A stretch of DNA of 32,731 bases. Source: Candidatus Moranbacteria bacterium CG23_combo_of_CG06-09_8_20_14_all_35_22 (GTDB lineage Bacteria; Patescibacteriota; Minisyncoccia; Moranbacterales; UBA2206). Below, in pieces: positions 1 to 32,731 of this stretch. How positions within the stretch are numbered: the first letter of the stretch is position 1; each line of letters starts with the position of its first letter. Made by a program: the position numbers and the translations under genes. Under the pieces are notes generated by a model. That model was not told where the DNA came from, did no database searches, and saw nothing but the letters and a program-made list of their open reading frames with translations. The stretch spans positions 1,802 through 34,532 of the forward strand of contig PCRW01000076.1 in assembly GCA_002772115.1 (NCBI GenBank). Reading direction: 5' to 3'.

Positions 1-12
1 TGAGTTCCTTAC

Positions 13-97
13 TGGTGCCGATGGTGGGACTTGAACCCACAAACCTTGCGGCACACGAACCTGAATCGTGCGTGTTTGCCAATTTCACCACATCGGC
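13..97 (-). tRNA. tRNA-Leu(CAG)
   Basis: Reverse complement folds as a cloverleaf: GCCGATG/CATCGGC acceptor stem, CACGA-TTCAGGT-TCGTG anticodon arm, long variable arm, GTTCAA T-loop, encoded CCA. Confidence 0.96.
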
Positions 98-129
98 TTT
101 CGTATTTCGTTAATTTCGTAGTTCGTAAA
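98..129. repeat. Solo arm of the TTCGTA repeat family
   Basis: Ends in TTTCGTAGTTCGTAAA, identical to the terminal repeat at 17872-17887. Confidence 0.85.
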
Positions 130-468
130 TTATCCTAAAATCGCTTTGAGTCTCCTCACTTCTTCCGCCAACACTCCTTCATTTTCATACTCTCCATGAT
201 GGCGCGTGCCTTCTCCATAAGTTTCCTTTTTGGCATCTAAATGAATATTGATTGTCATATTCGCTCCATTTACCTTAACATACATATGAAATCGCGGATA
301 GCCCGAAGCTGAAAATGGACGCACAAAACTCATTTCCCCGCCTCGCGTCGACGAGCGATCGTCTCCGCGAGTCGAGGCGGGGTCGCTTTCTTGTCTTTGA
401 AAAAGATATCCCGCTCGACGAAGCAGATTAGCTGGGCTACTGGAAATGTTTTTAATTTCTAACTGCAT
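130..468 (-). CDS. Hypothetical protein with an in-frame 15-aa palindrome insertion
   Basis: 112-aa ORF; PASTRGDDRSSTRGG is encoded by the repeat at 337-381. Confidence 0.75.
   Translation of the reverse strand: MQLEIKNISSSPANLLRRAGYLFQRQESDPASTRGDDRSSTRGGEMSFVRPFSASGYPRFHMYVKVNGANMTINIHLDAKKETYGEGTRHHGEYENEGVLAEEVRRLKAILG
337..381. repeat. 45-bp GC-rich palindromic element (family A), copy 1
   Basis: CCCGCCTCG...CGAGGCGGG; near-identical copies at 30761-30805 and, inverted, at 21603-21647. Confidence 0.93.
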
Positions 469-615
469 AATTTTAATCTAAAATTGCAAATAAATAAAAA
501 TTTGTTAAAATTCCTGTTTGAGAATCTTAATTTTTTCTAAAATTTTATGTACCAGCCGTCGACTTAATAAAATTTTAGCTAAAAAATTAGGATTCGAATT
601 AATTTTAAAAAATTT

Positions 616-1467
616 TTATTTATTTGCGAGCTTTGTAGCTCTTAAAGTATTACACAATAGCATCGCGACCGTCATCAGTCCTACTCCACCGGGCACGGGC
701 GTAATCGCGCTAGCAATTTTGGAAACTTGCAAAAAATCCACATCGCCCACCAATTTTCCTTCCTTGTTTCGATTCATTCCGACATCCACAACGACTGCTC
801 CTTGTTTTATCATATCCGCCGTAATTAGTCCAGCATGCCCCACCGCCGAAATCAAAATATCTGCCCCCAAACATTTTTCTTTCAAATTTTTTGTTTTGGA
901 ATTGCAAACCGTTACCGTCGCTCCCGCGTTTATCATCATTAGCGCTAATGGCTTTCCCACAATATTGCTTCGCCCCACAATCACACTGTCTTTGCCAATT
1001 ATCTCAATTTCGGATCTTTTCAAAATTTCTAGAATTCCTGCCGGCGTGCAAGGAAAAAATTTTTCTTGGCCTAAACCTAAAAATATTTTCCCGATATTTT
1101 CCGGATGAAAACAATCCACATCTTTTTTGGGATCAATGGCCAAAATTATTTTTTCTTTATCAATTTGTTTTGGCAACGGCAGTTGGACCAAAATTCCACT
1201 CACTGTTTCATCCTTATTCAACTTTCCAATTAGTTTTAACAATTTTTCTTCTTCTGTTTTTTCTTCCAATTCATACACTTCCGAATTAATTCCAATTTCT
1301 TCACAAGCCCTTTTTTTATTTTCCACATAAATTTTAGAAGCCTCGTCATCCCCCACCATCACCACCGCCAGCCCAGGAACAATTCCATTTTTTTTCAATT
1401 CCAAAACTTCAACTTTCAATTCTTTTTTAATTTCTTCTGCTAATTTTTTGCCATCTAATATTTTCAT
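616..1467 (-). CDS. folD: Bifunctional methylene-THF dehydrogenase/cyclohydrolase
   Basis: Motifs GILVQLPLP, KDVDCFHP, PCTPAG, VGRSNIVGKP, ITPVPGGVG. Confidence 0.97.
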   Translation of the reverse strand: MKILDGKKLAEEIKKELKVEVLELKKNGIVPGLAVVMVGDDEASKIYVENKKRACEEIGINSEVYELEEKTEEEKLLKLIGKLNKDETVSGILVQLPLPKQIDKEKIILAIDPKKDVDCFHPENIGKIFLGLGQEKFFPCTPAGILEILKRSEIEIIGKDSVIVGRSNIVGKPLALMMINAGATVTVCNSKTKNLKEKCLGADILISAVGHAGLITADMIKQGAVVVDVGMNRNKEGKLVGDVDFLQVSKIASAITPVPGGVGLMTVAMLLCNTLRATKLANK

Positions 1468-2126
1468 ACGATTTGATCTTTAATTTTTTTTAATATCTCC
1501 ACCACTTTATCATTTTTTTGAAGTTCGTCAACTGATTTCATTATACTTTCCGTATTTTCAGGATCTTCCAGCGTTTTAACTGCAAATATTCGAATAGTTT
1601 TATTCTCAGGTTTCCTCTCCACATATTTAGCCAAAATAGCATACCACAAGCCAAATGTTTCTGGACTTATATTTAAATTATTTTTTATATATGGCGGATT
1701 GTTAAAATAATTTACAATTTTTTCCCAATTATTATATTCGTCATAAATTAATTCTTCTTCCAAAAACTTGGCTGCTTGAATATAAAATTTAGTGTCATTC
1801 TTGAAGGAATAGAAATTATATTTATTTAAAATTTCTTCGCGTTTCATATCACAATACAAATGAAATTTCCAGCCAGCTTCAAATGATGTAAGCCCCGAAA
1901 AATTCAAATTCAAAACAGGAAAATAAAGGTGAGTATCTTTTCTTTTTATACTTTTATCAATCCTGCGAATATCTGGAAAAACACAGCCCAAAATAAATTC
2001 GTCGCGACTAATTTTACTCGTCGGCACCAAAAGCGTTTTTTCATCTTCCAAATCATTAAGACCCTCCGAATCCAATCGGTCAAAATATTTCTTAGCATAA
2101 ACAATGTGCGCAATTTGTGAAGCCAT
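1464..2126 (-). CDS. Hypothetical protein, possibly zinc-dependent phospholipase C-like fold
   Basis: 220 aa, 4-bp overlap with the folD start; N-terminal His, GCVFPD, TH and HLYCD pattern. Confidence 0.6.
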   Translation of the reverse strand: MASQIAHIVYAKKYFDRLDSEGLNDLEDEKTLLVPTSKISRDEFILGCVFPDIRRIDKSIKRKDTHLYFPVLNLNFSGLTSFEAGWKFHLYCDMKREEILNKYNFYSFKNDTKFYIQAAKFLEEELIYDEYNNWEKIVNYFNNPPYIKNNLNISPETFGLWYAILAKYVERKPENKTIRIFAVKTLEDPENTESIMKSVDELQKNDKVVEILKKIKDQIV

Positions 2127-2167
2127 GCTATAATAATACCATAAAAATTAATAATAGCTATAACTAT

Positions 2168-2395
2168 ATGCCAAATGAATTAGAACAACCAAATTTAACT
2201 ATAATTCGCCGACGAAAAAAAGAAAATGGTGATACTAAGGATACCCGATTAGAAAATGGCCAAATAATAAAAACAGATCTAATTGGAGGAATAACACCGG
2301 AAGAAGTCAATGAAAAAGAAGTTCGGACTAAAAATGAAGCGATGGAAAGAAAATTAAAAGAAGAAATCACCGACTTTTTAGCTACAAGAAAATAA
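2168..2395 (+). CDS. Small hypothetical protein
   Basis: ATG at 2168 follows an extended -10 (TGCTATAAT, ~2126-2134); a terminator follows the stop. Confidence 0.6.
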   Translation: MPNELEQPNLTIIRRRKKENGDTKDTRLENGQIIKTDLIGGITPEEVNEKEVRTKNEAMERKLKEEITDFLATRK

Positions 2396-2405
2396 CTACT
2401 AAACT

Positions 2406-2440
2406 AAAGCGGGATCAAAAAAAACAATCCCGCTTTTTTT
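2406..2440 (+). terminator. Intrinsic terminator
   Basis: AAAGCGGGAT...ATCCCGCTTT stem followed by a T run. Confidence 0.8.
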
Positions 2441-2455
2441 ATTTTTTTTATTTAT

Positions 2456-2576
2456 CACTTTTATTTTATATCTTAATTTACAACATCAACCTAGCCAGCC
2501 TCTGTCTCACTTTTGTGCATATGCACAAATTTGAGAATAATCACAAACTATGCATATGCATAAAGTTGATTATTCT
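2456..2576. repeat. Inter-module direct repeat R1 (TGCATATGCA palindromes)
   Basis: 2516-2576 is identical to 3707-3767; 2456-2491 closely matches 4839-4874. Confidence 0.92.
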
Positions 2577-2603
2577 GTCCCAAAGCTCAACTTTTAATTT
2601 CCT

Positions 2604-3593
2604 TTAAACTTCACTAATCACATCAAAACCTTTGAAACTTCCCACTACTGAATAACCGATAATTTTGATTTTTTTGTCAGTTATAGTTCTGATTTTTTTG
2701 GCTGTTTCATTTAGTGTCGCTCCAGAACCCGTAGCATCGTCGATAATCAAGATATTTGAATTGATAGTTTGATTTGGATTTATCGCTATCGTAGTTTGAG
2801 CATTAATTATCCGGTCTTCCAATTTTCGTAATGTTTTTTGTGGAATTTTAGTAGGACTATCAATTTTAACTGCATTTATTTTAGCCAGATTCAAATTCAA
2901 GTATTTCTCAAAAACATCTAAGAATTGAACTTTACGATCGATGGTTGGTGGGATAAAGCAAATTAATCCAATATTATATTTTTCAATTATATCCTTTATT
3001 CCGCTTTTAGTTAGTTTTGCAATTTCCAAAATCAAATCCTTGTTTTGAGAAGATTTTCCCAAATAGACCAATTGTCCCAATTTTGTCTTGCCAAAATGAC
3101 CAATAGTATAAAAATCACTAAAAAAAATATCATCCAGATAGACTTTCTCTTTTCCAGAAAGAATTATTTTTTTAGCAGAAATTAGTCCACTTTTTTTATT
3201 TTTAAATTTTTGGCTAATTTTAAGTTTTTGAATAAATTCTTCTTTTTCTTTTTCAAGATTAAATTGGTTTTTTCGGCACCAAATCTGAAATCCGGAAATT
3301 CCTCGAGATATCTCTCCACTAGGCGAAACATAGATATAATTTTGCTCAATAAGTTGATCGTCTTTGTCTAATGAATCAAAGTTTATATTTTCCAATTCAT
3401 TATCAACCACATAAAAAACACGCGGTACTGAGCCAGTTTTTTTGACTAATCGTTCATCCAGTAATTTCGCCAAATGTTTATGTGAGTTTTTTGAGGATAG
3501 GCCAAGCATTTTGATCAGTTCGGTTGACCTAATTGGACCATACTGCCTTATAATCCCCAATACTTTTTTTGCCTCCTTTGAAATATTTATCAT
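2604..3593 (-). CDS. Winged-HTH plus phosphoribosyltransferase (ComF-like) protein
   Basis: N-terminal HTH-like segment; C-terminal PRPP-binding loop ILIIDDATGSGATL. Confidence 0.8.
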   Translation of the reverse strand: MINISKEAKKVLGIIRQYGPIRSTELIKMLGLSSKNSHKHLAKLLDERLVKKTGSVPRVFYVVDNELENINFDSLDKDDQLIEQNYIYVSPSGEISRGISGFQIWCRKNQFNLEKEKEEFIQKLKISQKFKNKKSGLISAKKIILSGKEKVYLDDIFFSDFYTIGHFGKTKLGQLVYLGKSSQNKDLILEIAKLTKSGIKDIIEKYNIGLICFIPPTIDRKVQFLDVFEKYLNLNLAKINAVKIDSPTKIPQKTLRKLEDRIINAQTTIAINPNQTINSNILIIDDATGSGATLNETAKKIRTITDKKIKIIGYSVVGSFKGFDVISEV

Positions 3594-3599
3594 AATATG

Positions 3600-3628
3600 A
3601 TTATAGCAGGTGAGTATTCACCTGTCAA
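3600..3628 (-). promoter_or_regulatory. Sigma70 promoter with a palindromic operator, probably leaderless
   Basis: TTGACA-17-TATAAT with extended TG; the spacer holds CAGGTGAGTATTCACCTG; ATG lies 6 nt after the -10. Confidence 0.8.
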
Positions 3629-3657
3629 TACTCACCCCCTAATAACGCCCTGTAATC

Positions 3658-3767
3658 TCTGCCTCTTTTTATTTTCCTATTCTATATCCACTACTCTCAC
3701 TTTCTATGCATATGCACAAATTTGAGAATAATCACAAACTATGCATATGCATAAAGTTGATTATTCT
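3658..3767. repeat. Inter-module direct repeat R2
   Basis: Shares a 61-bp identical block with R1 and TCTGCCTCTTTTTATTTT with R3. Confidence 0.92.
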
Positions 3768-3778
3768 TTTTGCGTAAT

Positions 3779-4213
3779 TTATTTTTTCTTCAAAATTTTC
3801 TTTGCTTCTTTCAAGAAATCCACTGCACTTTCCAACATACTTTCAGTTCCGGTTTTGTCAAAATCGCCATAATAATCAGCATTTTCACGAAGAGATTTTC
3901 CCAGTTGGAGTGCTTCCAAAAATTTATAACTCAAAATATTTTCTGCAATGTATAAAGATTTCAAAGCTTCCATTAAACAAAAGTGACTTTTCTCACGATA
4001 GCCTTTTTTATAAATCAAAGCCCTAGCTGTATGAAACATTGAATAATAAGTTTGAATTGTGCTCCATTTATAATTCTTTTGTACAAAACTATCTTGGGCT
4101 ATTTTCAAATCTTCCTTGGCTAAATCCAATTCTTTCAAAACTAACTGCTTGGCTTTGAAAAATGTTTTTATCTTTCCTCTCTCTAAACATTTTTCAAATT
4201 CCCTAGTCTTCAT
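3779..4213 (-). CDS. HEPN domain protein (toxin of an MNT-HEPN pair)
   Basis: YYSMFH..RA, GYREKSH and RENADY motifs; the likely start MKTREF overlaps the MNT stop. Confidence 0.88.
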   Translation of the reverse strand: MKTREFEKCLERGKIKTFFKAKQLVLKELDLAKEDLKIAQDSFVQKNYKWSTIQTYYSMFHTARALIYKKGYREKSHFCLMEALKSLYIAENILSYKFLEALQLGKSLRENADYYGDFDKTGTESMLESAVDFLKEAKKILKKK

Positions 4214-4739
4214 TTTTTTCCCAAAGCACTCTGCCTTTTTCAATCTCTTGAAAAAGCAAAGGCTTATTTTTATTAATTTTTATCATTTCATTGGGAGTTT
4301 TCACGATTAACTGAATCTTTTCTGAAAATTCTGAATTATTTATTATTTTTCTCACAACATTTAAGCTATTTGTTAGGACAAATATATCAATATCGCTGTC
4401 TTTTTTGTTCATTCCATCAGCAAACGATCCGAATAAAACAATTCTTATACTTTCCAATCTTAATTTTTCCACCAAAGGCTCAAGCGCTAAAATATTCAAA
4501 AGAATTTTCATTTCCCGAATTAAATTGTTTTTAACATCAGCACTGTAAAGAGAGCTTCTGCCAATTTTTCTACAACTTATCAATTTATGTTTAACTAAAA
4601 GATGCAACGCTAAATTAACCGCCGATTTCTTGACACCTGTTTTTTTTGAAATTTCTTTTTCTTGAAATTCTTCTCCGACATTTTCGCATATAAAAGCTAA
4701 TATCTTTTGTTGAGAAGTTGTGAAAAATATCTCTTTCAT
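4203..4739 (-). CDS. HTH plus minimal nucleotidyltransferase (MNT antitoxin)
   Basis: LFGSFADG....SDIDIFV motif, N-terminal HTH, directly upstream of the HEPN gene. Confidence 0.9.
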   Translation of the reverse strand: MKEIFFTTSQQKILAFICENVGEEFQEKEISKKTGVKKSAVNLALHLLVKHKLISCRKIGRSSLYSADVKNNLIREMKILLNILALEPLVEKLRLESIRIVLFGSFADGMNKKDSDIDIFVLTNSLNVVRKIINNSEFSEKIQLIVKTPNEMIKINKNKPLLFQEIEKGRVLWEKNED

Positions 4740-4777
4740 GGTTTTATATTATATTCCATTATTTTGGATATATTTCC

Positions 4778-4806
4778 ATTATAATGGAATACAATAATTT
4801 TGTCAA
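4778..4806 (-). promoter_or_regulatory. Sigma70 promoter of MNT-HEPN with operator
   Basis: TTGACA-17-TATAAT; the -10 is centred in the palindrome TTCCATTATAATGGAA, with a degenerate second copy at ~4753-4769. Confidence 0.8.
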
Positions 4807-4819
4807 TATTCACGCGCGA

Positions 4820-4913
4820 TCTGCCTCTTTTTATTTTGCACTTTTATTTTATATTTTAATTTCCAACAACAACCACTTTCTCACTTTTATGCATATGCAC
4901 AAAAGTGATTATT
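4820..4913. repeat. Inter-module direct repeat R3 (shortened)
   Basis: Contains segments shared with both R1 and R2, and one TGCATATGCA palindrome. Confidence 0.85.
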
Positions 4914-5074
4914 TCGTTTTGTTGGAGATACTTTCATTATTTCGAAAAGAATATTGTGCACTCTTACTCTCTCATCAAAGTTGAGCTTTTTGAAAAGTTT
5001 AGGCTCCACCCTAAAGCTCAACTTTTAACATCCCACATTTTGTTTCATGCTTTATGTTTCATGTTTCATGCTTT

Positions 5075-6649
5075 TTATTCCACCCAATACTTCTTCTTCA
5101 TCAATTCTTCCTCCTCTTTCTTTTCTTCTTCGATTTTTTTCTTAGCCATCACGCGAAGATCGTTAAGATCTTTTTTATTTAAAGCTTTCGCCAAATTTAA
5201 TAAATCTTTTTTATTATTCAGTTTTTGATCATCAATCACCTCGGCTAGCATCACATCCAAGATTGCCCCAATTTTTGGTCCGGGTTGAAGTTTTAATTCT
5301 TTTATCAAATCATTGCCATTAATTTTGAGTTGCTTGACCGAAATTGCATCGTGCGAAACTTTTTCCACCATAAATTTGAAATGACGCAGTTTATATGGCA
5401 CGGCTTTTGCCACGCCTGACCCAAGTCGATCAGCAATTCGTACATCGATTAAATCATTGATATTTTCCACGCCAACTTTTTGCACCACTCGACGCACTCC
5501 CGATTCACCCACTTCATCCACATTGTAGTAGAACATATGATTTTTCACAAGCATCACAGTTTTCTCAATAACCTTCCTTGGATATTTCATCCGTTCTAAA
5601 ATTTTCTCCGCCATTTTTGCACCGACATATTCATGCGAATAGAAAGTTGCCATTTCCCCAGTTCCTCTTTTTGATTTCGGTTTTCCAATATCATGCAAAA
5701 ATGAGGCCAACCGCACTTCTAACTTGGATGACGGACATTTTTCTAAGCTAGCCAGAAGATGCGCATAAACCGTGTTGTATGGTCCAAAATAATGATGGCG
5801 ATTTTGCTTTATCCCAATTGCTTCAATTATCTCAGGAATAAATTCATCCATCAATTTACTTTCCACTAAAAGTTCCACCCCCCCACTTGGATCACTTGAA
5901 AGAATTATCTTATTGAATTCATCTCGAATTCTTTCTTGTGAAATAAATCGTAAATTTTTCGCATTCTTCTTGATCGCCAAAAAAGTTTTTTCTTCGATAG
6001 TCCAACTATTTTGAATTTGAGATTTTGAATTTGAAATTTGTTTGTTATTTGTTATTTGAGATTTGTTATTTCCGCTAAGCTGAACAGCGAAGCGGACTGC
6101 TCGCATCATCCGCAGTGCATCCTCATCAAATCTTTCATTTGCATCCCCTACTGCCCGAATTATTTTATTCTTAAGATCTTCTTGCCCCCCAAACAAATCA
6201 ATAATTTCATATTTGTCTTTTGTTTCATGTTTCATGTTGCATGCTACATGAATTGCCATCGCATTCACCGTAAAATCTCTTCTTGAAAGATCTTCTCCTA
6301 AAGTTTTAGCAAATTTCACCTCATCCGGATGACGCTTATCAGAATATTTTGATTCGATACGATATGTGGTAATTTCCACATTCGGCCCATCCCAATCTTT
6401 TTCTTCTACGCCCTCAATATATTTCAAAGGCAACATCACTGTCCCAAAATCATTCTCATATTTTCCGTCTGGAAAGATTTTCAAAATTTCCTCCGGCTTT
6501 CCATTTGTTGCAATGTCCCAATCCTTCGGTTCCTTTTCTAACATCAAATCCCGCACACATCCACCAACTATATACGCCTCAAAACCAGCCCATTCGAGCT
6601 TTCTAATAACTTCTATTATATATTGAGGGAATTCTATTTTTTTAGTCAT
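5075..6649 (-). CDS. cca: CCA tRNA nucleotidyltransferase with HD domain
   Basis: AYIVGGCVRD, KDWDIAT, DLSRRDFTVNAMA, RFDEDALRMMRAVRF and LHDIGKP; two low-complexity in-frame inserts. Confidence 0.9.
   Translation of the reverse strand: MTKKIEFPQYIIEVIRKLEWAGFEAYIVGGCVRDLMLEKEPKDWDIATNGKPEEILKIFPDGKYENDFGTVMLPLKYIEGVEEKDWDGPNVEITTYRIESKYSDKRHPDEVKFAKTLGEDLSRRDFTVNAMAIHVACNMKHETKDKYEIIDLFGGQEDLKNKIIRAVGDANERFDEDALRMMRAVRFAVQLSGNNKSQITNNKQISNSKSQIQNSWTIEEKTFLAIKKNAKNLRFISQERIRDEFNKIILSSDPSGGVELLVESKLMDEFIPEIIEAIGIKQNRHHYFGPYNTVYAHLLASLEKCPSSKLEVRLASFLHDIGKPKSKRGTGEMATFYSHEYVGAKMAEKILERMKYPRKVIEKTVMLVKNHMFYYNVDEVGESGVRRVVQKVGVENINDLIDVRIADRLGSGVAKAVPYKLRHFKFMVEKVSHDAISVKQLKINGNDLIKELKLQPGPKIGAILDVMLAEVIDDQKLNNKKDLLNLAKALNKKDLNDLRVMAKKKIEEEKKEEEELMKKKYWVE
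6009..6071. repeat. Degenerate heptamer repeat tract within cca
   Basis: TTTGAAT/TTTGTTA units encoding NNKSQITNNKQISNSKSQIQN. Confidence 0.8.
6221..6250. repeat. TGTTTCA heptamer tract within cca; a second tract lies at 5041-5071
   Basis: Encodes HVACNMKHET; the same unit recurs just downstream of the cca stop. Confidence 0.8.
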
Positions 6650-7016
6650 AAATTTCTACTTTCATAATATCTTCTATATCATATTTTCGCAAATATTTCA
6701 GGAATATAAAAAGAGCCAAAATACCAAAAATAGCATCGATAATATTTTTGAAAAATAGGTATAACATTTTACAAAAATAAACAACAAAAAGGAAACTCCC
6801 AAAAAGAAATAGCATAGAGAGAACAAACCCGCAAGCAGATAAACAACCCATTACTAAAATAGCAACAAAGGATGAGGCAGTCGTCAAATGATAAAGATAG
6901 GACGATAACTCCCATAACACAAACAAAATTAAACTTAAAAAACATAATGAACTTCCAGTTAATAGACAATCGCCAACTACTTCTTTCTTCAATTCACTGT
7001 CCAATATTTTTTTCAT
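6642..7016 (-). CDS. Hypothetical membrane protein
   Basis: Hydrophobic segments; ATG at 7016 follows a purine-rich SD; overlaps the cca start. Confidence 0.6.
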   Translation of the reverse strand: MKKILDSELKKEVVGDCLLTGSSLCFLSLILFVLWELSSYLYHLTTASSFVAILVMGCLSACGFVLSMLFLFGSFLFVVYFCKMLYLFFKNIIDAIFGILALFIFLKYLRKYDIEDIMKVEIYD

Positions 7017-7095
7017 TTTCCCTCTCCTTTTTAAATTTTCAAAGATCTCTGCTAAGCCTCCAATTGACCTATTCAATTTTTCAGCTTAACAAAAG

Positions 7096-7124
7096 AGTAT
7101 AGCATACTATTTTTATTTTGTCAA
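7096..7124 (-). promoter_or_regulatory. Sigma70 promoter
   Basis: TTGACA-17-TATACT with extended TG. Confidence 0.75.
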
Positions 7125-7241
7125 CCCTTTTTGATGATAATTTTGCATAATTTTGATATTTTGCTTTATATTAGCCTTAATTTTAAATAATCAAACAAAG
7201 GTTTATTTGCTATTTTTCTTCCCCTGTGCTATAATTAAGCT

Positions 7242-7985
7242 ATGATAAAAAACATTTTCAAAAAACAGCTGATTGGTCTTGGTTTTAGTGATCACGAGGC
7301 GGATATCTATCTAGTTCTACTAGAAAATGGACATTCCTCGACTGGACCAATTATCAAAAAAACTAATTTGCATCGAAATATCGTCTATGAGACGCTAAAT
7401 AAGTTAGTTAACAAGAAATTCGTTTCTGAATCTAATCAACGAGGCATAAAACACTACAAAGCACTAAATCCAGAAAAAATATTGCATCATAAAGAAGAAC
7501 AATTCAATCTTGCTCAAAATTTAATCCCCCAACTTAAGGATTTACAAACAAAAGAAAAAGTTGAAGTAGTTTTATATGAAGGTTTAAGCGGTTTTCAGAC
7601 AGCTCTTAAAAACGCAATTGATAGAATTACTCCCAATCAAAATATATTGGTTTTAGCAACTGGAGGAGAATTTTTTTACAAAAATATTGGCAATGCTCTT
7701 AAATATTACGACAAAAAAAGAAAAGAGAAAAAAATCAATATCAAAATGATTTATCAATCTTCCAAAAACGAAAGCCTGGCAAAAACTACACGCCTTAGAC
7801 CACTTATGGAAGTTAAATATATTGAATCTCCTTTTTTGCCAATTTCTGAAATTGAAATTATGGAAAATACAATTTTAATGCAAATTTATTCTGATCCTCC
7901 TGTGGTAATTGAAATATCCAGCAAAGAAGTCGCCGATAGTTACAGAAATCATTTTACTGATCTTTGGGAGAAAGCTGAAAAATAA
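7242..7985 (+). CDS. TrmB-family HTH transcriptional regulator
   Basis: GFSDHEADIYLVLL and VYETLNKLVNKKFV; C-terminal FTDLWEKA; TGCTATAAT ends 6 nt before the ATG. Confidence 0.85.
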   Translation: MIKNIFKKQLIGLGFSDHEADIYLVLLENGHSSTGPIIKKTNLHRNIVYETLNKLVNKKFVSESNQRGIKHYKALNPEKILHHKEEQFNLAQNLIPQLKDLQTKEKVEVVLYEGLSGFQTALKNAIDRITPNQNILVLATGGEFFYKNIGNALKYYDKKRKEKKINIKMIYQSSKNESLAKTTRLRPLMEVKYIESPFLPISEIEIMENTILMQIYSDPPVVIEISSKEVADSYRNHFTDLWEKAEK

Positions 7986-8001
7986 TTCCTTTTAAAATCA
8001 C

Positions 8002-8031
8002 AAAAAAAATCACTACGCAGTGATTTTTTTT
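8002..8031. terminator. Bidirectional intrinsic terminator
   Basis: AAAAAAAATCACT-ACGC-AGTGATTTTTTTT between convergent units. Confidence 0.7.
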
Positions 8032-8041
8032 ATTTGTTTTG

Positions 8042-8240
8042 TGTCCCCACCAAGAATCGAACTTGAATCTAGAGCTTCCGCCAAAGGCGGACAAGTAGGA
8101 GTCTCTGTTCCCCGCCTGCCATCGCCTGTGCCCTCGTCAAGAATCGAACTTGAATCTAGAGCTTAGGAGTCTCTTGTTCTATCCGTTGAACTACGAGGGC
8201 TCAGGCAAAGGCGGGCAGGTATCCATTGAACTATGAGGAC
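8042..8240 (-). pseudogene. Outer interrupted tRNA-Arg(CCU) copy
   Basis: GTCCTCA/TGGGGAC acceptor stem and an intact T arm; broken by a 109-nt insert in the D-loop (8111-8219) and an ~19-nt hairpin after the anticodon (~8077-8095). Confidence 0.85.
8129..8200 (-). tRNA. tRNA-Arg(CCU), intact, nested in the outer copy
   Basis: GCCCTCG/CGAGGGC acceptor, GTTC/GAAC D stem, CT-CCT-AA loop, TCAAG-TTCGATT-CTTGA T arm; 31-39 mismatch; no encoded CCA. Confidence 0.92.
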
Positions 8241-8245
8241 AATCG

Positions 8246-8872
8246 TTAGGTTAATTCTTTTTTAATAAATTTTATCATACTTATAATTAACTTGAATGAT
8301 TTTGTGCCGTTAGTGACTCTTACTCTGCACATACCATAAGGTAATTTTCCTTCTTTCTTTCCTTTTAGCACATTTACATTTACAATACTTTTTATGTTTA
8401 TTCTGCACACTTTTGCCCAATATTTTTTTGATTCATTGATATTTATACTATCATATATTCTTATTGAAACGCGCAAATCATCTTTATTAACACCAATCTC
8501 TTTTATGCAAGAAATGAATACGCGAATAAGATCTGGGTCACTATTAATAATATTCAAGTCTTTTTTTGTTCCCTCTCCCCAATAAATAGCCGCAAGAATT
8601 AAAAGTTTTTCTTTTTTTGAAATTTTTTTTAATAATTTTTTTGCATTATATTCAGATTCTTTCCATAATTTTTCGGCCCTAACAATACTACCTCCTTGCT
8701 TTCTTTTAAGAATATCCGCAAATTCAGGCAAAACAGCTACTTCTTTCGTATATCTCTGGATTGTAGATTTACCTCTTCCTAACACTGTGCAAATTTCAGA
8801 TATACTATGCCCTTTTTGACGAAGGTTTTTAATCTGATTAGCTTCTTTTTTTGTTATAATTTTTCCATTCAT
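8246..8872 (-). CDS. HTH plus LAGLIDADG-like endonuclease-fold protein
   Basis: N-terminal HTH (LRQKGHSISEI...GKSTIQRY); helix ILAAIYWGEG followed by NSDP; flanked by tRNA-Arg pieces. Confidence 0.7.
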   Translation of the reverse strand: MNGKIITKKEANQIKNLRQKGHSISEICTVLGRGKSTIQRYTKEVAVLPEFADILKRKQGGSIVRAEKLWKESEYNAKKLLKKISKKEKLLILAAIYWGEGTKKDLNIINSDPDLIRVFISCIKEIGVNKDDLRVSIRIYDSININESKKYWAKVCRINIKSIVNVNVLKGKKEGKLPYGMCRVRVTNGTKSFKLIISMIKFIKKELT

Positions 8873-8906
8873 ATATCAATTATAACATAACGAGCGATAT
8901 AATACA

Positions 8907-8942
8907 AGGACGGATTTGCTCTATCCATTGAGCTATGAGGAA
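8907..8942 (-). pseudogene. 5' half of a tRNA-Arg(CCU)
   Basis: TTCCTCATAGCTCAATGGATAGAGCAAATCCGTCCT: D arm intact, similarity ends at the CCT anticodon. Confidence 0.75.
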
Positions 8943-9028
8943 AAATAAAATAAAAAAACCTATACCTTTCAACTACACTATACTTATTGCCAGATAGTTA
9001 TTAAACTATGAAAAATTGTTAACTAAAA

Positions 9029-9637
9029 TTAAATTTTTTCAACCAAATCAGGATACTTTTCCAAAGCTTCTTGTTTCAGAAATTTAGCCTGCTTATAATA
9101 TTCATATCTTTTACCATATATTCCTTTCATCAATTCTTCTTTTGAATTTTGGTATTCTTCATATTTTCTTGCAGTGTTTTGTTGCTTAATTTCATCTAAA
9201 AAATATTGGATGTCCCCTTCAAAAGAAAAAGGCTCTGGATATTTATTAAGAAAATTTTCTGCATCTCTCGCATTAAGATTTTCATAATCATTTGCATTAT
9301 TTAAAACAAGATAGGCTACCATTTTTTCCATTTGTTTGTTTCCTAAAATTTTAGCAAATAATCCCGCTGGCTCATCCGGATTTACAGGCGCCTTGATACA
9401 GAGTAATAATTCTCTAAAATCATCTTCCATAATTTCTCCTTTAGCAATTTTTTCAATAACCTCATTTCTGATTTCATCTCTCACGCGAAATATTTTTTCT
9501 TCTAAAATTTCTGGTTTTCTTTCTTTAAGGTAAGCAATTATTTTATTTTGTTGTCTAATATTAGGTATTTCGCTTTTTTTATCTTCTTCGCTTTTGTGAA
9601 TAATTGTTATCCCCTCAAAACCTGGGTTATTAAGCAT
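9029..9637 (-). CDS. Hypothetical protein
   Basis: 202-aa ORF with typical K/E-rich composition; no motif recognised. Confidence 0.7.
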   Translation of the reverse strand: MLNNPGFEGITIIHKSEEDKKSEIPNIRQQNKIIAYLKERKPEILEEKIFRVRDEIRNEVIEKIAKGEIMEDDFRELLLCIKAPVNPDEPAGLFAKILGNKQMEKMVAYLVLNNANDYENLNARDAENFLNKYPEPFSFEGDIQYFLDEIKQQNTARKYEEYQNSKEELMKGIYGKRYEYYKQAKFLKQEALEKYPDLVEKI

Positions 9638-9729
9638 AGTTTTATTTTTATAAATAATTATATTTTTCTAAAAACATTCATCCCTATTTATTTAAATTTA
9701 AAATTATTTAACAGGGTGAATTTTTTTAG

Positions 9730-9800
9730 TGGACCTATGGAGAATTGGACTCCAGACTGATCCATGCCATGGATCCGTAATACCACTTTACTATAGGCCC
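9730..9800 (-). tRNA. tRNA-Ala(GGC)
   Basis: G3-U70 pair; GATCC-ATGGCAT-GGATC anticodon arm with A32/U38; atypical T-loop TCCAATT. Confidence 0.9.
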
Positions 9801-9886
9801 AACATATTTTACACTAACCTAATCATATTTTATTTACTTCACTTGGTCAATGGTTTTTTTTGAAATTTACGCTATAATCAACTTAT

Positions 9887-11887
9887 ATGAGTAGTTTGAT
9901 TTCTAGATTTTGGAACAATTTCAAAACTCAACCAGATATGTGGTTCTTTTTTGGGTTTTTATTAACTTTTACGCTAAGTATTAGGAAAGTAATGTTATAC
10001 TTTCCAATCCAAGGAACTTTCAATGAATATTCCGGAGTGTTTATCTACCTTTCAGATGTTTTTCTAATTTTAACTCTAGTTTTCTGGTTTATATCTATAT
10101 TATGCAATGATTTTATTATTTTGTCAAGGTACAGGCTGTGGATAAGTAGTGCTTTCCACAAGTTACCCCCACACCAAAATTATAAATATAATCTCTATAA
10201 AATTAAGATTTATCTAAAAAATAGCCTCAAAATGAGAGCAAAGCGTATTTTTAATTTTTGGTGGAGGGGCATGTACATATTTTTACCTCTATTTTTAGTT
10301 TTTCTTTCTTTTTTATCAATTCTATGGTCGCAAAATCTGTCAATAGCCCTTTTCCGATCATTTAAGCTTTTGGAGTTTTATTTATTATATCTTTATATTA
10401 TTTTCAGATTTGTTTCAAAATTGTTCCACGCCCGCCTGCCAAAAAATTGTTCCGCGCCTATCTGCGACAATAATGTTCCACGCCCGCCTGCCGGCGAGGC
10501 AGGTGGAACATCCATCAATGAGAAGCAAGGATCAACCTCTAATTGTTCCACATGGAACAATTTTGGGCGGGTGGAACAATTTTGGGCGGGTGGAACAATT
10601 TGGTTATTTTTTAACATCATTATAATTTTAGGCTTATTTCAAGCCATAATCGGCATCATTCAATTTTTCCTACAAAAATCAATTGACCTATTTTGGCTTC
10701 GAGAAAGCCTAATTTCACCAGAAATCCTTGGGGTGGCTAAAGTAATCTTAAATGGAGAAAAATACATCCGCGCCTATGGCCTTATGACACATCCTAATGT
10801 TTTGGGTGGATTCTTACTATTTTCTATTGTTATCACATTATTATATAAAAAAATGTTCCATATGAAACATCAACTACCCCCCTCGCCTTTACAAGGAGAT
10901 GGGCAAGGGGTGAGGTTAAGCGATGTTCCACGTGGAACAATATCAGAAAAAAAGATATCTTCAATATCCAATTGTTCCACATGGAACAATTGGATATTTA
11001 GGCTTATTTTAGCCATTCAAATTTTAGCGCTAATCTTAACATTCTCAAAATCAGCCATAATTGGGCTCATTATCGCTCTTATATGCCTATCTGTGCCTGC
11101 CCGCCAAAAAAATGTTCCATGTGGAACACTATCAAAAGAAGAGTTTTATCCAAATTCAAATTGTTCCACGTGGAACAATTCTAAAATACACCTCACCCAA
11201 TCCCTCTCCTTATTAAGGAGAAAGTGGCTCAAGATGTTCCATGTGGAACATTTGAAATTAATAATCCTCTCGGTCTTAATTATTTTAGTATCCATATTTT
11301 TCATAATTAAACCCAATTTGAATTCTTTATTTTTTAATTCCCTAAATGAACGCCTATTTTATCTAAATGTTCCATATGGAACATTTGAGAGTGATCTAGT
11401 ATTGGGAATTGGCGCCGGACAATCAGTCCTAATGATGCAAAAATTTTACTCACAAACTTTAGAATTCTGGCAATATCAGCCTATTCATAATGTTTTTCTA
11501 CTAATATTTAGCGAGTTAGGCTTAATCGGTCTAGGGTTATTTATTTGGTGGTTGTGGAAATTGTTCCACGTGGAACAATTTGAAAATTCACCTCATCCTA
11601 ACCTTCTCCTTATTAAGGAGAAGGAACTTGCCCCCCTCTCCTTTATAAGGAGAGGGGCAGGGGGTGAGGTTAAAATTGTTCCACATGGAACAATAGAAAA
11701 TAACGACTACATATTACACAATAATAATATATATTTGTCAAGTATAATATTCTCTCGATATTTCCAAAGAATTCTTTTAGGTCTTATTTTTATCATGCTT
11801 TTTGACCATTATATCTGGGATATCCAACAGGGGAGCCTCCTATTCTGGCTAACCGCCGGCTTTGTTGCTGGAATAAGCAGGAAATAA
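9887..11887 (+). CDS. O-antigen ligase/Wzy_C-like membrane protein with many repeat-derived inserts
   Basis: RAYGLMTHPNVLGG, TFSKSA, GIGAG, PIHNVFLLIFSELGLIG and FDHY motifs; many transmembrane segments. Confidence 0.82.
   Translation: MSSLISRFWNNFKTQPDMWFFFGFLLTFTLSIRKVMLYFPIQGTFNEYSGVFIYLSDVFLILTLVFWFISILCNDFIILSRYRLWISSAFHKLPPHQNYKYNLYKIKIYLKNSLKMRAKRIFNFWWRGMYIFLPLFLVFLSFLSILWSQNLSIALFRSFKLLEFYLLYLYIIFRFVSKLFHARLPKNCSAPICDNNVPRPPAGEAGGTSINEKQGSTSNCSTWNNFGRVEQFWAGGTIWLFFNIIIILGLFQAIIGIIQFFLQKSIDLFWLRESLISPEILGVAKVILNGEKYIRAYGLMTHPNVLGGFLLFSIVITLLYKKMFHMKHQLPPSPLQGDGQGVRLSDVPRGTISEKKISSISNCSTWNNWIFRLILAIQILALILTFSKSAIIGLIIALICLSVPARQKNVPCGTLSKEEFYPNSNCSTWNNSKIHLTQSLSLLRRKWLKMFHVEHLKLIILSVLIILVSIFFIIKPNLNSLFFNSLNERLFYLNVPYGTFESDLVLGIGAGQSVLMMQKFYSQTLEFWQYQPIHNVFLLIFSELGLIGLGLFIWWLWKLFHVEQFENSPHPNLLLIKEKELAPLSFIRRGAGGEVKIVPHGTIENNDYILHNNNIYLSSIIFSRYFQRILLGLIFIMLFDHYIWDIQQGSLLFWLTAGFVAGISRK
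10137..10145 (-). promoter_or_regulatory. DnaA-box consensus (TTATCCACA) inside the CDS
   Basis: TGTGGATAA on the + strand, with degenerate boxes just downstream (~10152-10172). Confidence 0.4.
10422..11692. promoter_or_regulatory. Cluster of parS centromere-like sites
   Basis: TGTTCCAYRTGRAACA at 10544, 10854, 10924, 10973, 11113, 11162, 11235, 11368, 11562 and 11677; one split site at 10474-10510; several half sites. Confidence 0.88.
10877..11669. repeat. CCTCACCC...CCCTCTCC-GGAGAGGG hairpin repeats (family C)
   Basis: Copies at 10877-10915, 11191-11224 and an inverted doublet at 11591-11669; more in pcrA at 30370-30403 and 32286-32321. Confidence 0.87.
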
Positions 11888-12045
11888 TTTTTTTTTAAGT
11901 TGATAATTTACCAATGACAGTAAATGGTAAATTAGAAAAAATTGCTACAATAAATACAAAATGCTATATTAAAAATAGAATTAGAGCAATAAGTTCCCAT
12001 ATAAACGAGATATTCAAATAAATAAAACTTTTGGGAATTTCTACT

Positions 12046-12522
12046 ATGAATGATAAAAGTCCACAAAAAGAAGCTACAAGAAAAAGGTCTCTCGGTGAAC
12101 TGGGAGAATTGTTTGCTATAAAAGCTCTGGTTGATAATAAATTTGATAAAATTCGAAATCTTAATGACGATCATTTTAATGAAGCATTTGCGGATTTAAA
12201 ATGTGAAAAAAATGAAAAAAAATATGTTATTAGCGTCAAAGCTAGAAATAAATTTCAAAAAAACGGGAAGCTAAATAGTCGGTATAATCTCGGTTCAAAT
12301 GCTTATCAAAAGGCAAAGATAGCAGAGGCAAAATATCATGCAAAAGCATATTGGATGGCAATTCAATTTGATAAGAATTTTTTTTCAATTTATTTCGGTT
12401 CTTTATCGGAATTAAATGGTTCTAAGGCAATTCCGGTAAATAAATGTGAAAAGGGCCAATTAGGTTCAATACTAGTTAATAATCAATGTCATTATTTTGA
12501 TTTCGAATTTTATACAAATTAA
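12046..12522 (+). CDS. PD-(D/E)XK-like nuclease-fold protein
   Basis: GELGELFA...ADL...ISVKAR pattern resembling YraN/Hjc-type nucleases; ATG at 12046. Confidence 0.65.
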   Translation: MNDKSPQKEATRKRSLGELGELFAIKALVDNKFDKIRNLNDDHFNEAFADLKCEKNEKKYVISVKARNKFQKNGKLNSRYNLGSNAYQKAKIAEAKYHAKAYWMAIQFDKNFFSIYFGSLSELNGSKAIPVNKCEKGQLGSILVNNQCHYFDFEFYTN

Positions 12523-12540
12523 AACTATATCTGGCACTGC

Positions 12541-12618
12541 ACATAACAGCGTGTATGCGATTACGCTTCGCTTTACCCATATTACTAACGCAACATCGTA
12601 TACATGCAAACTTTCAGC
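12541..12618 (+). other. Degenerate attC-like site
   Basis: ACATAAC followed by the inverted arms GCGTGTATGCGAT/ATCGTATACATGC just after a stop codon; the right-hand GTT core is missing. Confidence 0.45.
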
Positions 12619-12708
12619 AAAATAAATTTTATCTTAATGGTAATTTAAATTTCCATGAGTTAAGTCAAGAAGCAGAAAAAACTGATTAATTTTATATGCA
12701 ATAAAAAT

Positions 12709-13278
12709 ATGAAAGGATTAATGACTTACAAAGATTATCAATTACTTCTCAAAGGAGATTTGGGCAAATACTATGAGGGTCGTTGGGAATATTTTAAAGA
12801 AGTTATAGAGATCATTAAAAATGAAAAAATTAAATCTGTTTTGGAAATTGGTCCTGCTCAAGAACCAATTGTCAAAAATTGTGATGTAATGGTAAAGCCA
12901 GAAGATGATATGTGGGGAAGACCGAAAAATGTTTTTTTTCAAAAAGAATATTTACATAACGCGACTGAAAAACCTTGGCCGATAAAAGATAAGCAATATG
13001 ACTTACTCATAGCTCTTCAGGTTTGGGAACATTTGGACAATAAGCAAAGCAGGGCTTTTCGAGAAGTAATGCGAGTATCAAAAATGGCCGTACTTAGTTT
13101 TCCATACTTGTGGAATTGTCCAAAAGATAGTAGAAATTATCCAGCCCATCATATGCTAGACGAAGAACTTATTAGCGATTGGATATTGAATATTAAACCA
13201 GAAAAGATTATTAGAATCCCAAGAACTGGTCCGGAAGTGAGTAAGGGACCAAGAATAATATATTTTTGGAAGTTTTAA
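12709..13278 (+). CDS. Class I SAM-dependent methyltransferase-like protein
   Basis: VLEIGP, YDLLIALQVWEHL and AFREVMRVSK motifs. Confidence 0.8.
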   Translation: MKGLMTYKDYQLLLKGDLGKYYEGRWEYFKEVIEIIKNEKIKSVLEIGPAQEPIVKNCDVMVKPEDDMWGRPKNVFFQKEYLHNATEKPWPIKDKQYDLLIALQVWEHLDNKQSRAFREVMRVSKMAVLSFPYLWNCPKDSRNYPAHHMLDEELISDWILNIKPEKIIRIPRTGPEVSKGPRIIYFWKF

Positions 13279-13331
13279 AAAAAAGAAAAATTAGGTATAA
13301 ATTATAACAATTATTTTAAAAGGAGGTCGCC

Positions 13332-13502
13332 ATGTTCCAAGTACCCGAGTATGTAGCAACTTGCAAAAAGTGTAAGAATGAATTTCCGGCATATGATGAA
13401 AATGCTATTAAGTGTCCTGGCTACTGTGAGTTACTTACACCTGAACCTTTAAAAAAAGACTGGCCGAAACTGCGGTCAGAGGAGGATTTGAAATTTTATT
13501 AG
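13332..13502 (+). CDS. 56-aa putative zinc-ribbon protein (absent from the ORF track)
   Basis: AGGAGG SD; MFQVPEYVATCKKCKNEFPAYDENAIKCPGYCELLTPEPLKKDWPKLRSEEDLKFY; terminator follows. Confidence 0.7.
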   Translation: MFQVPEYVATCKKCKNEFPAYDENAIKCPGYCELLTPEPLKKDWPKLRSEEDLKFY

Positions 13503-13514
13503 TTTTTTTCTCAC

Positions 13515-13555
13515 AAAAAAATCCTACACCCTTAAACTTCGGGCGTGGGATTTTT
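13515..13555 (+). terminator. Intrinsic terminator
   Basis: AAAAATCCTACACCC...GGGCGTGGGATTTTT. Confidence 0.7.
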
Positions 13556-13618
13556 ATTTTGTAAAAAGAATTAAGAATTTATAAGCTATTCCACCATCAA
13601 ATTAAATAAAAAAAACCG

Positions 13619-13656
13619 ATATTACACCCAGTCGCAATTGCGACTGGGTGTAATAT
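13619..13656. repeat. Perfect 38-bp palindrome, copy 1
   Basis: ATATTACACCCAGTCGCAATTGCGACTGGGTGTAATAT. Confidence 0.95.
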
Positions 13657-13671
13657 TATAAATAAGTAGTA

Positions 13672-13750
13672 GATAATGAATAATAGATAGTTGACAGTTG
13701 GTAATTAGTAATTGGTAATTGGTAATTGGTAATTAGAAGCTGGTAGTTGA
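13672..13750. repeat. Heptamer tandem tract (GGTAATT)
   Basis: About five near-perfect GGTAATT units plus degenerate flanking units. Confidence 0.8.
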
Positions 13751-13791
13751 AAAGAGAAATACTTAGAAAAATTAGAAATAATTGAAAATAA

Positions 13792-14394
13792 TTAGAGCTT
13801 GAATTCTTTTTTTAGTTTTTCTCCATAAAGCATTTTATCCACAGTAAGAATTTCGATAAATTTTTGCACATTATAAATTTCCGCTAAAAATAAAATTTCA
13901 TCTTCACATTCATAAGGATATACCCAAACGCTTTTTTGCAATTGGAAAAACCCCAGCGTCTTTATTTTGTCGCGCAAAGCTTCTCGCGCTTTATTGTATA
14001 TTTTCGGATAAGAGGGGATATCAAAAATAAAAACTCGCCACTTGCCATCCCACTTTTTCGGTTTGGCTATTTTCAATGCTTCAAAACAAAACTCTTTCAC
14101 ACGCTTTTGACCTTTATTGGTAAGTTGAACTTTTATTTTATTTTTGCCTTCTTGCAAAACTTCTATAAATTTCCGGTGTTTCAAAACATTGATCGTATTT
14201 TGTATTTTCTTTTTGGAAAATTTTTTTCCATACTTTCGATTTTTTTCTATCATTGAAAACATAGCCGGAACCAACGCTCCAGCAAAAACAATTCCGCCCA
14301 GCGCCAAAATCATTAAGACAAACTTAGTTACCGTAGCTTTCTTACTATCTGAATATAAAAAGTCTTCTATTGTATTTTTAATATTATTTTCCAT
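13792..14394 (-). CDS. PaaX-like regulator with a Cas2-like central domain
   Basis: LTNKG, KWDGKWRVFIFDIP and LGFFQLQKSVWVYP. Confidence 0.82.
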   Translation of the reverse strand: MENNIKNTIEDFLYSDSKKATVTKFVLMILALGGIVFAGALVPAMFSMIEKNRKYGKKFSKKKIQNTINVLKHRKFIEVLQEGKNKIKVQLTNKGQKRVKEFCFEALKIAKPKKWDGKWRVFIFDIPSYPKIYNKAREALRDKIKTLGFFQLQKSVWVYPYECEDEILFLAEIYNVQKFIEILTVDKMLYGEKLKKEFKL

Positions 14395-14445
14395 TTTTTA
14401 TTTTTTAATTTCTTAATTTAAATTTACTAAGTATATTTTACATCA

Positions 14446-14481
14446 TATTACACCCAGACGCAATTGCGACTGGGTGTAATA
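14446..14481. repeat. Palindrome, copy 2
   Basis: Same sequence as 13620-13655 with one substitution. Confidence 0.95.
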
Positions 14482-14632
14482 GATGATATTTTATATTGTT
14501 TAAGCTTAATTCTAAAAAATTGACAAAGCACTACTAATTATGCAATCTTATCTCTATTTCACAGCCATGACTGTGATTATAACTTGCCCCTACTTGTGCC
14601 ATGACTTACCCTCAATCCTGTTTTTATTTACA

Positions 14633-14661
14633 AAAAAGACGAGCAAGTCTGCCCGTCTTTT
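14633..14661 (-). terminator. Terminator after gyrA
   Basis: AAAAAGACGAGCA-AGTC-TGCCCGTCTTTTT. Confidence 0.7.
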
Positions 14662-14683
14662 ATTATTTTTCTAGACTATTTTT

Positions 14684-17134
14684 TTATAAAACCGTACTCG
14701 CACTAACTTTGTCTCCCGCTTGCGGACGCATAACGCGCACACCTTGAGTGGCTCGACCGAGAACGGAAACGCTGGAAAGAGGAATGCGAATGATTTGACC
14801 TTTTTCGGAAGTTAAAATTAAATCGGTATCAAGCGCGTCCATATTGATAATCGTTGCGCCAATTATTTTTCCGGTTTTGGAAGTGACAGAGGCAGTTTTT
14901 ATTCCAGAACCACCACGCTTTTGGACTTTATAATATTTCAAATCTGATCTTTTTCCAAAGCCGTTTTCCGAAATTGTAAGAAGCTGATTACCTTTTTGAT
15001 TTTTGAAAACCACATCCATTCCAACCACAGCGTCGTCTTTTTTGAGTTTTATTCCACGCACTCCGGCCGCGTTTCGTCCCATTGAACGAACATCTGATTC
15101 TCGAAATCTAATCGCTTGACCATTTCTTGTAGTAATAACTATTTCATCTGTTCCCGTAGTCGCGTCCACCCAACCAAGAGTGTCACCTTTTTCCAATTTT
15201 ATCGCAATGAGTCCTGAACGACGAACATTTTCAAATTCATCTAAAGTAGTTTTCTTGACTGTGCCCATTGCTGTCGTCATCAAAAGATATTTATAAGCAT
15301 CATCTTTGTTGAAAGCAATGATAGCTGTGACAGATTCTTCTTGAGAAAGAGAAAGAAAATTCACAATCGATTGACCTTTGGCAATGCGAGTGGATTCCGG
15401 AATTTCATAGGCTTTAGTTTGAAAAACTTTTCCAGAATTTGTGAAAAATAGCAGATTATCATGCGTCATCACTCCGAGCATTTTTTGAATTTCATCCCCT
15501 TCGCGCGTTGTTGCCCCAATCACTCCTTTGCCTCCGCGCTTTTGAACTTTGTAGGCACTCGGATTCATTCTTTTGACATAACCATCTTTGGAAAGAGTGA
15601 TAATAGCTTCTTCATTGGGCACTAAATCTTCTTGCCGAAATTCTCCCACACCAGATTTTATCACTTTCGTTCTTCTTTCATCACCATATTTTTCCTTAAC
15701 ACGAGCTAATTCATCTTTGATAATAGAAAATATTTTTTTCTCACTTTTTAGAATAGCTTCAAGCTGGGCAATCAGTTTTATTTTTTCTACTAATTCGTCT
15801 TCAATTTTCTTTCGTTCTAGTCCAGCCAAGGTTTGCAATTTCATTTCCAAAATAGCCGTAGCTTGCTTTTCTGACAGTTTGAATTTTTTCATTAAATTCT
15901 TATGCGCTTCTTCTTTAGTAGGAGATTTTTTGATTGTTTCAATCACTGCGTCAATGTGATCTAGCGCAATTTTCAATCCTTCCAAAATATGCGCGCGATC
16001 CCGAGCTTTTTCTAAATCAAATTTAGTTCTTCTAATTATCACAATTTTTCGGTGCGCTACATATTCCTCTAAAATTGTTTTTAAATTCAAAACTTTCGGC
16101 TCGATACCATTGACCAGCGCTAGCATATTGACACCAAAATTTTTCTGAAGATCAGTCAGAGAATAAAGTTTATTCAAAACTTTTTGCGGATAGGCATCCT
16201 TTTTCAAATCTACCACAATTCGCACGCCTTCCTTGTCCGATTCATCGCGTAAATCTTTTATACCAACAATTTTTCCATCGCGAACTAAATTGGCCATAGT
16301 TTCAATCAGTGTGGCCTTGTTGGTAGCATAAGTTATTTCGCTAATCACTATTTGAAAAGTTCCGGTTTTGCTTTCTACGATATCTGCTTTACCCCGTGTT
16401 AAAATTTTTCCTCGACCAGTTTTATACGCTTCGACAATATCCTTTTTATTATAAATTATTCCACCAGTTGGAAAATCCGGTCCCTTGATAAATTCTGAAA
16501 GTTCTTCAATAGAAATTTCCGGATTATCAATCAAACTATTTATACCATCTACCAATTCAGAAAGATTATGCGGAGGAATGTTGGTCGCCATTCCCACCGC
16601 AATTCCCATTGAACCATTTAATAATAATTGCGGAAGTCTGGCTGGAAGCACTGCCGGTTCTTTGTGCTGACCGTCAAAATTAGGCACAAAATCCACTGTG
16701 TTTTTTTCAATGTCAATCAGCATTTCTTCTGCCATTTGGGAAAGTTTAGCTTCCGTATAACGATAAGCCGCTACACCGTCGCCGTCCATTGAACCGAAGT
16801 TTCCTTGACCTTTGACCATCGGATAGCGCAAAGAAAAATCCTGTGCCATTCTTACCATTGAATCATAAACGGCCACATCGCCATGTGGATGATATTTTCC
16901 CAAAACTTCTCCCACCACCGTAGCTGATTTTCGAAATTTCGCGCTAGCACGAAGACCCGACTGCCACATTGAATAAAGAATTCGTCGATGCACTGGTTTC
17001 AATCCATCGCGAACATCAGGCAAAGCGCGCGAAACAATCACGCTCATAGCATAATCCAAATAGGATTGTTGAATTTCCAAAGTTATTTCTCTAGCTTGAA
17101 TATTTTTATCTATATTATTTATTTCTTCTGGCAT
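14684..17134 (-). CDS. gyrA: DNA gyrase subunit A
   Basis: [24 protein letters not shown], catalytic RYTE and GyrA box QKRGGKG; ATG at 17134 preferred over GTG at 17152. Confidence 0.98.
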
Positions 17135-17165
17135 ATTATTTTTATAAGGCACTAAAAAATTAAAC

Positions 17166-17423
17166 TTATTTTTCTAATAAACTTTTCATTTGCTTGGTTG
17201 CGTCTTGAATAGATTCCTTTTGAGTTGTTAAATCTTCTATCACTTGGCTATTTAAAATATTTTCTTTTTCCGAATCATCCGTATTTTCAAATTGAGCAGA
17301 AAAAGAAATCATCCAAATTATTAAAATAAAAATCATTCCAAAAGCAGTGAGCCCCCACACCCAACGCAAGCGGATATGTTCCGGCTGGCGACGAATCTGT
17401 TCTATTTTATCAAATATACTCAT
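17166..17423 (-). CDS. Small single-pass membrane protein
   Basis: 85 aa, one hydrophobic helix, in operon position upstream of gyrA. Confidence 0.75.
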
Positions 17424-17425
17424 TC

Positions 17426-17887
17426 TTTACGAACTACGAAATAAGCGAAATACGAAAATTAATCTAAATTTACTACTCTTTTGTATCTCACACCTTCGCT
17501 AGTAAAAGTAATTATTATACCTAATCTTAGATTTGTAGCTTTGAGATATTTATACAATTGATTAATATCCTTACTAGAAATAAAATTTCTTTGTTTTATT
17601 TCTAAAATAATTTTATTAAATATTAGAAAATCAAAAATATAAATTCCTAAATCTTCTTCTTTATATTTAACTTTATACCTTAATTGTTCTTTAAATTCAA
17701 AACCGTTATCCGTGAACTCTTTAGCTAGAGCTTTTTGAAAAAAATTTTCTTTATGCCCAAATCCTAATTTTTTAAATACTCTAAAAACCGCTCCCATTAT
17801 CCGATAACATTCCTCGGCATATATTAAGTTCTTTTTTGTTTTCATTTTTTATTTTTCGTAATTTCGTATTTTTTCGTAGTTCGTAAA
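17426..17887. mobile_element. Putative element: GxxExxY gene between TTCGTA-rich inverted arms
   Basis: Perfect 16-bp terminal inverted repeats TTTACGAACTACGAAA tightly bracket the ORF. Confidence 0.65.
17459..17845 (-). CDS. GxxExxY family protein (PD-(D/E)XK-like)
   Basis: YRIMGAVFRV...LGFGHKENFFQKAL, DF...IILEIK, Q...YLK...G. Confidence 0.9.
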   Translation of the reverse strand: MKTKKNLIYAEECYRIMGAVFRVFKKLGFGHKENFFQKALAKEFTDNGFEFKEQLRYKVKYKEEDLGIYIFDFLIFNKIILEIKQRNFISSKDINQLYKYLKATNLRLGIIITFTSEGVRYKRVVNLD

Positions 17888-17896
17888 TTTTAAATT

Positions 17897-18559
17897 TTAT
17901 TCGATGTCCATAATCACAACTGCCATTTCTTTTTCTTCTAAATCTTTCTTTTTTATATTAATTTTAGAAACTTTTTCTTTGGGGCAACTGCCAATTTCAC
18001 TGCAAAATTTCTTTTCGTCATCAACCTCAACTGTTGAACCTTTTATCTTATAATGCATTGGAATAATCATTTTTGGTTCAATTTTTTTGATTATATCCAC
18101 TGCCTTTTCTCCATCAATCGTATAATTTCTTCCGCCAATCGGTACCATTAAAATATCAATGCCATTTATTTTTTCCAACTGTTTTTCTGATAGATCGGTT
18201 CCCAGATCGCCCAAATGGCAAACTCGCAAATCTTCCGATTCTAAAACAAAAATAGTATTTGTTCCGCGTTCCGTGCCTTCTTTATTATCATGAAAAGAAG
18301 TAATTCCAATGACATTGACGCCCTTGGCGCTATATTCACCAGGAATGTCAATCACATACGGTTCACCTTTGAGCGCAGAAACATTATTATGATCAGAATG
18401 ATTGTGACTCACTAAAACTAAATCCGCTTGCCCTTGCGGAGGACGCAAACCGACTGACTTGTCAAACGGATCAAAAAAAACCACCACATCTTCCCGCCCG
18501 CGTCCCGCCGGCTTAGTAGTGATCTTAAAGCAAGAATGACCGTAATATTGAATAAGCAT
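17897..18559 (-). CDS. MBL-fold metallo-hydrolase
   Basis: GHSCF, DPF, SHNHSDH, HLGDLG and IIPMHY. Confidence 0.92.
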   Translation of the reverse strand: MLIQYYGHSCFKITTKPAGRGREDVVVFFDPFDKSVGLRPPQGQADLVLVSHNHSDHNNVSALKGEPYVIDIPGEYSAKGVNVIGITSFHDNKEGTERGTNTIFVLESEDLRVCHLGDLGTDLSEKQLEKINGIDILMVPIGGRNYTIDGEKAVDIIKKIEPKMIIPMHYKIKGSTVEVDDEKKFCSEIGSCPKEKVSKINIKKKDLEEKEMAVVIMDIE

Positions 18560-18571
18560 ATAATTGATGAG

Positions 18572-18667
18572 AGTTCATAAAGTTCGTAAAGTTTATAAAG
18601 TTTTTAAAACTACATAAGCTTTTTTCTAAACTTTAAAACCTTAAGAACTTTATAAACTTTTTTAACT
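18572..18667. repeat. Inverted pair of 9-mer repeat arms (AAAGTTTAT)
   Basis: AGTTCATAAAGTTCGTAAAGTTTATAAAG faces ...AACTTTATAAACTTT. Confidence 0.65.
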
Positions 18668-18707
18668 ATTATAGTCTAGCACTAAAAAAATCTCTTGTCT
18701 ATATCTC

Positions 18708-18736
18708 TTGACAAAAAGCTATGTTTCGAATATAAT
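18708..18736 (+). promoter_or_regulatory. Consensus sigma70 promoter
   Basis: TTGACA-17-TATAAT upstream of 18798. Confidence 0.85.
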
Positions 18737-18797
18737 AGAAATGAAGCTATAAAAAGGCGTTATAAATAGAAAGTAAAATTAACCTTAAATTTGCAAT

Positions 18798-19388
18798 ATG
18801 ACCAAAAAAGAGCTTATTTGGCGGGAAATTTTGTTCCAAGGTCAAGAAAATAAAATATTTGAGTTCACTCAAAAGGAACTGGCAGAAAAATTCGGCTTTT
18901 CTTTAAGCACAATCTTTAACGCGCTCAAAATTCCGCGCGCTACGGGCGCAATTTCCGTATCTGGGCGAAACTTTACCGTACGAAGTTTGGAAAAATTTCT
19001 TTATATTTGGGCAACGCAAAGAAACTTGAAAAAAGAAATTATTTATGAAACTCACACCAATATGTCCGCCAAAGAAATGGAGGGGCTAGCTCCTGACGGA
19101 ATAATTTTCGGCACTTACAGCGCCTATTCTCAAAAATATCTGTCCGCACCGGCCGAATATGACAAAGTTTATTTTTACGCCGAACCAGAAAAACTGGCGG
19201 AAATTGAAAAAAGATTTCCTAAACTCAAAGGCTATGCTAATTTTTTTGTTTTGAAAGCCGACCCATATCTTTCAAACTTCGCTCCATTCACGCCTGATGT
19301 CCAAACTTTTTGCGATCTTTGGAATCTTCCTGATTGGCAAGCTAAAGAATTTTTGGAAAAATTGAAAAATAAAATAATTTTAACTTAA
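18798..19388 (+). CDS. HTH protein, putative AbiEi-like antitoxin
   Basis: FTQKELAEKFGFSLSTI HTH; C-terminal QTFCDLWN; paired with a nucleotidyltransferase. Confidence 0.65.
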   Translation: MTKKELIWREILFQGQENKIFEFTQKELAEKFGFSLSTIFNALKIPRATGAISVSGRNFTVRSLEKFLYIWATQRNLKKEIIYETHTNMSAKEMEGLAPDGIIFGTYSAYSQKYLSAPAEYDKVYFYAEPEKLAEIEKRFPKLKGYANFFVLKADPYLSNFAPFTPDVQTFCDLWNLPDWQAKEFLEKLKNKIILT

Positions 19389-19392
19389 TTTT

Positions 19393-20016
19393 ATGCAATA
19401 TTATCATAACATTATCACGCAAAAAAGTTTTGATTTCCTCAAAGAATTCAACGCTGATTTTGATTTCGTTTTGATTGGAGGTTGGGCGGTTTTTTTGTAT
19501 TCTCGAGCGCTTAAATCGAAAGATATTGATATAATCGTAGATTATGAAAATCTGGCGAAGCTCAAAGAAAAATTTGCAGTATTTAAAAACGACCGACTGA
19601 AAAAATATGAAATTCAAACTGGCGAATTTGATGTAGATATTTATGTTTCGCATTATTCCTATCTAGGAGTGGAAGTTTCAGAAATTGAAAAGCGTGTTTT
19701 TTCCAAAAAAGGTTTTCAAATACCGGAATTGGAAGCGCTTTTTATCTTGAAATTATTCGCTTGGCATAATCGACGCGGATCAGCCAAGGGACAAAAAGAT
19801 GAATTGGATATTTTCAGTTTGACCTTCTTACCGGAATTTGACTGGAAAAAATATTGGGAATTGATAAAATTATTTAATTTTTCCGATTATCATAAAAATT
19901 TCACAACTCTTCTCAAAAAAACCCGCCAAATCCCCGAGTTGAATATCAACAAACAGCAAATGGCAAAAATAAGAAAAACTATTTTGGAAAAATTAGAATC
20001 GTCAAAATTTGACTAA
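19393..20016 (+). CDS. Nucleotidyltransferase, putative AbiEii-like toxin
   Basis: FVLIGGWAV....SKDID, LK..A...R and KD..D motifs. Confidence 0.75.
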   Translation: MQYYHNIITQKSFDFLKEFNADFDFVLIGGWAVFLYSRALKSKDIDIIVDYENLAKLKEKFAVFKNDRLKKYEIQTGEFDVDIYVSHYSYLGVEVSEIEKRVFSKKGFQIPELEALFILKLFAWHNRRGSAKGQKDELDIFSLTFLPEFDWKKYWELIKLFNFSDYHKNFTTLLKKTRQIPELNINKQQMAKIRKTILEKLESSKFD

Positions 20017-20443
20017 TAAGCTAATTACCGCTAATTTAAGGTTAGATAATTTCCAAGGAGGAAATCAGTGATTTGGGGATTTTTTGAGTGGTTCGTTAAA
20101 AACTAGAACTTCATACTAAAGGAAGTGCGTTATGAAGTATTGGTGTAAAAAACATAAGCGATCAATCACATTATTGGAAGTCAGGGGCGCTTGCCTAAAT
20201 TTTATCGTCTTTTAGGACCGCTTTTCATAATTGCAAGACCTTGTGTTTCCAACATCATCCTGTGTGCTTTTGGCACGAATCGGTAAATGACAACCTGTGT
20301 CTATATATCGTACTGTTTTTAGGCAGTAGCCACTACAGTTAGATTAAAATTGAAAGGAGCAAAATTATTTAAAATCTATTCTGTTAATTTGGCTTATTTA
20401 GAGGGATTGACTTTTTTTATCGGTAAAATGAAAGGAAAATTGC

Positions 20444-21189
20444 ATGAAAAAAATCCTCGATTGTACAACATTGCTCGAACTCATTGAACTCACCTATCAT
20501 CGTTTACGAACTTATGGGACCGCTTCCGAAGAAGAATTGCTTCATATTTTTTCTCTTTGCGATGCTTACTGGTATCATGACGGCGATCCGAAAAAACCGC
20601 ATGCGGAACTTACAGGCGGATGGTGTAGCAATGGATTTTTGACTGTCTGCGCGTATTAAAATACCTAACACTCTCTGATTTTCTCGCATTTCAACACGCA
20701 TTGAAAATCGGAGAAATTCTTGAAGATAATGGTATCGAATGCTATGATTGGATAATTGGTTCTCCAACGGCCGGCATTACATACGCCCATGATCTCGCCA
20801 GAGAACTTGGCGCACCGATAAATATGTGTGTCGAAAAAGATCCTAAGAATCCAATGGGCAAAAATATGATATGGAATCGCATGCAAATACCCGCAAATGA
20901 TTCCGTATTGCAAATTGAAGAATTGACTACCACAGCCAAAACATTAACTGCTGTGCAAAAAGCTATTATCGATGGCAACGGCGGTCCTGTTAATTTTTTG
21001 CCCTATATCGGCATTCTTGTTCATCGACCACCCAAACTTCCTGTAACGCATTACGGCGATCGACAAGTCATTGCTTTGATTGAAAAGGAAATCTGGGCCG
21101 TTCCACAGGAAGAGTGTCCACTTTGCGCCCAAGGCTCTTCAAGGTATCGCCCAAAGCAAAATTGGGAAAAACTTACCGGCATGAAATAA
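20444..21189 (+). pseudogene. Frameshifted orotate-PRTase-like phosphoribosyltransferase
   Basis: HAELTGGWCSNGF in ORF 20444 joins the frame of ORF 20701 (VLQIEELTTT, CPLC) if one T is added to the run at 20636-20640. Confidence 0.75.
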
Positions 21190-21208
21190 TTTAACAATAA
21201 TTATACTC

Positions 21209-21252
21209 AACCAGCGCCCTCACGAAAGGAGGAATGAGGCGCTGGTTTTTTT
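21209..21252 (+). terminator. Intrinsic terminator
   Basis: AACCAGCGCC...GGCGCTGGTT plus a T run. Confidence 0.75.
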
Positions 21253-21366
21253 ATCCCCCACCACTTTTTATTTAAAAAATAATTTTTGTGAAAAAACAGC
21301 TCCAAAATAATTGATTACTTAGTTTGATTTTTAAAATAGCAGAAATAAAAAGTGGCGGGGGATAAA
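21250..21366. mobile_element. MITE-like element with 24-bp inverted repeats
   Basis: TTTATCCCCCACCACTTTTTATTT and its inverse with one mismatch; the same family encloses tRNA-Val at 27769-27885. Confidence 0.75.
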
Positions 21367-21377
21367 TTCCCTAAAAT

Positions 21378-21406
21378 TTGACACAATCCCGATTCTAAAC
21401 TACAAT
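21378..21406 (+). promoter_or_regulatory. rpsA promoter
   Basis: TTGACA-17-TACAAT. Confidence 0.7.
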
Positions 21407-21524
21407 AACTTTACGGTTAATTATTAAGAAAAATGAATAAGGGATGATTTAATCCCTGTTTATACCCAGCTTCGGCTGTGGATAAAGTCTTAATAATTTC
21501 CTTTAATTGAGGGAATTTTTATTT

Positions 21525-21658
21525 TTTACGAACTACTAAATAAATACGAAGGTACGAAGGTACGAAAAGGGAGCCTAATTGTTTCGTATTTCGTTCATTT
21601 CGCCAGCCTCGACTCGCAAAGATAATTACTCGTCGACGCGAGGCGGGTAGTTCGTAAA
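21525..21658. mobile_element. Gene-less TTCGTA inverted-arm element with a nested family A palindrome (21603-21647)
   Basis: Left end TTTACGAACTACTAAA; the right end reads TTTCG|TAGTTCGTAAA once the 45-bp insert is removed. Confidence 0.75.
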
Positions 21659-21721
21659 ACTAAAGCATTTTAATAATAATTAACGCGATTTTAATGCTTA
21701 TTCGCAAAAATTTATACTATT

Positions 21722-22975
21722 ATGTCAGATATACTCGACAATCTTGCCAAAGAAGTTGATAAAATTTCGCAAGAAGAAGTAAATTTAAACAAAAAAAACT
21801 CTAACAAAGAAACTCTACCAGCTGATTTGCCGGAAGATGATTCTTTAATGAGCCAGTTAATGGCGAAAAGTTCTCTAAAATTTCCAGAAGTAGGCGACAC
21901 AACCTCTGGAAAAGTTATTTTTGTTTCTTCTAATGAAATATATCTTGATCTTAACCCTTTTGGAACAGGCGTGGTGCTGGGAAAAGAAATAAAAGACGGA
22001 CTGGGAACAGGAAAGCTTAAAATTGGAGATACGGTAAATGCTACTATCATTGATACAGAAAATGAAGATGGCTACATCGAACTTTCTATTCGGGAAGCTT
22101 CTTGCGAAAAAGCGTGGGATGATTTGGAAAGCAAACGCGACACCCAAGAAAAAGTTTTCGTTAAGGTTCTTAGCGCCAACAAAGGTGGTCTTTTAGCTGA
22201 AGTCAATGGAATTTCTGGTTTTTTGCCAGTTTCACAATTATCCAGCAAAAATTATCCCCGAGTGGAAGATGGTGATAAAAATAAAATTCTCAATTTACTC
22301 AAAAAATTAATTGGTCAAGAATTGGAAGTACGCATAATTGATGCCAACCGAGAATCAGAAAAACTTATCGTGAGCGAAAAAGCCGCTCAAAGTGAACGCG
22401 ATATGGAAGTTATTTCCGCTTTAAATGTCGGCGACACAGTAAGTGGAGAAATTAGTGGGGTAGTTGATTTCGGTGCTTTTCTTAAATTTTCTCTCAAAGA
22501 AAATGAGGGGGAAAGAAAACTAGAGGGTTTGGTACATATTTCAGAATTAGCTTGGCAATTAATTGAAGATCCTCGAACAATTGTAAAAGTTGGCGACAAA
22601 GTCAAAGCAAAAATAATTGCTATCGATGGAGACAAGATTTCCCTTTCTATCCGTGCCCTGCAAGAAGATCCTTGGTCTGAAATTTCCACTAAATATAAAA
22701 AAGGCGATCTAGTTATGGGAACAGTCAACAAAATAAATCACTTTGGAGCTTTTGTATATCTAGACAAAGACATCCATGGCTTGGCACATATCAGCGAAAT
22801 GTCGGAAATGTATCCCGGCAAAAGCCTAAATGAACTAATTAAGGTTAGCGAAAAATATAACTGGGAAATTCTTTCTATTGAACCCAAAGAACACAGGATG
22901 GGACTTGTGCTAGCTAAAAAGAAAAAGGAAAAACCAGCCTCCGCTAAAGCTACGGTTGGCAAGGAAGAAAAATAA
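21722..22975 (+). CDS. rpsA: 30S ribosomal protein S1 (four S1 domains)
   Basis: NKGGL, GFLPVSQL, DFGAF...GLVHISEL, FGAFV...GLAHISEM. Confidence 0.92.
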   Translation: MSDILDNLAKEVDKISQEEVNLNKKNSNKETLPADLPEDDSLMSQLMAKSSLKFPEVGDTTSGKVIFVSSNEIYLDLNPFGTGVVLGKEIKDGLGTGKLKIGDTVNATIIDTENEDGYIELSIREASCEKAWDDLESKRDTQEKVFVKVLSANKGGLLAEVNGISGFLPVSQLSSKNYPRVEDGDKNKILNLLKKLIGQELEVRIIDANRESEKLIVSEKAAQSERDMEVISALNVGDTVSGEISGVVDFGAFLKFSLKENEGERKLEGLVHISELAWQLIEDPRTIVKVGDKVKAKIIAIDGDKISLSIRALQEDPWSEISTKYKKGDLVMGTVNKINHFGAFVYLDKDIHGLAHISEMSEMYPGKSLNELIKVSEKYNWEILSIEPKEHRMGLVLAKKKKEKPASAKATVGKEEK

Positions 22976-22985
22976 AAACATTTTT

Positions 22986-23537
22986 ATGTCTAACATTTTT
23001 ATTATTTCCGGACCATCAGGCGCCGGACAAGATTCAGTAATTAGGGGACTCAAAAAAGAATTTGATTTAGATAAAATAATTACTACAACTACTAGAGAGA
23101 TGCGCCCAGAAGATGCAGAGGGCATTTCTTATTATTTTATTTCTAAAGAAGAATTTGAAAAAAAGATAAAGGAAGATAAATTTTTCGAATACGCGCTAGA
23201 AGATAATGGAAATTATTACGGTGGAACTTATGCCGAATTGGAAAGAGTAAAAAAAAATCAAAAACCTGTTATCTGGAAAATTGATTACAAAGGAGTGCTA
23301 AATGCAAAAAAAATATTACCTGAAGCTAAATCAATTTTTATCCATATTCCTTTTGAGCTTATCCGAAATCGGCTTGAAAAGCGAGGCGAATCAGAAGAAA
23401 TAATCCAAGCGCGCCTTGATTATTCACATGGCTGGTATGAAAATGAAAATATCTTTGATTATAAAATTACTAATGAAGAAGGAAAACTTGAAAAAACTGT
23501 CCAGAAAGTGGCTGAAATTATAAAGGAAAATTTATAA
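22986..23537 (+). CDS. gmk: Guanylate kinase
   Basis: ISGPSGAG, TTTTREMRP, YYFIS and NYYG; the P-loop Lys is replaced by Gln. Confidence 0.9.
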   Translation: MSNIFIISGPSGAGQDSVIRGLKKEFDLDKIITTTTREMRPEDAEGISYYFISKEEFEKKIKEDKFFEYALEDNGNYYGGTYAELERVKKNQKPVIWKIDYKGVLNAKKILPEAKSIFIHIPFELIRNRLEKRGESEEIIQARLDYSHGWYENENIFDYKITNEEGKLEKTVQKVAEIIKENL

Positions 23538-23541
23538 AATA

Positions 23542-23591
23542 ATTTCAGACCCTAAGCGTCTGAAATTCACTTGACGCTTAGGGTCTGAAAT
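23542..23591. repeat. 19-bp perfect inverted repeat between gmk and tilS
   Basis: ATTTCAGACCCTAAGCGTC...GACGCTTAGGGTCTGAAAT. Confidence 0.9.
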
Positions 23592-23594
23592 CTT

Positions 23595-24560
23595 ATGCCT
23601 AACTTAATCAAAAAAGTTCAGAATACAATCTCTCAAAATAATCTTTTTGACCACGAAGCGAAAATAATTTTGGCGGTTTCGGGCGGGCCGGATAGTGTGT
23701 GTATGCTTGATATTTTTTCGCGTCTGCAAAAAAAATACTCACTGGAACTTATTATTGCGCATATAAATTATAATCTTCGCGGGAAGGACAGTATCGCTGA
23801 TGAAAAATTCGTGCAAGATTTAGCACAAATATATAACTTGGAAATTTTTGCTTTGGATTTGGTAGAGACGCAAAATTTTGCGTCTCTACATGCAAAGAAA
23901 AAAAATTCTGAAAATTATCTGCGCGAAATTCGTTATGATTTTTTTGAAAAGCTTCGCGTGGAAAATAACTTTGACTATATCGCTGTGGCGCACAACCTTG
24001 ATGACCAAGTAGAAACATTTTTGATGCGCATTATTCGTGGCAGTGGAATGTCAGGACTTTCTGCGATGAAATTCAAAAATGAAAAAATAATTCGACCATT
24101 GCTTTCCACTAGTCGAAAAGAAATTTTGGAATATCTTCACAAGGTCAATAGGACATATAGGACGGATAGGACGAATGCACAGAATTTATTTTTGCGAAAT
24201 AAGATCCGAAACAAACTCGTTCCAATTTTAGAAAAAGATTTCAATCCTAAGATCAAAGAAACTATTTTTGATTCTCTGATTTCAATCTCCGAGGATTCCG
24301 AGTATCTCGAAAAAACTGCTTTGAAAAATTCAAAAAGTTTAGAAATCAAAAAACTAGAGGAACTACATCCCGCAATTCTCCGCAGAGTTTTACGCAATAA
24401 TTTAAAAAAAACTAAGGGGGATTTAAAAAATATCAGCGCAAACAATATTGAAGAAATCATAAAAATCATAAAAAGCAAGAAAAGCAAAACCCCAACTGTA
24501 ATAATGTTAGGGTTGAAAATTATTCGAAAGAATGATAAAATCGTAATTAGTAAATTGTAA
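23595..24560 (+). CDS. tilS: tRNA(Ile)-lysidine synthetase
   Basis: AVSGGPDS, AHNLDDQVETF, IIRPLL and RNKIR; directly upstream of ftsH. Confidence 0.96.
   Translation: MPNLIKKVQNTISQNNLFDHEAKIILAVSGGPDSVCMLDIFSRLQKKYSLELIIAHINYNLRGKDSIADEKFVQDLAQIYNLEIFALDLVETQNFASLHAKKKNSENYLREIRYDFFEKLRVENNFDYIAVAHNLDDQVETFLMRIIRGSGMSGLSAMKFKNEKIIRPLLSTSRKEILEYLHKVNRTYRTDRTNAQNLFLRNKIRNKLVPILEKDFNPKIKETIFDSLISISEDSEYLEKTALKNSKSLEIKKLEELHPAILRRVLRNNLKKTKGDLKNISANNIEEIIKIIKSKKSKTPTVIMLGLKIIRKNDKIVISKL
23862..23889. repeat. GTAG-type REP-like palindrome within tilS
   Basis: GTAGAGACGCAAAATTTTGCGTCTCTAC is a perfect palindrome encoding VETQNFASL. Confidence 0.85.
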
Positions 24561-24584
24561 ATCGTAATTTGGAATAATTCGAAC

Positions 24585-24624
24585 TTTCGTATTTTCGTAA
24601 TTTCGTTTTATTCGTAGTTCGTAA
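24585..24624. repeat. Solo TTCGTA arm directly before the ftsH start
   Basis: ...TTCGTAGTTCGTAA ends 2 nt before the ATG. Confidence 0.8.
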
Positions 24625-24626
24625 TT

Positions 24627-26501
24627 ATGCAGAAGCTATTCAAAAACATCAGTATTGTCATTTTAATTTTTCTTTTTATTTCCGGAATTTTCGTTCTTTA
24701 CGGCAGTCCAAGTGTCAAACCTGATGTTATTTCTCTTTCCACGCTAGCTCAACAAGTAAACGAAGGAAAAGTCAAAGAGATAAAAGTTGACGCAAACAAT
24801 CTTGCTATCACGCTCAATGATAGTAAAACGGAAAAATCTACCAAAGAAACCAGCGCGGGAATCGTAGAAACTCTCAAAAATTATGGGGTTGATAGTGCAA
24901 AAATTCAAAATGTGAGCATTGATATTCAAGGCGAGTCCGGTGTAAGTTTTTGGTTAGGAACAATTTTACCCTTTCTTTTGCCCTTTCTTTTGGTTGGCGC
25001 TTTCATTTGGTTTATGTTCCGCCAAGCCCAAAGAGGCAATAATCAAGCTTTGTCCTTCGGCTCTTCGCGTGCCAGAATGACTGATCCAAAAAACAAAAAC
25101 CAAAGAACTACCTTCAAAGATGTGGCTGGATCTAAAGAAGCTAAGGAAGAATTATGTGAAATTGTAGAATTTCTAAAAAATCCAAAAAAATTCCTCAATC
25201 TTGGCGCTAAAATTCCCAAAGGCGTTCTTTTACTTGGTTCTCCCGGAACTGGAAAAACTTTGATTGCCAAAGCAGTAGCCGGTGAAGCCAATGTGCCATT
25301 TTTCAATATTAGTGGTTCGGAATTTGTAGAAATGTTTGTAGGGGTTGGAGCTTCTCGCGTTCGTGATCTTTTCAAACAAGCCAAAAAGAATGCGCCCGCC
25401 ATAATTTTTATTGATGAAATCGACGCAGTCGGAAGACATCGTGGCGCTGGACTGGGTGGAGGACATGATGAAAGAGAACAAACCTTAAATCAAATTTTGG
25501 TAGAAATGGATGGTTTTGACACCAATACTAATGTGATTATTATCGCTGCTACCAACCGACCAGATGTACTTGATCCAGCCCTTCTTCGTCCTGGACGATT
25601 TGATCGTCGAGTGACCATGGATTTGCCAGACATTGCTGAACGAGAAGAAATTTTACATCTGCATTCTAAAAATAAACCCTTAGCTAAAGAAACCGATTTG
25701 AAAAAAATTGCCCAACGAACTCCTGGTTTTTCCGGCGCCGATTTATCTAATCTTCTCAATGAAAGTGCTATTTTGACCGTTCGAAGAAATAAGAAAATAA
25801 TTTCTATGGACGAACTTACTGAATCGATTGAAAAAGTTATTTTAGGGCCGGAACGAAGAAGTCGAAGAATCGACGAGGAGGAAAAGAAAATTATCGCTTA
25901 CCATGAAGCAGGACATGCACTTTTAGCCGCCACTCTCAAAAATGCTGATCCGGTGCAAAAAATTTCCATCATTTCTCGTGGGTCAGCCGGCGGATACACT
26001 TTCAGCACCCCAGAAAAAGATAAAACTTTACATTCGAAAAATTATTTCCTTGATGAACTTTCCGTTTTGCTTGGAGGATATGTAAGTGAAAAATTGACTT
26101 TTGGCGATGTGACCACAGGAGCTTCTAATGATTTAGAAAGAGCCACGAATATGTCGCGAAGTTTGGTCACTCGCTATGGAATGAGCGAACTTGGACCGCG
26201 TACTTTTGGACACAAAAAAGAATTGGTATTTTTGGGCAAAGAAATGCATGAAGAAAAAAATTATTCCGAAAAAACTGCCCAGGATATTGATCGGCAAGTT
26301 TCTCTTTTCATTGAAAATGCTTATCAGGTTGCTAAAAATATTTTGCAAGATAAAAAAGAATTGCTGGAAAAACTTTCTGCCACTCTTTTAGAAAAAGAAA
26401 CAATTGAACAGGAAGAATTTAATGAAATTATGGGAATAGCTCCAAAAGCAAAAAAGGAAGAGGCAGTTGCTGAAGGTAAAAAAATAATTTCTAATGTTTA
26501 A
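24627..26501 (+). CDS. ftsH: ATP-dependent zinc metalloprotease FtsH
   Basis: Two TM helices, [24 protein letters not shown] and HEAGH. Confidence 0.98.
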
Positions 26502-26563
26502 AAATTAAACATTTATATTTATTTATAAAATTAAAAATTCAAAAATTACAAAATTAAACTCAT

Positions 26564-27544
26564 ATGTCATCTATCAATTATTTAGAAATAATCCAAAAAG
26601 CTTGGGCAATCACTTGGAAAAATAAATATCTATGGTGGTTTGGTTTTTTTGTGGCCTTGGGTGGTACAGGAGGCATCAACTTTTTTTTCAATTCAGGCGA
26701 CGAGAAAAAATTAGATCCGGCGCAAAATGAAAAATTTCTGGAATTTTTTTCTCAAAATATGTCTTGGATTATAACTCTTATAATTATCGCTTTTTCACTC
26801 CTGATTATTTTTTCTATCTTGAATATTCTCGGCCGAGGCGCGCTCATTGCTTCGATTGAAAAAAATTTCCAAGGACAAACTGCCGATTTCAAATCCGGCT
26901 GGAATTCTGGCAAGAAAAATTTTTGGAAAATATTTTATATCAATATTTTCTTGAGCCTTTTTATCTTTTTCACCCTCATTATTCTTATCGCTCCTTTGGC
27001 AGTTTTGTTTTTGAATAAAAACTATATCATTGGTGGAATTTTGTCTTTTTTGGCAGTTTTTATTTTCATTCCTCTAGTAATTTTAGTTTCTTATTTAAGA
27101 ATTTATAGTTATCTTTATGCTGTTTTAGGAAAATTAAATTTCTGGCCATCCTTAGAAAATGCTTACAATCTTTTTGCTAAAAATATTTGGCCCAGTATTA
27201 TCTTGAGTTTGATTTTTATTCCACTAAGTTTTGTTTTTATGCTGGTTATTTTTACTATTTTACTTATATTATTTTTCATTTTTCTCCTTCTAGGCGGAAT
27301 TGCTTTTTGGCTATTTGGAAAAATTACTGCCATTATTATCGGCGCCATTGGAATAATAATCTTTCTACTAATCTTACTTTTTCTTCAAAGTATCTACGCT
27401 GTTTTTTCTCAAAGTATTTGGATTCTTTTCTTCCACGAAATCGCAACGCCCAAAGTCGAGGAAGTATTAGCTGAAATTAAGGAAGAAGAAAAAGAAACTG
27501 TTGCCAAACCAATGCCGGTGATTGAAACGAGAAAAGAGAATTAA
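26564..27544 (+). CDS. Multi-pass membrane protein of unknown function
   Basis: 326 aa with about six hydrophobic segments. Confidence 0.8.
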   Translation: MSSINYLEIIQKAWAITWKNKYLWWFGFFVALGGTGGINFFFNSGDEKKLDPAQNEKFLEFFSQNMSWIITLIIIAFSLLIIFSILNILGRGALIASIEKNFQGQTADFKSGWNSGKKNFWKIFYINIFLSLFIFFTLIILIAPLAVLFLNKNYIIGGILSFLAVFIFIPLVILVSYLRIYSYLYAVLGKLNFWPSLENAYNLFAKNIWPSIILSLIFIPLSFVFMLVIFTILLILFFIFLLLGGIAFWLFGKITAIIIGAIGIIIFLLILLFLQSIYAVFSQSIWILFFHEIATPKVEEVLAEIKEEEKETVAKPMPVIETRKEN

Positions 27545-27552
27545 ATTTTAAT

Positions 27553-27614
27553 TGTCATCCTGAATTCGTTTCAAGATCTACTAAACAAGATGCTGAAATA
27601 AATTCAGCATGACA
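27553..27614. repeat. TGTCAT...ATGACA double-hairpin element (family F)
   Basis: Related copy in pcrA at 31420-31498. Confidence 0.8.
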
Positions 27615-27639
27615 AAAGTCATTTATATTCTAGAAATTT

Positions 27640-27673
27640 AAAACCGCCCCAATTTAATCGGGGCGGTTTTTTT
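27640..27673. terminator. Intrinsic terminator
   Basis: AAAACCGCCCC...GGGGCGGTTTT plus a T run. Confidence 0.8.
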
Positions 27674-27674
27674 G

Positions 27675-27746
27675 TGGGACTGACAGGATTCGAACCTGTG
27701 ACCAGGCGATTATGAGTCGCTCGCTCTACCACTGAGCTACAGTCCC
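27675..27746 (-). tRNA. tRNA with CAU anticodon, probably Ile2
   Basis: Cloverleaf with a GCGACTCATAATCGC anticodon arm typical of Ile2; G1-C72 paired, so not an initiator. Confidence 0.88.
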
Positions 27747-27768
27747 AAATTTTTAATTGACGCATAAC

Positions 27769-27885
27769 TTTATCCCCCACCACTTTTAGAGTGGGTCTGT
27801 GCAGACTCGAACTGCAGACCTCGTCGATGTCAACGACGCACTCTAACCAACTGAGCTACAGACCCTAAGAGTGGTGGGGGACAAG
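27769..27885. mobile_element. Inverted-repeat element enclosing tRNA-Val
   Basis: TTTATCCCCCACCACTTTTAG...CTAAGAGTGGTGGGGGACAAG. Confidence 0.75.
27792..27865 (-). tRNA. tRNA-Val(GAC)
   Basis: GGGTCTG/CAGACCC acceptor, CGTCG-TTGACAT-CGACG anticodon arm, TTCGAGT T-loop. Confidence 0.95.
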
Positions 27886-27900
27886 CTGAGCTAAACACCC
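27886..27900 (-). pseudogene. 5' remnant of a second tRNA
   Basis: GGGTGTTTAGCTCAG stops at the D-loop, exactly where the inverted repeat starts. Confidence 0.6.
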
Positions 27901-27940
27901 AGCATAACATCTCTCATACTATTTCAAAAAAAACAATTGG

Positions 27941-28888
27941 TCAATCTTTTTTCCTTCTTCTGGCGTGAAATGCTTTATGCACTTCTTTGAGATGTGGGTT
28001 AGTGACATGGGTATAAATTTGGGTGGTGTTGATCGAAGCGTGACCGAGCATTGCTTGAACAGAGCGAATATCGGCTCCGTTCATCAAAAGATCAGTGGCA
28101 AAAGAATGACGCAGAGTGTGCGGATGGACATCTTTCACAATTCCCGCTTTCAAGGCATAGTATTTGACAATTCGTTGAATAGAACGCGGGGTGAGACGCA
28201 AATTATCATCATCCTTCGTATTTTCATTTTTCTTCTTAAATTTCGCCAAACTCTTAATATCCCGCACAAACAACGCCGGATCAACATCTTCCCTTTTTTT
28301 GAGATATTCTTCTAATGATTTTTTGGCTGTATCAGAGATAAAAACTACTCGAATTTTGTTGCCCTTGCCTCGCACACTCAATTCTCCGCTTTTGAGATTA
28401 AGTTTATCCCGATTGATATTAGTTAGCTCTGAAACTCGGAGTCCTGCCGAGAAAAGCAATTCCATAATTGCCCGATCACGCAGAGATTTGAAATTTACTC
28501 CGCCAGCCGATTCCAAAATCCTCTCCACTTCACTGTTTTCCAAAAAATCTACCTCTCGCTCCGGAGTTTTGCCAATCTCCACTTTTTCTGCCTGAAGAGT
28601 CTTCACATCCCGCTTAGCTAAATACTTTAAAAAACATCTTAACGCAATAATATAATAATTTTGAGTTATTTTCTTTAAATTTTGACCTTTTTCATTAGTA
28701 AATCGATTGAGATACAACCTAAAATTTCTGACTAAATCATCATTAATACCACTTGGATTGCTAATTTTTGCCCAAGCCAAAAATTTATCCAAATAACGAC
28801 CATAATTTTCAATCGTTTTGGGTGAACGCTGTTTTTCCACTTCCAAATATTCCAAAAATTGAGTTTTAAGCTTATAAAGTTCTGTCAT
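27941..28888 (-). CDS. XerC/D-type tyrosine recombinase
   Basis: RDRA...GLRVSE, GKGNKIR, HPHTLRHSFAT, MLGH and TTQIYTHV; ATG start at MTELYK. Confidence 0.93.
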   Translation of the reverse strand: MTELYKLKTQFLEYLEVEKQRSPKTIENYGRYLDKFLAWAKISNPSGINDDLVRNFRLYLNRFTNEKGQNLKKITQNYYIIALRCFLKYLAKRDVKTLQAEKVEIGKTPEREVDFLENSEVERILESAGGVNFKSLRDRAIMELLFSAGLRVSELTNINRDKLNLKSGELSVRGKGNKIRVVFISDTAKKSLEEYLKKREDVDPALFVRDIKSLAKFKKKNENTKDDDNLRLTPRSIQRIVKYYALKAGIVKDVHPHTLRHSFATDLLMNGADIRSVQAMLGHASINTTQIYTHVTNPHLKEVHKAFHARRRKKD

Positions 28889-28918
28889 ATTGAATTTATT
28901 ATACCCCAAAACTTCCGT

Positions 28919-28947
28919 TTGACAAAAAGACCCCAGCAAGCTATACT
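28919..28947 (+). promoter_or_regulatory. Sigma70 promoter
   Basis: TTGACA-17-TATACT upstream of the LysM gene. Confidence 0.75.
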
Positions 28948-29170
28948 GTTTTAGAAGTAAATATTAGGGTTTCGAAAGATAAATTGCCTTATAATAAGGC
29001 TTTTTAAAATCAAAACCACAAGAAAGACTAATCCTATTAGTAAACTAATAGCATTATTTAGAAGATTATTCAGCCGAAAAAATATAGGAAATATAAGAAG
29101 CCTTATTCGCAACAAACAGAGAATTGTCGCCACTTTTATCAAAGAGCGTCGCACAATAAAGGTTCTTCAC

Positions 29171-30202
29171 TTGTTTCGAAATTATTCTGCTTTTGCTGTT
29201 GTTGTATCCAGCACCTTCTTAGTTTCTGCTACTAATCTAGCCGCAGGACGAGAGTCCAGTGGTTTTTTATTTGGCTATTTTGGAGAAAATGAAAATTATG
29301 AAAACCCTTTAAAAGATATGATGTTTTTGAAAACAACCGAAAAAACCAGCCTTGCTGTAGCCGATTTGATTCAAGCTAAAAATCTTCCACGCTCCAAAGA
29401 TATCGCTTTTGAAAAAAATGACACTTCTTTCATAATCCAAGGACAAGCCTTAGTGGCCGGAAATAGCCCAGTCAAAAAAGATCCTCAAGAAGACGGCGGA
29501 GTGATTATCTATGAAGTAAAACAAGACGATACAATTAGCGCCATTGCTTCTGCTAATAATATTTCTATTAATACCATATTATGGTCCAACGAATTGGATA
29601 ATGTTGATTCCATTCAACTAGGAGATAAAATATTCATCCTGCCAGTATCCGGTCTTGAATATAAAGTCAAAACAGGAGATACTATTGAAAAAATTGCCTC
29701 TGAATATAAGGCGGATAAAAATAAAATCATTGCTTTCAATGATTTGCCGGCCAATGGTGAGTTAGAAATTGGTCAAAAAATTATTATTCCTGATGGGAAA
29801 AAAGAAGTGCCCATCCCACCTTCTAGTTCGTTTAATATCGCTCAAAGACCTTATGAATCATTCTCAAGTGGAAAAGTTTTAGATGGCAAAGCTGGTGCAG
29901 GACACAGCTTTCCTTATGGCTACTGCACTTGGTATGTGGCGCAAAAAAGATATGTGCCATGGGGCGGAAATGCTGGTACTTGGCTCTATCATGCCAAGGC
30001 CGCTGGATATTCCACCGGCAAAACTCCGCGTGTCGGAGCCATTATGGTTTCTTCCGAATCTTGGTGGGGCCATGTCGCTATCGTAGAAAAAGTTTCTGGC
30101 GGAAATATTACTATTTCCGAAATGAATTATGTTAAGTTCGCCAAAAAAAGCACCCGCACATTAAGTTCAAAATCACGGGTAATCAAAGGCTTCATTTATT
30201 AA
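29171..30202 (+). CDS. LysM-LysM-CHAP peptidoglycan hydrolase
   Basis: YEVKQDDTISAIA and YKVKTGDTIEKIA LysM repeats; GYCTWYV, GHVAIVE and SEMN CHAP motifs; start uncertain. Confidence 0.92.
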   Translation: MFRNYSAFAVVVSSTFLVSATNLAAGRESSGFLFGYFGENENYENPLKDMMFLKTTEKTSLAVADLIQAKNLPRSKDIAFEKNDTSFIIQGQALVAGNSPVKKDPQEDGGVIIYEVKQDDTISAIASANNISINTILWSNELDNVDSIQLGDKIFILPVSGLEYKVKTGDTIEKIASEYKADKNKIIAFNDLPANGELEIGQKIIIPDGKKEVPIPPSSSFNIAQRPYESFSSGKVLDGKAGAGHSFPYGYCTWYVAQKRYVPWGGNAGTWLYHAKAAGYSTGKTPRVGAIMVSSESWWGHVAIVEKVSGGNITISEMNYVKFAKKSTRTLSSKSRVIKGFIY

Positions 30203-30205
30203 GTC

Positions 30206-32587
30206 TTATATTTTCTTGATTGGCGCAATTGAAGCGGAAAGTTTTTTAAGCCCTGATTTAGAAAATGCCACAGTGATAATATCGCCTTGACTCGCCACGA
30301 TTAATCCTTCGCCAAAAGTTTCGTGCGATACTCGATCACCATCGGTAAAAATAATTTTTACCTTATTTTCCCTCTCCTTTCCAAGGAGAGGGTTAGGGTG
30401 AGGTTTAGTGTTTCCGCTTTCTATTAGATGTTCTGGCACATCGTCCAGAAATCGACTTGGCGCATTAATTTGAGTGGAACCAAAAATATTTCTCATACGG
30501 GTAAAAAGCAGATAAACTTTTTCCATCGCCCGAGTCACTCCCACATACATCAGGCGCCTTTCTTCTTCCATTTCGCTGTCATCTAATATACTTCGGGAAT
30601 GGGGCAAAATTCCTTCTTCCAATCCTGCGATAAAAACAATTTTAAATTCTAAACCTTTCGCACTGTGTAGTGTCATAAGATGAACCGCATCTTTCGCTTG
30701 ATCAATATTATCCGTGTCAGAAACCAAAGCTACTTCTTCTAGAAATAATCTTAAACCCTCCCCGCCTCGCGTCGACGAGCGGTCATCTCCGCGAGTCAAG
30801 GCGGGATTACTTTCATACTCGCTATATTTTTTGGCGACCGTCAAAAGTTCGCGTACATTTTCATTTCTCATTTCTCCTTCTTCCGTTCCATCCATCAGAA
30901 ATTTTTCATATCCTGATTCGCTATAAACTTTTTGAATGAAATCCGTAAGAATCAATTTTTCTTTGAGCTCCGCCATTCGTTTTATAAATTCGCAAAATTT
31001 TACAATTGCATCTATTTTTGAATTTTGAATTTTATTTTTTGGAACCTGCCTGCCGGTAGGCAAGGTTTGATCATTAGAATTTGAAAATTCATTGGAAATT
31101 GATATTTGGAAATTGGAAATTGCGAGGCCACAAGATATTAAATCTAAATTATTACTCCTAGCTATATTAATCCATTTTCCCAAAGTAACATCCCCAACGC
31201 CTCGCTTTGGTTCATTAATTATTCTTTCCAATGAAGTTTCATCATTAAAATTATTAATTAAACGCAAATAGGCAACCACATCTTTGATTTCTTTTCTTTG
31301 ATAAAATTTCACTCCACCAATAATTCGGTAGGGAATAGAAGCACGAAGCATCGCTTCTTCAATCATCCGTGATTGTGCGTTGGTGCGATAAAGCACCACG
31401 AAATCAGAAAACTTATATCTGTCATTCCGGACTTGATCCGGAATCTCTTGAGATCCTGAAACCCGCCCGCCGGCGAGACAGGCAAGTCCAGAATGACATA
31501 TTTTTTTTATCTCATCTACAATAAACTGCGCTTCTTCTTTTTCATCTTCCGCTTCAAACCTCGTTATCAAATGTCCGCTCTGGTTTTGAGTCCAAATTTT
31601 TTTGTCTTTGCGATTGATATTTTTAGAAATCACGCCATAAGCCGCGTCCAAAATATTTTGCGTGGAACGATAATTTTGGATTAATTTAATAGTTTTAACC
31701 TCTGGATAATCTTTCTCAAAATTTAATATATTAGTTATATCCGCGCCTCTAAATTTATAGATACTTTGATCATCATCACCCACAACACATAGGTTTCTAG
31801 ATTTTTGTGACAATAATTTAATAAGAACATATTGCGCGCGGTTGGTATCTTGATATTCATCCACCATAATATAGCGAAAAAAATTCTGATATTTTTCTAA
31901 CACTTCCGGAAATTTCTGAAAAATTTTAACTGTGATCATCAAAATATCATCAAAATCCAAAGCATCTTGTTCTTTCAATTTTTTCTGGTAATTTATATAT
32001 ATTTTCGCCACCATTTCTTCAAAATATCCGCCCACTCCCGCCAAAAAATCTTCTGATCCAATTAGTTCATTTTTCGCTTTGGAAATTGCGCCTAAAATTG
32101 TCTTGGGCTTGAATTGATCAATGTTTATTTCCATTTCTTTCATCACTTTTTTTATCAGCGCCAGCTGATCCTGATCATCAAAAATATTAAAGGAACTTTT
32201 ATATCCAACTTTTTCAATTTCCCGCCTTAGAATTTTTACACAAATAGAATGAAAAGTCCCGACAGTCGGCATGTCGGGATGGCCACCCTCTCCTTTATAA
32301 GGAGAGGGGCTGGGGGTGAGGTCATTCGCATCATTCGCATCAATTCGCGTATTTGCATTAAGCAACTCTTTTATTCTTTCTTTCATCTCTCCCGCCGCTT
32401 TATTGGTAAAAGTCACTGCCAAAATCCTCCTTGGATTGATCTTTTTTTCGCAAATCAAATACGCCACTCGATGAGTGAGCGCCCGCGTTTTCCCTGACCC
32501 CGCACCCGCAATAATCAAAACCGGTCCTTCCGTCGTCATCACTGCCTCTCTCTGTGGAGCATTAAGTTTTTCCAAAATTTCCTGCAT
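30206..32587 (-). CDS. pcrA: PcrA/UvrD helicase with multiple repeat-derived inserts
   Basis: AGAGSGKT, TFTNKAA, VDEYQD, QNYRS, TLHSAKGLEF and EERRLMYVGVTRA. Confidence 0.95.
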   Translation of the reverse strand: MQEILEKLNAPQREAVMTTEGPVLIIAGAGSGKTRALTHRVAYLICEKKINPRRILAVTFTNKAAGEMKERIKELLNANTRIDANDANDLTPSPSPYKGEGGHPDMPTVGTFHSICVKILRREIEKVGYKSSFNIFDDQDQLALIKKVMKEMEINIDQFKPKTILGAISKAKNELIGSEDFLAGVGGYFEEMVAKIYINYQKKLKEQDALDFDDILMITVKIFQKFPEVLEKYQNFFRYIMVDEYQDTNRAQYVLIKLLSQKSRNLCVVGDDDQSIYKFRGADITNILNFEKDYPEVKTIKLIQNYRSTQNILDAAYGVISKNINRKDKKIWTQNQSGHLITRFEAEDEKEEAQFIVDEIKKICHSGLACLAGGRVSGSQEIPDQVRNDRYKFSDFVVLYRTNAQSRMIEEAMLRASIPYRIIGGVKFYQRKEIKDVVAYLRLINNFNDETSLERIINEPKRGVGDVTLGKWINIARSNNLDLISCGLAISNFQISISNEFSNSNDQTLPTGRQVPKNKIQNSKIDAIVKFCEFIKRMAELKEKLILTDFIQKVYSESGYEKFLMDGTEEGEMRNENVRELLTVAKKYSEYESNPALTRGDDRSSTRGGEGLRLFLEEVALVSDTDNIDQAKDAVHLMTLHSAKGLEFKIVFIAGLEEGILPHSRSILDDSEMEEERRLMYVGVTRAMEKVYLLFTRMRNIFGSTQINAPSRFLDDVPEHLIESGNTKPHPNPLLGKERENKVKIIFTDGDRVSHETFGEGLIVASQGDIITVAFSKSGLKKLSASIAPIKKI
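30761..30805. repeat. Family A palindrome within pcrA
   Basis: Three differences from 337-381; encodes PALTRGDDRSSTRGG. Confidence 0.93.
31420..31498. repeat. Family F element within pcrA with a nested 21-bp family D hairpin (31462-31482)
   Basis: TGTCATTCCGGACTTGATCCGGAATC...GATCCTGAAA[CCCGCCCGCCGGCGAGACAGG]CAAGTCCAGAATGACA. Confidence 0.85.
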
Positions 32588-32731
32588 AATAATTTCATTT
32601 TATCACACTAAGAGTTTTGTCGCCAAAAATTTGCCAAACTTTCAATTATGTTGTAATGTTAGTTTATAATAATAGGTCACTGAAAAATTAAAATTTTTTC
32701 GAAATTAAACTCGGACCCTGAATTTCCTTGC

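Follow-up and report, generated by a model that had tools for sequence, protein, structure and literature searches.

A two-module insertion islet bounded by palindrome-bearing repeats between convergent p92 and cca genes in a Moranbacteria genome

The islet and its two modules

The window analysed here is a stretch of 32,731 nucleotides from Candidatus Moranbacteria bacterium CG23_combo_of_CG06-09_8_20_14_all_35_22, a small groundwater bacterium with a 0.9-Mb genome. Positions 2441-5037 of the window form an islet inserted into the intergenic region where the small ORF p92 and cca converge, the synteny of cca being kept in 37 of the 41 genomes searched. The site is empty in two of eight same-genus genomes (G003 and G006), where p92 (tblastn, 48% and 53%, respectively) adjoins cca and its terminator is joined directly to the cca 3' flank. 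The alignments to the window run to position 2444 in G003 and to 2452 in G006, and both resume at 5038 with nothing between. The insertion starts immediately past the p92 terminator (fold -13.6 kcal/mol, z -5.7), which is conserved in the empty sites, and the G+C content is 30.2% in the islet vs 34.4% in the window. The features of the locus are as follows.

2168..2395, + strand: p92, small conserved ORF (tblastn), left border of the hot spot, convergent with cca
2408..2440, no strand: GC-rich intrinsic terminator of p92 (AAAGCGGGAT..ATCCCGCTTT plus T-run; fold)
2445..2576, + strand: R1, with AT-rich A-segment 2445-2491, palindrome A 2505-2536 and palindrome B 2537-2573
2579..2602, + strand: 3' half of a dispersed REP-like hairpin (CCCAAAGCTCAACTTTTAATTTCC), direct repeat of 5010-5033 (24 nt at 88%)
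2604..3593, - strand: module 1, single gene, winged HTH fused to a phosphoribosyltransferase (Pfam PRTase-CE, HTH_24)
3600..3636, - strand: module 1 promoter TTGACA-17-TATAAT (3628..3600) with overlapping inverted repeat 3609-3621 / 3624-3636
3656..3767, + strand: R2, with C-segment (TCTGCCTCTTTTTATTTT, 3658-3675), spacer, palindrome A 3696-3727 and palindrome B 3728-3764
3779..4243, - strand: module 2 gene 2, HEPN protein (Pfam HEPN 1.4e-12; PADLOC PDC-M05B 0.0019)
4203..4739, - strand: module 2 gene 1, winged HTH fused to a minimal nucleotidyltransferase, MNT (GSFADGMNKKDSDID; Pfam Polbeta, NTP_transf_2), overlapping the HEPN ORF
4747..4806, - strand: module 2 promoter (4806..4778) and operator palindromes
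4818..4912, + strand: R3, with C-segment 4820-4837, A-segment 4828-4874 and one hybrid palindrome 4879-4912
4978..5028, no strand: complete REP-like hairpin (AAAGTTGAGCTTT..loop..AAAGCTCAACTTT; -18.3 kcal/mol, z -2.1)
5038..5072, + strand: TTTCATG-type short repeats ahead of the cca stop, right border of the insertion, also in empty sites
5075..6649, - strand: cca (CCA-adding enzyme), right border gene of the hot spot (Pfam PolyA_pol, HD; synteny)

The module 1 protein matches Pfam PRTase-CE with 28.1 bits (cut-off 27), contains the PRPP loop ILIIDDATGSGAT at residue 281 and has PADLOC matches to PsyrT (5.4e-14, C-terminal half), ShosT (1.8e-4) and the retron PRTase_III-A (9.6e-5). No ShosA, PsyrA or RT/ncRNA partner lies beside the gene, whose neighbours are the MNT/HEPN pair and p92. 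Its closest homologues, with 66-69% amino acid identity, come from other genera, and both same-genus matches (G001, G003) reach only 46%. In module 2, the MNT protein (Pfam Polbeta 1.5e-13, PADLOC PDC-M05A 1.2e-18) carries the G-S-x(n)-D-x-D motif, as GSFADGMNKKDSDID, at residue 104. The HEPN protein, 97% identical in amino acids to its G008 orthologue, has R83-E-K-S-H87 as its only such motif, that is, an R-x3-H spacing; the canonical HEPN motif is R-x4-6-H. Module 2 reads like a HepT/MntA-type toxin-antitoxin pair.

Each module was said in the first-pass annotation to have its own TTGACA-17-TATAAT promoter and a palindromic operator, and this holds: both promoters match at 12 of 12 positions on the - strand, and inverted repeats overlap both. 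Promoter-like sites are not enriched in the region overall (15 vs 15.3 expected). The module 1 operator has 13-nt arms, 12 of 13 positions matching. The gap from its -10 element to the ATG is only 7 nt, and the mRNA may therefore be leaderless. The module 2 operator, TTCCATTA followed by TAATGGAA at 4774-4789, has perfect 8-nt arms (4774-4781 / 4782-4789) with the -10 element at its centre, and a longer inverted repeat spans 4747-4771 / 4772-4796. We propose that each module would be transcribed from its own consensus promoter, and that its own N-terminal HTH probably binds the overlapping inverted repeat in an autorepressive manner.

Repeats, hairpins and a lineage-wide palindrome

The three direct repeats that had been seen to delimit the two modules are real and lie at 2445-2576 (R1), 3656-3767 (R2) and 4818-4912 (R3). 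R1 and R2 have the 61 identical bases first ascribed to them as their longest exact run (2516-2576 = 3707-3767), within a repeat of about 66-73 nt at 97% (widest 2505-2576 / 3695-3767; core 2511-2576 / 3702-3767) whose flanks are unrelated. R3 indeed shares other segments with each of them, namely 47 nt at 89% with R1 (2445-2491 / 4828-4874), which extends to 85 aligned columns at 80% (2445-2529 / 4828-4903), and 28 nt at 86% with R2 (3658-3685 / 4820-4847). The palindrome core TGCATATGCA, noted earlier as occurring twice in the bases shared by R1 and R2, has five window matches (2516 and 2551 in R1, 3707 and 3742 in R2, and 4890) vs 0.03 expected, and none of 100 shuffles reaches five. The R3 palindrome is a hybrid with a type A left arm and a type B right arm, as is its G008 orthologue (L066 5955), which is compatible with a crossover inside the core as well as with a 35-bp deletion. 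The C-segments correspond to the right half (arm plus T-run) of a terminator, GGCAGA..TCTGCC, of which G004 and G005 have the intact form, and the A- and C-segments are found on the host's islet contig only. The 16-mer AAAGCTCAACTTTTAA reported at both 2582 and 5013 is exact at both positions, vs 0.01 expected. It belongs to a dispersed hairpin element, of which it forms the 3' arm and whose arm motifs AAAGTTGAGCTTT and AAAGCTCAACTTT have 6 and 8 copies in the genome. The complete hairpin at 4978..5028 is the right end of a block shared with G008 (homology 3779-5026).

Since 61 identical bases occur twice in a metagenome-assembled contig, one might suspect an assembly artefact that joined repeat-bearing fragments. 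Independent assemblies, however, reproduce the G008 block over 3779-5026 (90%) and, in G004, the C-segment plus double palindrome, and a 1223-nt contig of another run covers 2336-3558 with zero differences; none of the independent assembly pieces listed spans R2. Imperfect palindromic repeats delimiting genes could also suggest an integron-like array, and the arms of the REP-like hairpin, GTTGAGC..GCTCAAC, resemble attC boxes, but in reverse order. The attC GTT/AAC cores had been called absent, which is correct for R1-R3 proper, where neither GTTRRRY nor RYYYAAC occurs, but not for these flanking arms. In the same way, the reported lack of an adjacent integrase applies within the window beside the array, but a large serine recombinase ORF lies about 2.4 kb to the left, just outside the window. 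The nearest tyrosine recombinase ORF, of the XerC/D type, is found at 27941-28939 beside tRNA genes, 23 kb from the array, and neither of the two PF00589 genes of the host genome adjoins 2445-4913. As there is no adjacent intI, no attC box in R1-R3 and a 12/12 promoter in each module, where integron cassettes are mostly promoterless, a gene-cassette array of the integron kind was rejected. We consider it, like an artefact, most improbable.

The palindrome core is not confined to this locus, as it occurs in 12 copies at seven loci of the host genome, all 12 outside ORFs with a family match, and in 17 of 71 family genomes, where a reversed-pattern control gives 0 of 71. The consensus TCA-N6-7-TGCATATGCA-N6-7-TGA, with four covarying flank bases, describes a two-fold-symmetric element of 28-36 bp. 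Its paired cells amount to 85.3% vs 72.2% in shuffles, with none of 500 reaching 85.3%, and the covariation score is 0.314 vs 0.113, slid registers giving 31-41%. The palindrome is a selected, lineage-wide cis element that usually lies at the ends of transcription units, and it would need recognition that is sequence-specific. A literature search found no description of a palindrome marking module ends and Cas2-like genes, and as far as our searches show, the lineage-wide palindrome as such is undescribed.

Several of its positions might point to regulation. A conserved, syntenic Cas2-like membrane gene is bracketed by the palindrome in seven of ten fetched loci, and in these seven genomes the copies lie 8-61 bp ahead of the start and up to 62 bp past the stop, touching it in G008 and G001. 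Copies are also found 7-27 bp past the stops of TrmB-like genes (host contig C19, G047, G053, G015), and all five PF01978 (TrmB) genes of the host, which encode full-length TrmBL2-like proteins, are on palindrome-bearing contigs near copies. In addition, a second Cas2-like paralogue is bracketed by another palindrome family, and the stops of the convergent genes gatB and miaA have a solo copy between them. The strand with the more stable hairpin does not follow the direction of transcription: it is the antisense strand at the Cas2-like gene and the sense strand at the window modules. By sequence inspection, type-A palindromes lack a U-tract on the - strand, which makes a plain intrinsic-terminator role doubtful. 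Together with the strong two-fold covariation, these positions would fit palindromes that are purely regulatory or structural, either TrmBL2-like operators or insulating boundary hairpins, with no role in module arrival and with the array resulting from unrelated illegitimate events. We regard this as quite unlikely, because the repeats reach well past the palindrome into the A- and C-segments, R1 and R2 agree over their long exact run between unrelated flanks, the spacing to the module promoters varies (about -120 in the window, about -78 in G001), and, as described below, palindromes are present only at occupied hot-spot sites.

Module turnover at intergenic hot spots

The order p112-folD-PLPC220-[variable]-cca is kept in seven of eight congeners and in G021; the contig of the remaining congener, G001, stops short of folD and p112. 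Between PLPC220 and cca, relatives carry p92 only (G003, G006), TrmB-like genes (G004, G005, G008) or FBPase (G002, G007). A PDC-S01 ATPase, a methyltransferase and TrmB-like genes lie downstream of cca in G017, the PLPC220 side being absent from the fetched stretch. Module content at the cca site therefore varies across relatives. The MNT-HEPN module itself occupies the cca hot spot in the host and G008, but the efp site in G001 and G003. Identity between the G008 block and the window (90%) is confined to 3779-5026; the DNA to either side of the block is unlike that of the window, and a PRTase is lacking. The G001 module beside efp is 81% identical over 3783-4791. The sequence between palindrome and module differs between the host and G001.

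A similar style of insertion is seen at efp. Contig C19 of the host has a 1798-bp insert there, with a palindrome at each end and a flanking 48-bp direct repeat (47/48) that consists of the last efp codon, the stop and the terminator and is single-copy in G008. In G002, G004 and G007, efp is joined to a small ORF via a single terminator with no insert. Palindromes are present at all three occupied efp sites (host, G001 and, degenerate, G003) vs none of four empty ones. In G003, a 51-bp repeat at 94% surrounds 4.8 kb, and the 8-kb islet has one palindrome copy only, the degenerate one. In G017, two displaced copies of the cca 3' end remain, one of 99 bp (83%) and one of 74 bp (73%). On host contig C66, half of the gatB terminator abuts the solo palindrome, which G008 lacks. 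The duplicated stretches vary by event and comprise the efp terminator, a TrmB 3' end, the cca 3' end and a palindrome doublet. In the host, at least three intergenic regions where housekeeping genes converge (p92/cca, efp/small ORF and gatB/miaA) are hot spots that accumulate autonomous modules of 1-2 kb, with a duplication of 20-100 bp left per event.

These observations bear on the earlier proposal that the array is a repeat-mediated cassette exchange site. Neither of the two findings named beforehand as refuting it was made, since the repeat core is also present elsewhere in the host genome and in relatives, and module content is not invariant. Modules do come and go at a repeat-bounded site, but the repeats do not hold up as dedicated exchange sites: the palindrome also brackets conserved non-mobile genes, is present at none of the 11 other fetched PRTase-homologue loci, and the duplicated segments differ from event to event. 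No excision junction was seen in the contigs, all of low depth, and no recombinase family match was obtained among the islet genes of G000 (the host), G004, G005, G008, G014 and G017, nor was a dedicated recombinase for the insertions identified. The palindrome-free PRTase loci and the single degenerate copy in the G003 islet indicate that palindromes are unnecessary for module existence or islet growth. Target or landing-pad sequence that nested insertions have duplicated would account for the repeats better than exchange sites do.

We favour, with a probability of roughly 0.55, that R1-R3 are nested duplications from two successive insertions at a convergent-terminator hot spot, that the modules are autonomous, and that the palindrome is a boundary or operator element. 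R1-R3 would be copies of a local stretch of terminator T-run, AT-rich spacer and palindrome, duplicated by two insertions of which one is nested. The older event would have produced the 85-column, 80% repeat (2445-2529 / 4828-4903) around module 2, and the younger the 73-nt, 97% repeat (2505-2576 / 3695-3767, 61 nt exact) around module 1. No genome with the state just before either event was found, so that the nesting order is a reconstruction. As to mechanism, each duplication might result from a single crossover of the Campbell type, in which a module that had been circularised or taken up recombines inside the shared stretch, or from breaks at hairpins. Junctions fall in hairpin loops in the C-segments (half terminators), in the half REP-like hairpin at 2579-2602 and in the half gatB terminator on C66. 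The palindrome would be bound by a protein, possibly by the ever-nearby TrmBL2-like regulators. Against the proposal, the events have no att site in common, and a length of 22-85 bp is small for a RecA-driven crossover.

The palindrome could instead be a recombination site, since 28 bp of it can be read as 11-6-11, and a trans-acting Xer-like or other recombinase might shuffle the modules as a chromosomal counterpart of pdif modules. Five units are palindrome-bounded, namely the two window modules, the C19 insert, a DUF4325 module beside cca in G014 and the Cas2-like gene. The R3 hybrid in both the host and G008, the presence of palindromes at occupied but not empty efp sites and the two PF00589 genes would also fit, and pdif sites are 11+6+11 bp, with many modules carrying toxin-antitoxin genes (PMC13141974). 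Yet the arms are unlike the dif/pdif arms given there (..TATAA / TTATG..), and the centre is the most conserved part here, whereas the pdif spacer is variable. Moreover, the outer islet borders and the 48-bp efp duplication are not at palindrome cores, the palindrome-to-module sequence differs between the host and G001, only one hybrid site occurs among the listed g1 palindrome copies, and a syntenic conserved gene is bracketed in seven of ten fetched loci. We think a recombination site of this kind unlikely.

More speculatively, Moranbacteria-type Patescibacteria might have a form of chromosomal module shuffling in which the palindrome is the end or crossover site of self-regulated 1-2 kb toxin-antitoxin, defence or TrmB-plus-operon units. 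Insertion of such units would take place at the terminator hairpins that separate convergent genes and would double the target in full, as with the 48 bp at efp, through a factor acting in trans that belongs to no known integron, Xer-dif or transposase system. We consider this quite doubtful.

Relation to known systems

Patescibacteria have tiny genomes and are often said to be without classical defence and toxin-antitoxin systems, and competence has been proposed for them (PMC12455944). Should the palindrome prove to be a recombination or boundary site, it would help to explain how bacteria that are streamlined, episymbiotic and probably competent exchange accessory genes with no integrases of their own. 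As a regulator site, it would define a regulon for the many TrmBL2-like proteins of these genomes.

At the level of the modules, module 2 matches HepT/MntA (HEPN/MNT) type VII toxin-antitoxin systems in domain content and in the MNT motif; the motif of its HEPN protein reads R-x3-H. Module 1 likewise matches the defence PRTases (ShosT, PsyrT and retron type III-A effectors), but is a solitary PRTase without a ShosA, PsyrA or reverse-transcriptase partner as in ShosTA, PsyrTA and retron III-A. In both islet modules a winged HTH is fused to the N-terminus of the first gene, unlike in HepT/MntA and the defence PRTases.

The arrangement of the islets resembles genomic islands of the tRNA/tmRNA type, which sit at the 3' end of a gene between direct repeats of their target, in the direct duplication of the target at insert ends (in the window, 73 nt at 97% for one repeat and 85 columns at 80% for the other; 48 bp, 47/48, on C19), in the displaced cca 3' ends of G017 and in serial accretion at one site. 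Such islands carry their own integrase; the islets have none, their modules are only 1-2 kb long, and the duplicated sequence differs per event. In the minimal mobile elements of Neisseria, the cassettes that vary are enclosed by conserved genes and travel by transformation followed by homologous recombination; no internal repeats are needed. The islet shares with them a fixed pair of conserved genes that encloses differing small gene sets across relatives, and uptake of DNA is likewise proposed for the host lineage, but the islet adds nested duplications and palindromes at module ends.

REP/BIME elements (REPINs) are likewise short, extragenic, imperfect palindromes dispersed at gene ends. 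The host genome has seven Y1_Tnp (RAYT-like) ORFs and several further palindrome families, some with a GTAG head, and three of these ORFs (C38, C72, C73) have flank hairpins of other families, with CCTAA..TTAGG stems or the TTGGAGTCTAAATCTCC palindrome; the TGCATATGCA family lies beside none of the seven. This family is unlike REP/REPIN in having only 12 copies, no GTAG head, no flanked RAYT gene and a core conserved across genera.

Finally, the pdif (dif) modules of Acinetobacter are small, self-contained units that often encode toxin-antitoxin pairs; they are delimited by two-fold-symmetric sites of 28 bp and combine in various ways (PMC13141974, PMC6449649). The islet palindrome fits in length (28-29 bp) and symmetry, but its arms, TCAnnnnnnTG / CAnnnnnnTGA, are unlike the pdif XerC/XerD arms, ..CGTATAA / TTATGTTAA.., given in PMC13141974. 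A crossover within the core might be reflected in a single hybrid site, R3 with its orthologue in G008; the outer borders of the islet and the duplication at efp lie outside cores. In further contrast to pdif modules, the array is chromosomal and not on a plasmid, the centre of the element is conserved, and the element also brackets conserved genes.

Layout of the islet beside cca

The direct repeats R1, R2 and R3, each with one or more palindromes, surround two modules, a wHTH-PRTase gene (module 1) and a wHTH-MNT/HEPN pair (module 2), in an islet between the small ORF p92 and cca. Apart from p92, a plus-strand ORF, every gene of the region is on the minus strand.

Features of the region (window coordinates, strand, description)
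2168-2395, +, small ORF p92
2408-2440, p92 terminator
2445-2576, repeat R1
2579-2602, half hairpin, REP-like
2604-3593, -, wHTH-PRTase; its own promoter is next in plus-strand order
3656-3767, repeat R2
3779-4243, -, HEPN
4203-4739, -, wHTH-MNT; its own promoter is next in plus-strand order
4818-4912, repeat R3
4978-5028, full hairpin element
5038-5072, TTTCATG-type short repeats downstream of the cca stop
5075-6649, -, cca

The repeats are as the first-pass annotation had described them. Over 66 nt, R1 and R2 are 97% identical, and 61 consecutive nt of these match without a difference (2516-2576 = 3707-3767). An AT-rich segment of 47 nt recurs in R1 and R3 at 89% identity (80% over 85 aligned columns overall), and TCTGCCTCTTTTTATTTT is common to R2 and R3 (28 nt at 86%). 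The three form a mosaic, in which the left part is common to R1 and R3, the right part to R1 and R2, and the C-segment to R2 and R3. The A- and C-segments are confined to this region and absent from the rest of the genome. Of a GGCAGA..TCTGCC terminator that is present whole in the congeners G004 and G005, the C-segment represents the right arm together with the T-run. The window has five copies of the 10-bp palindrome core TGCATATGCA, with 0.03 expected. The 16-mer AAAGCTCAACTTTTAA, reported earlier at two places, is found twice against 0.01 expected. The G+C content of the islet is 30.2%, that of the window 34.4%. Between 2000 and 5600, a terminator scan returned no canonical terminator and no Rfam family exceeded its gathering score (top match snoR104, 31.6 of 40 bits). 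The hairpin element of about 50 nt at 4978-5028, AAAGTTGAGCTTT-loop(GGCTCCACCCT-like)-AAAGCTCAACTTT, is also present at six other loci of the genome (contigs C7, C24, C28, C59, C75 and C79); in C7, TTCATG-type repeats come next, as in the window. Repeats resembling the TTTCATG type are also found within the cca coding region (6204-6250), where they encode a HETK-rich stretch.

Matches in Pfam and PADLOC bear out the domain content proposed for both modules. Module 1 is a single protein of 329 aa, in which a winged HTH at the N-terminus is joined to a PRTase domain (Pfam PRTase-CE, 28.1 bits, cut-off 27; PRPP loop ILIIDDATGSGAT). Its PADLOC matches are to the C-terminal half of PsyrT (5.4e-14) and, at lower strength, to the ShosT and retron type III-A PRTases. 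PRTase-CE families are tabulated alongside type III-A retron clades in a published study (PMC13712802). The nearest homologues of the PRTase, at 66-69% amino acid identity, are found in six other genera; the two matches in the same genus (G001 and G003) reach 46% identity only. In module 2, the wHTH-MNT protein carries GSx10DxD, its ORF overlaps the HEPN ORF, and the pair matches the candidate system PDC-M05 (A 1.2e-18; B 0.0019). The HEPN motif reads R-x3-H, formed by R83 and H87, and differs from the canonical R-x4-6-H. As first proposed, each module has its own promoter (12/12 matches in both cases, the total count of promoter-like sites over the whole region being not above chance) overlapped by an inverted repeat. 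These palindromes at the promoters suggest that the fused HTH domains may autoregulate modules 1 and 2.

A variable site and like insertions in the lineage

The gene order p112-folD-PLPC220-[x]-cca is kept in seven of eight congeners and in G021, a further relative; the G001 contig stops before folD and p112. In G003 and G006, x consists of p92, its terminator and TTTCATG repeats and nothing more, and their alignments to the window run up to 2444 and 2452, respectively, and both resume at 5038. Segment 2441-5037 is an insertion in a variable site. At the same position, TrmB-like regulators and small ORFs are found in G004 and G005, a class V FBPase in G002 and G007, and three TrmB-like genes, a methyltransferase, a MerR-HTH protein and an MNT-HEPN pair in G008. 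In G014, from another genus, a DUF4325 pair with a palindrome on either side lies 3' of cca, and in G017 a PDC-S01 ATPase, a methyltransferase and TrmB-like genes are found there; no PLPC220 was found in the stretches fetched for these two. A scan of metagenomes for cca yielded 80 loci, none of which added a close relative of the arrangement in the window. In farther relatives, cca is followed directly by PLPC220 or p112, and the strict palindrome was present in one of the 80 loci, a near copy of that of G008.

The G008 locus matches the window at 90% over 3779-5026, a stretch bounded by the HEPN stop and the far end of the hairpin element, with unlike DNA on either side and without the PRTase. 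The same promoter-to-stop MNT-HEPN unit is present in G001 (81% over 3783-4791), where it lies between efp and a small ORF, a site occupied in G003 by an orphan MNT gene. Judged by these matches, the modules move as units.

The efp site of the window's own genome (contig C19) holds an insert of 1798 bp, consisting of a palindrome of type B, a TrmB-like gene, two ORFs and a palindrome of type A. It is flanked by a 48-bp direct repeat (47/48) that spans the final codon of efp, its stop and a whole bidirectional terminator; in G008, this 48-mer is single-copy and efp is joined directly to the small ORF. The site is empty, with one terminator between efp and the small ORF, in G002, G004 and G007. 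A palindrome adjoins the efp terminator at all three occupied sites (the window's genome, G001 and, in degenerate form, G003) and at none of four empty ones. Upstream of efp in C19, a repeat of about 105 nt occurs three times among small genes (2360-2466, 3548-3655 and 3872-3979; 94-97%).

Duplicated stretches also accompany other insertions. An 8-kb islet of G003 comprises three units of a TrmB-like gene with a divergent small operon, and a 51-bp repeat at 94% encloses 4.8 kb of it. In G017, the cca 3' end recurs between modules as two displaced copies (99 bp at 83% and 74 bp at 73%), in G002 as one (49 bp at 86%), and the match in G008 is weak (24 bp, E 0.002). Between the convergent genes gatB and miaA, the window's genome has a solo type-A palindrome, absent in G008, directly beside the left half of a terminator; G001 has this terminator in full, and in G007 the gatB 3' end is duplicated at this site. 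The accessory unit of a TrmBL2-like gene and a divergent operon of two to three small family-less ORFs, often membrane-like, recurs, with up to three in tandem per islet.

Loci with the TrmBL2-like accessory unit
L354, G003, C33:1500-11500
L355, G017, C7:78000-84000
L356, G016, C2:60000-66000

The palindrome and its neighbouring genes

The element is laid out as four covarying bases, TCA, N6-7, TGCATATGCA, N6-7, TGA and four covarying bases. The window's genome has 11 exact cores and one variant at seven loci. The strict pattern was found in 17 of 71 family genomes and its reversed control in none. Among species-representative genomes, contigs with at least two sites are nearly all labelled Moranbacteria or Moraniibacteriota, the exception being labelled Bdellovibrionales, and single matches are scattered over unrelated taxa, as chance predicts. 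A further contig with two close sites (L288) is labelled Moraniibacteriota. In 29 equal-length sites, the share of paired cells is 85.3%, compared with 72.2% for shuffles (0/500 as high as observed), the covariation score is 0.314 against 0.113 and slid registers give 31-41% pairing, the signal deriving from ten pairs, as the TCA, core and TGA columns are fixed in advance by the pattern searched for. Across 46 unique sites, the N6-7 spacers are complementary at 63.8% of positions against a null of 54.4% (sd 2.4, maximum 61.5, 1000 shuffles). Within the window's genus, the flanks are of two types, A (CTC..GAG) and B (ATAA..TTAT): R1 and R2 each carry A followed by B, and R3 and its G008 orthologue carry a hybrid with A on the left and B on the right. 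Since the 10-mer is exactly conserved across genera, its conservation argues for recognition of the element by a protein. We rejected a reading as an RNA hairpin, as the more stable strand is independent of the direction of the neighbouring genes. Nothing on this element was found in the Patescibacteria and Moranbacteria literature on palindromic repeats.

The element stands both before and after a conserved 203-aa gene adjoining a TrmB-like gene in seven of ten fetched loci and in contig C48 of the window's genome. It lies 8-61 bp before the start and begins at most 62 bp after the stop, which it touches in G008 and G001; a third copy at this gene in the window's genome has one core mismatch. 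The product has a PaaX_M Cas2-like domain and, as we read its sequence, an N-terminal membrane segment. A CRISPR- or casposon-like origin, suggested by the Cas2-like gene and the duplicated palindromic target, was discarded, as the genome (94% complete) has no Cas1. A second Cas2-like (PaaX_M) membrane gene (13792-14394, -) is bracketed by perfect palindromes of 36-38 bp at 13619-13656 and 14446-14481, which belong to a separate family, ATATTACACCCAGTCGCAATTGCGACTGGGTGTAATAT, with a third copy in C24:12957-13000. The palindrome-gene-palindrome layout is common to the ATATTACACCCAGTCGCAATTGCGACTGGGTGTAATAT and TGCATATGCA families.

In four genomes, the element lies 7-27 bp 3' of the stop of a TrmB-like gene, and all five PF01978 genes of the window's genome are on contigs bearing the palindrome. 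Their proteins are full-length TrmBL2 relatives (profile against PDB, E 2.2e-8, residues 8-243). The TrmB-like protein of the window is encoded at 7242-7985, and paralogues of it are present on C19 and C48. A nuclease or recombinase role for the TrmB-like protein was dismissed: its model (pLDDT 92) matches TrmBL2 first (Foldseek top match 5box, 2.8e-14), and the PLD-like fold of the C-terminal domain is family-typical, with no conserved His or Lys in the alignment.

Other palindromes are also present in the genome. Two parS-like ones, TGTTCCACGTGGAACA within AAATTGTTCCACGTGGAACAATT, lie 400 bp apart at about 11155-11184 and 11555-11584. A family of 40-58 bp, TTGGAGTCTAAATCTCCAATTGGAGATTTAGACTCCAA, has at least nine copies, one in frame within a RAYT-like ORF. 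Two REP-like types with a GTAG head are likewise dispersed. There are seven Y1_Tnp (RAYT-like) ORFs, and CCTAA..TTAGG hairpins lie on either side of the ones on C38 and C73.

Examples of other dispersed palindrome families
C33:23270-23327
C72:4083-4132
C72:4600-4653
C43:25661-25692

Origin of the repeats and comparison with known systems

Two nested insertions, each duplicating the local stretch of T-run, spacer and palindrome, would leave the mosaic seen in R1-R3. An older event would have placed module 2, its outer repeat now being at 80%, and a younger one module 1, whose inner repeat is at 97%, with 61 nt identical. This mosaic would be reproduced by a Campbell-type single crossover in which a circular molecule carries module plus stretch; alternatively, hairpin breakage and repair could give the same outcome. 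Hairpin loops hold four junctions: one at each of the two C-segments, one at the half REP-like hairpin (2579-2602) and one at the gatB half terminator. The hybrid palindrome of R3 is compatible both with a crossover within the core and with loss of 35 bp between the two cores of an A-B doublet. That the palindrome itself directs a recombination system seems to us improbable. Excision is neither supported nor refuted by 24 groundwater and aquifer runs, all DNA with no RNA run among them, searched as assembled Logan contigs: four partial matches (88% likeness) gave short contigs of about 3x, identical to the window, and apparent joints had sides of 21-43 nt only and were not credible; these contigs revealed neither a circle nor a junction of excision. 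More than 100 genomic islands have been reported in Patescibacteria, and competence was proposed as one route of gene acquisition (PMC12455944).

The genome also encodes several recombinase-like proteins. A large serine recombinase of 520 aa (C43:273-1835, Resolvase domain 4.7e-22) lies just left of the window and abuts tRNA-Leu (13-97), with conserved syntenic genes between it and the islet; one distant match only (L116, 34%) was found in the relatives' and metagenome loci checked, and it probably belongs to another integrative element at tRNA-Leu. A XerC/D-type tyrosine recombinase (27941-28939, -; Phage_integrase and SAM_1) adjoins tRNA-Met and tRNA-Val. A 208-aa ORF (8246-8872, -) beside tRNA-Arg (8128-8200) has a resolvase-type HTH at its N-terminus, and the rest, which has no family match, looks like a LAGLIDADG homing endonuclease.

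Taken together, the locus is a real hot spot that gains self-contained conflict modules one by one, in events to which the repeats are linked. This much of the cassette exchange site proposed in the first-pass annotation is supported; a role of the repeats as dedicated exchange sites is not. The repeats are best read as duplicated landing-pad sequence with a lineage-wide boundary palindrome rather than as exchange sites of the integron kind. A dedicated cassette system behind R1-R3 is argued against by several observations: the duplicated sequence differs from event to event, the element is absent at 11 of 11 other PRTase-homologue loci, and the palindrome family is unlinked to the two tyrosine and two serine recombinases or the seven RAYT-like ORFs of the genome. 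The earlier remark that no integrase is adjacent extends to every islet examined, inside or beside which none was found. With regard to known systems, R1-R3 are without attC boxes, as had also been noted, and the arms of the palindrome differ from those described for pdif modules (PMC13141974).

What the first reader, a model, noticed from the sequence alone, without database searches (positions are those of the whole stretch)
8042..8240. A tRNA inside a tRNA: intact tRNA-Arg(CCU) carried in a hairpin element within the D-loop of a second copy
Seen: the minus strand reads GTCCTCATAGTTCAATGGATA, then CCTGCCCGCCTTTGCCTGA, a complete tRNA-Arg, CAGGCGATGGCAGGCGGG, and then the rest of the outer tRNA. 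The two flanks are imperfect inverted repeats related to the CCCGCCTGCC hairpin family found in nearby CDSs. The outer and inner acceptor stems differ but both pair fully, so this is not a simple assembly duplication. Inference: a palindromic element targets tRNA genes and supplies a replacement tRNA, or the nested precursor is processed in an unusual way. I know of no described system with this layout.
Basis: partly seen in the sequence, partly recalled or inferred. Interest (0 to 1): 0.9.

Follow-up and report, generated by a model that had tools for sequence, protein, structure and literature searches.

The report
A tRNA gene inside its twin
A tiny groundwater bacterium has a complete arginine tRNA gene, framed by a GC-rich hairpin, sitting inside its original gene for the same tRNA; the same design recurs across this bacterial group and looks like an undescribed mobile element that replaces the gene it breaks.

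Summary
On the minus strand an outer tRNA-Arg(CCU) (8240-8220 and 8110-8042) is split in its D loop by a 19-nt arm, a complete tRNA-Arg(CCU) (8200-8129) and an 18-nt arm. Error-free contigs from four public runs cross both junctions.

Congeners G001, G002 and G008 hold one plain gene of the outer type. G005 and three genomes of another family hold the same arms with a tRNA at the same D-loop site. In a partial public scan, 29 of 140 arm pairs enclose an intact tRNA (13 anticodons, several Patescibacteria lineages). After removing the element in silico, 18 give an outer tRNA and 14 have the inner's anticodon. None of the 111 arm pairs without a tRNA does.

Inner and outer are 55-90% identical, so the inner is not a copy of the outer. 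Outers are often decayed.

Best reading (0.6): a non-autonomous palindromic element, REPIN/MITE-like, carries a tRNA, breaks the resident gene and replaces it. The moving enzyme and the way the tRNA is captured are unknown. Rejoining of the outer tRNA at RNA level is not excluded (about 0.1). Seven literature searches found no description.

The parts
8220..8240 (-). Outer (resident) tRNA-Arg(CCU), 5' part: acceptor 5' strand, D stem 5' strand and D loop up to A21
   Evidence: Read. With the 3' part it is closest to the plain gene of congener G001, 69 of 73. ARAGORN calls tRNA-Arg(cct) once both inserts are removed.
8201..8219 (-). Left arm of the palindromic element (CCTGCCCGCC + TTT + GCCTGA)
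   Evidence: Identical in G052 and G311, 1 difference in G312, 2 in G005. The GCCU block is conserved beyond the search pattern in 15-16 of 18 aligned nests.
8129..8200 (-). Inner tRNA-Arg(CCU), complete; the only intact tRNA-Arg(CCU) found in the assembly
   Evidence: ARAGORN, Rfam 63.5 bits. Acceptor stem GCCCTCG/CGAGGGC differs from the outer by compensated changes.
8111..8128 (-). Right arm of the palindromic element (CAGGC + GAT + GGCAGGCGGG)
   Evidence: Identical in G005, G052, G311, G312 and G063. 12 of 319 genomes of the order hold it at up to 1 mismatch; the reversed control finds 0.
8096..8110 (-). Outer tRNA, D stem 3' strand, anticodon stem 5' strand (one A missing) and anticodon loop up to A37
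   Evidence: comparison with the G001 gene.
8077..8095 (-). Second insert in the outer tRNA: 19-nt hairpin (TCCGCC-TTT-GGCGGA core) at position 37/38
   Evidence: 9 hairpins of this type in the genome. Like hairpins lie in the anticodon loops of outer tRNAs in G063 and G052:C86 and L112.
8042..8076 (-). Outer tRNA, rest of the 3' part: anticodon stem 3' strand, variable loop, T arm, acceptor 3' strand, A73
8002..8024 (-). A-tract, 5-6 bp hairpin and T run after the outer 3' end: likely the resident gene's terminator, serving the whole nest
   Evidence: Read. The same sequence (90% identity) follows the plain gene of G008. The simple scan did not call it because the stem has only 2 G-C pairs.

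Best explanation
The window holds the resident tRNA-Arg(CCU) gene of a small Patescibacteria-type bacterium. A 109-bp insert splits it between A21 and G22 of the D loop. The insert is two GC-rich inverted arms (19 and 18 nt) that frame a second, complete tRNA-Arg(CCU). It belongs to a family of non-autonomous palindromic elements, like REPINs or MITEs, with conserved arms and a free interior. These elements are spread through this bacterial group and often land in hairpin loops, above all the loops of tRNA genes. The hit destroys the resident (outer) gene. The passenger (inner) tRNA has no promoter or terminator of its own between the arms. It is transcribed from the resident gene's signals, is cut out by the ordinary tRNA end-processing enzymes, and takes over. 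Only hits in which the passenger has the same anticodon as the broken gene leave a viable cell, which explains the same-anticodon rule. The outer halves then decay: here by three C-to-T changes, one deletion and a further hairpin insert. SHOWN: the layout; plain versus filled sites among relatives; near-identical cassettes in two families; the same-anticodon rule; divergence of inner from outer; decay of outers. INFERRED: movement at DNA level, the enzyme, expression from the outer promoter, and loss of outer function.
For: Anatomy and fold. Independent contigs.

Plain sites: congeners G001, G002 and G008 have one uninterrupted gene of the outer type. G001 shares the upstream flank (90%) and G008 the downstream terminator (90%). 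The outer is 69/73 to the G001 gene; the inner is 65/73.

Filled sites with the same arms at GGATA|GAAC: G005 (same genus) and G052, G311, G312 (another family). The G052 cassette is 94% identical over 126 nt.

Right arm: in 12 of 319 genomes of the order, reversed control 0. By eye, 11 of the 24 places lie in tRNAs or tRNA fragments.

Census: 140 distinct arm pairs; 29 hold an intact tRNA; 18 of these give a junction-spanning outer tRNA after in-silico removal, 14 with the same anticodon; 0 of 111 pairs without a tRNA do. There are 13 anticodons. Insert sites are the D loop, the anticodon loop or the T loop.

Inner versus own outer: 55-90% identity in 14 nests. The Thr(CGT) passengers in L072 and in L030 (G052) have the same letters in different outers (read; one search gives 100% as the top inner-inner value).

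Decayed outers: G000; G005, whose halves no longer pair; G052 and G312, with scrambled anticodon arms; G311; L056; L112.

No sole-copy tRNA with a palindrome emerged in G000: 329 GC islands, 47,542 removal variants, 3 artefactual calls only.

The same arms frame AT-rich interiors at non-tRNA sites. A second nest (Ile) in this genome shows the same logic: the outer is the genus-native type and the inner is identical to G005's plain gene.
Against: No enzyme is tied to the arms. The 7 Y1-transposase homologues of G000 have no such palindromes within 400 nt. That family is in 5 of 5 nest genomes but also in 4 of 5 nest-free congeners. GIY-YIG or Y1 genes lie in 2 of 29 nest loci against 4 of 115 other loci.

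There is no target-site duplication and no shared target sequence.

All 29 tRNA-bearing elements lie in tRNA-like flanks. A freely transposing element should also leave copies at neutral non-tRNA sites.

About half of the outers (14 of 29) are still intact, so either the hits are very recent or something preserves them.

G052 and G312 keep perfect acceptor and T arms in an outer whose anticodon arm is scrambled.

How a whole tRNA comes to lie exactly between the arms, for 13 anticodons and in both arm orientations, is unexplained.

There are no RNA data of any kind.

Confidence: 0.6

Rival explanations
1. Homing rather than transposition. A nest allele, once formed, spreads between lineages by homologous recombination through the flanking outer-tRNA halves. 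This would resemble intron homing with co-conversion of exons. A trans-acting nuclease that cuts uninterrupted tRNA genes may stimulate it. The arms would then be a passenger structure, not transposon ends. The outer is dead in this reading too.
For: The site is constant for a given passenger: GGATA|GAAC in the Arg(CCU) nests of G000, G005, G052, G311, G312, L104 and L074, and TAGA|GC in six Thr(CGT) nests. In G005 the outer 3' part is a near copy of the inner 3' part, acceptor strand included. In G000 the centre of the inner equals the genus-native gene while its acceptor stem does not. G004 has a chimeric tRNA-Ile with two acceptor mismatches. Four of the five small GIY-YIG ORFs of G000 lie next to tRNA genes, one between an intact tRNA-Gln and a 3' tRNA-Gln fragment. 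This reading explains why tRNA-bearing elements are never seen outside cognate tRNA genes.
Against: No nuclease gene travels with the nests: 2 of 29 loci against 4 of 115. The homology arms are short (21 and about 50 nt). Arg(CCU) is nested at 37/38 in L126, and Thr(CGT) in the anticodon loop in L109 and L146. The arms occur in two flips at the same site (L074 versus L104). It does not explain how each nest first formed.
Confidence: 0.2
2. Intron-like, two tRNAs from one gene. The precursor folds with the arm helix bringing the outer halves together. The inner tRNA is released, the arms are removed and the outer halves are ligated, or they work as a two-piece tRNA held by the helix. Both tRNAs would then mature.
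For: 14 of 29 outers are intact apart from the insert. The arm helix, outer acceptor stem and inner cloverleaf all form in the predicted fold. Arm sequence is conserved beyond what pairing alone needs. An RtcB ligase gene is present.
Against: If the outer were restored, any passenger could sit in any tRNA gene; yet inner and outer share the anticodon wherever both are read, 14 of 14 clean calls. Outers lose their anticodon arm or take further hairpins in G000, G052, G312, G311, L056 and L112. There is no bulge-helix-bulge at the junctions and no splicing endonuclease match in a 94%-complete genome. From textbook knowledge, RNase P and RNase Z leave 3'-OH and 5'-phosphate ends, which RtcB does not join. 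Several nests split the anticodon itself. No sole-copy tRNA with a palindrome was found in G000.
Confidence: 0.1
3. Chance product of local duplication and decay: tandem copies of the gene, two of them truncated, with hairpins added later.
For: tRNA loci of this genus are rearrangement-prone, with fragments and chimeras on C20 and C56 and in G004 and G006.
Against: The two outer pieces complement each other to the base, 1-21 plus 22-73, here and in 18 other nests. The inner is 55-90% identical to its outer, with compensated acceptor changes, so it is not a recent local copy. The same arms recur in different families.
Confidence: 0.03
4. Assembly artefact of a metagenome bin.
For: Contigs of the public runs break inside the inner tRNA, and no single piece spans all 601 bases laid.
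Against: Error-free pieces cross each junction in four runs. The same layout is present in many independent assemblies.
Confidence: 0.01

Closest known systems
REP / REPIN elements mobilised by RAYT (Y1, IS200-like) transposases
   Same: Short GC-rich imperfect palindromes with conserved arms and a free spacer. They are non-coding, multi-copy and form hairpins as single strands. Y1-transposase homologues are present: 7 in a 0.9-Mb genome.
   Different: REPs are extragenic; these lie in tRNA genes and in reading frames. No Y1 gene is flanked by the palindromes. No REPIN is known to carry a tRNA or to nest in a cognate gene.
Rickettsia palindromic elements (RPE) and bacterial MITEs (recalled)
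   Same: Palindromic, non-autonomous inserts in a small AT-rich genome. They are tolerated inside protein-coding genes: here inside the pcrA-like frame and the frame 9887-11887.
   Different: No target-site duplication. The interior is not conserved between copies. There is a tRNA passenger and a strong link with tRNA loops.
Integrase-borne islands, phages and plasmids that integrate into tRNA genes and restore the gene with their own copy of its 3' part. The archaeal case is Sugahara et al. 2012, PMC3293823 (abstract and outline read).
   Same: A mobile element lands in a tRNA gene, brings tRNA sequence that keeps the function, and leaves a fragment of the old gene behind.
   Different: Those elements are kilobases long, encode a recombinase and duplicate only part of the tRNA. 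Here 109 bp without any gene carry a whole tRNA and leave both halves of the old gene around it.
Archaeal tRNA introns and split tRNAs (bulge-helix-bulge, EndA, RtcB), including introns at non-canonical sites and introns that hold a small RNA (recalled; review titles seen in the listing)
   Same: Inserts in D and anticodon loops of tRNA genes. One insert here (8095-8077) lies at the canonical 37/38 site. A functional RNA lies within the insert.
   Different: No bulge-helix-bulge, no EndA match, a bacterial host, and decaying outers.
Group I introns in bacterial tRNA anticodon loops
   Same: Mobile inserts in bacterial tRNA genes. This genome has a tRNA-Phe with a 250-nt insert.
   Different: The element is 109 nt with no ribozyme core. 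Rfam at gathering level finds only tRNAs in the window.

Membership tests
REP/REPIN-RAYT | Short imperfect palindromes, many copies per genome | tested here: met
   Arm motifs GGCAGGCGGG and its complement occur 6 and 7 times in G000. A second 45-nt palindrome family has 46 and 42 arm motifs. 191 GC islands were found.
REP/REPIN-RAYT | Extragenic location | tested here: not met
   Copies lie inside tRNA genes and inside open frames, for example window 10475-10506 and 30755-30782.
REP/REPIN-RAYT | A RAYT gene flanked by its own REPs | tested here: not met
   7 Y1_Tnp matches. None has an A, B or C type palindrome within 400 nt.
REP/REPIN-RAYT | Cleavage and binding of the palindrome by the transposase | not testable with these tools
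   Needs biochemistry.
MITE | Terminal inverted repeats, no coding capacity, multiple copies | tested here: met
   Arms of 19 and 18 nt. No ORF fits in 109 bp. Copies occur in 12 of 319 genomes of the order.
MITE | Target-site duplication | tested here: not met
   The outer halves abut without repeat or loss at GGATA|GAAC. No repeat was seen in the flanks of 29 nests.
MITE | Interior related to an autonomous parent element | tested here: not met
   Interiors are unrelated to each other. 15 arm pairs 125-4000 nt apart gave no convincing parent.
Archaeal-type spliced tRNA intron | Bulge-helix-bulge at the exon-intron junctions | tested here: not met
   The arm helix is continuous up to the D stem, with no 3-4-3 motif.
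Archaeal-type spliced tRNA intron | Splicing endonuclease EndA in the genome | tested here: not met
   PF01974 has 0 matches in G000 (94% complete); the control finds it in 4 archaea.
Archaeal-type spliced tRNA intron | RtcB-type ligase in the genome | tested here: met
   PF01139 has one match, 161 bits. It is common in bacteria, so this is weak.
Archaeal-type spliced tRNA intron | Mature RNA lacks the insert | not testable with these tools
   No RNA run holds the stretch.
Group I intron | Ribozyme core (P3-P8), usually over 200 nt | tested here: not met
   109 nt. Rfam gathering search of the window gives tRNA only.
Integrase-mediated tRNA-gene island | Recombinase gene in the insert, and a direct repeat of the tRNA 3' part at the far end | tested here: not met
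   The insert has no gene. The neighbours are an HTH protein and a TrmB-like regulator, and the former is also present next to the plain gene of G001. The layout is split, not a 3' repeat.
tRNA (inner copy) | Cloverleaf with covariation, score above the Rfam cut-off | tested here: met
   63.5 bits against a cut-off of 29. 19 of 34 consensus pairs show compensated changes across 18 nests.

The most novel reading that the evidence does not exclude
The nest is a new kind of bacterial tRNA intron whose intron is itself a tRNA. The conserved arm helix holds the outer halves together. Release of the inner tRNA by the normal end-processing enzymes cuts the outer precursor, and the halves are then trimmed and ligated, or act as a two-piece tRNA. 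One promoter would then yield two isodecoders. A companion possibility is that the passenger tRNA itself guides the element to its cognate gene by homology.
Probability: 0.12. Interest if true: 0.95.

Novelty: new variant of a known kind. Interest (0 to 1): 0.82.

Why it matters
tRNA genes are among the most conserved and least disturbed genes in bacteria, and their only known inserts are group I introns and large integrase-borne islands. Here a roughly 110-bp gene-less element breaks a tRNA gene and carries the spare part with it. The design recurs for at least 13 anticodons in many Patescibacteria lineages.

If the reading holds, it is a minimal self-compensating parasite of essential RNA genes. 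It would be a route by which tRNA alleles move between distant lineages. It would also cause systematic tRNA mis-annotation in these genomes, through outer halves, fragments and missing tRNAs.

It also gives a testable bacterial parallel to the debate on how archaeal split and intron-bearing tRNA genes arose.

If the outer copy is in fact rejoined, it would be a new RNA-splicing route in bacteria.

Tried and rejected
RNA evidence: no RNA holder was listed for the stretch, so nothing can be said on expression or processing.

No earlier notes were seen.

Viral contigs: 10 arm-pair matches, all in GC-rich contigs, 0 with a tRNA. No sign that phages carry nests in that collection.

Enzyme link. 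Y1_Tnp is in 5 of 5 nest genomes and in 4 of 5 nest-free congeners. No palindromes lie next to the Y1 genes of G000. GIY-YIG or Y1 ORFs occur in 2 of 29 nest loci against 4 of 115 others. None of this discriminates.

Autonomous parent: 15 arm pairs 125-4000 nt apart in AT-rich loci and in G000 gave nothing convincing.

Hidden spliced tRNAs in G000: removal of each of 329 GC islands at 169 offsets gave only three artefactual calls. The missing tRNAs (His, Asn, Pro and others) are therefore more likely unassembled or masked than interrupted.

The promoter and terminator scan called nothing at 7900-8450. The terminator in the parts list is read by eye and by conservation.

The outers of the two other nests of G000 (C66 Ile, C39 Arg-GCG) were not cleanly rebuilt by ARAGORN over 14,161 and 6,468 offset variants. 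I describe them by eye only. I first read the C39 outer as His(GTG). The anticodon depends on where the palindrome ends are drawn (GTG or GCG). A73 and the GGATA D loop fit Arg.

Flank pairing: own flanks of 62 elements pair slightly better than re-paired flanks (-5.09 against -4.31, sd 0.28; 0 of 200 re-pairings reach it). The set includes the tRNA nests, so this is only modest support for a hairpin-loop preference.

The joints that skip 147-161 bases carry other letters between the sides. They come from other organisms' plain tRNA-Arg genes at 85% likeness and are no evidence for an empty site in the same strain.

Rows left out. The consensus fold used 18 of the 29 nests. The 7 with flipped arms and 4 with atypical arm lengths (L049, L090, L118, L126) were dropped before the call. 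Titles of loci above L116 were not shown, so their taxa are unknown. Supplementary files of papers were closed and not consulted. Of PMC3293823 only the abstract and outline were read. All other papers were seen as search listings only.

The protein searches, structure prediction, complex prediction and atlas tools were not used, because no protein is part of the element.

Full report
WHAT IS THERE. On the minus strand the window reads, 5' to 3':
- 21 nt of a tRNA, from the acceptor strand to the D loop (8240-8220);
- a 19-nt GC-rich arm (8219-8201);
- a complete tRNA-Arg(CCU) (8200-8129; ARAGORN, Rfam 63.5 bits);
- an 18-nt arm that pairs with the first (8128-8111);
- the rest of the first tRNA (8110-8042);
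- an A-tract, hairpin and T-run (8024-8002).

Two things were missed. The outer copy has a second insert, a 19-nt hairpin between nt 37 and 38 of its anticodon loop (8095-8077). It also lacks one A at 26/27. With both inserts deleted inside a script, ARAGORN calls a 71-nt tRNA-Arg(cct).

The 199-nt stretch folds at -84 kcal/mol (z -5.0). The outer acceptor stem, the arm helix and the inner acceptor stem all form.

Error-free contigs of four public groundwater runs cross each junction: X6 at 7850-8183 and 8165-8450, with similar pieces in X7, X1 and X9. No single piece spans everything, and the best holders may be the source samples.

THE HOST. The window is C43:1802-34532 of a 905,852-base, 82-contig, 34.6% GC assembly with a tmRNA. 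Record titles of related hits name Patescibacteria lineages. ARAGORN finds 26 tRNAs and Rfam finds 25 over its cut-off. The inner gene is the only intact tRNA-Arg(CCU).

The genome is studded with GC-rich palindromes, 191 islands. Three families stand out:
- a 45-nt family, with 46 and 42 arm motifs;
- the family of the arms, with 6 and 7 motifs;
- a TCCGCC...GGCGGA family, with 9 copies.

Some of these lie inside open reading frames.

PLAIN AND FILLED SITES. The region was searched in 61 related genomes.
- Congeners G001, G002 and G008 hold one uninterrupted tRNA-Arg(CCU). G001 shares the upstream flank (90%) and G008 the downstream hairpin and T-run (90%).
- The outer copy of the window is closest to these plain genes: 69/73 to G001. 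It differs by three C-to-T changes, the deletion and the hairpin.
- The inner is 65/73 to G001 and has another acceptor stem with compensated changes.
- G005 (same genus) and G052, G311 and G312 (another family) carry the same arms with a tRNA-Arg(CCU) at the same GGATA|GAAC site. The G052 cassette is 94% identical over 126 nt and its arms are identical.
- In G005 the outer 3' part is a near copy of the inner 3' part, so the outer halves no longer pair.
- In G052 and G312 the outer anticodon arm is scrambled. In G311 the T loop has a further palindrome.

So the resident gene was hit by an insert, and the outer copy decays.

A FAMILY. The right arm occurs at up to 1 mismatch in 12 of 319 genomes of the order, and the reversed control finds none. 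By eye, 11 of the 24 places lie in tRNAs or tRNA fragments: nests, D loops and T loops. The rest are short empty palindromes of 33-45 nt in frames or spacers.

Many of these are chance hits in GC-rich genomes.

Pooling all loci gives 140 distinct arm pairs:
- 29 enclose an intact tRNA;
- after in-silico removal, 18 of these 29 give a tRNA that spans the junction;
- 14 of those have the inner's anticodon, and the other 4 give odd calls from decayed outers, G000 among them;
- none of the 111 pairs without a tRNA gives an outer tRNA.

The remaining 11 nests lie at contig ends or in flanks that read as decayed D or anticodon loops.

Thirteen anticodons occur: Thr CGU and GGU; Arg CCU, CCG, UCG and UCU; Cys; Trp; Val UAC and CAC; Gly CCC and UCC; and Pro GGG. 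Inserts sit in the D loop (nt 20-23), the anticodon loop (31-39) or the T loop (60). Inner and outer always point the same way. The arms occur in two flips.

Record titles name Saccharibacteria, Uhrbacteria, Kerfeldbacteria, Paceibacterota, Moraniibacteriota, Shapirobacteria, Doudnabacteria and Parcubacteria MAGs. One record is labelled Gammaproteobacteria.

A consensus fold of 18 of the 29 nests shows the arm helix around a cloverleaf. 19 of 34 pairs have compensated changes. The GCCU/AGGC blocks next to the tRNA are conserved although they were not part of the search pattern.

The same arms also frame AT-rich, unrelated interiors at non-tRNA sites.

WHAT THE INNER IS NOT. In the 14 clean nests the inner is 55-90% identical to its own outer, so it is not a copy made on the spot. 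Two Thr(CGU) passengers, in L072 and in L030 (G052), have the same letters inside different outers (read).

The second nest of this genome (C66, tRNA-Ile, with different AT-rich arms) follows the same logic. The outer is the type found as the plain gene in G001, G003, G006, G007 and G008. The inner is identical to G005's plain gene.

HOW IT MOST LIKELY WORKS. A gene-less palindromic element with a tRNA in its apex lands in a loop of the resident gene for the same tRNA. The resident gene is broken. The passenger has no signals of its own between the arms, so it is expressed from the resident promoter and terminator and replaces the broken gene.

The same-anticodon rule is best explained by survival. 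In genomes with single-copy tRNA genes, any other hit is lethal.

The rule also argues against rejoining of the outer RNA. If the outer were restored, any passenger could sit in any tRNA gene. Other points agree with this:
- no bulge-helix-bulge motif and no EndA;
- no sole-copy tRNA with a palindrome in G000;
- decay of outers in several lineages.

RtcB is present. However, the ends left by RNase P and RNase Z would not suit it (textbook knowledge).

WHAT IS NOT EXPLAINED.
- The enzyme. Y1-transposase homologues are numerous, 7 in G000. They are not linked to the palindromes and do not discriminate nest genomes from nest-free ones.
- There is no target duplication and no target sequence.
- tRNA-bearing elements are never seen outside tRNA genes. 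This fits homing through the outer halves better than free transposition. It is also supported by constant sites per passenger and by chimeric copies. I therefore keep homing as the main rival for the mode of spread.
- How a tRNA is captured exactly between the arms is open.

KNOWN RELATIVES. The element works like a REPIN or MITE with a passenger. Its effect is like that of integrase-borne islands that restore the tRNA gene they enter. It fails defining features of each of these families (see the membership table).

Seven full-text searches found no description of nested tRNA genes or of these palindromes in this bacterial group. The nearest paper is PMC3293823, of which I read the abstract and outline. 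It describes an archaeal tRNA gene disrupted by a 1.8-kb recombinase-bearing element.

VERDICT. It is a new variant of a known kind (a palindromic non-autonomous element) with a new logic, a self-compensating hit on an essential RNA gene. Interest is high. The mechanism is only partly settled, and there are no RNA data.

Noticed in passing
G000 contig C66:253-500 (+), locus L167/L171: Second nest. An intact tRNA-Ile(GAU) with 16-bp AT-rich inverted arms lies inside a decayed tRNA-Ile(GAU). That outer copy also has a 45-nt palindrome in its D loop. The outer is the genus-native type; the inner is identical to G005's plain gene. No congener has this nest.
   Followed up: partly
G000 contig C39:3720-3916 (-), locus L168: An intact tRNA-Arg(GCG) lies inside the variable-loop region of another Arg-like tRNA that carries a 45-nt palindrome in its anticodon. 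There are no arms, only an ATTC direct repeat. The outer anticodon reads GCG or GUG depending on where the palindrome ends are drawn.
   Followed up: partly
G000 contigs C20:79-620 and C56:11380-11771 (loci L169, L170); also C48 and C65: Four of five small GIY-YIG nuclease ORFs lie within about 50 nt of tRNA genes. On C56 the ORF sits between an intact tRNA-Gln and a 3' tRNA-Gln fragment. On C20 an intact tRNA-Leu(UAG) is flanked by two tRNA-Leu pseudo-copies with hairpins. These look like nuclease-driven tRNA gene replacement.
   Followed up: partly
window 336-386, 10475-10506, 30755-30782, 31455-31484: GC-rich palindromes of the 45-nt and 21-nt families lie inside open frames. These include the pcrA-like gene (30206-32587) and the frame 9887-11887, which also repeats ATTGTTCCACGCCCGCCTGCC. 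The inserts appear to be translated, as in Rickettsia palindromic elements.
   Followed up: no
G000 contig C20:2415-2739: ARAGORN in intron mode calls a tRNA-Phe(GAA) with a 250-nt insert in the anticodon loop, possibly a group I intron. It was not scanned with Rfam.
   Followed up: no
G000 whole genome: Only 26 tRNAs are found. None is found for His, Asn or Pro, nor Ser(UGA/GCU), Gly(UCC), Ala(UGC) or Arg(UCU). A tRNA-Tyr on C30 runs into a masked N stretch. There are seven Y1-transposase homologues of 190-237 aa in 0.9 Mb.
   Followed up: partly
L173 (G004:C18) and L176 (G006:C69): G004's tRNA-Ile has a 5' acceptor strand of the inner type and a 3' strand of the native type, giving two mismatches: a recombinant. 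G006 has a tRNA-Ile 5' fragment fused to the body of tRNA-Ala(UGC).
   Followed up: no
window 5075-6649 (-): The CCA-adding enzyme matches its family in two stretches, with extra residues between them (13-275 against profile positions 11-229). This is possibly another in-frame insert.
   Followed up: no
L051, L114, L153 (public MAG contigs): Arm-family elements sit at the centre of another repeated palindrome (TTCGA...TATTCGAA flanks). Elements also nest in the apex of other elements (L025, L034, L036; G000 C76:5045-5098). This suggests a preference for hairpin tips.
   Followed up: partly

Follow-up and report, generated by a model that had tools for sequence, protein, structure and literature searches.

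A 208-aa open reading frame (ORF) on the minus strand of a Candidatus Moranbacteria contig lies between the 5' half of one tRNA-Arg(CCU) gene and the start of another. The locus raises the question of what kind of gene would sit at a tRNA gene broken at its anticodon, and how the tRNA pieces around it arose. The original prediction had pictured an intron-less LAGLIDADG-like endonuclease element that inserts at tRNA anticodons and leaves behind three generations of the same tRNA.

Layout of the tRNA-Arg(CCU) locus

All features of the locus (stub, ORF and tRNA pieces) lie on the minus strand of the window, which is the whole stretch of 32,731 nt that was analysed, and are given below in the direction of that strand.

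8907..8943, minus strand: stub A, positions 1-36 of an A-type tRNA-Arg(CCU), broken directly 3' of the anticodon
8873..8906, minus strand: junction and leader of 34 nt with a TATAAT box at 8881-8876, putative ORF promoter
8246..8872, minus strand: 208-aa ORF (HTH, linker and LAGLIDADG-like domain) with stop codon TAA at 8248-8246
8241..8245, minus strand: 5-nt spacer from the ORF stop to the next tRNA start, from comparison with the closest loci
8221..8240, minus strand: piece B, positions 1-21 of a second tRNA-Arg(CCU) gene, the copy travelling with the ORF
8201..8220, minus strand: left arm i1 of a GC-rich inverted-repeat cassette, from repeat search and relatives
8128..8200, minus strand: copy C, intact tRNA-Arg(CCU) in the cassette loop, from ARAGORN and Rfam
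8110..8127, minus strand: right arm i2 of the cassette, from repeat search and relatives
8044..8109, minus strand: piece D, positions 22-76 of the second tRNA gene, with a 19-nt GC hairpin in the anticodon loop
8002..8031, minus strand: 13-bp perfect inverted repeat with T runs 3' of piece D, from repeat search; possible terminator

The tRNA 5' half that had been predicted to end at CCT (8907) is real. Stub A comprises the acceptor strand, the D arm and the 5' strand of the anticodon stem followed by GTCCT, in which CCT occupies 8909-8907, and when it is aligned locally with the downstream tRNA's 5' half the score is 30, a value reached by 0/200 shuffles (95th percentile, 16). The stub belongs to the A type of tRNA-Arg(CCU), defined by C30, C31 and G32 in the anticodon arm and carried by the stubs. 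From position 3 to position 36 it matches exactly the intact tRNA-Arg(CCU) of a genome of the same genus (G005), and it aligns with the intact tRNAs of G005, G006, G007 and G013 up to CCT and diverges beyond. As had also been claimed, the ORF follows the stub and the next tRNA begins at once; the ORF starts 34 nt downstream of the stub, and piece B starts at 8240, 5 nt past the ORF stop. The non-coding DNA around the ORF amounts to only 34 nt before it and 5 nt after it, and the intron models of Rfam gave no match in 7000-10500 at E<=10, in agreement with the earlier view that there is no room for a group I ribozyme. Contigs assembled independently from another sequencing run span the junctions with 0 differences, the contigs of run X6 covering 7900-8183 and 8165-8936.

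The end of the ORF had been read differently, and that reading is not upheld. The sequence CCTAACGATT, taken as an anticodon, AA and the 3' strand of the stem, corresponds to 8250-8241 and is the ORF end plus a conserved 5-nt spacer; a spacer of the same kind (TGATT) is present in the two closest loci (L002 and L003) regardless of the stub. The pairing of AATCC with CGATT at 4/5 positions exists and is not above chance, and the closest relative has CTTAATGATT, its stub stem being unable to pair.

Judged by its sequence, the 34-nt leader is the putative promoter of the ORF and probably also drives the tRNA behind it. A -10-like box lies 3-12 nt upstream of the start codon in 61/78 loci, as against 5/78 control windows, and a simple promoter scan of the window, with counts not above those of shuffles, did not list the TATAAT site at 8881-8876. 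The inverted repeat at 8002..8031, which may be the terminator of the unit, was likewise unlisted in a terminator scan of the window.

Downstream of the ORF, pieces B and D make up the second tRNA gene (8240-8221 + 8109-8044), and the acceptor strands of piece B (8240-8234) and piece D pair in the computed fold; at the closest related locus (L002) the second tRNA gene is uninterrupted and starts 5 nt 3' of its ORF. The GC-rich cassette sits in the D loop of this gene and has arms of 27 nt that are 81% complementary, the acceptor stem of copy C included. The GC hairpin in piece D, at about 8093-8075, is 81% like cassette arm i1, and the second tRNA gene with this hairpin-bearing piece is probably dead. 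Copy C, found by both ARAGORN and Rfam (63.5 bits, E 1e-12), is the genome's only intact tRNA-Arg(CCU), there being one Arg-cct among the 26 tRNAs found.

The cassette belongs to a dispersed family, and it is also present without the ORF in two other genomes. G040 has both arms unchanged relative to the window, and G005 shares the right arm exactly, its left arm deviating in the final two bases; the right-arm 18-mer (<=2 mismatches) occurs in 12/61 relatives, with 15 copies in one of them (G026). The three generations envisaged in the original prediction are not products of one process: copy 1 is the stub of the ORF element, copy 2 is the ORF-linked tRNA and copy 3 lies in a separate cassette. 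Nested tRNA pieces also occur around tRNA-Arg(CCU) in relatives that have no ORF. Brute-force excision from pieces B and D was tried as a way of placing the insert borders, and thousands of junction choices gave tRNA calls, so this test cannot fix them; deletion of single GC islands genome-wide restored no hidden tRNA (0/46,313 trials).

Fold and predicted dimer of the 208-aa protein

The N-terminus of the protein (residues about 3-45) is an HTH of the Hin/Tc3 type, followed by a helical linker and a C-terminal domain (about 82-208) that is single-motif LAGLIDADG-like, with the motif YWGEGTK and an invariant E100. Y97, W98, E100 and G101 of this motif are invariant in alignments of 36 and of 41 sequences, and YWGEG sits at the end of helix 86-99 in predicted models. 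A wide structural search (VIA) with the C-domain model (pLDDT 92.6), which has an extra helix between beta strands, ranked I-DmoI at the top, with Z 7.7 and rmsd 2.7 over 83 aligned residues, and LAGLIDADG-fold proteins fill 9 of the first 12 rows: I-DmoI, WhiA (three rows), the TliVMA intein, E-DreI, I-Vdi141I, PI-PfuI and I-MsoI. These matches agree with the alpha-beta-beta-alpha-beta-beta-alpha core of the LAGLIDADG superfamily. The Z scores are 7.7, 5.4, 4.8 and 4.5 for I-DmoI, I-MsoI, I-CeuI and I-CreI, respectively, and 7.2 (second-best) and 6.3 for WhiA, all of them below 8, a range in which the tool warns of a possibly common arrangement and in which an unrelated row scores 6.7. The match required the C-domain model, because the whole-protein model ranks I-DmoI only 22nd (Z 4.8). 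A family profile compared with I-DmoI gave E 0.025-0.06, aligned on the second motif of I-DmoI with E100 over the motif Glu.

Other searches returned less. Foldseek against the PDB, with the whole model and with the C domain, gave weak IspF-like rows only and no LAGLIDADG protein. Against Pfam LAGLIDADG_1, _2 and _3, 0/36 family members reach the gathering score, and 2/36 match LAGLIDADG_3 (best E 0.066); Pfam holds no model for the C-terminal domain of the family. hhalign against nine canonical LAGLIDADG neighbours found no match beyond the HTH, and NCBIfam and PHROGs gave HTH matches only, with no integrase family. An Atlas search returned unnamed look-alike clusters only, and by structure it gave TM 0.84-0.90 to HTH proteins of Actinomycetota and Minisyncoccota in which the aligned part has no family. 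The family itself is large, with 4602 cluster representatives at E<=0.001 and 2414 at E<=1e-10, and a literature search on the topic found no paper describing it.

A homodimer of the protein was predicted with a score of 0.89 against 0.00 for the best control, with runs agreeing in 100% of contacts and a partner pLDDT of at least 90. The predicted interface packs helix 87-100 against itself, with contacts that include 88-88, 92-92 and 95-95, suggesting that the protein dimerises through the LAGLIDADG motif helix. The mark applied to the dimer score is reached by 20/30 proteins solved as pairs and by 1/23 solved as single chains, and a pass may reflect likeness to solved dimers. The LAGLIDADG-like nature that had been proposed for the ORF is thus upheld by the fold search topped by I-DmoI, the profile match at E 0.025 and the predicted motif-helix dimer, but not by the Pfam models, which stay below threshold. 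The best explanation is that the ORF encodes a new, divergent LAGLIDADG-type family with an HTH and a single LAGLIDADG-like domain, acting as a homodimer.

Linkage to tRNA genes and explanations of the locus

A survey of homologue neighbourhoods for split tRNAs had been put forward, and homologues of the ORF proved to be tied to tRNA-Arg(CCU). A same-strand tRNA-Arg(CCU) starts -51 to +92 nt from the ORF end in 79/80 loci, the 80th being cut by its contig end; the baseline for such linkage in this genome is 8/684 ORFs of at least 150 aa. In 12/78 loci, compared with 0/78 controls, a stub breaks off after CCT at 33-35 nt upstream of the start codon, as it also does in the window, where the distance is 34 nt, and the 3' end of the stub is conserved upstream of the ORF in 37/78 loci compared with 3 controls. 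The ORFs are intact and well conserved in 79/80 loci. More widely, relatives of the ORF adjoin tRNA genes in hundreds of ultra-small bacteria.

Paralogues are found beside other tRNAs, with a tRNA start within -22 to +29 nt in 21/27 loci, and sister species carry such paralogues in place of the Arg-type ORF. The protein tree groups by neighbouring tRNA, requiring 13 changes for 13 groups, whereas shuffled labels require a mean of 25.4 and are as low in 0/200 cases. No convincing stub was found beside these other tRNAs, where the signals are weak or due to the neighbouring complete tRNA. Canonical LAGLIDADG_3 ORFs in relatives abut a tRNA in 8/9 cases, and a canonical LAGLIDADG endonuclease gene occupies the same niche, broken, in this genome.

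The A-type anticodon arm of the stubs is present in 0/79 ORF-linked tRNAs and is intact in 99/251 genomes of the class. The Arg-type ORF is present in 14/251 genomes of the class, spread over 14 genera, and in 3/41 relatives. Arg-type ORFs and intact A-type genes are mutually exclusive: an intact A-type gene occurs in 1/14 ORF-bearing versus 98/237 ORF-less genomes (one-sided Fisher p 0.0076, an association that relatedness inflates). Within the genus, two genomes (G004 and G006) have empty sites, with an A-type tRNA-Arg 15 nt after tRNA-Ala(GGC), one (G002) has a non-A tRNA and no ORF, and two (G000 and G001) have stub and ORF. Presence/absence polymorphism at the same site together with patchy spread, both of them seen here, is the pattern by which homing endonuclease genes are recognised. 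The linked tRNAs were also considered as a class distinct from all unlinked ones, and this was rejected: 8/9 of the ORF-less tRNAs compared carry the same non-A arms, and the linked copy can therefore be called only a putative 'immune allele'.

On balance, the ORF is probably a homing-endonuclease gene that stands free of any intron; it would have invaded tRNA-Arg(CCU) at 36/37, bringing a differing copy of the tRNA with it. The ancestor would have carried the common A-type tRNA-Arg(CCU), as sister species still do, and the element would have entered between positions 36 and 37, leaving the old 5' half as stub A. Behind the stub there would then have come a promoter arising at the junction, next the ORF and, directly after it, a tRNA-Arg(CCU) whose anticodon arm is different, all provided by the element, so that the cell would have retained the tRNA. 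The enzyme may cut A-type genes and spare the travelling copy, with the conserved tRNA halves serving as homology arms in repair-driven copying, and the tRNA would probably be made from the ORF transcript and freed by RNase P and RNase Z. Because the linked tRNA keeps a full, intact anticodon arm, the enzyme would need some way of not cutting its own copy. At a later stage the D loop of the tRNA brought by the element may have received a GC-rich palindromic mini-element with another tRNA-Arg(CCU), and its anticodon loop a related hairpin; only the innermost copy is still intact. Running counter to homing, the closest relative of the ORF, from the same genus and 88% identical, also fits vertical descent; ORFs that are intact in nearly all loci are unusual for a purely selfish gene; and the clean stub end is retained in only 12/78 loci.

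The same observations can be read as those of a domesticated DNA-binding factor, namely a LAGLIDADG-derived, WhiA-like regulator at tRNA-Arg(CCU) that governs the production of both itself and the tRNA, has been passed on vertically and lost many times, and has kept the stub, an old accident, as operator or promoter. WhiA, the second-best structural match (Z 7.2), likewise combines HTH and LAGLIDADG domains; the intact ORFs of 79/80 loci and the conservation of stub 3' end and -10 box upstream would suit such a role, and the intact anticodon arm of the linked tRNA would be harmless if the protein does not cut. In the ORF family, however, the motif helix ends in an invariant acidic residue, E100, which WhiA is not known to have. 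A vertically kept regulator also fits poorly with the patchy distribution of the Arg-type ORF, with sister species having paralogues at other tRNAs instead, with the use of this niche by canonical endonuclease genes, including a broken one in this genome, and with the mutual exclusion of ORF and intact A-type genes, and we regard this explanation as unlikely. A role directed at RNA, in which the protein would act as a maturase-like helper or processing factor on the tRNA transcript and not on DNA, draws on the fact that some LAGLIDADG proteins are maturases and on the apparent sharing of one transcript by gene and tRNA. There is no intron to assist, however, the HTH is of the Hin/Tc3 DNA-binding kind and the patchy distribution speaks against a needed processing factor, making such a role highly improbable.

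Integrase-type elements typically leave incomplete tRNA copies next to an intact gene, and other nested pieces lie near tRNA-Arg(CCU) in ORF-less relatives; the tRNA pieces seen here could then be attachment-site duplications, with the ORF as unrelated cargo or a chance neighbour. However, the 208-aa ORF stands alone between stub and tRNA with no recombinase gene there and no integrase family match for its protein, the ORF-tRNA junction recurs in 79/80 loci with the stub break fixed at 33-35 nt, and the duplicated part is the 5' half up to the anticodon. Integration scars of this kind are thus a very unlikely source of the locus. It is just as hard to credit a true intron or split gene, with stub A as exon 1 and the ORF in an intron, spliced by a hidden ribozyme or a host enzyme, or trans-joined. 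The break does follow U at position 36 of the anticodon loop, which suits the group I introns of bacterial tRNAs, and the tRNA-Phe of this genome has a 250-nt insert in its anticodon loop. Against an intron stand the lack of any intron family match at E<=10 in 7000-10500, the 34 + 5 nt of non-coding DNA and the arrangement itself, in which a tRNA 5' end, and not a 3' half or exon 2, comes after the ORF. For an intron of the archaeal bulge-helix-bulge type, the splicing endonuclease PF01974 was not found in the genome (estimated 94% complete), the control being positive in four archaea; a bulge-helix-bulge reading of the 19-nt hairpin in piece D was set aside for this reason. Splicing would be unnecessary because a complete tRNA-Arg(CCU) lies downstream in every locus.

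Wider meaning and comparison with known systems

Homing endonucleases have mostly been described as travelling within introns and inteins, whereas the divergent LAGLIDADG-like family seen here appears to reside on tRNA genes intron-free, with host viability secured by tRNA duplication. We tentatively suggest, as a possibility that goes well beyond this locus, that homing genes of the LAGLIDADG type without introns form a large and so far undescribed guild in Patescibacteria, with each lineage specialised on a single tRNA gene (Arg-CCU, Arg-UCU, Gln, Gly, Met, Tyr, Ala, Val, Lys, Phe and Trp). The tRNA would act as a portable homology arm, and the element would supply both a resistant tRNA allele and the promoter for its transcription, so that, if this is true, the host could not easily lose these genes. 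Together with the palindromic mini-elements, which would bring entire tRNA genes into loops of other tRNA genes, they would make tRNA genes a battlefield of selfish DNA, and the guild and the GC-rich tRNA-carrying mini-elements would drive the turnover of tRNA alleles in reduced genomes. Should the enzymes prove active, long-site nucleases specific for tRNA genes could be drawn from a new source; the enzymes would also account for the odd fragments of tRNAs and the nesting of tRNA genes seen in these genomes, and would offer a testable case of a selfish gene tying its own promoter to an essential RNA.

Among LAGLIDADG enzymes, the ORF product resembles I-CreI, I-MsoI, I-CeuI and I-DmoI in a motif helix that ends in an acidic residue followed by Gly and in a putative target within a conserved RNA gene; it resembles the homodimers I-CreI, I-MsoI and I-CeuI in its predicted two-fold dimer through the motif helix. 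The genes for those enzymes lie within introns of rRNA genes, either group I or archaeal, whereas the ORF has no intron, and the family differs further in its added N-terminal Hin/Tc3-type HTH and in the extra helix between beta strands. WhiA (DUF199) shares the LAGLIDADG fold and an HTH (Z 7.2 and 6.3) but has two degenerate LAGLIDADG domains and a C-terminal HTH, and is a conserved single-copy regulator with no tie to tRNA.

The Seg and Mob genes of T-even phages are free-standing homing endonuclease genes that spread by 'intronless homing', SegB lying in the tRNA gene region of T4. The locus is like them in having an endonuclease gene without intron or intein beside its presumed target, which would spread with a linked uncut allele. 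Seg and Mob proteins are GIY-YIG or HNH enzymes of phages, however, whereas the ORF product is LAGLIDADG-like, and we know of no Seg/Mob-type gene that leaves a half-tRNA stub or regularly abuts a tRNA 5' end. I-Ssp6803I, the endonuclease of the group I intron in a cyanobacterial tRNA-fMet gene, is a PD-(D/E)XK enzyme. The putative target of the ORF product is, like that of I-Ssp6803I, in the anticodon region of a tRNA gene, but the gene of I-Ssp6803I lies in an intron whose self-splicing leaves the tRNA intact as RNA, and there is no intron here. Integrative elements that target tRNA genes likewise leave a partial tRNA copy on one side and restore an intact tRNA with element-borne sequence, but they use tyrosine or serine recombinases and extend over kilobases, whereas the unit described here is about 0.7 kb, has one LAGLIDADG-like ORF and breaks the tRNA at the anticodon. 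A further parallel is offered by the 'fractured genes', which combine split inteins with a free-standing endonuclease gene (PMC2677866). There, as here, a host gene contains an endonuclease gene with no intron around it, and its function is rescued by other means; the host gene there encodes a protein and is rescued by protein trans-splicing, whereas here the host is a tRNA gene and the rescue comes from a duplicated copy.

Arrangement of the tRNA-Arg(CCU) locus

The window lies on contig C43 of a 906-kb genome (G000; 82 contigs, 34.6% G+C), and the relatives compared with it are labelled Parcubacteria, Moraniibacteriota and Patescibacteria. Every feature of the finding is carried on the minus strand, along which the locus reads:

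8943-8907, minus: stub A, a tRNA 5' half ending at the anticodon CCT
Between stub A and the ORF, minus: junction/leader of 34 nt with a TATAAT box
8872-8246, minus: ORF of 208 aa
Between the ORF and piece B, minus: spacer of 5 nt
8240-8221, minus: piece B, tRNA positions 1-21
8220-8201, minus: left GC-rich arm, 20 nt
8200-8128, minus: copy C, the sole intact tRNA-Arg(CCU) (Rfam, 63.5 bits)
8127-8110, minus: right GC-rich arm, 18 nt
8109-8044, minus: piece D, tRNA positions 22-76; its anticodon loop holds a 19-nt GC hairpin
8031-8002, minus: 13-bp inverted repeat with T runs, at the end of the region

The acceptor strand of B pairs with that of D, and neither pairs with those of C, which makes B and D a single gene interrupted by the cassette bearing C. 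The 27-nt arms made up of the two GC arms and the acceptor stem of C are 81% complementary, and the fold of the 206-nt stretch from the spacer through B to D (8245-8040) has a z of -4.98. Contigs from a second run agree with 0 differences over 7900-8183 and 8165-8936, so the layout does not reflect an artefact of a single assembly. Between tRNA-Ala(GGC) and stub A lies a 202-aa ORF (9029-9637, minus) without a match in a Pfam search; it may be another insertion, given that tRNA-Ala(GGC) and tRNA-Arg are only 15 nt apart in the same-genus genomes G004 and G006.

The host genome is rated 94% complete and holds only 26 tRNA genes (27 with the intron option), the search finding no gene for Pro, His, Asn or Tyr. 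Single GC-island deletion across the genome recovered no missing tRNA, and the shortfall may stem from assembly gaps. When introns were allowed, ARAGORN placed a tRNA-Phe(GAA) at C20:2415-2739 with a 250-nt insert in its anticodon loop, which may be a group I intron.

The ORF family and its association with tRNA-Arg(CCU)

Pfam matched the ORF protein only at its N-terminal HTH (HTH_38, HTH_7), and a PDB sequence search matched the HTH of Hin. A word-indexed search returned 245 homologues, and cluster representatives numbered 4602 at E<=0.001 and 114 at E<=1e-30. Residues invariant in a 36-sequence alignment include Y97, W98, E100, G101, K103, N110, D112, R138 and G180-R185. The original prediction of a LAGLIDADG-like fold was upheld by a model of the C-terminal domain (pLDDT 92.6), for which the top structural match was I-DmoI (Z 7.7, rmsd 2.7, 83 residues), followed by WhiA, an intein endonuclease, E-DreI, I-Vdi141I, PI-PfuI and I-MsoI; LAGLIDADG-fold proteins fill 9 of the 12 top rows. 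These structural scores are only moderate, and the whole-protein model (pLDDT 84) matched I-DmoI with a Z of only 4.8. The family profile matched I-DmoI across its second LAGLIDADG motif at E 0.025-0.06. Pfam LAGLIDADG models and hhalign gave no support for membership of the family, and Foldseek searches with the protein models listed no LAGLIDADG proteins such as I-DmoI. Taking sequence and models together, we conclude that the C-terminal domain is a divergent LAGLIDADG-like domain that has kept its acidic residue, and that the protein lies outside every curated family. Residues 60-208 are predicted to form a homodimer (0.89 versus 0.00 for the best control), with 100% contact agreement between runs, pLDDT of at least 90 and an interface in which helix 87-100 packs against its mate. 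In calibration, 20 of 30 proteins known from structures to pair reached the dimer mark, as did 1 of 23 known as single chains; the score may be partly owed to solved LAGLIDADG dimers.

Scanning one genome per species yielded 386 relatives, of which the best 80 loci were examined. In 79 of these, a same-strand tRNA-Arg(CCU) starts within -51 to +92 nt of the ORF end, and the sequence of the 80th ends inside the tRNA. As a baseline, only 8 of the 684 ORFs of at least 150 aa in the host genome have a tRNA so placed, and the three of these that were checked are ordinary genes. The ORF is frequently without its own stop and reads into the tRNA, ending at TAG (positions 8-10) or TAA (positions 36-38), which accounts for the unusual C-terminal tails of the aligned sequences. 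Upstream, the window and 12 of 78 loci, versus 0 of 78 control windows, show a tRNA 5' half that breaks off after CCT, at a distance of 33-35 nt from the start codon; the suspected link of homologues to split tRNAs holds in this subset, and nearly all adjoin a tRNA. Fainter remnants are more frequent: the CCT-junction motif was found upstream in 37 of 78 loci (3 controls) and the D-loop motif in 21 (1 control). In 61 of 78 loci (L002-L081), versus 5 controls, a -10-like (TATAAT-like) box ends 3-12 nt ahead of the start codon, a position from which the mRNA would be leaderless or nearly so.

Filled and empty sites, and paralogues at other tRNAs

The stubs have in common an anticodon arm bearing C30, C31 and G32, here termed A-type, and the window stub equals the G005 tRNA at positions 3-36. 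An intact A-type arm is present in the tRNA-Arg(CCU) of nine ORF-less relatives (G004, G005, G006, G007, G013, G025, G031, G036 and G039) and in 0 of 79 ORF-linked tRNAs. Among 251 sampled genomes of the class, the A-type gene is intact in 99, with 0 matches to a reversed control pattern, and the Arg-type ORF (called at E<=1e-35) is present in 14, each of a different genus. Only 1 of these 14 has an intact A-type gene, on another contig, versus 98 of 237 ORF-less genomes (one-sided Fisher p 0.0076, too optimistic owing to kinship). In G004 and G006 the tRNA-Arg that begins 15 nt after tRNA-Ala(GGC) is A-type; in G002 a non-A tRNA-Arg directly follows tRNA-Ala and precedes the CCA-enzyme gene; and in several ORF-bearing loci the ORF sits between tRNA-Ala and tRNA-Arg. 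G005 has a paralogue before tRNA-Ala and no Arg-type ORF, the reverse of the window.

The best-supported account is that of an intron-less homing gene in an A-type tRNA-Arg(CCU), which would have entered at 36/37 and brought a non-A copy along with it; cleavage, its target, immunity and co-transcription we infer. Weak points of the homing account are that the element's own tRNA copy would have to escape cutting and that non-A arms are common in ORF-less genomes too. By hand count, the window stub and the stub of the nearest ORF-bearing relative agree at about 24 of 36 positions, although their ORFs are 88% identical, which hints, indecisively, at separate entries.

Among 41 relatives, the Arg-type ORF is present in 3 and any family member in 21. 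Paralogous HTH + LAGLIDADG-like ORFs (L096-L122) lie directly before tRNAs Lys-CUU, Phe, Gln-UUG, Arg-UCU, Gly-GCC, Gly-UCC, Met, Val-GAC, Tyr, Trp and Ala-GGC, and in 21 of 27 loci the start of a same-strand tRNA falls between -22 and +29 nt relative to the ORF end. On the protein tree, neighbouring tRNA requires 13 changes for 13 groups (minimum 12; shuffled mean 25.4, 0 of 200 as low), and full support was obtained for the groups at Arg-CCU, Gln, Tyr and Ala. Several lineages occur within single genomes; the lineages track the neighbouring tRNA, not the host genome. In four genomes a short form (about 199 aa) is found 530-680 nt upstream of tRNA-Trp.

In 8 of 9 cases, canonical LAGLIDADG_3 ORFs of relatives likewise adjoin tRNAs. 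The host genome's own canonical gene of this kind, a two-domain one (C60:854-1514, L134) with tRNA-Met on one side and tRNA-Asp on the other, is split into ORFs of 70 and 144 aa, and its counterpart is whole (219-223 aa) in G008, G002 and G004. PMC8172020 notes that tRNAs of these bacteria can contain group I introns and that LAGLIDADG genes occur within 16S introns. No description of the ORF family was found in literature searches on LAGLIDADG, tRNA and the candidate phyla radiation; on homing endonucleases, tRNA genes and Patescibacteria; or on homing endonucleases, the tRNA anticodon loop and partial duplication.

The GC-rich cassette and palindromic mini-elements

Two details of the original prediction did not hold. 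The stretch CCTAACGATT, read as a tRNA remnant, consists of the last ORF codons and the spacer; the closest relative's locus (L002) has CTTAATGATT in its place, with which the L002 stub stem cannot pair, and L003 has the same spacer as L002. Nor are the tRNA copies three generations of one process, as the C cassette is a different element that recurs in G040 and G005, both of which lack the Arg-type ORF. In G040, of another family, the recurring stretch (part of B, the inner tRNA and the two GC arms) is 94% identical and neither arm differs; in G005 it is 80% identical, with an identical right arm and a left arm differing in its last two bases.

Of 61 relatives, 12 carry the right arm (at most 2 mismatches), G026 in 15 copies. 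The arm belongs to a set of mini-elements, GC-rich palindromes of about 40 nt in AT-rich genomes, whose arms begin CCTGCCCGCC and end GGCAGGCGGG. Copies lie in the window at 8110-8220 (arms) and about 8075-8093, and in relatives at L084 (1501-1626), L085 (1501-1636), L159, L160 and L162-L164. Plain copies are hairpins of about 40 nt, and some enclose a second hairpin or a whole tRNA (Thr-CGU, G040:C86). Some copies are lodged in tRNA genes or pieces, within the D, T or anticodon loop.

At two loci of ORF-less relatives, L087 (G021:C12) and L091 (G009:C6), tRNA-Arg(CCU) lies inside or beside the pieces of another tRNA; in the former, 9-bp GC inverted repeats border the pieces, and in the latter a GC hairpin interrupts a T loop. 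A 666-aa Wzy_C (O-antigen ligase-like) ORF in the window (9887-11887, plus) has repeated in-frame stretches such as NCSTWNN, FHVEQ and VPRGT, together with GC-rich words resembling the genome's hairpin repeats, a pattern that looks like in-frame insertion of palindromic repeats into a protein-coding gene. The mini-elements resemble the GC clusters of yeast mitochondria and the palindromic elements of Rickettsia.

Follow-up and report, generated by a model that had tools for sequence, protein, structure and literature searches.

A 1.15-kb stretch of DNA (10544-11692) in a Candidatus Moranbacteria (Patescibacteria) MAG is probably, at odds that we would put at about four in five, the chromosome's predicted parS array and ParB loading zone, contained within a functional WaaL-like gene. 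If this is correct, an ultra-small bacterial lineage has packed its complete predicted centromere into a single reading frame, with up to 17 sites in one gene and about one per 130 bp. Coordinates refer to the window, which is the whole stretch of 32,731 nucleotides that was analysed, and the source genome, labeled G000, has an assembly of 905,852 bp (~906 kb).

Ten parS-like palindromes in one open reading frame

Sites recognized as parS follow a consensus of the TGTTNCACGTGAAACA type, and the 16-bp inverted repeat found here agrees with it. The open reading frame at 9887-11887 (+) holds 10 such palindromes (Table 1), of which 3 are exact copies of TGTTCCACGTGGAACA, 5 have 1 mismatch, 1 has 2, and 1 has 3, with CACATG, CATGTG, and CATATG as core variants. 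The earlier note had described ten intact parS sites; the count stands, but "intact" is too strong because only 3 are perfect, the central CpG having been lost through transitions in 7 of the 10. Its starting coordinate, 10422, likewise marks a half-site, TGTTCCAC, and not a full one. Searching with TGTTCCACGTGGAACA and allowing up to 2 mismatches gave 9 matches where 100 shuffles led us to expect 0.00, and GTTCCANNTGGAAC with up to 1 mismatch gave 10 against an expected 0.03. A scan of the whole genome with TGTTYCAYRTGRAACA, a check that the earlier note had proposed, placed all 10 matches inside this reading frame and none elsewhere, so that the motif is confined to one locus rather than being evenly dispersed.

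An assembly artefact was considered as a source of the array and rejected, since the array recurs in the contigs of other runs and in more than 100 independent assemblies. Of the contigs built from other sequencing runs, one (X6) spans 10473-11756 with 0 differences and another (X7) spans 10473-11569 with 1 difference. The GC skew of the window tracks gene orientation, and a clear switch is absent.

All three frames are used to read the sites, as had been claimed from the letters alone: 3 sites are translated as CSTWN in frame 0, 3 as M/LFH(V/M)(E/K)(H/Q) in frame 1, and 4 as VP(R/C/Y/H)GT in frame 2. Because one 16-mer thus yields three unrelated peptides, the palindromes are under selection as DNA, and because the protein is itself selected simultaneously, the two codes overlap. 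Stop codons are absent from all six frames of TGTTCCACGTGGAACA, so an insert of 3n nucleotides can fit any frame.

Table 1. Features of the putative parS array and its host gene (window coordinates)
Feature	Position	Strand	Details
WaaL/O-antigen-ligase-like (Wzy_C) polytopic membrane protein	9887..11887	+	666-codon open ORF; Pfam, AF2 model
Perfect DnaA box TGTGGATAA	10137..10145		inside ORF, codons LWI
Left half-sites TGTTCCAC and TGTTCCGC	10422..10455		10422-10429 and 10448-10455, each followed by a partial G+C-rich repeat
parS interrupted centrally by hairpin, NVPRPPAGEAGGT	10474..10510		21-nt G+C-rich hairpin, in frame
parS-like site TGTTCCACATGGAACA	10544..10559		1 mismatch; frame 0, CSTWN
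Tandem 19-nt units with right half-sites GTGGAACA	10552..10602		half-sites at 10571 and 10590; repeat families D5, D15
Degenerate parS TGTTCCATATGAAACA	10854..10869		3 mismatches to palindrome; frame 1, MFHMKH
Exact parS TGTTCCACGTGGAACA	10924..10939		frame 2, VPRGT
parS-like site	10973..10988		1 mismatch, CACATG; frame 0, CSTWN
parS-like site	11113..11128		1 mismatch, CATGTG; frame 2, VPCGT
Module of parS and CTCTCCTTATTAAGGAGA hairpin	11158..11228	+	~65 nt; repeat families D6, D10, I3, I12
Exact parS	11162..11177		frame 0, CSTWN
parS-like site	11235..11250		1 mismatch; frame 1, MFHVEH; position recurrent among orthologues
parS-like site	11368..11383		2 mismatches, CATATG core; frame 2, NVPYGT
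Exact parS	11562..11577		frame 1, LFHVEQ
parS-like site	11677..11692		1 mismatch; frame 2, VPHGT

A WaaL-like gene as host

The single open membrane-protein gene of the earlier note was confirmed over its full 666 amino acids. The Pfam Wzy_C model scores the host protein at 31.7 bits, exactly the cut-off of 31.7, and at 35.1 bits in the genome scan, with shorter homologues reaching 38.5-58.7 bits; no NCBIfam model matches it. An AlphaFold2 model (mean pLDDT 65.6, pTM 0.72) aligns with WaaL (7tpg_B) in VIA-align with a Z of 22.4 and an rmsd of 4.4 over 346 of 403 residues, as compared with Z scores of 11-12.5 for SEDS chains. A Foldseek search with the same model returned nothing at E ≤0.001 and WaaL at E 0.054, and the predicted WaaL/O-antigen-ligase fold is accordingly assigned from the VIA structural alignment, not from Foldseek. 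The dN/dS ratio is 0.17-0.24 in the core of the gene and 0.42-0.81 in its loops, which make up about one third of the protein, and 49 columns are invariant among 23 aligned orthologues. Since the core is constrained in this way and the modeled fold is that of WaaL, we regard the host gene as real at the level of sequence and model.

If the reading frame were merely a relic that has stayed open around a non-coding array, its gene being no longer functional, then loops as extensive and fast evolving as these and a Pfam score lying exactly at the cut-off would be no surprise, and some lineages do carry arrays without any reading frame at all. Such a relic would hardly be expected, however, to keep a single open frame over at least 87% of the matched region with sites in all three frames, as is found in 80 of 80 public loci, and the low dN/dS of the core, the invariant columns, and the Z score against WaaL argue against it as well. 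We consider decay of this kind the least credible of the alternatives.

The sites occupy insertion-tolerant loops of this WaaL-like protein. When mapped onto the AlphaFold2 model, 6 of the 10 lie within or border non-helical segments with pLDDT below 50 (183-234, 336-363, 406-431, and 566-616), which agrees with the earlier suggestion that they fall mostly in hydrophilic inserts, and the other 4 coincide with the ends of helices or with short turns. The host reading frame lengthens by about 10 amino acids per parS site.

A ParB of the parS type and the position of the origin

The genome encodes a complete ParB, the presence of which had been named as a check on the centromere reading. It is full length, scores 200.6 bits with TIGR00180, contains ParB_N, HTH_ParB, and ParB_C domains, and has the GERRFQAA motif together with an N-terminal LGRGL motif. 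Its similarity to the Spo0J chain of 4umk (6e-53) is equalled by that to Noc chains (1.5e-53), so that it resembles the Noc of Firmicutes as closely as it does ParB. The two can be told apart at four specificity positions, where, according to PMC7383237, Noc has Q, K, K, and R and binds NBS, and where Caulobacter has R173 and G201 against Q and R of Noc. As read off an HMMER alignment to Noc and not a structure, the G000 ParB carries R, K, N, and G there, and its R and G at the two specificity-switching positions are of the parS type. The DNA motif is likewise that of parS, with a T at position 1 and a C at position 6 as in sites of the parS type. Against the reading as a loading array stand the small number of perfect sites in G000, 3 of 10, and the lost central CpG in 7; in Corynebacterium glutamicum, according to PMC7083940, sites with 3 or more mismatches were not bound.

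A ParA (PF13614) was not found in G000, where 156 nt separate the start of parB from a contig end; parA stands directly upstream of parB in 39 of 41 relatives. At the level of the class, the motif occurs in 21 of 82 ParB-positive and in 1 of 15 ParB-negative genomes, a weak co-occurrence that does not discriminate and that counts against the array reading. One relative (G024) has 8 sites, yet neither ParB nor ParA was found in it, and in four others (G011, G014, G026, and G038) ParAB are present and the motif was not found.

Among 10 relatives tested for the position of the origin, dnaA and the host gene share a contig in 5, at distances of 15 kb (G012), 48 kb (G020), 57 kb (G024), 59 kb (G005), and 49 kb (G016), and lie on separate contigs in the other 5. 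The GC-skew minimum falls at dnaA in G016. Proximity to dnaA is seen in these relatives rather than in G000 itself, where dnaA (contig C33) and parB (C77) are on contigs other than that of the array (C43).

If the G000 protein works as a Spo0J-type CTP clamp, then 10544-11692 would be its loading and nucleation zone. At every palindrome ParB dimers would nucleate, shut into clamps, and move out along the flanks, together building one origin-proximal partition complex, which would act with ParA and the SMC-like protein.

Conservation of the array and of its host

The motif is present in 37 of 41 relatives, which as MAGs are non-independent samples, and a reversed-pattern control has 0 matches across the 41 genomes. 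Every parS of the genome lies within the orthologous reading frame at 28 of 30 orthologue loci, and among public Moranbacteria loci all 80 host genes hold 2-17 sites, with 602 of 603 sites inside the gene. Together with the confinement to one reading frame in G000 and the ParB encoded there, these numbers support the earlier proposal that a coding sequence may double as a compact centromere. The relatives use the variants TGTTCCACGTGGAACA, TGTTTCACGTGGAACA, and TGTTTCACGTGAAACA, and flanking bases enlarge the palindrome to AAWTGTTCCACGTGGAACAWTT. Spacing is irregular across the lineage (median 133 bp, range 18-1020 bp). The site at 11368..11383 is positionally conserved, its alignment column carrying parS in 19 of 27 orthologues. 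The public loci have 141, 188, and 273 sites in frames 0, 1, and 2, respectively, and an A at position 12, which creates TGA in frame 0, occurs in 0 of 141, 12 of 188, and 17 of 273 of these.

Homologues from other families and classes of Patescibacteria have sites at 6 of 22 loci, and a second survey found them at 8 of 27, with 4 more having a homologue within the 3-kb locus. In sister lineages (G025, G028, G030, and G032), dense parS arrays lie in non-coding DNA, and that of G028 adjoins the gene that also neighbors the intragenic arrays of G039 and G036. Elsewhere in the phylum, one family has its sites inside a class-I aminoacyl-tRNA synthetase gene. Four non-coding arrays (L004, L005, L006, and L014) gave, among the tblastn matches listed, mainly short translated-parS motifs and no remnant of the host gene.

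A persistent link of this kind raises the question of whether functional coupling keeps the centromere in its host gene, either through transertion, in which co-translational membrane insertion of the polytopic protein would tether the parS region to the envelope, or through ParB (and DnaA) occupancy that would link expression of an envelope-glycan enzyme to the replication and segregation cycle. The link persists throughout Moranbacteria and turns up again in further families and classes of Patescibacteria, only 1 of the 6 Wzy_C paralogues in G000 has sites, and perfect DnaA boxes are enriched in the host gene (0.276 per kb, with 0.034 per kb for the flanking DNA; 31 of 80 loci). However, inherited position could alone explain the link, and the non-coding arrays of the sister lineages, the one beside the familiar neighbor gene in G028, and the aminoacyl-tRNA synthetase host all speak against coupling, which we hold to be unlikely. 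It is similarly doubtful that the WaaL-like gene is a chromosome-organizing hub in which the parS array, and often DnaA boxes, are kept for a functional reason. In one version of this idea, coupling of transcription, translation, and membrane insertion would anchor the origin-proximal centromere to the envelope, for which we likewise see a small chance; polar anchoring proteins may be missing from the reduced cells of Patescibacteria, and envelope anchoring would substitute for them. In the other version, which we hold to be about as improbable, ParB and DnaA occupancy would make production of an envelope-glycan enzyme follow the cell cycle. Most likely, the gene gives the sites a tolerated "safe harbor" and is not a partner that they require. 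A single ancestral site in an NV(S/P)R(G/E)T loop of the gene would then most likely have come first, with local duplication seeding the remaining loops.

Relation to known centromeres and repeats

In textbook accounts, parS/ParB centromeres consist of scattered, mostly intergenic sites. Bacillus subtilis has a single parS inside spo0J (parB), and other isolated intragenic parS are scattered over different genes. The spo0J site likewise does not destroy the gene whose coding DNA contains it, but here the full complement (2-17) is in one gene, in three frames and with the protein longer by about 10 amino acids per site. In plasmid centromeres such as the sopC of F, a fixed unit is repeated in tandem in non-coding DNA; they share with the present array the dense packing of ParB-type sites for one partition complex, whereas the sites here are irregularly spaced (18-1020 bp) and translated. 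Rickettsia palindromic elements are short palindromic repeats that have entered protein-coding genes in frame. Both hairpin families in the host gene behave in the same way, as in-frame palindromes in tolerant parts of proteins, but parS here is restricted to one gene per genome and has a known, genome-encoded protein partner. Among the closest parallels are origin-proximal chromosomal parS clusters bound by ParB/Spo0J, such as the ten parS of C. glutamicum, which, according to PMC7083940, have the same 16-bp consensus, are grouped within tens of kb of oriC, and are served by the same ParB family. Those ten extend over 35 kb, with one in a coding sequence (trpCF) and nine intergenic, as against ten sites in 1.15 kb and all in one reading frame in G000, with a lineage median of 133 bp and the same gene in 80 of 80 loci. 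Our literature search found no earlier report of a parS array inside such a coding gene.

The gene is a clean example from nature of DNA that carries a protein code and a protein-binding array at once, with a parS free of stops and the absence of frame-0 TGA as its signature. The way in which one gene accommodates both RNA polymerase and ParB clamps could be tested here, as could the ways in which arrays grow, erode, and relocate, with the non-coding sisters for comparison. In fragmented Patescibacteria MAGs, the gene could serve as a marker for the origin-proximal region, and the array accounts for "odd" repeated peptides (CSTWN, VPRGT, and FHVE) in predicted proteins.

Hairpins, modules, and interrupted sites

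The earlier note had also supposed that parS spread like the other in-frame repeats, which the distribution of these repeats contradicts. The G+C-rich hairpin is dispersed over 17 places in the genome and the CTCTCCTTTATAAGGAGAG hairpin over 9, whereas parS multiplies only within the gene; with 0 copies outside it, parS does not have the scatter over many genes and intergenic regions of Rickettsia-like elements. Part of this multiplication is as ~65-nt modules of parS plus hairpin in both orientations: the module at 11158..11228 has a second copy at 11558-11625 (89% identical) and inverted copies at 10877-10941 and 11631-11694.

Such joint duplication of some copies with a hairpin would also be expected if the palindrome were a locally amplifying repeat, or the site of some other DNA-binding protein, and not a ParB site. 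Other short palindromic repeats insert in frame both here and elsewhere, and most ParB-positive genomes of the class, 61 of 82, are missing the canonical motif. Yet the palindrome is identical to canonical parS, keeps to one locus per genome where the hairpins are dispersed, is conserved in the lineage and beyond, and is matched by a ParB with residues of the parS type. A site for something other than ParB is thus very improbable, though we rate it a shade above the decayed gene. The interrupted copy at 10474..10510 has counterparts at other loop positions, where G002 and G008 have split sites and the corresponding G000 site is intact.

A predicted ParB loading array within an open gene

The best-supported reading of the parS-like sites described here is that they form the array on which the chromosome's ParB is predicted to load, and that this array is part of a live gene. 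A search of the window with TGTTCCACGTGGAACA at up to 2 mismatches returned 9 matches, every one at 10544-11692 (shuffle expectation 0.00), and the looser GTTCCANNTGGAAC at up to 1 mismatch returned 10 where 0.03 were expected. The earlier note had counted ten intact parS within this gene; the ten sites stand, but "intact" is too strong because most carry mismatches, all but one of which are transitions in the central CpG. In the whole assembly (905,852 bp, 82 contigs, 34.6% G+C, estimated completeness 94%), in which the window occupies C43:1802-34532, all 10 matches to TGTTYCAYRTGRAACA fall within the host ORF, the sole near-miss outside it being GTTTCAATTGGAAC on contig C13, so the genome scan that the earlier note had proposed finds the motif undispersed. 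The array was also recovered in contigs assembled from other groundwater runs; one of these, an X6 contig, matches 10473-11756 with 0 differences.

Positions of the parS-like sites and of other features in the window
Feature	Position	Strand	Detail
Host ORF	9887..11887	+	666 codons without a stop
Exact parS	10924, 11162, 11562		palindrome scan
parS-like, one mismatch	10544, 10973, 11113, 11235, 11677		palindrome scan
parS-like, two mismatches	11368		palindrome scan
parS-like, three mismatches	10854		palindrome scan
Half-sites	10422-10602		upstream of array
parS split by hairpin	10474-10510		in frame
(C)CCCTCTCCTTTATAAGGAGAGGG...GGGGTGAGGT hairpins	10877-10919, 11190-11228, 11590-11673, ~32288
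PPHQNYKYNLYKIKIYLKN... insert	10166-10273		36 codons, in frame
Perfect DnaA box	10137-10145		in host gene
gyrA	14684-17152
Nucleotidyltransferase/HEPN pair	3779-4739	-	overlapping genes

The central CpG is lost in 7 of the 10 sites (CACGTG to CACATG, CATGTG or CATATG), which is unusual in the genus, where 8 mates have lost it in 0-2 of their 3-8 sites; CpG is not depleted genome-wide (O/E 1.10).

Conservation across the order

The same arrangement recurs among relatives (Candidatus Moranbacteria/Moraniibacteriota, Patescibacteria). The motif is present at 1-13 copies in 37 of 41 genomes (this one and 40 same-order relatives), a reversed-pattern control gave 0 matches in all 41, and the motif was not found in G011, G014, G026 and G038, all of which have ParAB. 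An orthologue was detected at E ≤1e-10 in 34 of the 41, and among 30 fetched loci the orthologous ORF encloses all of the genome's parS in 28. The exceptions are G004, whose ORF encloses 7 of 13 sites and which has another copy of the gene on its contig C74 and 8% contamination, and G009, with 3 of 4 sites in a gene cut by a contig end. We also took the best 80 of 208 stretches encoding a relative in a public genome collection (79 assemblies). In these best 80, every gene carries sites (range 2-17, median 7), with 602 sites inside the gene and 1 just beyond it across 531 kb of flanks, and a single open frame spans at least 87% of the matched stretch in all 80. Our literature searches, which covered few subscription journals, turned up no earlier description of parS arrays from Patescibacteria or from a gene for an O-antigen ligase.

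Selection on DNA and on the reading frame

In the source genome, the 16-mer is read as CSTWN in frame 0 (3 sites), (M/L)FH(V/M)(E/K)(H/Q) in frame 1 (3 sites) and VP(R/C/Y/H)GT in frame 2 (4 sites), confirming translation in all three frames of an ORF that stays open. The 602 public in-gene sites divide among these frames as 141, 188 and 273, encoding CSTWN, (M/L)FHVE(H/Q) and (N/I)VPRGT, respectively. Since one 16-mer gives three unrelated peptides, it is the DNA that is conserved, as the earlier note had held. The coding frame in turn constrains the site: an A at position 12, which makes TGA in frame 0, occurs in 0 of 141 frame-0 sites and in 12 of 188 and 17 of 273 sites in frames 1 and 2, and the CC/GG variant, stop-free in every frame, accounts for 504 of 602. 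Flanking bases lengthen the palindrome to AAWTGTTCCACGTGGAACAWTT: position -2 is A in 91%, and position +2 is T in 87%. Spacing between sites has a median of 133 bp (range 18-1020) and array span a median of 1100 bp.

The host protein and its inserts

The host gene is real. Its Pfam Wzy_C score is exactly at the cut-off, and an AlphaFold2 model using 23 orthologues (mean pLDDT 65.6, pTM 0.72) matches the WaaL O-antigen ligase 7tpg_B at Z 22.4 over 346 aligned residues, ahead of SEDS proteins at Z 11-12.5; Foldseek by itself gave E 0.054. Forty-nine alignment columns are invariant among 23 orthologues. In comparisons with eight genus mates, dN/dS is 0.17-0.24 for the confidently modelled core and 0.42-0.81 for the loops of low confidence. 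Of six Wzy_C matches in the genome, only the host gene contains parS.

By our mapping onto the model, 6 of the 10 sites lie in or at the edge of low-confidence loops, in keeping with an earlier placement mostly in hydrophilic inserts, and the other 4 are at helix ends. Among 73 complete ORFs, length increases with the number of sites, by about 10 aa for each (rho 0.55), and homologues without parS are 437-513 aa long. In the genus alignment, the helices remain aligned while the loops, mosaics put together from parS, half-sites and hairpin modules, vary from species to species. One positionally conserved site, "..fyl-NV(P/S)R(G/E)T", is parS in 19 of 27 orthologues, its amino-acid changes being those permitted by parS variants; in the source genome this copy, at 11368, is eroded. 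The history favoured by the evidence is one in which an ancestral intragenic site was inherited and sites were then amplified locally in tolerant loops.

The earlier note had parS spreading like the other in-frame repeats, which does not hold: in-frame hairpin repeats are dispersed in the genome, at 17 and 9 places, unlike parS, which is confined to the host ORF. Upstream of the array, one parS is cut exactly between its half-sites by a 21-nt G+C-rich hairpin. The G+C-rich hairpin, CCCGCCTGCCGGCGAGGCAGG, occupies 17 places on many contigs, the split parS among them, usually in the middle of a longer inverted repeat specific to the locus, as though it inserted into palindrome centres. The other hairpin family of the host gene is (C)CCCTCTCCTTTATAAGGAGAGGG...GGGGTGAGGT, with 9 genome places (CTCTCCTTTATAAGGAGAG matches), in the window and on other contigs; both of its orientations are read as protein in the host gene, giving PLSFIRRGAGGEV or HPNLLLIKEKE, peptides that also occur in genus mates at other loop positions. 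The PPHQNYKYNLYKIKIYLKN... insert is common to G001 only among nine genus members, and its first bases are part of a short repeat, ACCCCCACACCAAAA, with 5 further places in the genome.

ParB, ParA and SMC

parB, whose absence the earlier note would have counted against its reading, is present as a complete gene (C77:156-1058) whose product has ParB_N, HTH_ParB and ParB_C domains and includes GERRFQAA. Its similarity to Noc chains is as high as that to the Spo0J chain of 4umk (6e-53). According to PMC7383237, the four specificity positions of ParB are R173, T179, A184 and G201, and Noc has Q, K, K and R there; read off the alignment, the protein of the source genome has R, K, N and G, and so is parS-type at both switching positions. 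No ParA was detected in the source genome; ParB, however, starts 156 nt in from the end of its contig, and parA lies directly upstream of parB in 39 of 41 relatives. The only SMC-like gene (C55:12655-14985, locus L148) has a 794-aa open frame, and its sequence suggests a much shortened coiled coil. This protein matches the SMC model only at 1-403 and 865-1181. In a class sample (G041-G137), canonical parS (TGTTYCACGTGRAACA) is absent from 61 of 82 ParB-encoding genomes.

Genome position and DnaA boxes

In the source genome, dnaA is on contig C33. Five of 10 relatives tested (genomes of 0.9-1.1 Mb) have dnaA and the host gene on one contig, approximately 15, 48, 57, 59 and 49 kb apart. The minimum of cumulative GC skew in G016, at 125-130 kb, falls on dnaA, and the host gene is at 77 kb; parAB is away from the host gene, by 185 kb in G016. 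Within 4 kb of the host gene, the best 80 of 208 public loci have a CCA-adding enzyme gene in 45 and gyrA in 36.

Perfect DnaA boxes (TTATCCACA/TGTGGATAA) number 38 in 31 of 80 parS-bearing ORFs (L045-L124), a density of 0.276 per kb in the gene versus 0.034 per kb in the flanks, with four composition-matched control 9-mers at ≤0.015 per kb. They lie mostly in the ORF's first fifth, in both orientations and several frames, and of 19 L/VWI peptides in that part, 17 come from translation of a box. Elsewhere in the window, the overlapping nucleotidyltransferase (Polbeta/NTP_transf_2) and HEPN-domain genes resemble a HEPN/MNT toxin-antitoxin pair in layout.

Arrays outside the gene and the order

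Four relatives (G025, G028, G030 and G032) carry 5-12 perfect sites in DNA without a long ORF, followed in 3 of 4 by what by eye is a tRNA-like gene. The gene next to the G028 array also neighbours the in-gene arrays of G039 and G036, and G032 has a 478-aa homologue without parS at another locus. A parS array can do without the host gene. In the class sample outside the order, the strict motif is in 22 of 97 genomes, with sites in homologues of the host gene at 6 of 22 loci. In a phylum sample it is in 35 of 151; among 27 other-class loci, sites lie inside a Wzy_C-like homologue in 8 (one with 7 sites), 4 further loci have such a homologue inside the 3-kb locus, and some are non-coding parS arrays. 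In another Patescibacteria family of this sample (f80, L173-L179), a class-I aminoacyl-tRNA synthetase gene contains or adjoins 1-3 canonical TGTTTCACGTGAAACA sites. Because non-coding and synthetase-hosted arrays exist, a mechanistic need for this particular host gene is the less likely explanation, but the breadth of the association and the co-enrichment of DnaA boxes in the parS-bearing gene leave a functional link some probability.

Dense non-coding arrays in some Patescibacteria pack 5-12 perfect parS into 0.6-1.2 kb (L004, L005, L006, L014, L192-L194), and that of L006 contains two TGTGGATAA boxes.

What the first reader, a model, noticed from the sequence alone, without database searches (positions are those of the whole stretch)
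17426..17887. GxxExxY gene bounded by perfect 16-bp terminal inverted repeats, with an empty derivative and solo arms elsewhere
Seen: arms built of TTCGTA units face each other around the ORF, inside the gyrA operon. The same ends with no gene between them occur at 21525-21658, and solo arms occur at 98-129 and 24585-24624. Established: GxxExxY proteins have a nuclease-like fold and no assigned function. Inference: this matches an autonomous element plus MITE relationship, which makes GxxExxY a candidate mobiliser of a transposase-free element class.
Basis: partly seen in the sequence, partly recalled or inferred. Interest (0 to 1): 0.85.

Follow-up and report, generated by a model that had tools for sequence, protein, structure and literature searches.

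The report
Nuclease gene inside a repeated hairpin
A small nuclease-like gene sits in the loop of one copy of a hairpin repeat that litters this tiny genome, and the same gene-in-a-hairpin layout recurs across bacterial phyla, resembling the long-unexplained intervening sequences of ribosomal RNA genes.

Summary
The 128-aa GxxExxY ORF (17459-17845, minus strand; PF13366, TIGR04256) is bracketed by a perfect 16-bp inverted repeat.

The arms belong to a genome-wide hairpin family of TTCGTA units, with 50 exact terminal 11-mers in 906 kb. Among 35 neighbouring convergent arm pairs, only this one encloses a gene.

All five free-standing GxxExxY genes of the genome (the sixth lies inside lepA) have inverted arms of short units. 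So do 41 of 56 in 31 related genomes, and a clade that is 70-83% identical across phyla. Arm sequence co-varies with protein clade.

Arms and ORF arrive together. The cassette is present or absent between MBL and gyrA among congeners, and it sits in frame inside lepA in three species.

Against "GxxExxY is the transposase":
- The unrelated four-helix-bundle rRNA-IVS protein family has the same architecture (24 of 27 loci).
- No target duplication was seen.
- No two cassette copies in the genome are alike.
- Congeners carry arms without a cognate gene.

Best reading: an IVS-like, hairpin-bounded selfish cassette, gained and lost through its arms, with the nuclease possibly helping. No mechanism is shown.

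The parts
17846..17887 (-). 5' arm of the cassette in the gene's sense. On the minus strand it reads TTTACGAACTACGAAAAAATACGAAATTACGAAAAATAAAAA, then ATG. The outer 16 nt are the perfect terminal repeat.
17459..17845 (-). GxxExxY ORF, 128 aa, minimal PD-(D/E)XK fold. D72, E82 and K84 are present. The motif reads GxxExxF in this copy.
17426..17458 (-). 3' arm. On the minus strand it reads TTTTCGTATTTCGCTTATTTCGTAGTTCGTAAA and ends 2 nt before the ATG of the next ORF.
21525..21658 (.). ORF-less hairpin of the same family: TACGAA arm, short loop, TTCGTA arm.
21604..21646 (.). 43-bp GC-rich palindrome nested in the right arm of the ORF-less hairpin, between ..ATTTCG and TAGTTCGTAAA. It is one of 40 copies of a separate small element.
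98..129 (+). Solo arm TTTCGTATTTCGTTAATTTCGTAGTTCGTAAA, directly beside tRNA-Leu (13-97, minus strand).
24585..24624 (+). Solo arm ending 2 nt before the ATG of the ftsH-like ORF (24627).
17897..18559 (-). Upstream host gene, MBL-fold (PF13483). It is the left boundary of the insertion site, and the gene order is conserved in 20 of 20 loci of relatives.
17166..17423 (-). Downstream host ORF (85 aa), conserved in relatives and followed by gyrA (14684-17152). It is the right boundary of the insertion site.

Best explanation
The finding is one copy of a hairpin-bounded small-ORF cassette. The cassette is about 0.46 kb. It holds one GxxExxY (PD-(D/E)XK) gene between two 33-42-nt inverted arms built from 6-8-nt units.

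The layout matches that of the classical intervening sequences (IVS) of 23S rRNA, but here the cassette lies in an mRNA operon spacer. The cassette, arms included, is the unit that is gained and lost. The roughly 34 ORF-less TTCGTA hairpins of this genome are the same element without its loop gene.

Proposed working, all inferred:
1. The cassette is transcribed with the host operon.
2. Its arms pair in the RNA and set the ORF apart from the host message.
3. At the DNA level, copies exchange loop content by recombination through their shared arms. A gene-bearing loop can therefore be copied into an ORF-less hairpin of the same family, or be erased by one.
4. The conserved nuclease probably recognises or cuts its own arms and stimulates this exchange, much as a homing endonuclease does.

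Shown here: the architecture, its generality, its presence/absence among relatives, co-variation of arms with protein clade, and conversion between hairpin copies. Not shown: any activity of the protein, any RNA processing, or the insertion chemistry.
For: Architecture and specificity in this genome:
- The perfect 16-bp terminal repeat is there. The terminal 11-mer occurs 50 times exactly in 905,852 bp.
- There are 83 arrays of at least 3 TTCGTA units, against 0 in each of 5 shuffles.
- Of 35 neighbouring convergent arm pairs, 28 have loops under 60 nt and 5 have loops of 60-150 nt. One has a loop of 150-3000 nt and is the GxxExxY copy. One is more than 3 kb apart.
- All five free-standing GxxExxY genes have inverted unit arrays, with a different unit per copy. 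The C24 copy sits in a second hairpin family (TACAAA units) that also has ORF-less copies.

Generality:
- In 31 genomes of the order, 41 of 56 free-standing GxxExxY loci share at least 3 inverted 7-mers between their 100-nt flanks: 23 of 30 and 18 of 26. Control windows 400 nt further out score 4 of 30.
- Among 80 loci from other phyla that are 70-83% identical to the C75-clade protein, a terminal motif occurs at 3.10 per kb within 200 nt of the ORF and at 0.21 per kb beyond.
- Arms co-vary with protein identity.

Unit of insertion:
- MBL, the small ORF and gyrA keep their order in 20 of 20 loci. The gene lies between MBL and the small ORF only in G000, G008 and G002. Basal G005 and the outgroups have 5-79-nt spacers without arms.
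- In lepA, arms plus ORF lie in frame in 3 of 12 aligned species and are absent in 9.

Exchange through arms:
- In G008 the hairpin at site e57 carries the interior of copy e53.
- At 5 of 11 shared sites the hairpins are 98-99% identical while the flanks are 87-93%.

RNA pairing:
- The arms pair in both the MFE and the centroid fold of the sense RNA, z = -4.86, with 0 of 100 shuffles folding as well.

Protein under constraint:
- D72 and K84 are invariant and E33 nearly so in 28 sequences.
- Between G000 and G008 there are 7 synonymous and 1 non-synonymous codon differences.
- The AF2 model (pLDDT 92.4) matches Cas4, lambda-exonuclease-like, Hjc and tRNA-splicing nucleases.

Link to IVS:
- The 23S rRNA gene of this genome carries an ORF-less insert made of GCGGAT/ATCAGCG units. 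This is the unit family of the lepA cassette arms.
- Passages read in PMC4990558 describe IVS as a terminal-inverted-repeat stem, excised by RNase III, that encloses an ORF of unknown role.
Against: - No enzymology, RNA ends or expression data exist. No RNA run holds the locus.
- Arm mismatches show no clear excess of sense-strand G.U types: 27 against 23 (p = 0.67) and 24 against 12 (p = 0.065). Most mismatches are transversions. Selection for RNA pairing is therefore not demonstrated.
- PF05635 cassettes have the same arms without a nuclease: 24 of 27 loci against 4 of 23 controls. A nuclease is not needed for the architecture.
- G003, G004 and G006 keep an arm end at the empty MBL-gyrA site.
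- G005 has 41 arm ends and only one, non-cognate GxxExxY.
- The C75-type cassette has no ORF-less copies in this genome.
- At about 8 of 25 orthologous spacers compared between G000 and G008, a hairpin of one unit family is replaced by one of another family. Arm-homology exchange alone does not explain this.
- The cross-phylum loci often show direct as well as inverted sharing between flanks, 53% and 48%, so the layout is not always a simple ORF-in-loop.
Confidence: 0.5

Rival explanations
1. GxxExxY is itself a transposase-like nuclease that excises and inserts both its own cassette and the ORF-less hairpins (an autonomous element plus its MITEs). This would be a new nuclease-driven class of element.
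For: - GxxExxY is the only protein inside the arms, and its catalytic residues are conserved.
- Arms travel with the protein clade even across phyla.
- The two genomes that hold the gene with exactly these ends have the most arm ends: G000 76 and G008 98. The seven other congeners have 3-41.
- The layout parallels a RAYT gene flanked by its own REPs, and that layout is also seen in this genome.
Against: - No target duplication was seen at the gyrA, lepA or hairpin sites.
- No two GxxExxY cassettes in the genome are close copies.
- Many hairpins sit at the same sites in G000 and G008, which are about 90% identical in HSPs of at least 1 kb. They are therefore old rather than hopping.
- PF05635 cassettes share the architecture.
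- Arm populations persist without a cognate gene in G004, G005 and G006.
- The genome comparison involves kin and few genomes, so it is not an independent test.
Confidence: 0.2
2. The hairpins are independent of GxxExxY. Either they are REPIN-like repeats moved in trans by one of the genome's RAYT-like Y1 transposases, or they are host spacer structures (RNA processing, stability or termination signals). GxxExxY and PF05635 genes would then be passengers with other roles that are merely tolerated in hairpin loops.
For: - There are seven PF01797 matches in the genome.
- The arm ends contain CTAC/GTAG. That tetranucleotide marks many REPs according to the abstract of PMC3733652 (seen in the listing).
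- The hairpins fill spacers. Of 50 termini, 22 lie within 15 nt of a start codon and 11 more within 15 nt of a convergent stop.
- Orthologous spacers keep a hairpin even when its family changes.
- Some hairpins are more conserved than the flanking genes.
- Arms occur without the gene at the same site in relatives.
Against: - None of the seven RAYT-like genes is flanked by TTCGTA arms. At least four have their own unrelated flanking palindromes.
- In lepA the arms arrive together with the ORF at a site that has no hairpin in 9 of 12 relatives.
- Arm sequence follows the protein clade rather than the host, even across phyla.
- The only genes found in loops of the TTCGTA and TACAAA families are GxxExxY genes.
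Confidence: 0.2
3. There is no mobility at all. The arms arise in place by slippage and expansion of short units in AT-rich spacers, and their inverted symmetry around small genes is a by-product.
For: - Arms are arrays of short units whose number varies between orthologous copies (e55 and e61).
- Heptamer-type arrays next to start codons are known in other bacteria (PMC4679880, passages read).
Against: - The perfect 16-bp terminal repeat is shared with 50 sites genome-wide.
- Identical termini accompany related proteins in different phyla.
- The insertion is in frame in a conserved coding sequence.
- One copy's interior has been replaced by another copy's.
Confidence: 0.05

Closest known systems
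Intervening sequences (IVS) of 23S rRNA genes that carry an S23p / 23S_rRNA_IVP (PF05635) ORF
   Same: - Terminal inverted repeats form a long stem that encloses a small sense-strand ORF of unknown role.
- Distribution is sporadic, implying horizontal spread.
- ORF-less short forms exist (PMC4990558 and PMC11270868, passages read).
- This genome has an ORF-less IVS-like insert in its 23S gene, built from the unit family of one of its GxxExxY cassettes.
- PF05635 genes outside rRNA have the same unit-array arms.
   Different: - The element studied lies in a protein-gene spacer, and a sister copy lies inside lepA. Neither is in rRNA.
- The ORF is a PD-(D/E)XK nuclease-fold protein, not a four-helix bundle.
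- The arms are arrays of short units.
- RNase III excision is not shown here.
- None of the 140 loci compared by BLAST (GxxExxY and PF05635) matched the 23S gene.
REPIN-RAYT systems
   Same: A single-copy gene is flanked by inverted repeats whose family is dispersed through intergenic DNA as short palindromic doublets, with each gene type having its own repeat type. Bona fide RAYT-like genes with their own flanking hairpins occur in this same genome.
   Different: - The gene is not an HUH/Y1 transposase.
- The arms are 30-45-nt AT-rich unit arrays, not short GC-rich REP stem-loops.
- Some cassette types have no dispersed population here.
Homing endonuclease genes, free-standing or in introns and inteins, including PD-(D/E)XK types
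   Same: A small nuclease-fold gene shows filled and empty alleles at the same site. It is tolerated inside essential or conserved genes and spreads across phyla.
   Different: No intron or intein surrounds it. It is bounded by inverted repeats. Cleavage of an empty site is not shown, and only fold-level similarity exists.
MITEs with an autonomous partner, and Rickettsia palindromic elements (recalled, not read here)
   Same: Short palindromic non-coding copies share their ends with a longer gene-bearing copy. Palindromic elements are inserted in frame in protein genes (lepA).
   Different: No target-site duplication, no known transposase family, and no recent identical copies of the gene-bearing form.

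Membership tests
GxxExxY protein family (PF13366 PDDEXK_3 / TIGR04256) | Score above the curated cut-offs of both models | tested here: met
   PF13366 scores 101.4 bits (cut-off 22). TIGR04256 scores 103.8 bits (cut-off 35)..
GxxExxY protein family (PF13366 PDDEXK_3 / TIGR04256) | PD-(D/E)XK core residues and the GxxExxY motif | tested here: met
   D72 and K84 are invariant and E33 nearly invariant in 28 relatives. This copy has E82, and it reads G30-x-x-E33-x-x-F36, so Tyr is replaced by Phe..
GxxExxY protein family (PF13366 PDDEXK_3 / TIGR04256) | Nuclease-like alpha/beta fold | tested here: met
   The AF2 model has pLDDT 92.4. The best Foldseek PDB hits are Cas4 SSO0001, alkaline and lambda exonucleases, Hjc and tRNA-splicing endonuclease, at TM 0.38-0.58, so only at fold level..
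Autonomous transposon plus MITE pair | Terminal inverted repeats shared by a gene-bearing copy and short gene-less copies | tested here: met
Autonomous transposon plus MITE pair | Target-site duplication at the insertion borders | tested here: not met
   No direct repeat borders the element at the MBL-gyrA spacer, in lepA, or at compact hairpins..
Autonomous transposon plus MITE pair | Encodes a transposase of a known family | tested here: not met
   The only ORF is PF13366. There is no strong PADLOC or PHROG match..
Autonomous transposon plus MITE pair | Presence/absence polymorphism at orthologous sites | tested here: met
   At the MBL-gyrA spacer, 3 of 20 loci are filled. In lepA, 3 of 12 are filled..
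Autonomous transposon plus MITE pair | Several near-identical gene-bearing copies as a sign of recent transposition | tested here: not met
   The six GxxExxY genes of the genome are about 30-65% identical to this one..
REPIN-RAYT system | The flanked gene is an HUH Y1 (IS200-like) transposase | tested here: not met
   The gene is PF13366. The seven PF01797 genes of the genome lie elsewhere and have other flanks..
REPIN-RAYT system | The repeat family flanking the gene is dispersed as inverted doublets in intergenic DNA | tested here: met
   Thirty-three compact convergent pairs. Of 50 termini, 22 lie next to start codons..
23S rRNA intervening sequence (IVS) | Located in the 23S rRNA gene (helix 9, 25 or 45) | tested here: not met
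   This element lies between protein genes. A related ORF-less insert does lie inside the LSU rRNA match. Its helix assignment is recalled, not tested.
23S rRNA intervening sequence (IVS) | Terminal inverted repeats predicted to pair in the sense transcript and enclose the ORF | tested here: met
   The arms pair in both the MFE and centroid folds, z = -4.86..
23S rRNA intervening sequence (IVS) | Excision of the stem-loop by RNase III | not testable with these tools
   No RNA run holds the locus.
Homing endonuclease gene | The nuclease cleaves the empty allele and is copied in by repair | not testable with these tools
   Only filled and empty alleles and conversion between hairpin copies were seen.

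The most novel reading that the evidence does not exclude
GxxExxY proteins and the four-helix-bundle 'rRNA IVS proteins' mark one widespread class of hairpin-bounded cassettes. These cassettes colonise any transcribed DNA: rRNA, operon spacers, and even coding sequences in frame. They occur from CPR bacteria to Bacteroidota, Chloroflexi and Cyanobacteria.

In this reading GxxExxY is a nuclease that reads its own unit-array arms and drives copy-in through them. That would make it the engine of a new, transposase-free kind of mobile element. It would also explain where rRNA intervening sequences come from.
Probability: 0.3. Interest if true: 0.85.

Novelty: new variant of a known kind. Interest (0 to 1): 0.7.

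Why it matters
GxxExxY (PF13366) and the IVS protein family (PF05635) are abundant. In the ~1-Mb genomes searched here they reach 8 and 11 copies. Neither has an assigned function.

rRNA intervening sequences have been known since about 1990, yet their origin and way of spreading remain open (PMC4990558, passages read).

Both gene families sit in the same unit-array hairpin. The hairpin travels with the gene across phyla. It also lands in spacers, in rRNA and in frame in lepA. Together these points turn the old IVS question into a concrete one: does the loop protein act on its own arms? That can be tested with a cultivable host.

The result also matters for annotation. Many 'intergenic repeats' and odd insertions in conserved proteins of CPR genomes may be these cassettes or their remains.

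In my searches of the held library, GxxExxY, PDDEXK_3 and the four accession numbers returned 3, 1 and 3 papers. The titles and abstract openings listed for these papers do not concern flanking repeats. I read passages in three of them, and those passages do not mention flanking repeats. Subscription journals and supplements were not searchable.

Tried and rejected
- Chance: rejected.
- Defence or phage gene: PADLOC gave only weak partial hits (E 3e-4 and 4e-3) and PHROGs one hit at E 0.0095.
- Solved relatives by sequence: none below E 0.35.
- RAYT as the flanked gene: the seven PF01797 genes have other flanks.
- GxxExxY or PF05635 loci lying in 23S rRNA: BLAST of the genome's 23S gene against 140 fetched loci found nothing.
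- RNA-level selection on the arms: the G.U asymmetry test was inconclusive.
- The first flank score (local alignment) was confounded. The control set contained the GxxExxY genes themselves, genes between two full hairpins, and operator palindromes. I replaced it with shared 7-mers against displaced windows.
- Expression: no RNA holder is listed for the locus.
- Excision alleles in population data: four groundwater DNA runs, held as contigs, were laid on 16900-18700. The joints 17457>17847 and 17457>17851 have sides of 21-25 nt and carry loop letters of other hairpin copies. They are repeat cross-matches, not empty alleles.
- Polarity of gain or loss at the gyrA site: a 477-column MBL+GyrA tree favours two gains (the G000/G008 ancestor, and G002) over one gain with four or more losses. 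Inner supports are only 39-80, and arm ends at the empty sites leave loss possible.
- G000 against G008: only 20 pieces (about 330 kb of about 1 Mb) of G008 were compared. 25 of 75 G000 element regions could be placed.
- In the PF05635 flank test I dropped 3 of 30 fetched loci before counting: L190 (internal stop), L209 (short or broken copy) and L211 (216-aa frame).
- In the GxxExxY flank tests the lepA-fused or contig-end copies (L061, L062, L063, L077) were left out.
- One search printed 17 of the 20 MBL loci.
- Supplements of papers were not opened. Table S4 of PMC11270868 (ORF families in CPR rRNA insertions) could bear on whether GxxExxY occurs in rRNA insertions.
- The helix-45 placement of the 23S insert, the Rickettsia palindromic elements and the RAYT/REPIN biology are recalled knowledge, apart from the abstracts listed.
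Full report
**1. What is in the window**

On the minus strand the order is: an MBL-fold gene (18559-17897, PF13483), a 128-aa ORF (17845-17459), an 85-aa ORF (17423-17166) and gyrA (17152-14684).

The 128-aa ORF is a clear member of PF13366/TIGR04256, the GxxExxY family. It is bracketed by TTTACGAACTACGAAA and its exact reverse complement (17427-17442 and 17872-17887). Weaker complementarity continues inward through further TACGAA/TTCGTA units.

The terminal 11-mer occurs six times in the window against 0.25 expected. The sites are the two ends of the gene, the two ends of a 134-bp ORF-less hairpin (21525-21658), and two solo arms. One solo arm (98-129) lies beside tRNA-Leu. The other (24585-24624) lies just before the ftsH-like start. 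One addition: the ORF-less copy holds a nested 43-bp GC-rich palindrome.

**2. The arms are a genome-wide hairpin family**

The window lies in a 906-kb, 34.6% G+C assembly of 82 contigs.

- The 11-mer occurs 50 times exactly.
- Arrays of at least 3 TTCGTA units occur 83 times, against 0 in shuffles.
- The usual form is a 75-130-bp palindrome that fills an intergenic spacer. Of 50 termini, 22 lie within 15 nt of a start codon and 11 more within 15 nt of a convergent stop.
- Of 35 neighbouring convergent arm pairs, 28 have loops under 60 nt. Five have loops of 60-150 nt; those inspected carry the GC palindrome. Exactly one has a gene-sized loop, and that is the GxxExxY copy. One further pair is more than 3 kb apart.

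**3. Every GxxExxY gene has such arms, each its own**

The genome has six PF13366 genes. The five free-standing ones are all bracketed by inverted arrays of short units, with different units per copy:

| Copy | Units in the arms |
|---|---|
| This one (C43) | TACGAA |
| C33 | TACTAA/TACGAA |
| C24 | TACAAA |
| C75 | CTTGATT |
| C26 | ATGCGAATCTACAAAT |

The TACAAA family also has ORF-less hairpins elsewhere in the genome.

In 31 genomes of the same order there are 60 PF13366 matches in 20 genomes. Of the 56 free-standing copies, 41 share at least 3 inverted 7-mers between their 100-nt flanks (23 of 30 and 18 of 26). Windows 400 nt further out score 4 of 30.

Arm similarity rises with protein identity among pairs at different genomic sites. 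Spearman is 0.447 over 386 of 406 pairs, and 0 of 2000 permutations reach it. Because gene and arms are linked, this shows they travel together. It does not show that one acts on the other.

**4. The pattern crosses phyla**

A scan of one genome per species with the C75-clade alignment returned 80 loci at 70-83% identity. They come from Bacteroidota, Chloroflexi, Cyanobacteria, Ignavibacteria, Calditrichota, Leptospiraceae, a deltaproteobacterium and one archaeal MAG.

Their flanks carry GATT/AATC-type unit arrays with a shared terminus of the form GTCTGAAC..GATT. This motif occurs at 3.10 per kb within 200 nt of the ORF and at 0.21 per kb farther away. The copy in this CPR genome ends in TTGTCAGAACCTTGATT.

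The layout is less uniform in this set. Inverted and direct sharing between flanks are both raised, at 48% and 53% of 79 loci, against 7% and 21% in controls.

A non-coding end that stays recognisable while the protein moves between phyla argues for sequence-specific use of the ends.

**5. The arms arrive with the gene**

MBL, the small ORF and gyrA keep their order in all 20 loci examined. GxxExxY lies between MBL and the small ORF only in G000, its close relative G008, and G002. In G002 the protein is 68.5% identical and the arms differ.

Basal G005 and the other genera have spacers of 5-79 nt without arms. G003, G004 and G006 keep only an arm end (TTCGTAGTTCGTAAATG). G001 keeps what equals the outer end of G002's left arm.

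A small MBL+GyrA tree makes two gains more parsimonious than one gain with several losses. Support is modest, and the arm ends could also be scars of loss.

The clearest case is lepA. In G000, G008 and G003 a GxxExxY domain with both arms lies in frame between the P-loop and DTPGH segments, giving a 771-aa protein. Nine other aligned relatives have an uninterrupted sequence there with no repeat. So arms plus ORF are what is inserted. The same lepA also carries an ORF-less, in-frame hairpin about 21 aa long.

**6. Signs of exchange between copies, and of age**

G000 and G008 are about 90% identical in long HSPs. In the roughly 330 kb of G008 compared, 25 hairpin sites could be matched.

- Many hairpins are at the same site in both genomes.
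- At 5 of 11 shared sites the hairpins are 98-99% identical, while the flanks are 87-93%.
- One G008 hairpin (e57) has the interior of another copy (e53). This indicates conversion through the arms.
- At about eight sites the spacer holds a hairpin of a different unit family in the other genome. One such family (TTTTCAA/TTGAAAA units) is the one that flanks a PF05635 gene in G000.
- The nested GC palindrome is polymorphic and sits precisely at TAC^GAA of an arm, without duplication.

**7. What speaks against GxxExxY as the mobiliser**

- PF05635 genes have the same architecture. This is the four-helix-bundle '23S rRNA IVS protein' family, related to DGR Avd according to passages in PMC10053308. 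24 of 27 loci score, against 4 of 23 controls.
- No target duplication was found.
- The six GxxExxY copies are diverged, at about 30-65% identity.
- Arm ends (15-mer, at most 1 mismatch) number 76 in G000 and 98 in G008, which hold the cognate gene. They also number 41, 15 and 8 in G005, G006 and G004, where no GxxExxY with these ends was found. Outside the genus they are essentially none.
- The genome has seven RAYT-like Y1 genes. At least four have their own flanking palindromes and none has TTCGTA arms. A role in trans is not excluded.

**8. The protein and the RNA**

The AF2 model is confident (pLDDT 92.4). It is a minimal PD-(D/E)XK fold. The nearest solved folds are Cas4, lambda-type exonucleases, Hjc resolvases and tRNA-splicing endonucleases, at TM 0.38-0.58.

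D72 and K84 are invariant. Between G000 and G008 the ORF differs at 7 synonymous codons and 1 non-synonymous codon.

The sense RNA is predicted to pair its two arms around the ORF, z = -4.86. However, mismatches between arms show no clear bias toward sense-strand G.U pairs.

No RNA data exist for the locus. The DNA contigs laid on it gave only repeat cross-matches.

**9. Comparison with what is known**

The nearest known thing is the rRNA intervening sequence. It has a terminal-inverted-repeat stem, cut out by RNase III, that often encloses a PF05635 ORF. It is sporadically distributed and of unknown origin (PMC4990558). 23S_rRNA_IVP ORFs and short ORF-less insertions are reported in CPR rRNA genes (PMC11270868). 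I read passages only in both papers.

This genome's own 23S gene carries an ORF-less insert built from GCGGAT/ATCAGCG units, the unit family of the lepA cassette arms.

The relation to REPIN-RAYT is one of layout only. The relation to homing endonucleases is one of fold and of filled/empty alleles only.

I file the protein as a GxxExxY family member. I do not file the element under any known mobile-element family.

**10. Verdict**

The reading 'autonomous element plus MITEs' is right about the unit and its derivatives. It is unproven, and in part contradicted, about who moves them.

My best account is an IVS-like, hairpin-bounded selfish cassette that is gained and lost through its arms, possibly helped by its nuclease (confidence 0.5). 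The strict transposase reading and the passenger reading each get about 0.2.

I score it as a new variant of a known kind, interest 0.7.

Noticed in passing
G000:C67:6686-9001 (minus strand; outside the window); loci L026-L028: lepA encodes a 771-aa protein with a whole GxxExxY domain plus both repeat arms inserted in frame, between the ITIK..VRM and LNLIDTPGH segments. G008 (98% identical) and G003 (insert only about 50% alike, different units) have it too. Nine other aligned relatives do not. The same gene has a second, ORF-less in-frame hairpin of about 21 aa, shared with G007 and G004.
   Followed up: partly
G000:C60 about 9129-9260 (L216 about 2630-2760); L216:4701-4934: The 23S rRNA gene carries an ORF-less insert made of GCGGAT and ATCAGCG unit arrays. 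This is the unit family of the lepA cassette arms. The LSU match spans 3216 nt for 2030 model positions, so further inserts exist. A group I intron follows.
   Followed up: partly
window 338-380 and 21604-21646; 40 copies genome-wide: A separate 38-43-nt GC-rich palindrome (CCGCCTCG...CGAGGCGG) sits very often at TAC^GAA of hairpin arms without duplication. It is present or absent between G000 and G008 at the same arm. Two copies lie in tRNA-like fragments that ARAGORN does not call (C66:271-313, C39:3839-3881).
   Followed up: partly
G000:C33:9161-9517, C66:11336-11563; loci L186-L215: Genes of the four-helix-bundle '23S rRNA IVS protein' family (PF05635), up to 11 per ~1-Mb genome, are bracketed by the same kind of inverted short-unit arrays (24 of 27 loci).
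   Followed up: yes
G000:C10:2550-3230, C38:607-1275, C73 (minus strand), C72:3873-4586 and three more: Seven RAYT-like Y1 transposase (PF01797) genes. At least four are flanked by their own short palindromes, the classical REP-RAYT layout. None has TTCGTA arms.
   Followed up: partly
G000:C68 about 4395-4697 and downstream: A weak Avd-like (PF05635, E 0.0014) ORF is followed directly by a reverse-transcriptase-like ORF. This is probably a diversity-generating retroelement.
   Followed up: no
window 18572-18667: Another unit-array hairpin (ATAAAGTT / AACTTTAT units) lies just upstream of the MBL gene. The host operon is therefore flanked by hairpins of two different families.
   Followed up: no
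window 10527-11694: A cluster of about eight copies of a perfect 22-26-nt palindrome (AATTGTTCCACGTGGAACAATT), interleaved with CCCTCTCCTTATTAAGGAGA-type palindromes.
   Followed up: no
window 21250-21366 and 27770-27884: Inverted pairs of TTATCCCCCACCAC..-type 23-24-nt arms, 69 nt apart. The second pair brackets tRNA-Val (27791-27865).
   Followed up: no
L115 (Prolixibacteraceae MAG), 300-800 nt upstream of its GxxExxY gene; also L108, L130: Tandem runs of the GTCTGAAC..GATT terminal motif at about 82-nt (L115) or 93-nt (L130) period. These are arrays of ORF-less units next to the gene in Bacteroidota.
   Followed up: no
G001:C29:2944-4482 (L046): The lepA match in G001 contains five in-frame stops (3 TGA, 1 TAG, 1 TAA). 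It may be a broken copy or an assembly problem.
   Followed up: no

Follow-up and report, generated by a model that had tools for sequence, protein, structure and literature searches.

How an intact tRNA gene comes to lie within another, broken tRNA gene is the question raised by a locus in Candidatus Moranbacteria bacterium CG23_combo_of_CG06-09_8_20_14_all_35_22. tRNA genes are usually regarded as stable, vertically inherited landmarks. Here, a tRNA-Val gene stops at its D-loop and is followed by an inverted-repeat arm, a complete tRNA-Val(GAC), and the opposite arm. An earlier note on this DNA attributed the layout, which it had noticed at two loci, to a general process of tRNA capture or replacement by miniature inverted-repeat elements. 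In what follows, the window is the whole stretch of DNA that was analysed (32,731 nucleotides), G000 is the genome holding it, G001 and similar labels denote relatives, and L067 is a metagenome-assembled genome (MAG) contig of another species.

Structure of the locus

G000 is a MAG of 82 contigs that is 94% complete; it comprises 0.9 Mb with a GC content of 34.6%, and tmRNA is present. The features of the locus are listed below in window coordinates, in the order in which they are read on the minus strand, followed by a second member of the arm family.

27941..28939, minus strand: tyrosine recombinase gene with an Xer-like domain pair (Pfam Phage_integrase, 3.6e-43, and Phage_int_SAM_1, a SAM-like N-terminal domain)
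27916..27944, minus strand: promoter-like sequence TTGACC-17 nt-TAGTAT, found by consensus scan, overlapping the end of the recombinase ORF
27885..27900, minus strand: first 16 nt of the resident tRNA-Val(GAC) (the 5' remnant), GGGTGTTTAGCTCAGC, ending at the D-loop break
27866..27884, minus strand: left arm, 19 nt, TTGTCCCCCACCACTCTTA, abutting G1 of the inner tRNA
27791..27865, minus strand: inner, intact tRNA-Val(GAC) (ARAGORN; Rfam tRNA model, 65.8 bits at 27865-27792)
27770..27791, minus strand: right arm, CTCTAAAAGTGGTGGGGGATAA, at the opposite end of the cassette
27755..27769, minus strand: decayed continuation of the resident gene, AGTTATGCGTCAATT (D-arm and 5' side of the anticodon stem), identified against relatives
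27674..27746, minus strand: tRNA-Met(CAT), the downstream neighbour, identical in G008
21251..21365, no strand assigned: second arm-family member in the window, found by arm motif search; the interior is AT-rich and encloses no tRNA

The layout described in the earlier note is borne out in every part: remnant, arms, intact tRNA-Val and continuation all lie where the note had placed them. The cassette is 115 bp long, is bounded by inverted arms of about 19-22 bp, and contains no ORF. After the discriminator A73 of the inner tRNA-Val there are three nucleotides, CTC, at the place of CCA. In the predicted RNA fold, the arms form a 15-bp helix that is continuous with the acceptor stem (z = -5.4). 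Eight A/T bases separate the decayed continuation from tRNA-Met(CAT), and 3' of the latter, at about 27666-27640, a GC hairpin with a T run was spotted by eye, which the terminator scan did not flag.

The same promoter-like sequence is also found upstream of the intact tRNA-Val in G001, G002, G004, G007, and G008. On this comparison, the TTGACC-17-TAGTAT site is presumed to be the promoter of the resident tRNA-Val, which would drive both the cassette tRNA and tRNA-Met; tRNA-Met(CAT) is accordingly presumed to share one transcript with the cassette tRNA. The tyrosine recombinase is a conserved upstream neighbour, the gene end of which also precedes the uninterrupted tRNA-Val in relatives, and as judged from this gene order it is outside the cassette.

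The resident gene in relatives

At the orthologous site, G008, G001, G002, and G005 have an uninterrupted tRNA-Val(GAC) gene that starts exactly with GGGTGTTTAGCTCAGC (16 of 16 nucleotides identical to the remnant) and shares the promoter/leader and the recombinase gene end with G000. This is the gene that the earlier note had expected in relatives. The lack of any full-length counterpart of the remnant had been set in advance as the observation that would speak against the note's reading; a counterpart exists in these four relatives, and the objection fails. After the first 16 nt, the resident gene of the relatives continues as ...TGGTTAGAGCGTCACATTGAC..., and two further relatives, G004 and G007, have other intact Val(GAC) types at the same site. 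Within G000, the 16-nt remnant is single-copy.

The sequence that follows the cassette in G000, AGTTATGCGTCAATT, aligns with the resident GGTTAGAGCGTCACATT of G008. Since intact orthologues occupy this site, the post-cassette sequence can be identified as the mutated D-arm and 5' anticodon-stem strand of the resident gene. The decayed continuation suspected earlier is therefore real, but its proper comparison is the resident gene of the relatives and not the inner tRNA, with which the note had compared it. Alignment to the relatives further indicates that about 45 nt more of the resident gene, together with the spacer, were deleted in G000; the missing outer portion includes the anticodon, the T arm, and the 3' acceptor strand. 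The identical decayed form of the continuation is carried by L067. A 7-mer, GCATAAC, that occurs on both sides of the block was considered as a target duplication; it was rejected as such, for in the light of the relatives one copy, upstream, falls within the conserved leader, and the other, downstream, comes from the D-arm of the decayed resident gene.

Origin and function of the inner tRNA

The inner tRNA is only 70.7-72.0% identical to the resident tRNA-Val(GAC) genes of the genus, which are 98.7-100% identical among themselves. Its identity to the resident Val(GAC) genes of G015, G022, G028, and G033, all from other genera and families, is 88-91%. Because it is closer to the residents of other genera than to those of its own, the inner tRNA is foreign to the genus.

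The cassette tRNAs of G000 and L067 differ from each other in two stems. One has CGTCG/CGACG as its anticodon stem, where the other has CTACA/TGTAG; for the T stem, the comparison is TGCAG/CTGCA against TCCAG/CTGGA. These differences are compensatory, with no pair broken in either tRNA. Compensatory stem change is the pattern of a working tRNA, and on the evidence of these alignments the inner tRNA-Val is under selection. In addition, the cassette tRNA is the sole Val(GAC) found in the assembly: a second one is present neither among the 26 ARAGORN genes nor among the 25 Infernal matches of this 94% complete genome, although the Infernal whole-genome list of 25 tRNAs is a weak check in this respect, as it omitted the inner tRNA-Val itself (65.8 bits).

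The arm family

The arms belong to a dispersed, MITE-like family of hairpin repeats of this genus that is polymorphic for presence and absence. In the window, the arm motif has four matches at up to three mismatches, against 0.05 expected, and none of 100 shuffles reached four. Two of the four bracket 21251-21365, which agrees with the earlier remark that the same inverted-repeat family occurs there around AT-rich DNA. The whole genome contains 30 matches at up to two mismatches, compared with none for the reversed control. G000 has 18 arm pairs less than 250 bp apart, 12 of which measure 103-112 bp from core to core, and the tRNA-bearing pair, at 109 bp, resembles typical members of the family in this respect. 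Most copies have stems of about 22-26 bp, in which the inner positions past the conserved 18 nt vary between copies but remain complementary. The arms are not palindromic in themselves, a point that bears on REPIN/REP membership.

The other 17 arm pairs of G000 have AT-rich interiors, so that a tRNA is enclosed in just one of 18. Among 71 genomes of the family, 23 elements with the exact core were found in 10 genomes, including seven of the eight other members of the genus, and a tRNA lies inside only two of the 23, namely the copies in G000 and G273. The arms are hence not generally enriched at tRNAs, and the earlier proposal needs correction on this point. What links the arms to tRNAs is instead the identical D-loop junctions in G273 and a third case of nesting, a tRNA-Ile enclosed by arms whose ends are related, both of which are described below.

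Comparison with G008 reveals empty orthologous sites for two copies, at 21251-21365 of the window and on contig C59, and at a third site, G008 has different inverted-repeat elements at the identical position. No target-site duplication was readable in four filled-versus-empty comparisons, in which a flank divergence of 3-13% limits certainty. At the insertion sites compared, 2-5 nt of the target are missing or changed.

Several other interpretations of the arms and their interiors were considered and set aside. That the AT-rich members might be decayed tRNAs was rejected as unsupported: at 13 loci with such members, an Rfam scan with E-values up to 10 gave no match to the tRNA model, and its 41 weak matches were all to hairpin-type families. 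The arms might also have represented a tRNA 3' end with CCA (TCCCCCACCA), and none of the 26 ARAGORN tRNAs of G000 ends in this way. A search of metagenome and viral sequences for the cassette pattern gave 126 matches at 125 loci, and no further arm-bounded tRNA cassette is among the matches listed. Most of the metagenome matches are real tRNA 3' ends followed by another tRNA and can thus be regarded as chance matches. Among the matches listed, a second arm is present at two loci: L126 belongs to the arm family and is AT-rich, and the match at L154 is due to chance.

Other nested tRNA genes

The nested layout is found in at least three tRNAs of G000: Val, Arg, and Ile. The counterpart of the nested tRNA-Arg(CCT) locus, at 8060-8245 of the window, is one continuous gene in G001; the arms of the Arg locus have no relation to the Val arms and are single-copy in G000. 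The earlier note's statement that the same topology occurs at two loci with unrelated arms is thereby confirmed. When 24 tRNAs were tested for flanking inverted repeats, only Val(GAC) and Ile(GAT), each of which lies inside a cognate gene, went beyond all 100 shuffles. The tRNA-Ile(GAT) is located on contig C66 between 18-nt arms, inside a broken second tRNA-Ile(GAT), and a 45-nt GC hairpin interrupts the D-loop of this outer gene as well. The Ile arms and the Val family have an end motif in common, TTCATCCC...GGGACAAG, with 43 matches in the genome versus four for the reversed control.

To cover a wider range, 319 genomes of the order were scanned for the arm followed by a tRNA D-arm, and the only matches were G000 and G273, a genome of another genus. 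In G273, a tRNA-Val(CAC) nested in a tRNA-Val(CAC) gene is enclosed by the same arms. With a slash marking the junction, the two genomes share the junctions GCTCAGC/TTGTCCCCC... and ...GGGGGATAA/AGTTAGAGC, and the outer junctions of G273, GCTCAGC/TTGTCCCCCACCACT... and ...AGTGGTGGGGGATAA/AGTTAGAGCG, are letter-identical to those of G000. The outer tRNA-Val(CAC) of G273 retains an intact 3' part and has lost its 5' acceptor strand. In G009 and G013, an uninterrupted tRNA-Val(CAC) is found at the corresponding locus, after tRNA-Ala(GGC). G000 and G273 have identical 15-nt arm cores but cargo tRNAs of just 68% identity. In G000, L067, and G273 alike, the left arm abuts G1 of the enclosed tRNA, and three nucleotides (CTC or CCC) stand between the discriminator and the right arm.

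From these sequence comparisons, G273 represents an event independent of that in G000, with the same arms and the same D-loop junctions. Counting G000 and L067 as one, there are two independent events with the exact arms, or three if the Ile cassette with its related ends is included.

Spread of the block between species

L067 has the same 16-nt remnant, arms, decayed continuation, and overall layout as G000. With this block of remnant, arms, and decayed continuation common to both, the two can be taken as records of one event. Over about 3 kb around the locus, however, G000 is 87% identical to G008 and L067 is 85% identical to G007, as against only 80% between G000 and L067. A four-way alignment shows differences particular to each lineage up to about 13 nt from the block on its upstream side and 5 nt on its downstream side. 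The adjacent tRNA-Met follows the same division, being the G008 version in G000 and the G007 version in L067. Since the block is common to both contigs but the adjoining flanks are lineage-specific, it must have moved between backgrounds. The nearest relatives of the two block-bearing backgrounds, G008 and G007, keep intact genes. As judged from the local flanks rather than from a genome tree, the block has passed laterally among the species of this genus.

Proposed mechanism

We propose that a hairpin-bounded cassette, of a kind that enters the loops of tRNA genes and supplies a substitute for the one it disrupts, replaced the resident tRNA-Val(GAC), and we put the probability of this reading at about three in four. 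In this process, a 115-bp cassette with a foreign tRNA-Val(GAC) was inserted after nt 16, in the D-loop region of the resident gene, as the intact orthologues show. The cassette would be mobilised, now or formerly, by an enzyme that recognises the arm ends, and would enter exposed loop-coding sites of tRNA genes. Selection would remove insertions into tRNA genes unless the cargo is cognate, and the survival of cognate-cargo insertions only would explain why the inner and outer anticodons match. The cassette tRNA would then take over the function; the resident promoter probably drives its transcription jointly with that of tRNA-Met, and RNase P and 3' trimming probably free it, after which CCA would be added. 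The broken resident gene, for its part, decayed, and what is left are 16 nt at the 5' end and some 15 mutated nt of the D and anticodon arms; the whole block later spread laterally among species of the genus. Of the alternatives in the earlier phrase "capture or replacement" by a miniature inverted-repeat element, replacement is what the comparison with orthologues shows; capture would be the separate step by which the tRNA came to lie between the arms.

Some of the findings given above count against the cassette reading. The AT-rich members, which make up most of the family, sit in AT-rich intergenic DNA that offers no D-loop-like target; the compared insertion sites show no readable target-site duplication and have lost or changed a few target nucleotides; a transposase or nuclease with these arm ends was not found in the assembly; and the cargos of G000 and G273 have diverged around identical arm cores.

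More tentatively, the locus may exemplify a CPR class of hairpin-bounded tRNA replacement cassettes, characterised by insertion into cognate loops, self-made indispensability, and allele sweeps between species, although we think this broader reading is rather doubtful. Under it, a superfamily of hairpin repeats with ends TTNATCCC...GGGATNAA would take up a unit of exactly mature-tRNA size. That size is suggested by the three Val copies, in each of which the left arm abuts G1 and three nucleotides take the place of CCA. Cargo boundaries at the mature ends, sites confined to loops, and the lack of target duplication would fit a loop-specific break-and-join reaction better than classical transposition, and the break-and-join step possibly takes place at the level of RNA or single-strand DNA.

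Alternative explanations

The main rival, which is compatible with the cassette reading, is break repair of the homing type by a trans-acting nuclease. Here, a free-standing endonuclease acting in trans would cut the conserved D-loop coding sequence of tRNA-Val genes, and gene conversion would follow by repair from a cassette-bearing allele; the junctions would be identical by descent, and the arms would be merely a processing helix or a passenger. The block shared by G000 and L067, which includes dead remnants and lies between lineage-specific flanks, does resemble the spread of an allele with short co-conversion tracts. The letter-identical junctions of G273 are also as expected, and the loss of a few target nucleotides without duplication suits break repair better than DDE transposition. 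However, no endonuclease gene turned up within the cassette or next to it in any of G000, L067, and G273. The cargos of G000 and G273, moreover, differ by 32% and their arm boundaries by 3-4 nt, which is unlike the copying of one donor, and members of the dispersed arm family move without tRNAs as well. We therefore consider homing an unlikely explanation. Less probable still is that the structure is a passive scar and no cassette exists as a unit: a tandem or imported second tRNA-Val would have displaced the first by illegitimate recombination, and two solo arms would flank it by chance. The types of tRNA-Val at this locus do turn over within the genus (GGGTGTTT, GGGTGTAT, and GGTCGC types), and repeats are plentiful in G000. 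Chance flanking nevertheless fails to account for an arm-to-arm distance (109 bp, core to core) equal to the typical family length, for arms within 0-3 nt of the tRNA ends on both sides, and for the recurrence of these arms and junctions around a different tRNA in G273, a genome of another genus. It is likewise at odds with the finding that just two of 24 tRNAs have flanking inverted repeats beyond all of the shuffles, both of them being nested in a cognate gene.

An insert resembling an intron or intervening sequence was considered as well. In this case, an enzyme such as RNase III or a splicing endonuclease would excise the arm helix, and the two halves of the outer tRNA, still in use, would be joined or would act as a split tRNA. 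The insertion in a loop and the long arm helix recall archaeal non-canonical tRNA introns and 23S rRNA intervening sequences. The outer gene, though, is without about 45 nt and mutated in the remainder, and in G273 its 5' acceptor strand is gone; no Rfam intron family reaches the gathering threshold in the window. With the outer gene dead and its 3' half missing, this reading is excluded at the present locus, and we give it hardly any weight overall. Finally, a fragmented MAG of 82 contigs invites the suspicion that assembly or binning joined the tRNA-Val reads of two strains. Contigs of three public groundwater runs, one of which may be the source sample, nevertheless cross both junctions with 0-1 differences. 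The same structure is present in L067, a MAG contig of another species; since this contig was assembled independently, the locus is not an assembly chimera, and the probability that we assign to an artefact is practically nil. The reading that we prefer is thus insertion of a cassette that replaced the resident tRNA-Val.

Comparison with known systems

Short hairpin or foldback repeats of bacteria include Correia, RUP, and ERIC elements, alongside MITEs. The cassette is like MITEs in its length of about 115 bp, in being non-coding, in its terminal inverted repeats, and in belonging to many dispersed copies that are present or absent at orthologous sites. Unlike MITEs, this copy holds a complete, functional-looking tRNA gene inside a cognate tRNA gene, has no readable target-site duplication, and has no parent IS or transposase that could be found in the G000 assembly.

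Integrase-mediated insertion at the 3' half of tRNA genes is a known mode of targeting by mobile elements. As with the phages, genomic islands, and ICEs that use it, a tRNA gene is targeted here and the insert keeps the tRNA function alive. The cassette differs from these integrative elements in having no integrase of its own, the neighbouring recombinase being present in relatives without the insert. It also breaks the D-loop rather than the 3' half, and supplies a whole tRNA gene rather than a 3' segment. Its ends are inverted, with no direct att repeats and no duplicated tRNA segment.

Non-canonical, multiple, or transposed tRNA introns and split tRNAs are known from archaea such as Thermoproteales and Nanoarchaeum. 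The D-loop insert with helix-forming complementary flanks is similar to them, as is the tRNA-Arg locus of the window, which is interrupted at anticodon-loop position 37/38. In contrast to these archaeal cases, the cassette lies in a bacterium, as the tmRNA shows, and carries a tRNA as its cargo, and the outer gene is dead instead of being spliced. Inspection by eye found no bulge-helix-bulge at the junctions, where a 15-bp helix with single strands of 3 nt and 5 nt takes the place of the 3-4-3 arrangement. In 23S rRNA, intervening sequences are hairpin-bounded inserts in the loops of a stable RNA, and the host RNA is functional as fragments. The cassette, too, is a hairpin-bounded insert at a loop-coding site of a stable-RNA gene; the difference is that here the host tRNA is lost and the cargo replaces it.

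In intronless homing, free-standing homing endonucleases act in tRNA regions, as with SegB of phage T4. The block resembles such systems in spreading at a tRNA locus while the flanking markers stay of the recipient type. It is unlike them in having no endonuclease gene in it or beside it, and in being bounded by inverted repeats of a family type. The neighbours of the cassette in G000 are the conserved recombinase and tRNA-Met, and upstream of it in L067 there is only a putative ATPase-like ORF. As far as the abstracts searched and a term search of PMC11602168 extend, they describe no tRNA-in-tRNA genes and no tRNA-carrying MITEs in bacteria.

Implications

The main point of interest is that a 115-bp element without an enzyme gene has broken a tRNA gene in the D-loop and supplied a full replacement, in a block that has moved between species. 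If this is general, it would explain the turnover of tRNA genes and the tRNA "fragments" in CPR genomes, and annotation and phylogeny based on tRNAs may mislead in these groups. It would also be a natural case of a selfish element that secures its retention through the replacement of an essential host function, and would give a dispersed hairpin-repeat family a concrete genetic effect.

Candidates for a parent element

No transposase or nuclease gene with these arm ends was found in the G000 assembly. The arm pairs more than 250 bp apart in this assembly are only cross-pairs of neighbouring elements, none of which encloses an ORF. A composite element seemed possible on contig C4 and was rejected because the two members there, 1.1 kb apart, merely flank a pilM-like gene. 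Another candidate for a parent IS is a repeat that occurs at five contig ends and has an unassembled interior; it shares just a 10-nt core with the arms and led no further. The first 31 nt of this contig-end repeat match a promoter-like stretch by a restriction-enzyme-like gene in G007.

Further nested tRNA loci in the genome

In addition to the tRNA-Val(GAC) cassette, the window and contig C66 of the same genome (G000) each contain a tRNA gene nested within another tRNA.

Window 8060-8245, minus strand: nested tRNA-Arg(CCT) locus, an intact tRNA inside an outer tRNA-Arg(CCT)
Contig C66, about 270-501 (locus L223): nested tRNA-Ile(GAT), the third nested tRNA of the genome

At the former locus, the intact inner tRNA is bounded by imperfect GC-rich arms and is positioned in the D-loop of the outer gene, which carries an additional 19-nt hairpin insert between anticodon-loop positions 37 and 38. 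The arms are single-copy in the genome, and in the same-genus relative G001 the site is occupied by a single, uninterrupted gene. On C66, the inner tRNA-Ile(GAT), which matches a tRNA-Ile from another relative of the same genus (G005) with 100% identity, is bounded by 18-nt arms, ATCCCACACCAAATTATA and its complement, within a broken tRNA-Ile(GAT) whose D-loop also holds a 45-nt GC hairpin. The ends of these arms match the end motif of the dispersed hairpin-repeat family that bounds the tRNA-Val cassette (the arm family).

A further tRNA remnant may be present on contig C39.

C39:3746-3820 and beyond: tRNA-Arg(GCG) and downstream sequence

This possibility is based on sequence resemblance: GCAGGTTCGATTCCTGC, located no more than 10 nt after the tRNA-Arg(GCG), is similar to the T arm of another tRNA.

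Insertion sites and other repeats

One intergenic site is filled differently in G000 and in the same-genus relative G008.

G000 C33:6987-7095 versus G008 C12:15539-15706 (loci L013 and L209): intergenic site

The G000 site contains an arm-family element, whereas the orthologous G008 site contains two other inverted-repeat elements with arm sequences that differ from those of the arm family; the flanks are 91-92% identical between the two genomes. Judging from this sequence comparison, the site appears to be a hot spot where insertions turn over.

A repeat of at least 93 nt is common to five contig ends of G000 (C10, C13, C33, C39, and C73), where the assembly breaks. It begins with the promoter-like GGCTCTATAAT and contains three degenerate copies of the 10-nt arm core; its interior is unassembled. 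A different repeat family is found at window 21514-21650, directly downstream of the window's AT-rich copy of the arm family. Dozens of matches to this other family occur in the relatives, and a query containing it gave 54 matches in G008.

Surroundings of related tRNA-Val cassettes

L067, an independent contig from another species, carries the same cassette block, with an ORF inserted upstream of it.

L067 1082-2311: 409-aa ATPase-like ORF, with a Walker-A-like GARQVGKS recognized by eye

The ORF separates the recombinase gene from the tRNA promoter, and is absent from G000. In G273, a genome of another genus with a cassette bounded by the same arms in tRNA-Val(CAC), GTTAGTCAATT lies upstream of the cassette (L063, about 1477-1497) and resembles GTTATGCGTCAATT, located downstream of the G000 cassette (window 27755-27768); this likeness may be due to chance.

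Agreement among tRNA finders

Different tools gave different calls for two tRNAs, tRNA-Ala(GGC) at window 9729-9800 and the inner tRNA-Val at 27791-27865. In the Rfam scan of the window, the tRNA-Val is reported but tRNA-Ala(GGC) is not, the whole-genome Infernal search lists tRNA-Ala(GGC) (53.6 bits) but not the inner tRNA-Val, and ARAGORN detects both.

Follow-up and report, generated by a model that had tools for sequence, protein, structure and literature searches.

Rickettsia palindromic elements (RPEs) form several families of palindromic repeats that, as described in passages of two reports (PMC10969869, PMC3733652), lie in frame in unrelated housekeeping genes. According to the same passages, their hosts are small-genomed, AT-rich, and host-dependent, the proteins that carry them are apparently functional, and some genes have been hit repeatedly. 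The RPEs described first were approximately 150 bp long (passages of PMC10969869). In other bacteria, REPs located inside UvrD/Rep, uvrA, and uvrB were already in print in 2013 (passages of PMC3733652), where MITEs (Correia, ERIC, RUP, BOX, and others) are given as 70–300 bp. Among the titles listed in searches of non-subscription literature, we found no report of REP or RPE-like inserts in Candidate Phyla Radiation (CPR)/Patescibacteria.

Here, we analyzed a window of 32,731 nucleotides (the whole stretch of DNA under study) from a tiny groundwater bacterium of the Moranbacteria lineage, with a focus on its pcrA gene (Table 1). According to Pfam, PcrA consists of UvrD-helicase (residues 8–295; PF00580, E = 3.7e-94), UvrD_C (300–696; PF13361, E = 7.8e-74), and PcrA_UvrD_tudor (750–792; PF21196, E = 1.1e-08, above the cut-off), the latter located C-terminally after a flexible linker. 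The protein thus has both UvrD helicase domains, N- and C-terminal, and the conserved ATPase/helicase motifs that characterize SF1A. The residues of GSGKT, TFTNKAA, DEYQDT, QNYRS, and other motifs show no variation across 26 orthologues, and in the alignment of these 26 sequences no insert site touches a conserved helicase motif. An earlier note on this DNA had stated that the helicase motifs and the reading frame are intact, which agrees with these invariant residues and with the stop-free open reading frame. Comparison with five congeners over approximately 582 codons gave dN/dS values of 0.052–0.062, and the gene is under strong purifying selection.

The nearest solved relative of PcrA is Geobacillus PcrA (1pjr; E = 5.9e-192), and the best structural match found by Foldseek is 3pjr_A. 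Domain order and conserved motifs are shared with Geobacillus stearothermophilus PcrA and Escherichia coli UvrD, whereas extra residues relative to 1pjr occur at four sites (residues 79–101, ~366–387, 486–526, with 41 versus 16 residues, and ~595–609). The length of 793 residues compares with 709–721 in the insert-poor orthologues L029, L030, L021, and L013. Along the gene, nucleotide identity with the orthologue L002 is mosaic: a patch covering residues 253–312 is 68% identical, as compared with approximately 90% elsewhere, and stretches of 96–99% identity occur at residues 456–524 and 540–614.

Repeats were mapped by running blastn of the genome, a fragmented 906-kb draft of 82 contigs, against itself, a repeat interval being defined by at least two other copies. 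Exactly five such intervals lie inside pcrA, and each of the five segments that the earlier note had named as repeat-derived contains DNA repeated elsewhere in the genome. The segments it placed at 30370–30403, 30761–30805, and 31420–31498 match the intervals 30369–30407, 30758–30809, and 31420–31498, and the segments at ~31016–31122 and 32257–32360 contain the intervals 31078–31121 and 32284–32322. The “hairpin” at ~32257–32283, which forms part of the last of these segments, turned out not to be repeat-derived, as it has no second copy in the genome and overlaps conserved codons (MPTVGTF). The repeats in pcrA belong to four dispersed families (A, C, D, and F) and two short-period tracts; the proposed count of at least six families was therefore slightly generous, the dispersed families being four and the remainder tracts.

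In the 906-kb genome, family A has 48 oriented copies and family C has 17; the D hairpin occurs at eight other loci at ≥90% identity, and family F has four other partial copies (78–88% identity). CAATTTC heptamer tracts occur at three other loci (C31, C64, and C5), with a weaker match on C60, and the GCGAAT tract has only two weak matches elsewhere. These counts were taken from regex and BLAST searches; clusters obtained by single linkage were rejected as families, because nested and adjacent elements merged most of them in one component of 317.

Table 1. Location of the pcrA gene and of the repeat-bearing sites within it (positions are those of the window).
Feature	Position	Strand	Description
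pcrA/uvrD-type SF1 helicase CDS	30206..32587	(-)	793 aa, intact, stop-free ORF
Insert site 1	32267..32353	(-)	aa 79–107; 9-nt-period GCGAAT tract, then family C copy
Site 1, family C copy	32284–32322	(-)	hairpin CCCTCTCC..GGAGAGGG; insert translated as LTPSPSPYKGEG
Insert site 2	31420..31498	(-)	aa ~364–389; 79-nt family F element
Site 2, family F	31420–31498	(-)	16-nt terminal inverted repeats; internal D-type hairpin 31462–31482
Insert site 3	31022..31111	(-)	aa ~493–522; heptamer tract + AT-rich module + D-like hairpin
Site 3, CAATTTC heptamer tract	31078–31121	(-)	
Site 3, D-like hairpin	31044–31062	(-)	
Insert site 4	30761..30805	(-)	aa 595–609; family A, exactly 45 nt, translated as PALTRGDDRSSTRGG
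Linker site (ahead of the tudor domain), family C copy	30369..30407	(-)	aa ~728–740; read as PHPNPLLGKERE, in another frame than the site 1 copy

Loop lengths were compared among 28 orthologues. The loops of the present PcrA exceed all others at sites 2, 3, and 4 and rank fifth in length at site 1, whereas the linker site is not longer than in the orthologues. At sites 1–4, orthologues free of the repeats have short loops rather than the equally long homologous ones that, according to the earlier note, would have refuted its reading. Site 4, which is empty in an orthologue of 88% identity, is the cleanest case and the only one of sites 1–4 for which a close empty site gives exact insert boundaries. 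It is empty in L002 and five other congeners, and here it is filled between AAT and GAG, with no target duplication and with flanks that are 97–99% identical to those in L002. Family A thus entered pcrA as an exact 45-nt unit. The resulting loop has 21 residues (median 6), and the only other occupied site 4 among the orthologues, in L016, holds a different sequence.

The insert at site 1 is not present in Geobacillus PcrA, and the loop comprises 30 residues (minimum 7, median 17.5). Its family C copy is shared by L002 and L003 only, and different repeats occupy this site in other congeners. The hairpin has a predicted folding energy of -10.1 kcal/mol (z = -4.19), and its stem is identical in the present gene (L001) and L003, whereas the spacer preceding the stem differs. 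At site 2, where Geobacillus PcrA shows a 22-residue gap, the loop has 28 residues (median 8.5) and the family F element has a predicted folding energy of -20.5 kcal/mol (z = -5.10); L002, L003, L005, and L018 contain another element, and the site is empty in L022 and L007. At site 3 (42 residues; median 20), the insert is shared only with L002, in which it is 21 nt shorter, and of its parts only the heptamer tract is present in L018 and L022; the module and hairpin of site 3 recur at site 1 in L022. Length changes in the heptamer tracts come in whole units, amounting at site 3 to 21 nt between L001 and L002, and to 7 nt in L005. Hence, the same loops have been struck by different elements in sister species.

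The family C copy before the tudor domain (-10.5 kcal/mol; z = -3.87) lies in a linker of 28 residues, as compared with a median of 36, and the linker of orthologues contains different repeats: L002 and L018 have D-type hairpins there, and L009 has a C-like copy. This segment, which had been counted among the inserts, is indeed a repeat copy but sits within a variable linker and is not a net insertion. In an AlphaFold2 model of PcrA, the segments that contain the five inserts all have pLDDT values below 50, in line with the surface loops that had been expected; since the model is mediocre (mean pLDDT 70.7, pTM 0.56) and has seven other low-confidence segments in the conserved core, this is weak evidence for a surface location.

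Most family A copies (42 of 48) measure either 42 or 45 nt, and any given frame of the six is open in 43–47 of the 48 copies, as compared with 50% of random 45-mers. Because its units have these lengths and are open in essentially all frames, family A can neither shift nor stop a reading frame. Approximately 18 of the 48 copies lie inside long ORFs, using at least three of the six frames; in a listing read by eye, the unambiguous copies in long ORFs all measure 42 or 45 nt, and variants of 40, 41, and 44 nt sit outside long ORFs. Family C has 14 of its 17 copies inside long ORFs, in both orientations and several frames. The two copies in pcrA are translated in different frames, which means that the repeat exists at the level of DNA and not of peptide. 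The pcrA elements thus repeat at the level of DNA, in either orientation and in several reading frames. Together with the empty and filled states of site 4, the frames of family C bear out the central proposition of the earlier note, namely that dispersed DNA repeats have inserted in frame, in the manner of RPEs, into an otherwise intact helicase.

Families A and C begin with CCCGCC and CCTCACCC, respectively, and neither ends in a terminal GTAG; the CGTC in family A is internal, not terminal. Two other local families have GTAG...CTAC ends. Family A has inverted ends, and no conserved target sequence was found in the flanks of its genome copies. Many intergenic copies lie in TACGAA-like tracts, whereas in-ORF copies do not. 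The family A pattern is present in 25 of the 41 related genomes and in all eight of the genus, with the highest count (43) in the present genome (G000), and the reversed pattern, used as a control, occurs in none. One copy, at C66:270–314, was considered as a tRNA gene with an intron, and this was rejected because ARAGORN calls only the adjacent tRNA-Ile; the match is a 5' tRNA-like fragment carrying a family A copy.

Across the genome, 555 repeat intervals in 62 linkage groups make up 4.6% of the sequence. As gene proxies we used 790 stop-to-stop ORFs of at least 120 residues, which are not gene calls; 143 intervals lie inside 103 of these, including uvrA, uvrB, uvrC, priA, pheT, and secA. 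The ~13% of the genome outside the proxies holds 350 short intervals, as compared with 143 in the 87% inside, corresponding to an approximately 16-fold higher density outside. When the 143 intervals are spread over the proxies by length, 0.43 are expected in pcrA, and the observed five place it in the top three. Three genes have at least five intervals, where 0.012 are expected, and none of 5000 simulations gave three. The uvrA, uvrB, and uvrC genes (three intervals each) and pcrA are among the 10 most laden proxies. The number of unrelated families in pcrA had been said to look extreme, which is correct in relative terms only, given the rank of the gene and its loop lengths; yet approximately one in eight proxies in the same genome is affected, and REPs in UvrD/Rep, uvrA, and uvrB have been published (passages of PMC3733652).

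The genome contains seven matches to Y1 (REP-associated tyrosine transposase-like) genes. For all six that were compared with NCBIfam, the best match was REP-associated tyrosine transposase, one being at the cut-off (80.1 versus 80). Three of the genes (on C10, C73, and C72) have their own hairpin family in the flanks, and a Y1 gene in the related genome G010 has its own hairpin in the flanks and two in-frame copies inside. In relatives, the two flanks have a 12-mer in common for 34 of 54 Y1 ORFs, as compared with 130 of 2860 mismatched pairs (4.5%). A flank 12-mer also occurs inside 38 of the 54 ORFs, a figure that lacks a control and is not used as evidence. No Y1 gene adjoining any member of family A, C, or F was found, either in 36 loci or for the 54 Y1 ORFs, whose neighborhoods span 77 loci and leave out approximately 10 further Y1 matches. 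The sole link to the pcrA families is a D-like hairpin ~70 nt upstream, on one side only, of a 161-aa Y1 ORF in G005. A family A copy ~300 nt from the Y1 gene of G010 was rejected as a sign of a cognate enzyme: it is an in-frame insert in a neighboring, unrelated 325-aa ORF, and this Y1 gene has its own, different hairpin.

Like RPEs, the pcrA elements are dispersed palindromic repeats that lie in frame in an intact ORF. The likeness concerns the mode of action only, and no membership is claimed, the lineage being Moranbacteria (Patescibacteria) and not Rickettsiales. Further differences are the unit length of 39–79 nt versus ~150 bp, the presence of four dispersed families and two tracts in a single gene, and the openness of family A in all six frames, at least three of which are used. 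With REP/REPIN–RAYT systems, the local repeats share hairpins of 20–45 nt, short imperfect palindromes present in many copies per genome, Y1 genes flanked by their own hairpins both here and in relatives, GTAG...CTAC ends in two families, and a load on repair genes (uvrA, uvrB, uvrC, pcrA, and priA). In contrast, families A, C, and F do not flank any Y1 gene searched, and families A, C, D, and F have neither a linked RAYT at the loci searched nor a terminal GTAG. REPs are mostly extragenic by definition, and the repeats of this genome are indeed denser outside the ORF proxies, yet most of family C and over a third of family A lie inside long ORFs. Resemblance to MITEs is seen in the small, non-autonomous units with inverted ends (16-nt terminal inverted repeats in family F) and the in-frame fusions; family A lacks a target-site duplication and is shorter than 70–300 bp, and no parent IS was found.

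We consider it probable that pcrA is a working helicase gene in which several families of mobile, hairpin-forming DNA repeats have lengthened four surface loops and rebuilt part of the tudor linker. Short hairpin repeats, which populate the small, AT-rich genome, would insert into genes more or less indiscriminately; purifying selection would then retain a copy only where the structure of a loop permits it, and the retained copies would be transcribed and translated into additional loop residues that are probably disordered. The Y1 genes, seven in number and in three cases flanked by hairpins of their own, suggest a REP/RAYT-type mode of spread that uses single strands, depends on hairpins, and leaves no duplication, with the Y1 genes as candidate enzymes. 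The repeats might also have spread without a transposase, through recombination or gene conversion among copies, or through replication that slips or switches template at hairpins and at short-period tracts; in that case, the Y1 genes would be unrelated to the pcrA families. The missing Y1 neighbors of families A, C, and F, the recombination-like mosaic relative to L002, and the whole-unit changes in the tracts (21 and 7 nt) are in line with this view. We nevertheless regard it as rather unlikely, because a precise 45-nt unit between unrelated codons, with junctions devoid of homology, is unlike homologous recombination, because family A has 48 near-identical copies at unrelated sites, and because hairpin families of similar build flank Y1 genes here and in relatives. 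A different question is whether the pcrA hairpins have been co-opted as mRNA structures that pause translation or stabilize the message, as sites for gyrase or other proteins, or as loops that change partners, which would make the concentration of repeats in repair genes adaptive rather than tolerated. Such a role would fit the few genes laden far above the expectation from length, the rank of uvrA, uvrB, uvrC, and pcrA, the same bias of REPs in other phyla (passages of PMC3733652), and the constancy of the site 1 stem between L001 and L003 despite the differing spacer. Congeners, however, differ at the same site in the family, order, and presence of inserts, site 4 is filled only here and in L016, the reading frame differs between the two family C copies, the conserved motifs are untouched, and pcrA has no Rfam match; overall, co-option seems improbable.

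Removal of the inserts after transcription or translation, in the manner of introns or inteins, would leave a mature PcrA without them. Every insert can form a hairpin, protein splicing is used elsewhere in the genome (gyrB contains an intein domain), and one family A copy lies within a tRNA-like fragment; still, units of 39–79 nt are far smaller than any self-splicing intron or intein, and the Rfam scan, which found only four tRNAs in the window, gives no intron match. Moreover, in-ORF copies always preserve the frame and lack stops, a constraint that would be needless if they were spliced from RNA, and RPE-1-bearing proteins are reported to be expressed (passages of PMC3733652). We therefore consider removal very improbable. 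Finally, repeats could have been collapsed or misjoined into pcrA in a metagenome-assembled genome, a concern raised by the fragmented draft and by Logan contigs that break within the family A copy. The gene recurs with no differences in contigs of two sequencing runs, X7 (covering 30768–32587 and 30206–30621) and X6 (30206–30787 and 30768–31462), neither of which is flagged as a possible source, and hence the inserts are not an assembly artifact of one sample. The frame is open through all five segments, and inserts 1 and 3 also occur in separately assembled congeners, which leaves this explanation scarcely credible. When joints with a side below 40 were treated as cross-matches between repeats, no empty-site allele was seen in the DNA contigs of the runs, and no contig joins the flanks across an insert. 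No RNA run was found to contain the gene.

The pcrA case belongs with known phenomena, namely RPEs and intragenic REPs in repair genes, and it is the density that is unusual here. With it, the range over which palindromic repeats colonize essential proteins in frame, previously Rickettsia plus a few REP-rich bacteria, comes to include the CPR, whose genomes are usually described as streamlined. The system is an unusually clean natural experiment, with an exact empty and filled site, a congener series with differing elements, and Y1 genes and hairpins in the same genomes. Inserts of this kind inflate and diversify “conserved” CPR marker proteins and thus affect alignment, phylogeny, structure prediction, and homology searches, since unrelated proteins come to resemble one another spuriously through peptides encoded by the repeats. 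A bias toward repair genes, reported for other phyla in 2013, recurs here, and its cause can be tested by comparison across phyla. One broader and, in our view, doubtful reading is that Moranbacteria harbor a guild of hairpins adapted to life inside coding sequence by unit lengths in multiples of three and six open frames, part of it driven by RAYT-type Y1 transposases that carry their own hairpins in frame; uvrA, uvrB, uvrC, pcrA, and priA would be colonized preferentially, and the same loops would be hit again in species after species. If this were true, the repair-gene bias would reflect targeting, or a conflict of hairpin elements with hairpin-processing enzymes, and not mere tolerance.

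The pcrA gene encodes 793 residues in a single open frame, with the Pfam domains UvrD-helicase (residues 8–295), UvrD_C (300–696), and PcrA_UvrD_tudor (750–792). Its closest solved structure is Geobacillus PcrA (1pjr, E 5.9e-192), and 3pjr_A is the top structural match of its AlphaFold model. The motif residues are identical throughout 26 orthologues, and dN/dS calculated without the inserts is 0.052–0.062 (against five congeners, ~582 codons). The source genome (G000), a draft with 34.6% G+C, comprises 82 contigs and 905,852 bases, and the window corresponds to C43:1802–34532. Contigs from two sequencing runs not flagged as a possible source (X6 and X7, samples possibly from one campaign) carry pcrA with 0 differences and jointly cover all five repeat-derived segments. 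The pcrA-bearing runs are groundwater or aquifer metagenomes according to the run record, and the PcrA relatives in a named genome collection come from Candidatus Moranbacteria/Moraniibacteriota and “Parcubacteria group” MAGs.

Repeats were delimited by blastn of the genome against itself, an interval requiring at least two other copies and a length of at least 14 nt. This gave 555 intervals, which add up to 42,133 bases or 4.6% of the genome. pcrA contains exactly five of them, in close agreement with the five repeat-derived segments claimed in the earlier note. Family A, a palindrome of 42 or 45 nt, is present in 48 oriented copies; family C, in which a CCTCACCC box precedes a CCCTCTCC/GGAGAGGG hairpin, has 17. 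The D-type CCGGC hairpin recurs at eight other loci at ≥90% identity, and family F, whose 79-nt unit is bounded by 16-nt inverted ends, has four other partial copies (78–88% identity). CAATTTC heptamer tracts occur at several further loci, and the GCGAAT tract has only two weak matches elsewhere. A “hairpin” at ~32257–32283, previously counted as repeat-derived, occurs nowhere else in the genome and overlaps with conserved codons. In pcrA, one family C copy is translated as LTPSPSPYKGEG and the other, in a different frame, as PHPNPLLGKERE, which shows that the repeated unit is DNA rather than a peptide motif.

Features of the window, with PcrA loop lengths in residues for G000 and for 28 orthologues
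Feature	Position	Strand	Repeat interval(s)	G000	Orthologue median; minimum	Rank or remark
pcrA	30206–32587	(−)	five
Site 1 loop	32267–32353	(−)	32284–32322	30	17.5; 7	fifth longest
Site 2 loop	31420–31498	(−)	31420–31498	28	8.5; 5	longest
Site 3 loop	31022–31111	(−)	31078–31121	42	20; 18	longest
Site 4 loop	30761–30805	(−)	30758–30809	21	6; 5	longest
Site 5 (tudor linker)	30369–30407	(−)	30369–30407	28	36; 26	second shortest
Wzy_C-like ORF, 669 aa	9878–11884	(+)	six (genome maximum)			marginal Wzy_C (O-antigen ligase) match
tRNA genes (four)	16–97, 8129–8200, 27675–27746, 27792–27865	(−)				sole Rfam matches in the window

A PcrA match is present in 40 of 41 related genomes. We aligned 28 full PcrA ORFs drawn from 30 loci, leaving out L023 and L024, which lack an ORF of ≥600 aa bearing the P-loop. 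Repeat-free orthologues with equally long, homologous loops would have refuted the earlier note; none emerged from this alignment at sites 1–4. At site 5, the family C copy had been taken for an insert, and here the claim fails: its linker is no longer than those of the orthologues.

Site 4 is empty in the orthologue locus L002 (88% identical) and in five other congeners, which read ...AGT AAT | GAG GGT.... In G000, family A separates AAT from GAG by precisely 45 nt, and no base is duplicated or lost. Because the surrounding 75 codons are 97–99% identical in DNA to L002, this sequence comparison indicates a recent insertion. The other sites have been filled differently among the orthologue loci. 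G000 has its site 1 family C copy in common with L002 and L003 only; L004, L005, L018, and L022 have other repeat-like sequences there, and L009 has none. At site 2, a different, hairpin-containing element is found in L002, L003, L005, and L018; L004 lacks the hairpin of that element, missing as a 21-nt unit, and L022 and L007 have no insert. Among the orthologues, L002 alone has the module and hairpin of site 3, there 21 nt (three heptamers) shorter; in L018 and L022 site 3 contains just the heptamer tract, and L022 has the module and hairpin at site 1 instead. The site 5 linker contains D-type hairpins in L002 and L018 and a C-like copy in L009.

In L005 (G004:C4), the TCATGCT heptamer tract of the tudor linker has three units versus four in L004 and L002. 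The resulting frameshift leaves an open frame of 725 aa (query match 1–744) that stops short of the tudor domain; the two possible explanations are heptamer tracts working as frameshift switches and a misassembly. Separately, residues 253–312 of PcrA (window ~31652–31831), spanning motif III, are just 64–68% identical in nucleotides to L002 and L003, whereas the remainder of pcrA is ~90% identical to L002, and L002 and L003 are 80–86% identical to each other in the patch. G000 has DDDQSIYKFRGA there versus DDWQGIYSWRGA-like sequences in all 25 relatives of the alignment A1, and the patch resembles a segment acquired by recombination with a more distant lineage.

Compared with 1pjr, the extra PcrA residues sit between aligned blocks. 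Segments with pLDDT <50 in the AF2 model include 89–94, 367–388, 496–517, 594–606, and 727–743, which represent all five sites. Since the core has seven further low-confidence segments and the model is moderate (mean pLDDT 70.7, pTM 0.56), surface exposure of the insert sites is predicted as likely.

Stop-to-stop ORFs of at least 120 aa served as gene proxies; there are 790 of these, and they cover 87% of the genome. Of the 493 short repeat intervals, 143 fell within proxies and 350 outside, which makes them ~16-fold denser outside. No interval was found in 687 proxies, one in 80, two in 13, three in 7, five in 2, and six in 1. The five in pcrA compare with 0.43 expected by length, and three genes have ≥5 intervals versus a simulated mean of 0.012: pcrA, pheT (five), and the Wzy_C-like ORF, where family C occurs three times, in both orientations, alongside several TGTTCCACGTGGAACA-type palindromes. 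Three intervals each occur in uvrA, uvrB, uvrC, tsaD, a MiaB-like gene, and a second Wzy_C gene, and two each in priA, secA, ileS, argS, pnp, ksgA, pth, and miaA. A family A copy is present in recG and another in gyrB (C60:3031–6042); the latter also encodes an intein splicing domain (Pfam PF14890, aa 468–763).

Family A is 42 or 45 nt long in 42 of its 48 copies, and in each of the six frames 43–47 of the 48 G000 copies are open, compared with 50% of frames in random 45-mers from this genome. By reading of the copy listing, all unambiguous copies inside long ORFs are 42 or 45 nt, and variants of 40, 41, and 44 nt lie outside long ORFs. The majority of in-ORF copies are read as PASTRGD(D)RSSTRGG, and others occur in two further frames or in the opposite orientation. 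Of 41 related genomes, 25 contain the family A pattern, as do 8/8 of the genus, with a maximum in G000 (43), and a reversed control pattern gave 0. Hairpin and tract may move or arise as a composite, because TACGAA-like short-period tracts surround many intergenic copies (e.g., C5:10031, C24:16246, and C33:29046), five of which have identical 12-nt flanks. Sites 1 and 3 of pcrA likewise pair a tract with a hairpin. At C66:253–330 (L038), family A lies within a tRNA-like 5' fragment, at the position of the D-loop (GCTCAGTTGG, element, TTAGAGCG); a normal tRNA-Ile, the only tRNA called there by ARAGORN, follows 40 nt downstream.

The Y1 transposase family (PF01797) has seven matches in G000. “REP-associated tyrosine transposase” is the best NCBIfam match for all six Y1 genes tested, one of which reaches the curated cut-off (80.1 versus 80), the others scoring below it. 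Hairpins of their own family lie next to three of the seven: C10 has inverted copies on either side, C73 has copies on either side plus an internal one, and C72 has one copy at a single end and another internally. Y1 genes are present in 30 of 41 related genomes, and a 12-mer is common to both flanks in 34 of 54 Y1 ORFs of relatives versus 4.5% of mismatched flank pairs. A Y1 gene of the related genome G010 has its own hairpin at its flanks and two in-frame copies of it. Taken together, REPtron-type units of hairpin and Y1 gene are common in this lineage, and their hairpins enter ORFs in frame. In-frame hairpin repeats lie inside RAYT-like Y1 transposase genes at C72:3873–4583, C49:1503–2135, and C25:14697–15275 (G000) and at L175 1459–2103, in several cases of the same family as the flanking hairpins. 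Because no Y1 gene flanked by the hairpin families of pcrA was found among the 54 Y1 ORFs scanned, we infer a link to these families only from their likeness of build and the absent target duplication, which suggest that they could have been moved by a Y1/REPtron-type enzyme.

The presence of in-frame repeats in pcrA is thus confirmed, and their interpretation as repeat-derived inserts is supported. The precedent invoked earlier, in-frame insertion of Rickettsia palindromic elements, is established (PMC10969869 and PMC3733652). PMC3733652 also describes intragenic REPs in several species, “many” within replication and repair genes, so this kind of event, even the bias to repair genes, is already known. 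We found no report of such elements in CPR/Patescibacteria among open-access papers and bioRxiv. What is new is the lineage and the number of different repeat families within one conserved gene, the exact pair of empty and filled sites, the repeated use of particular loops by different elements among congeners, and the finding that these genomes also encode Y1 transposases accompanied by hairpins of their own.
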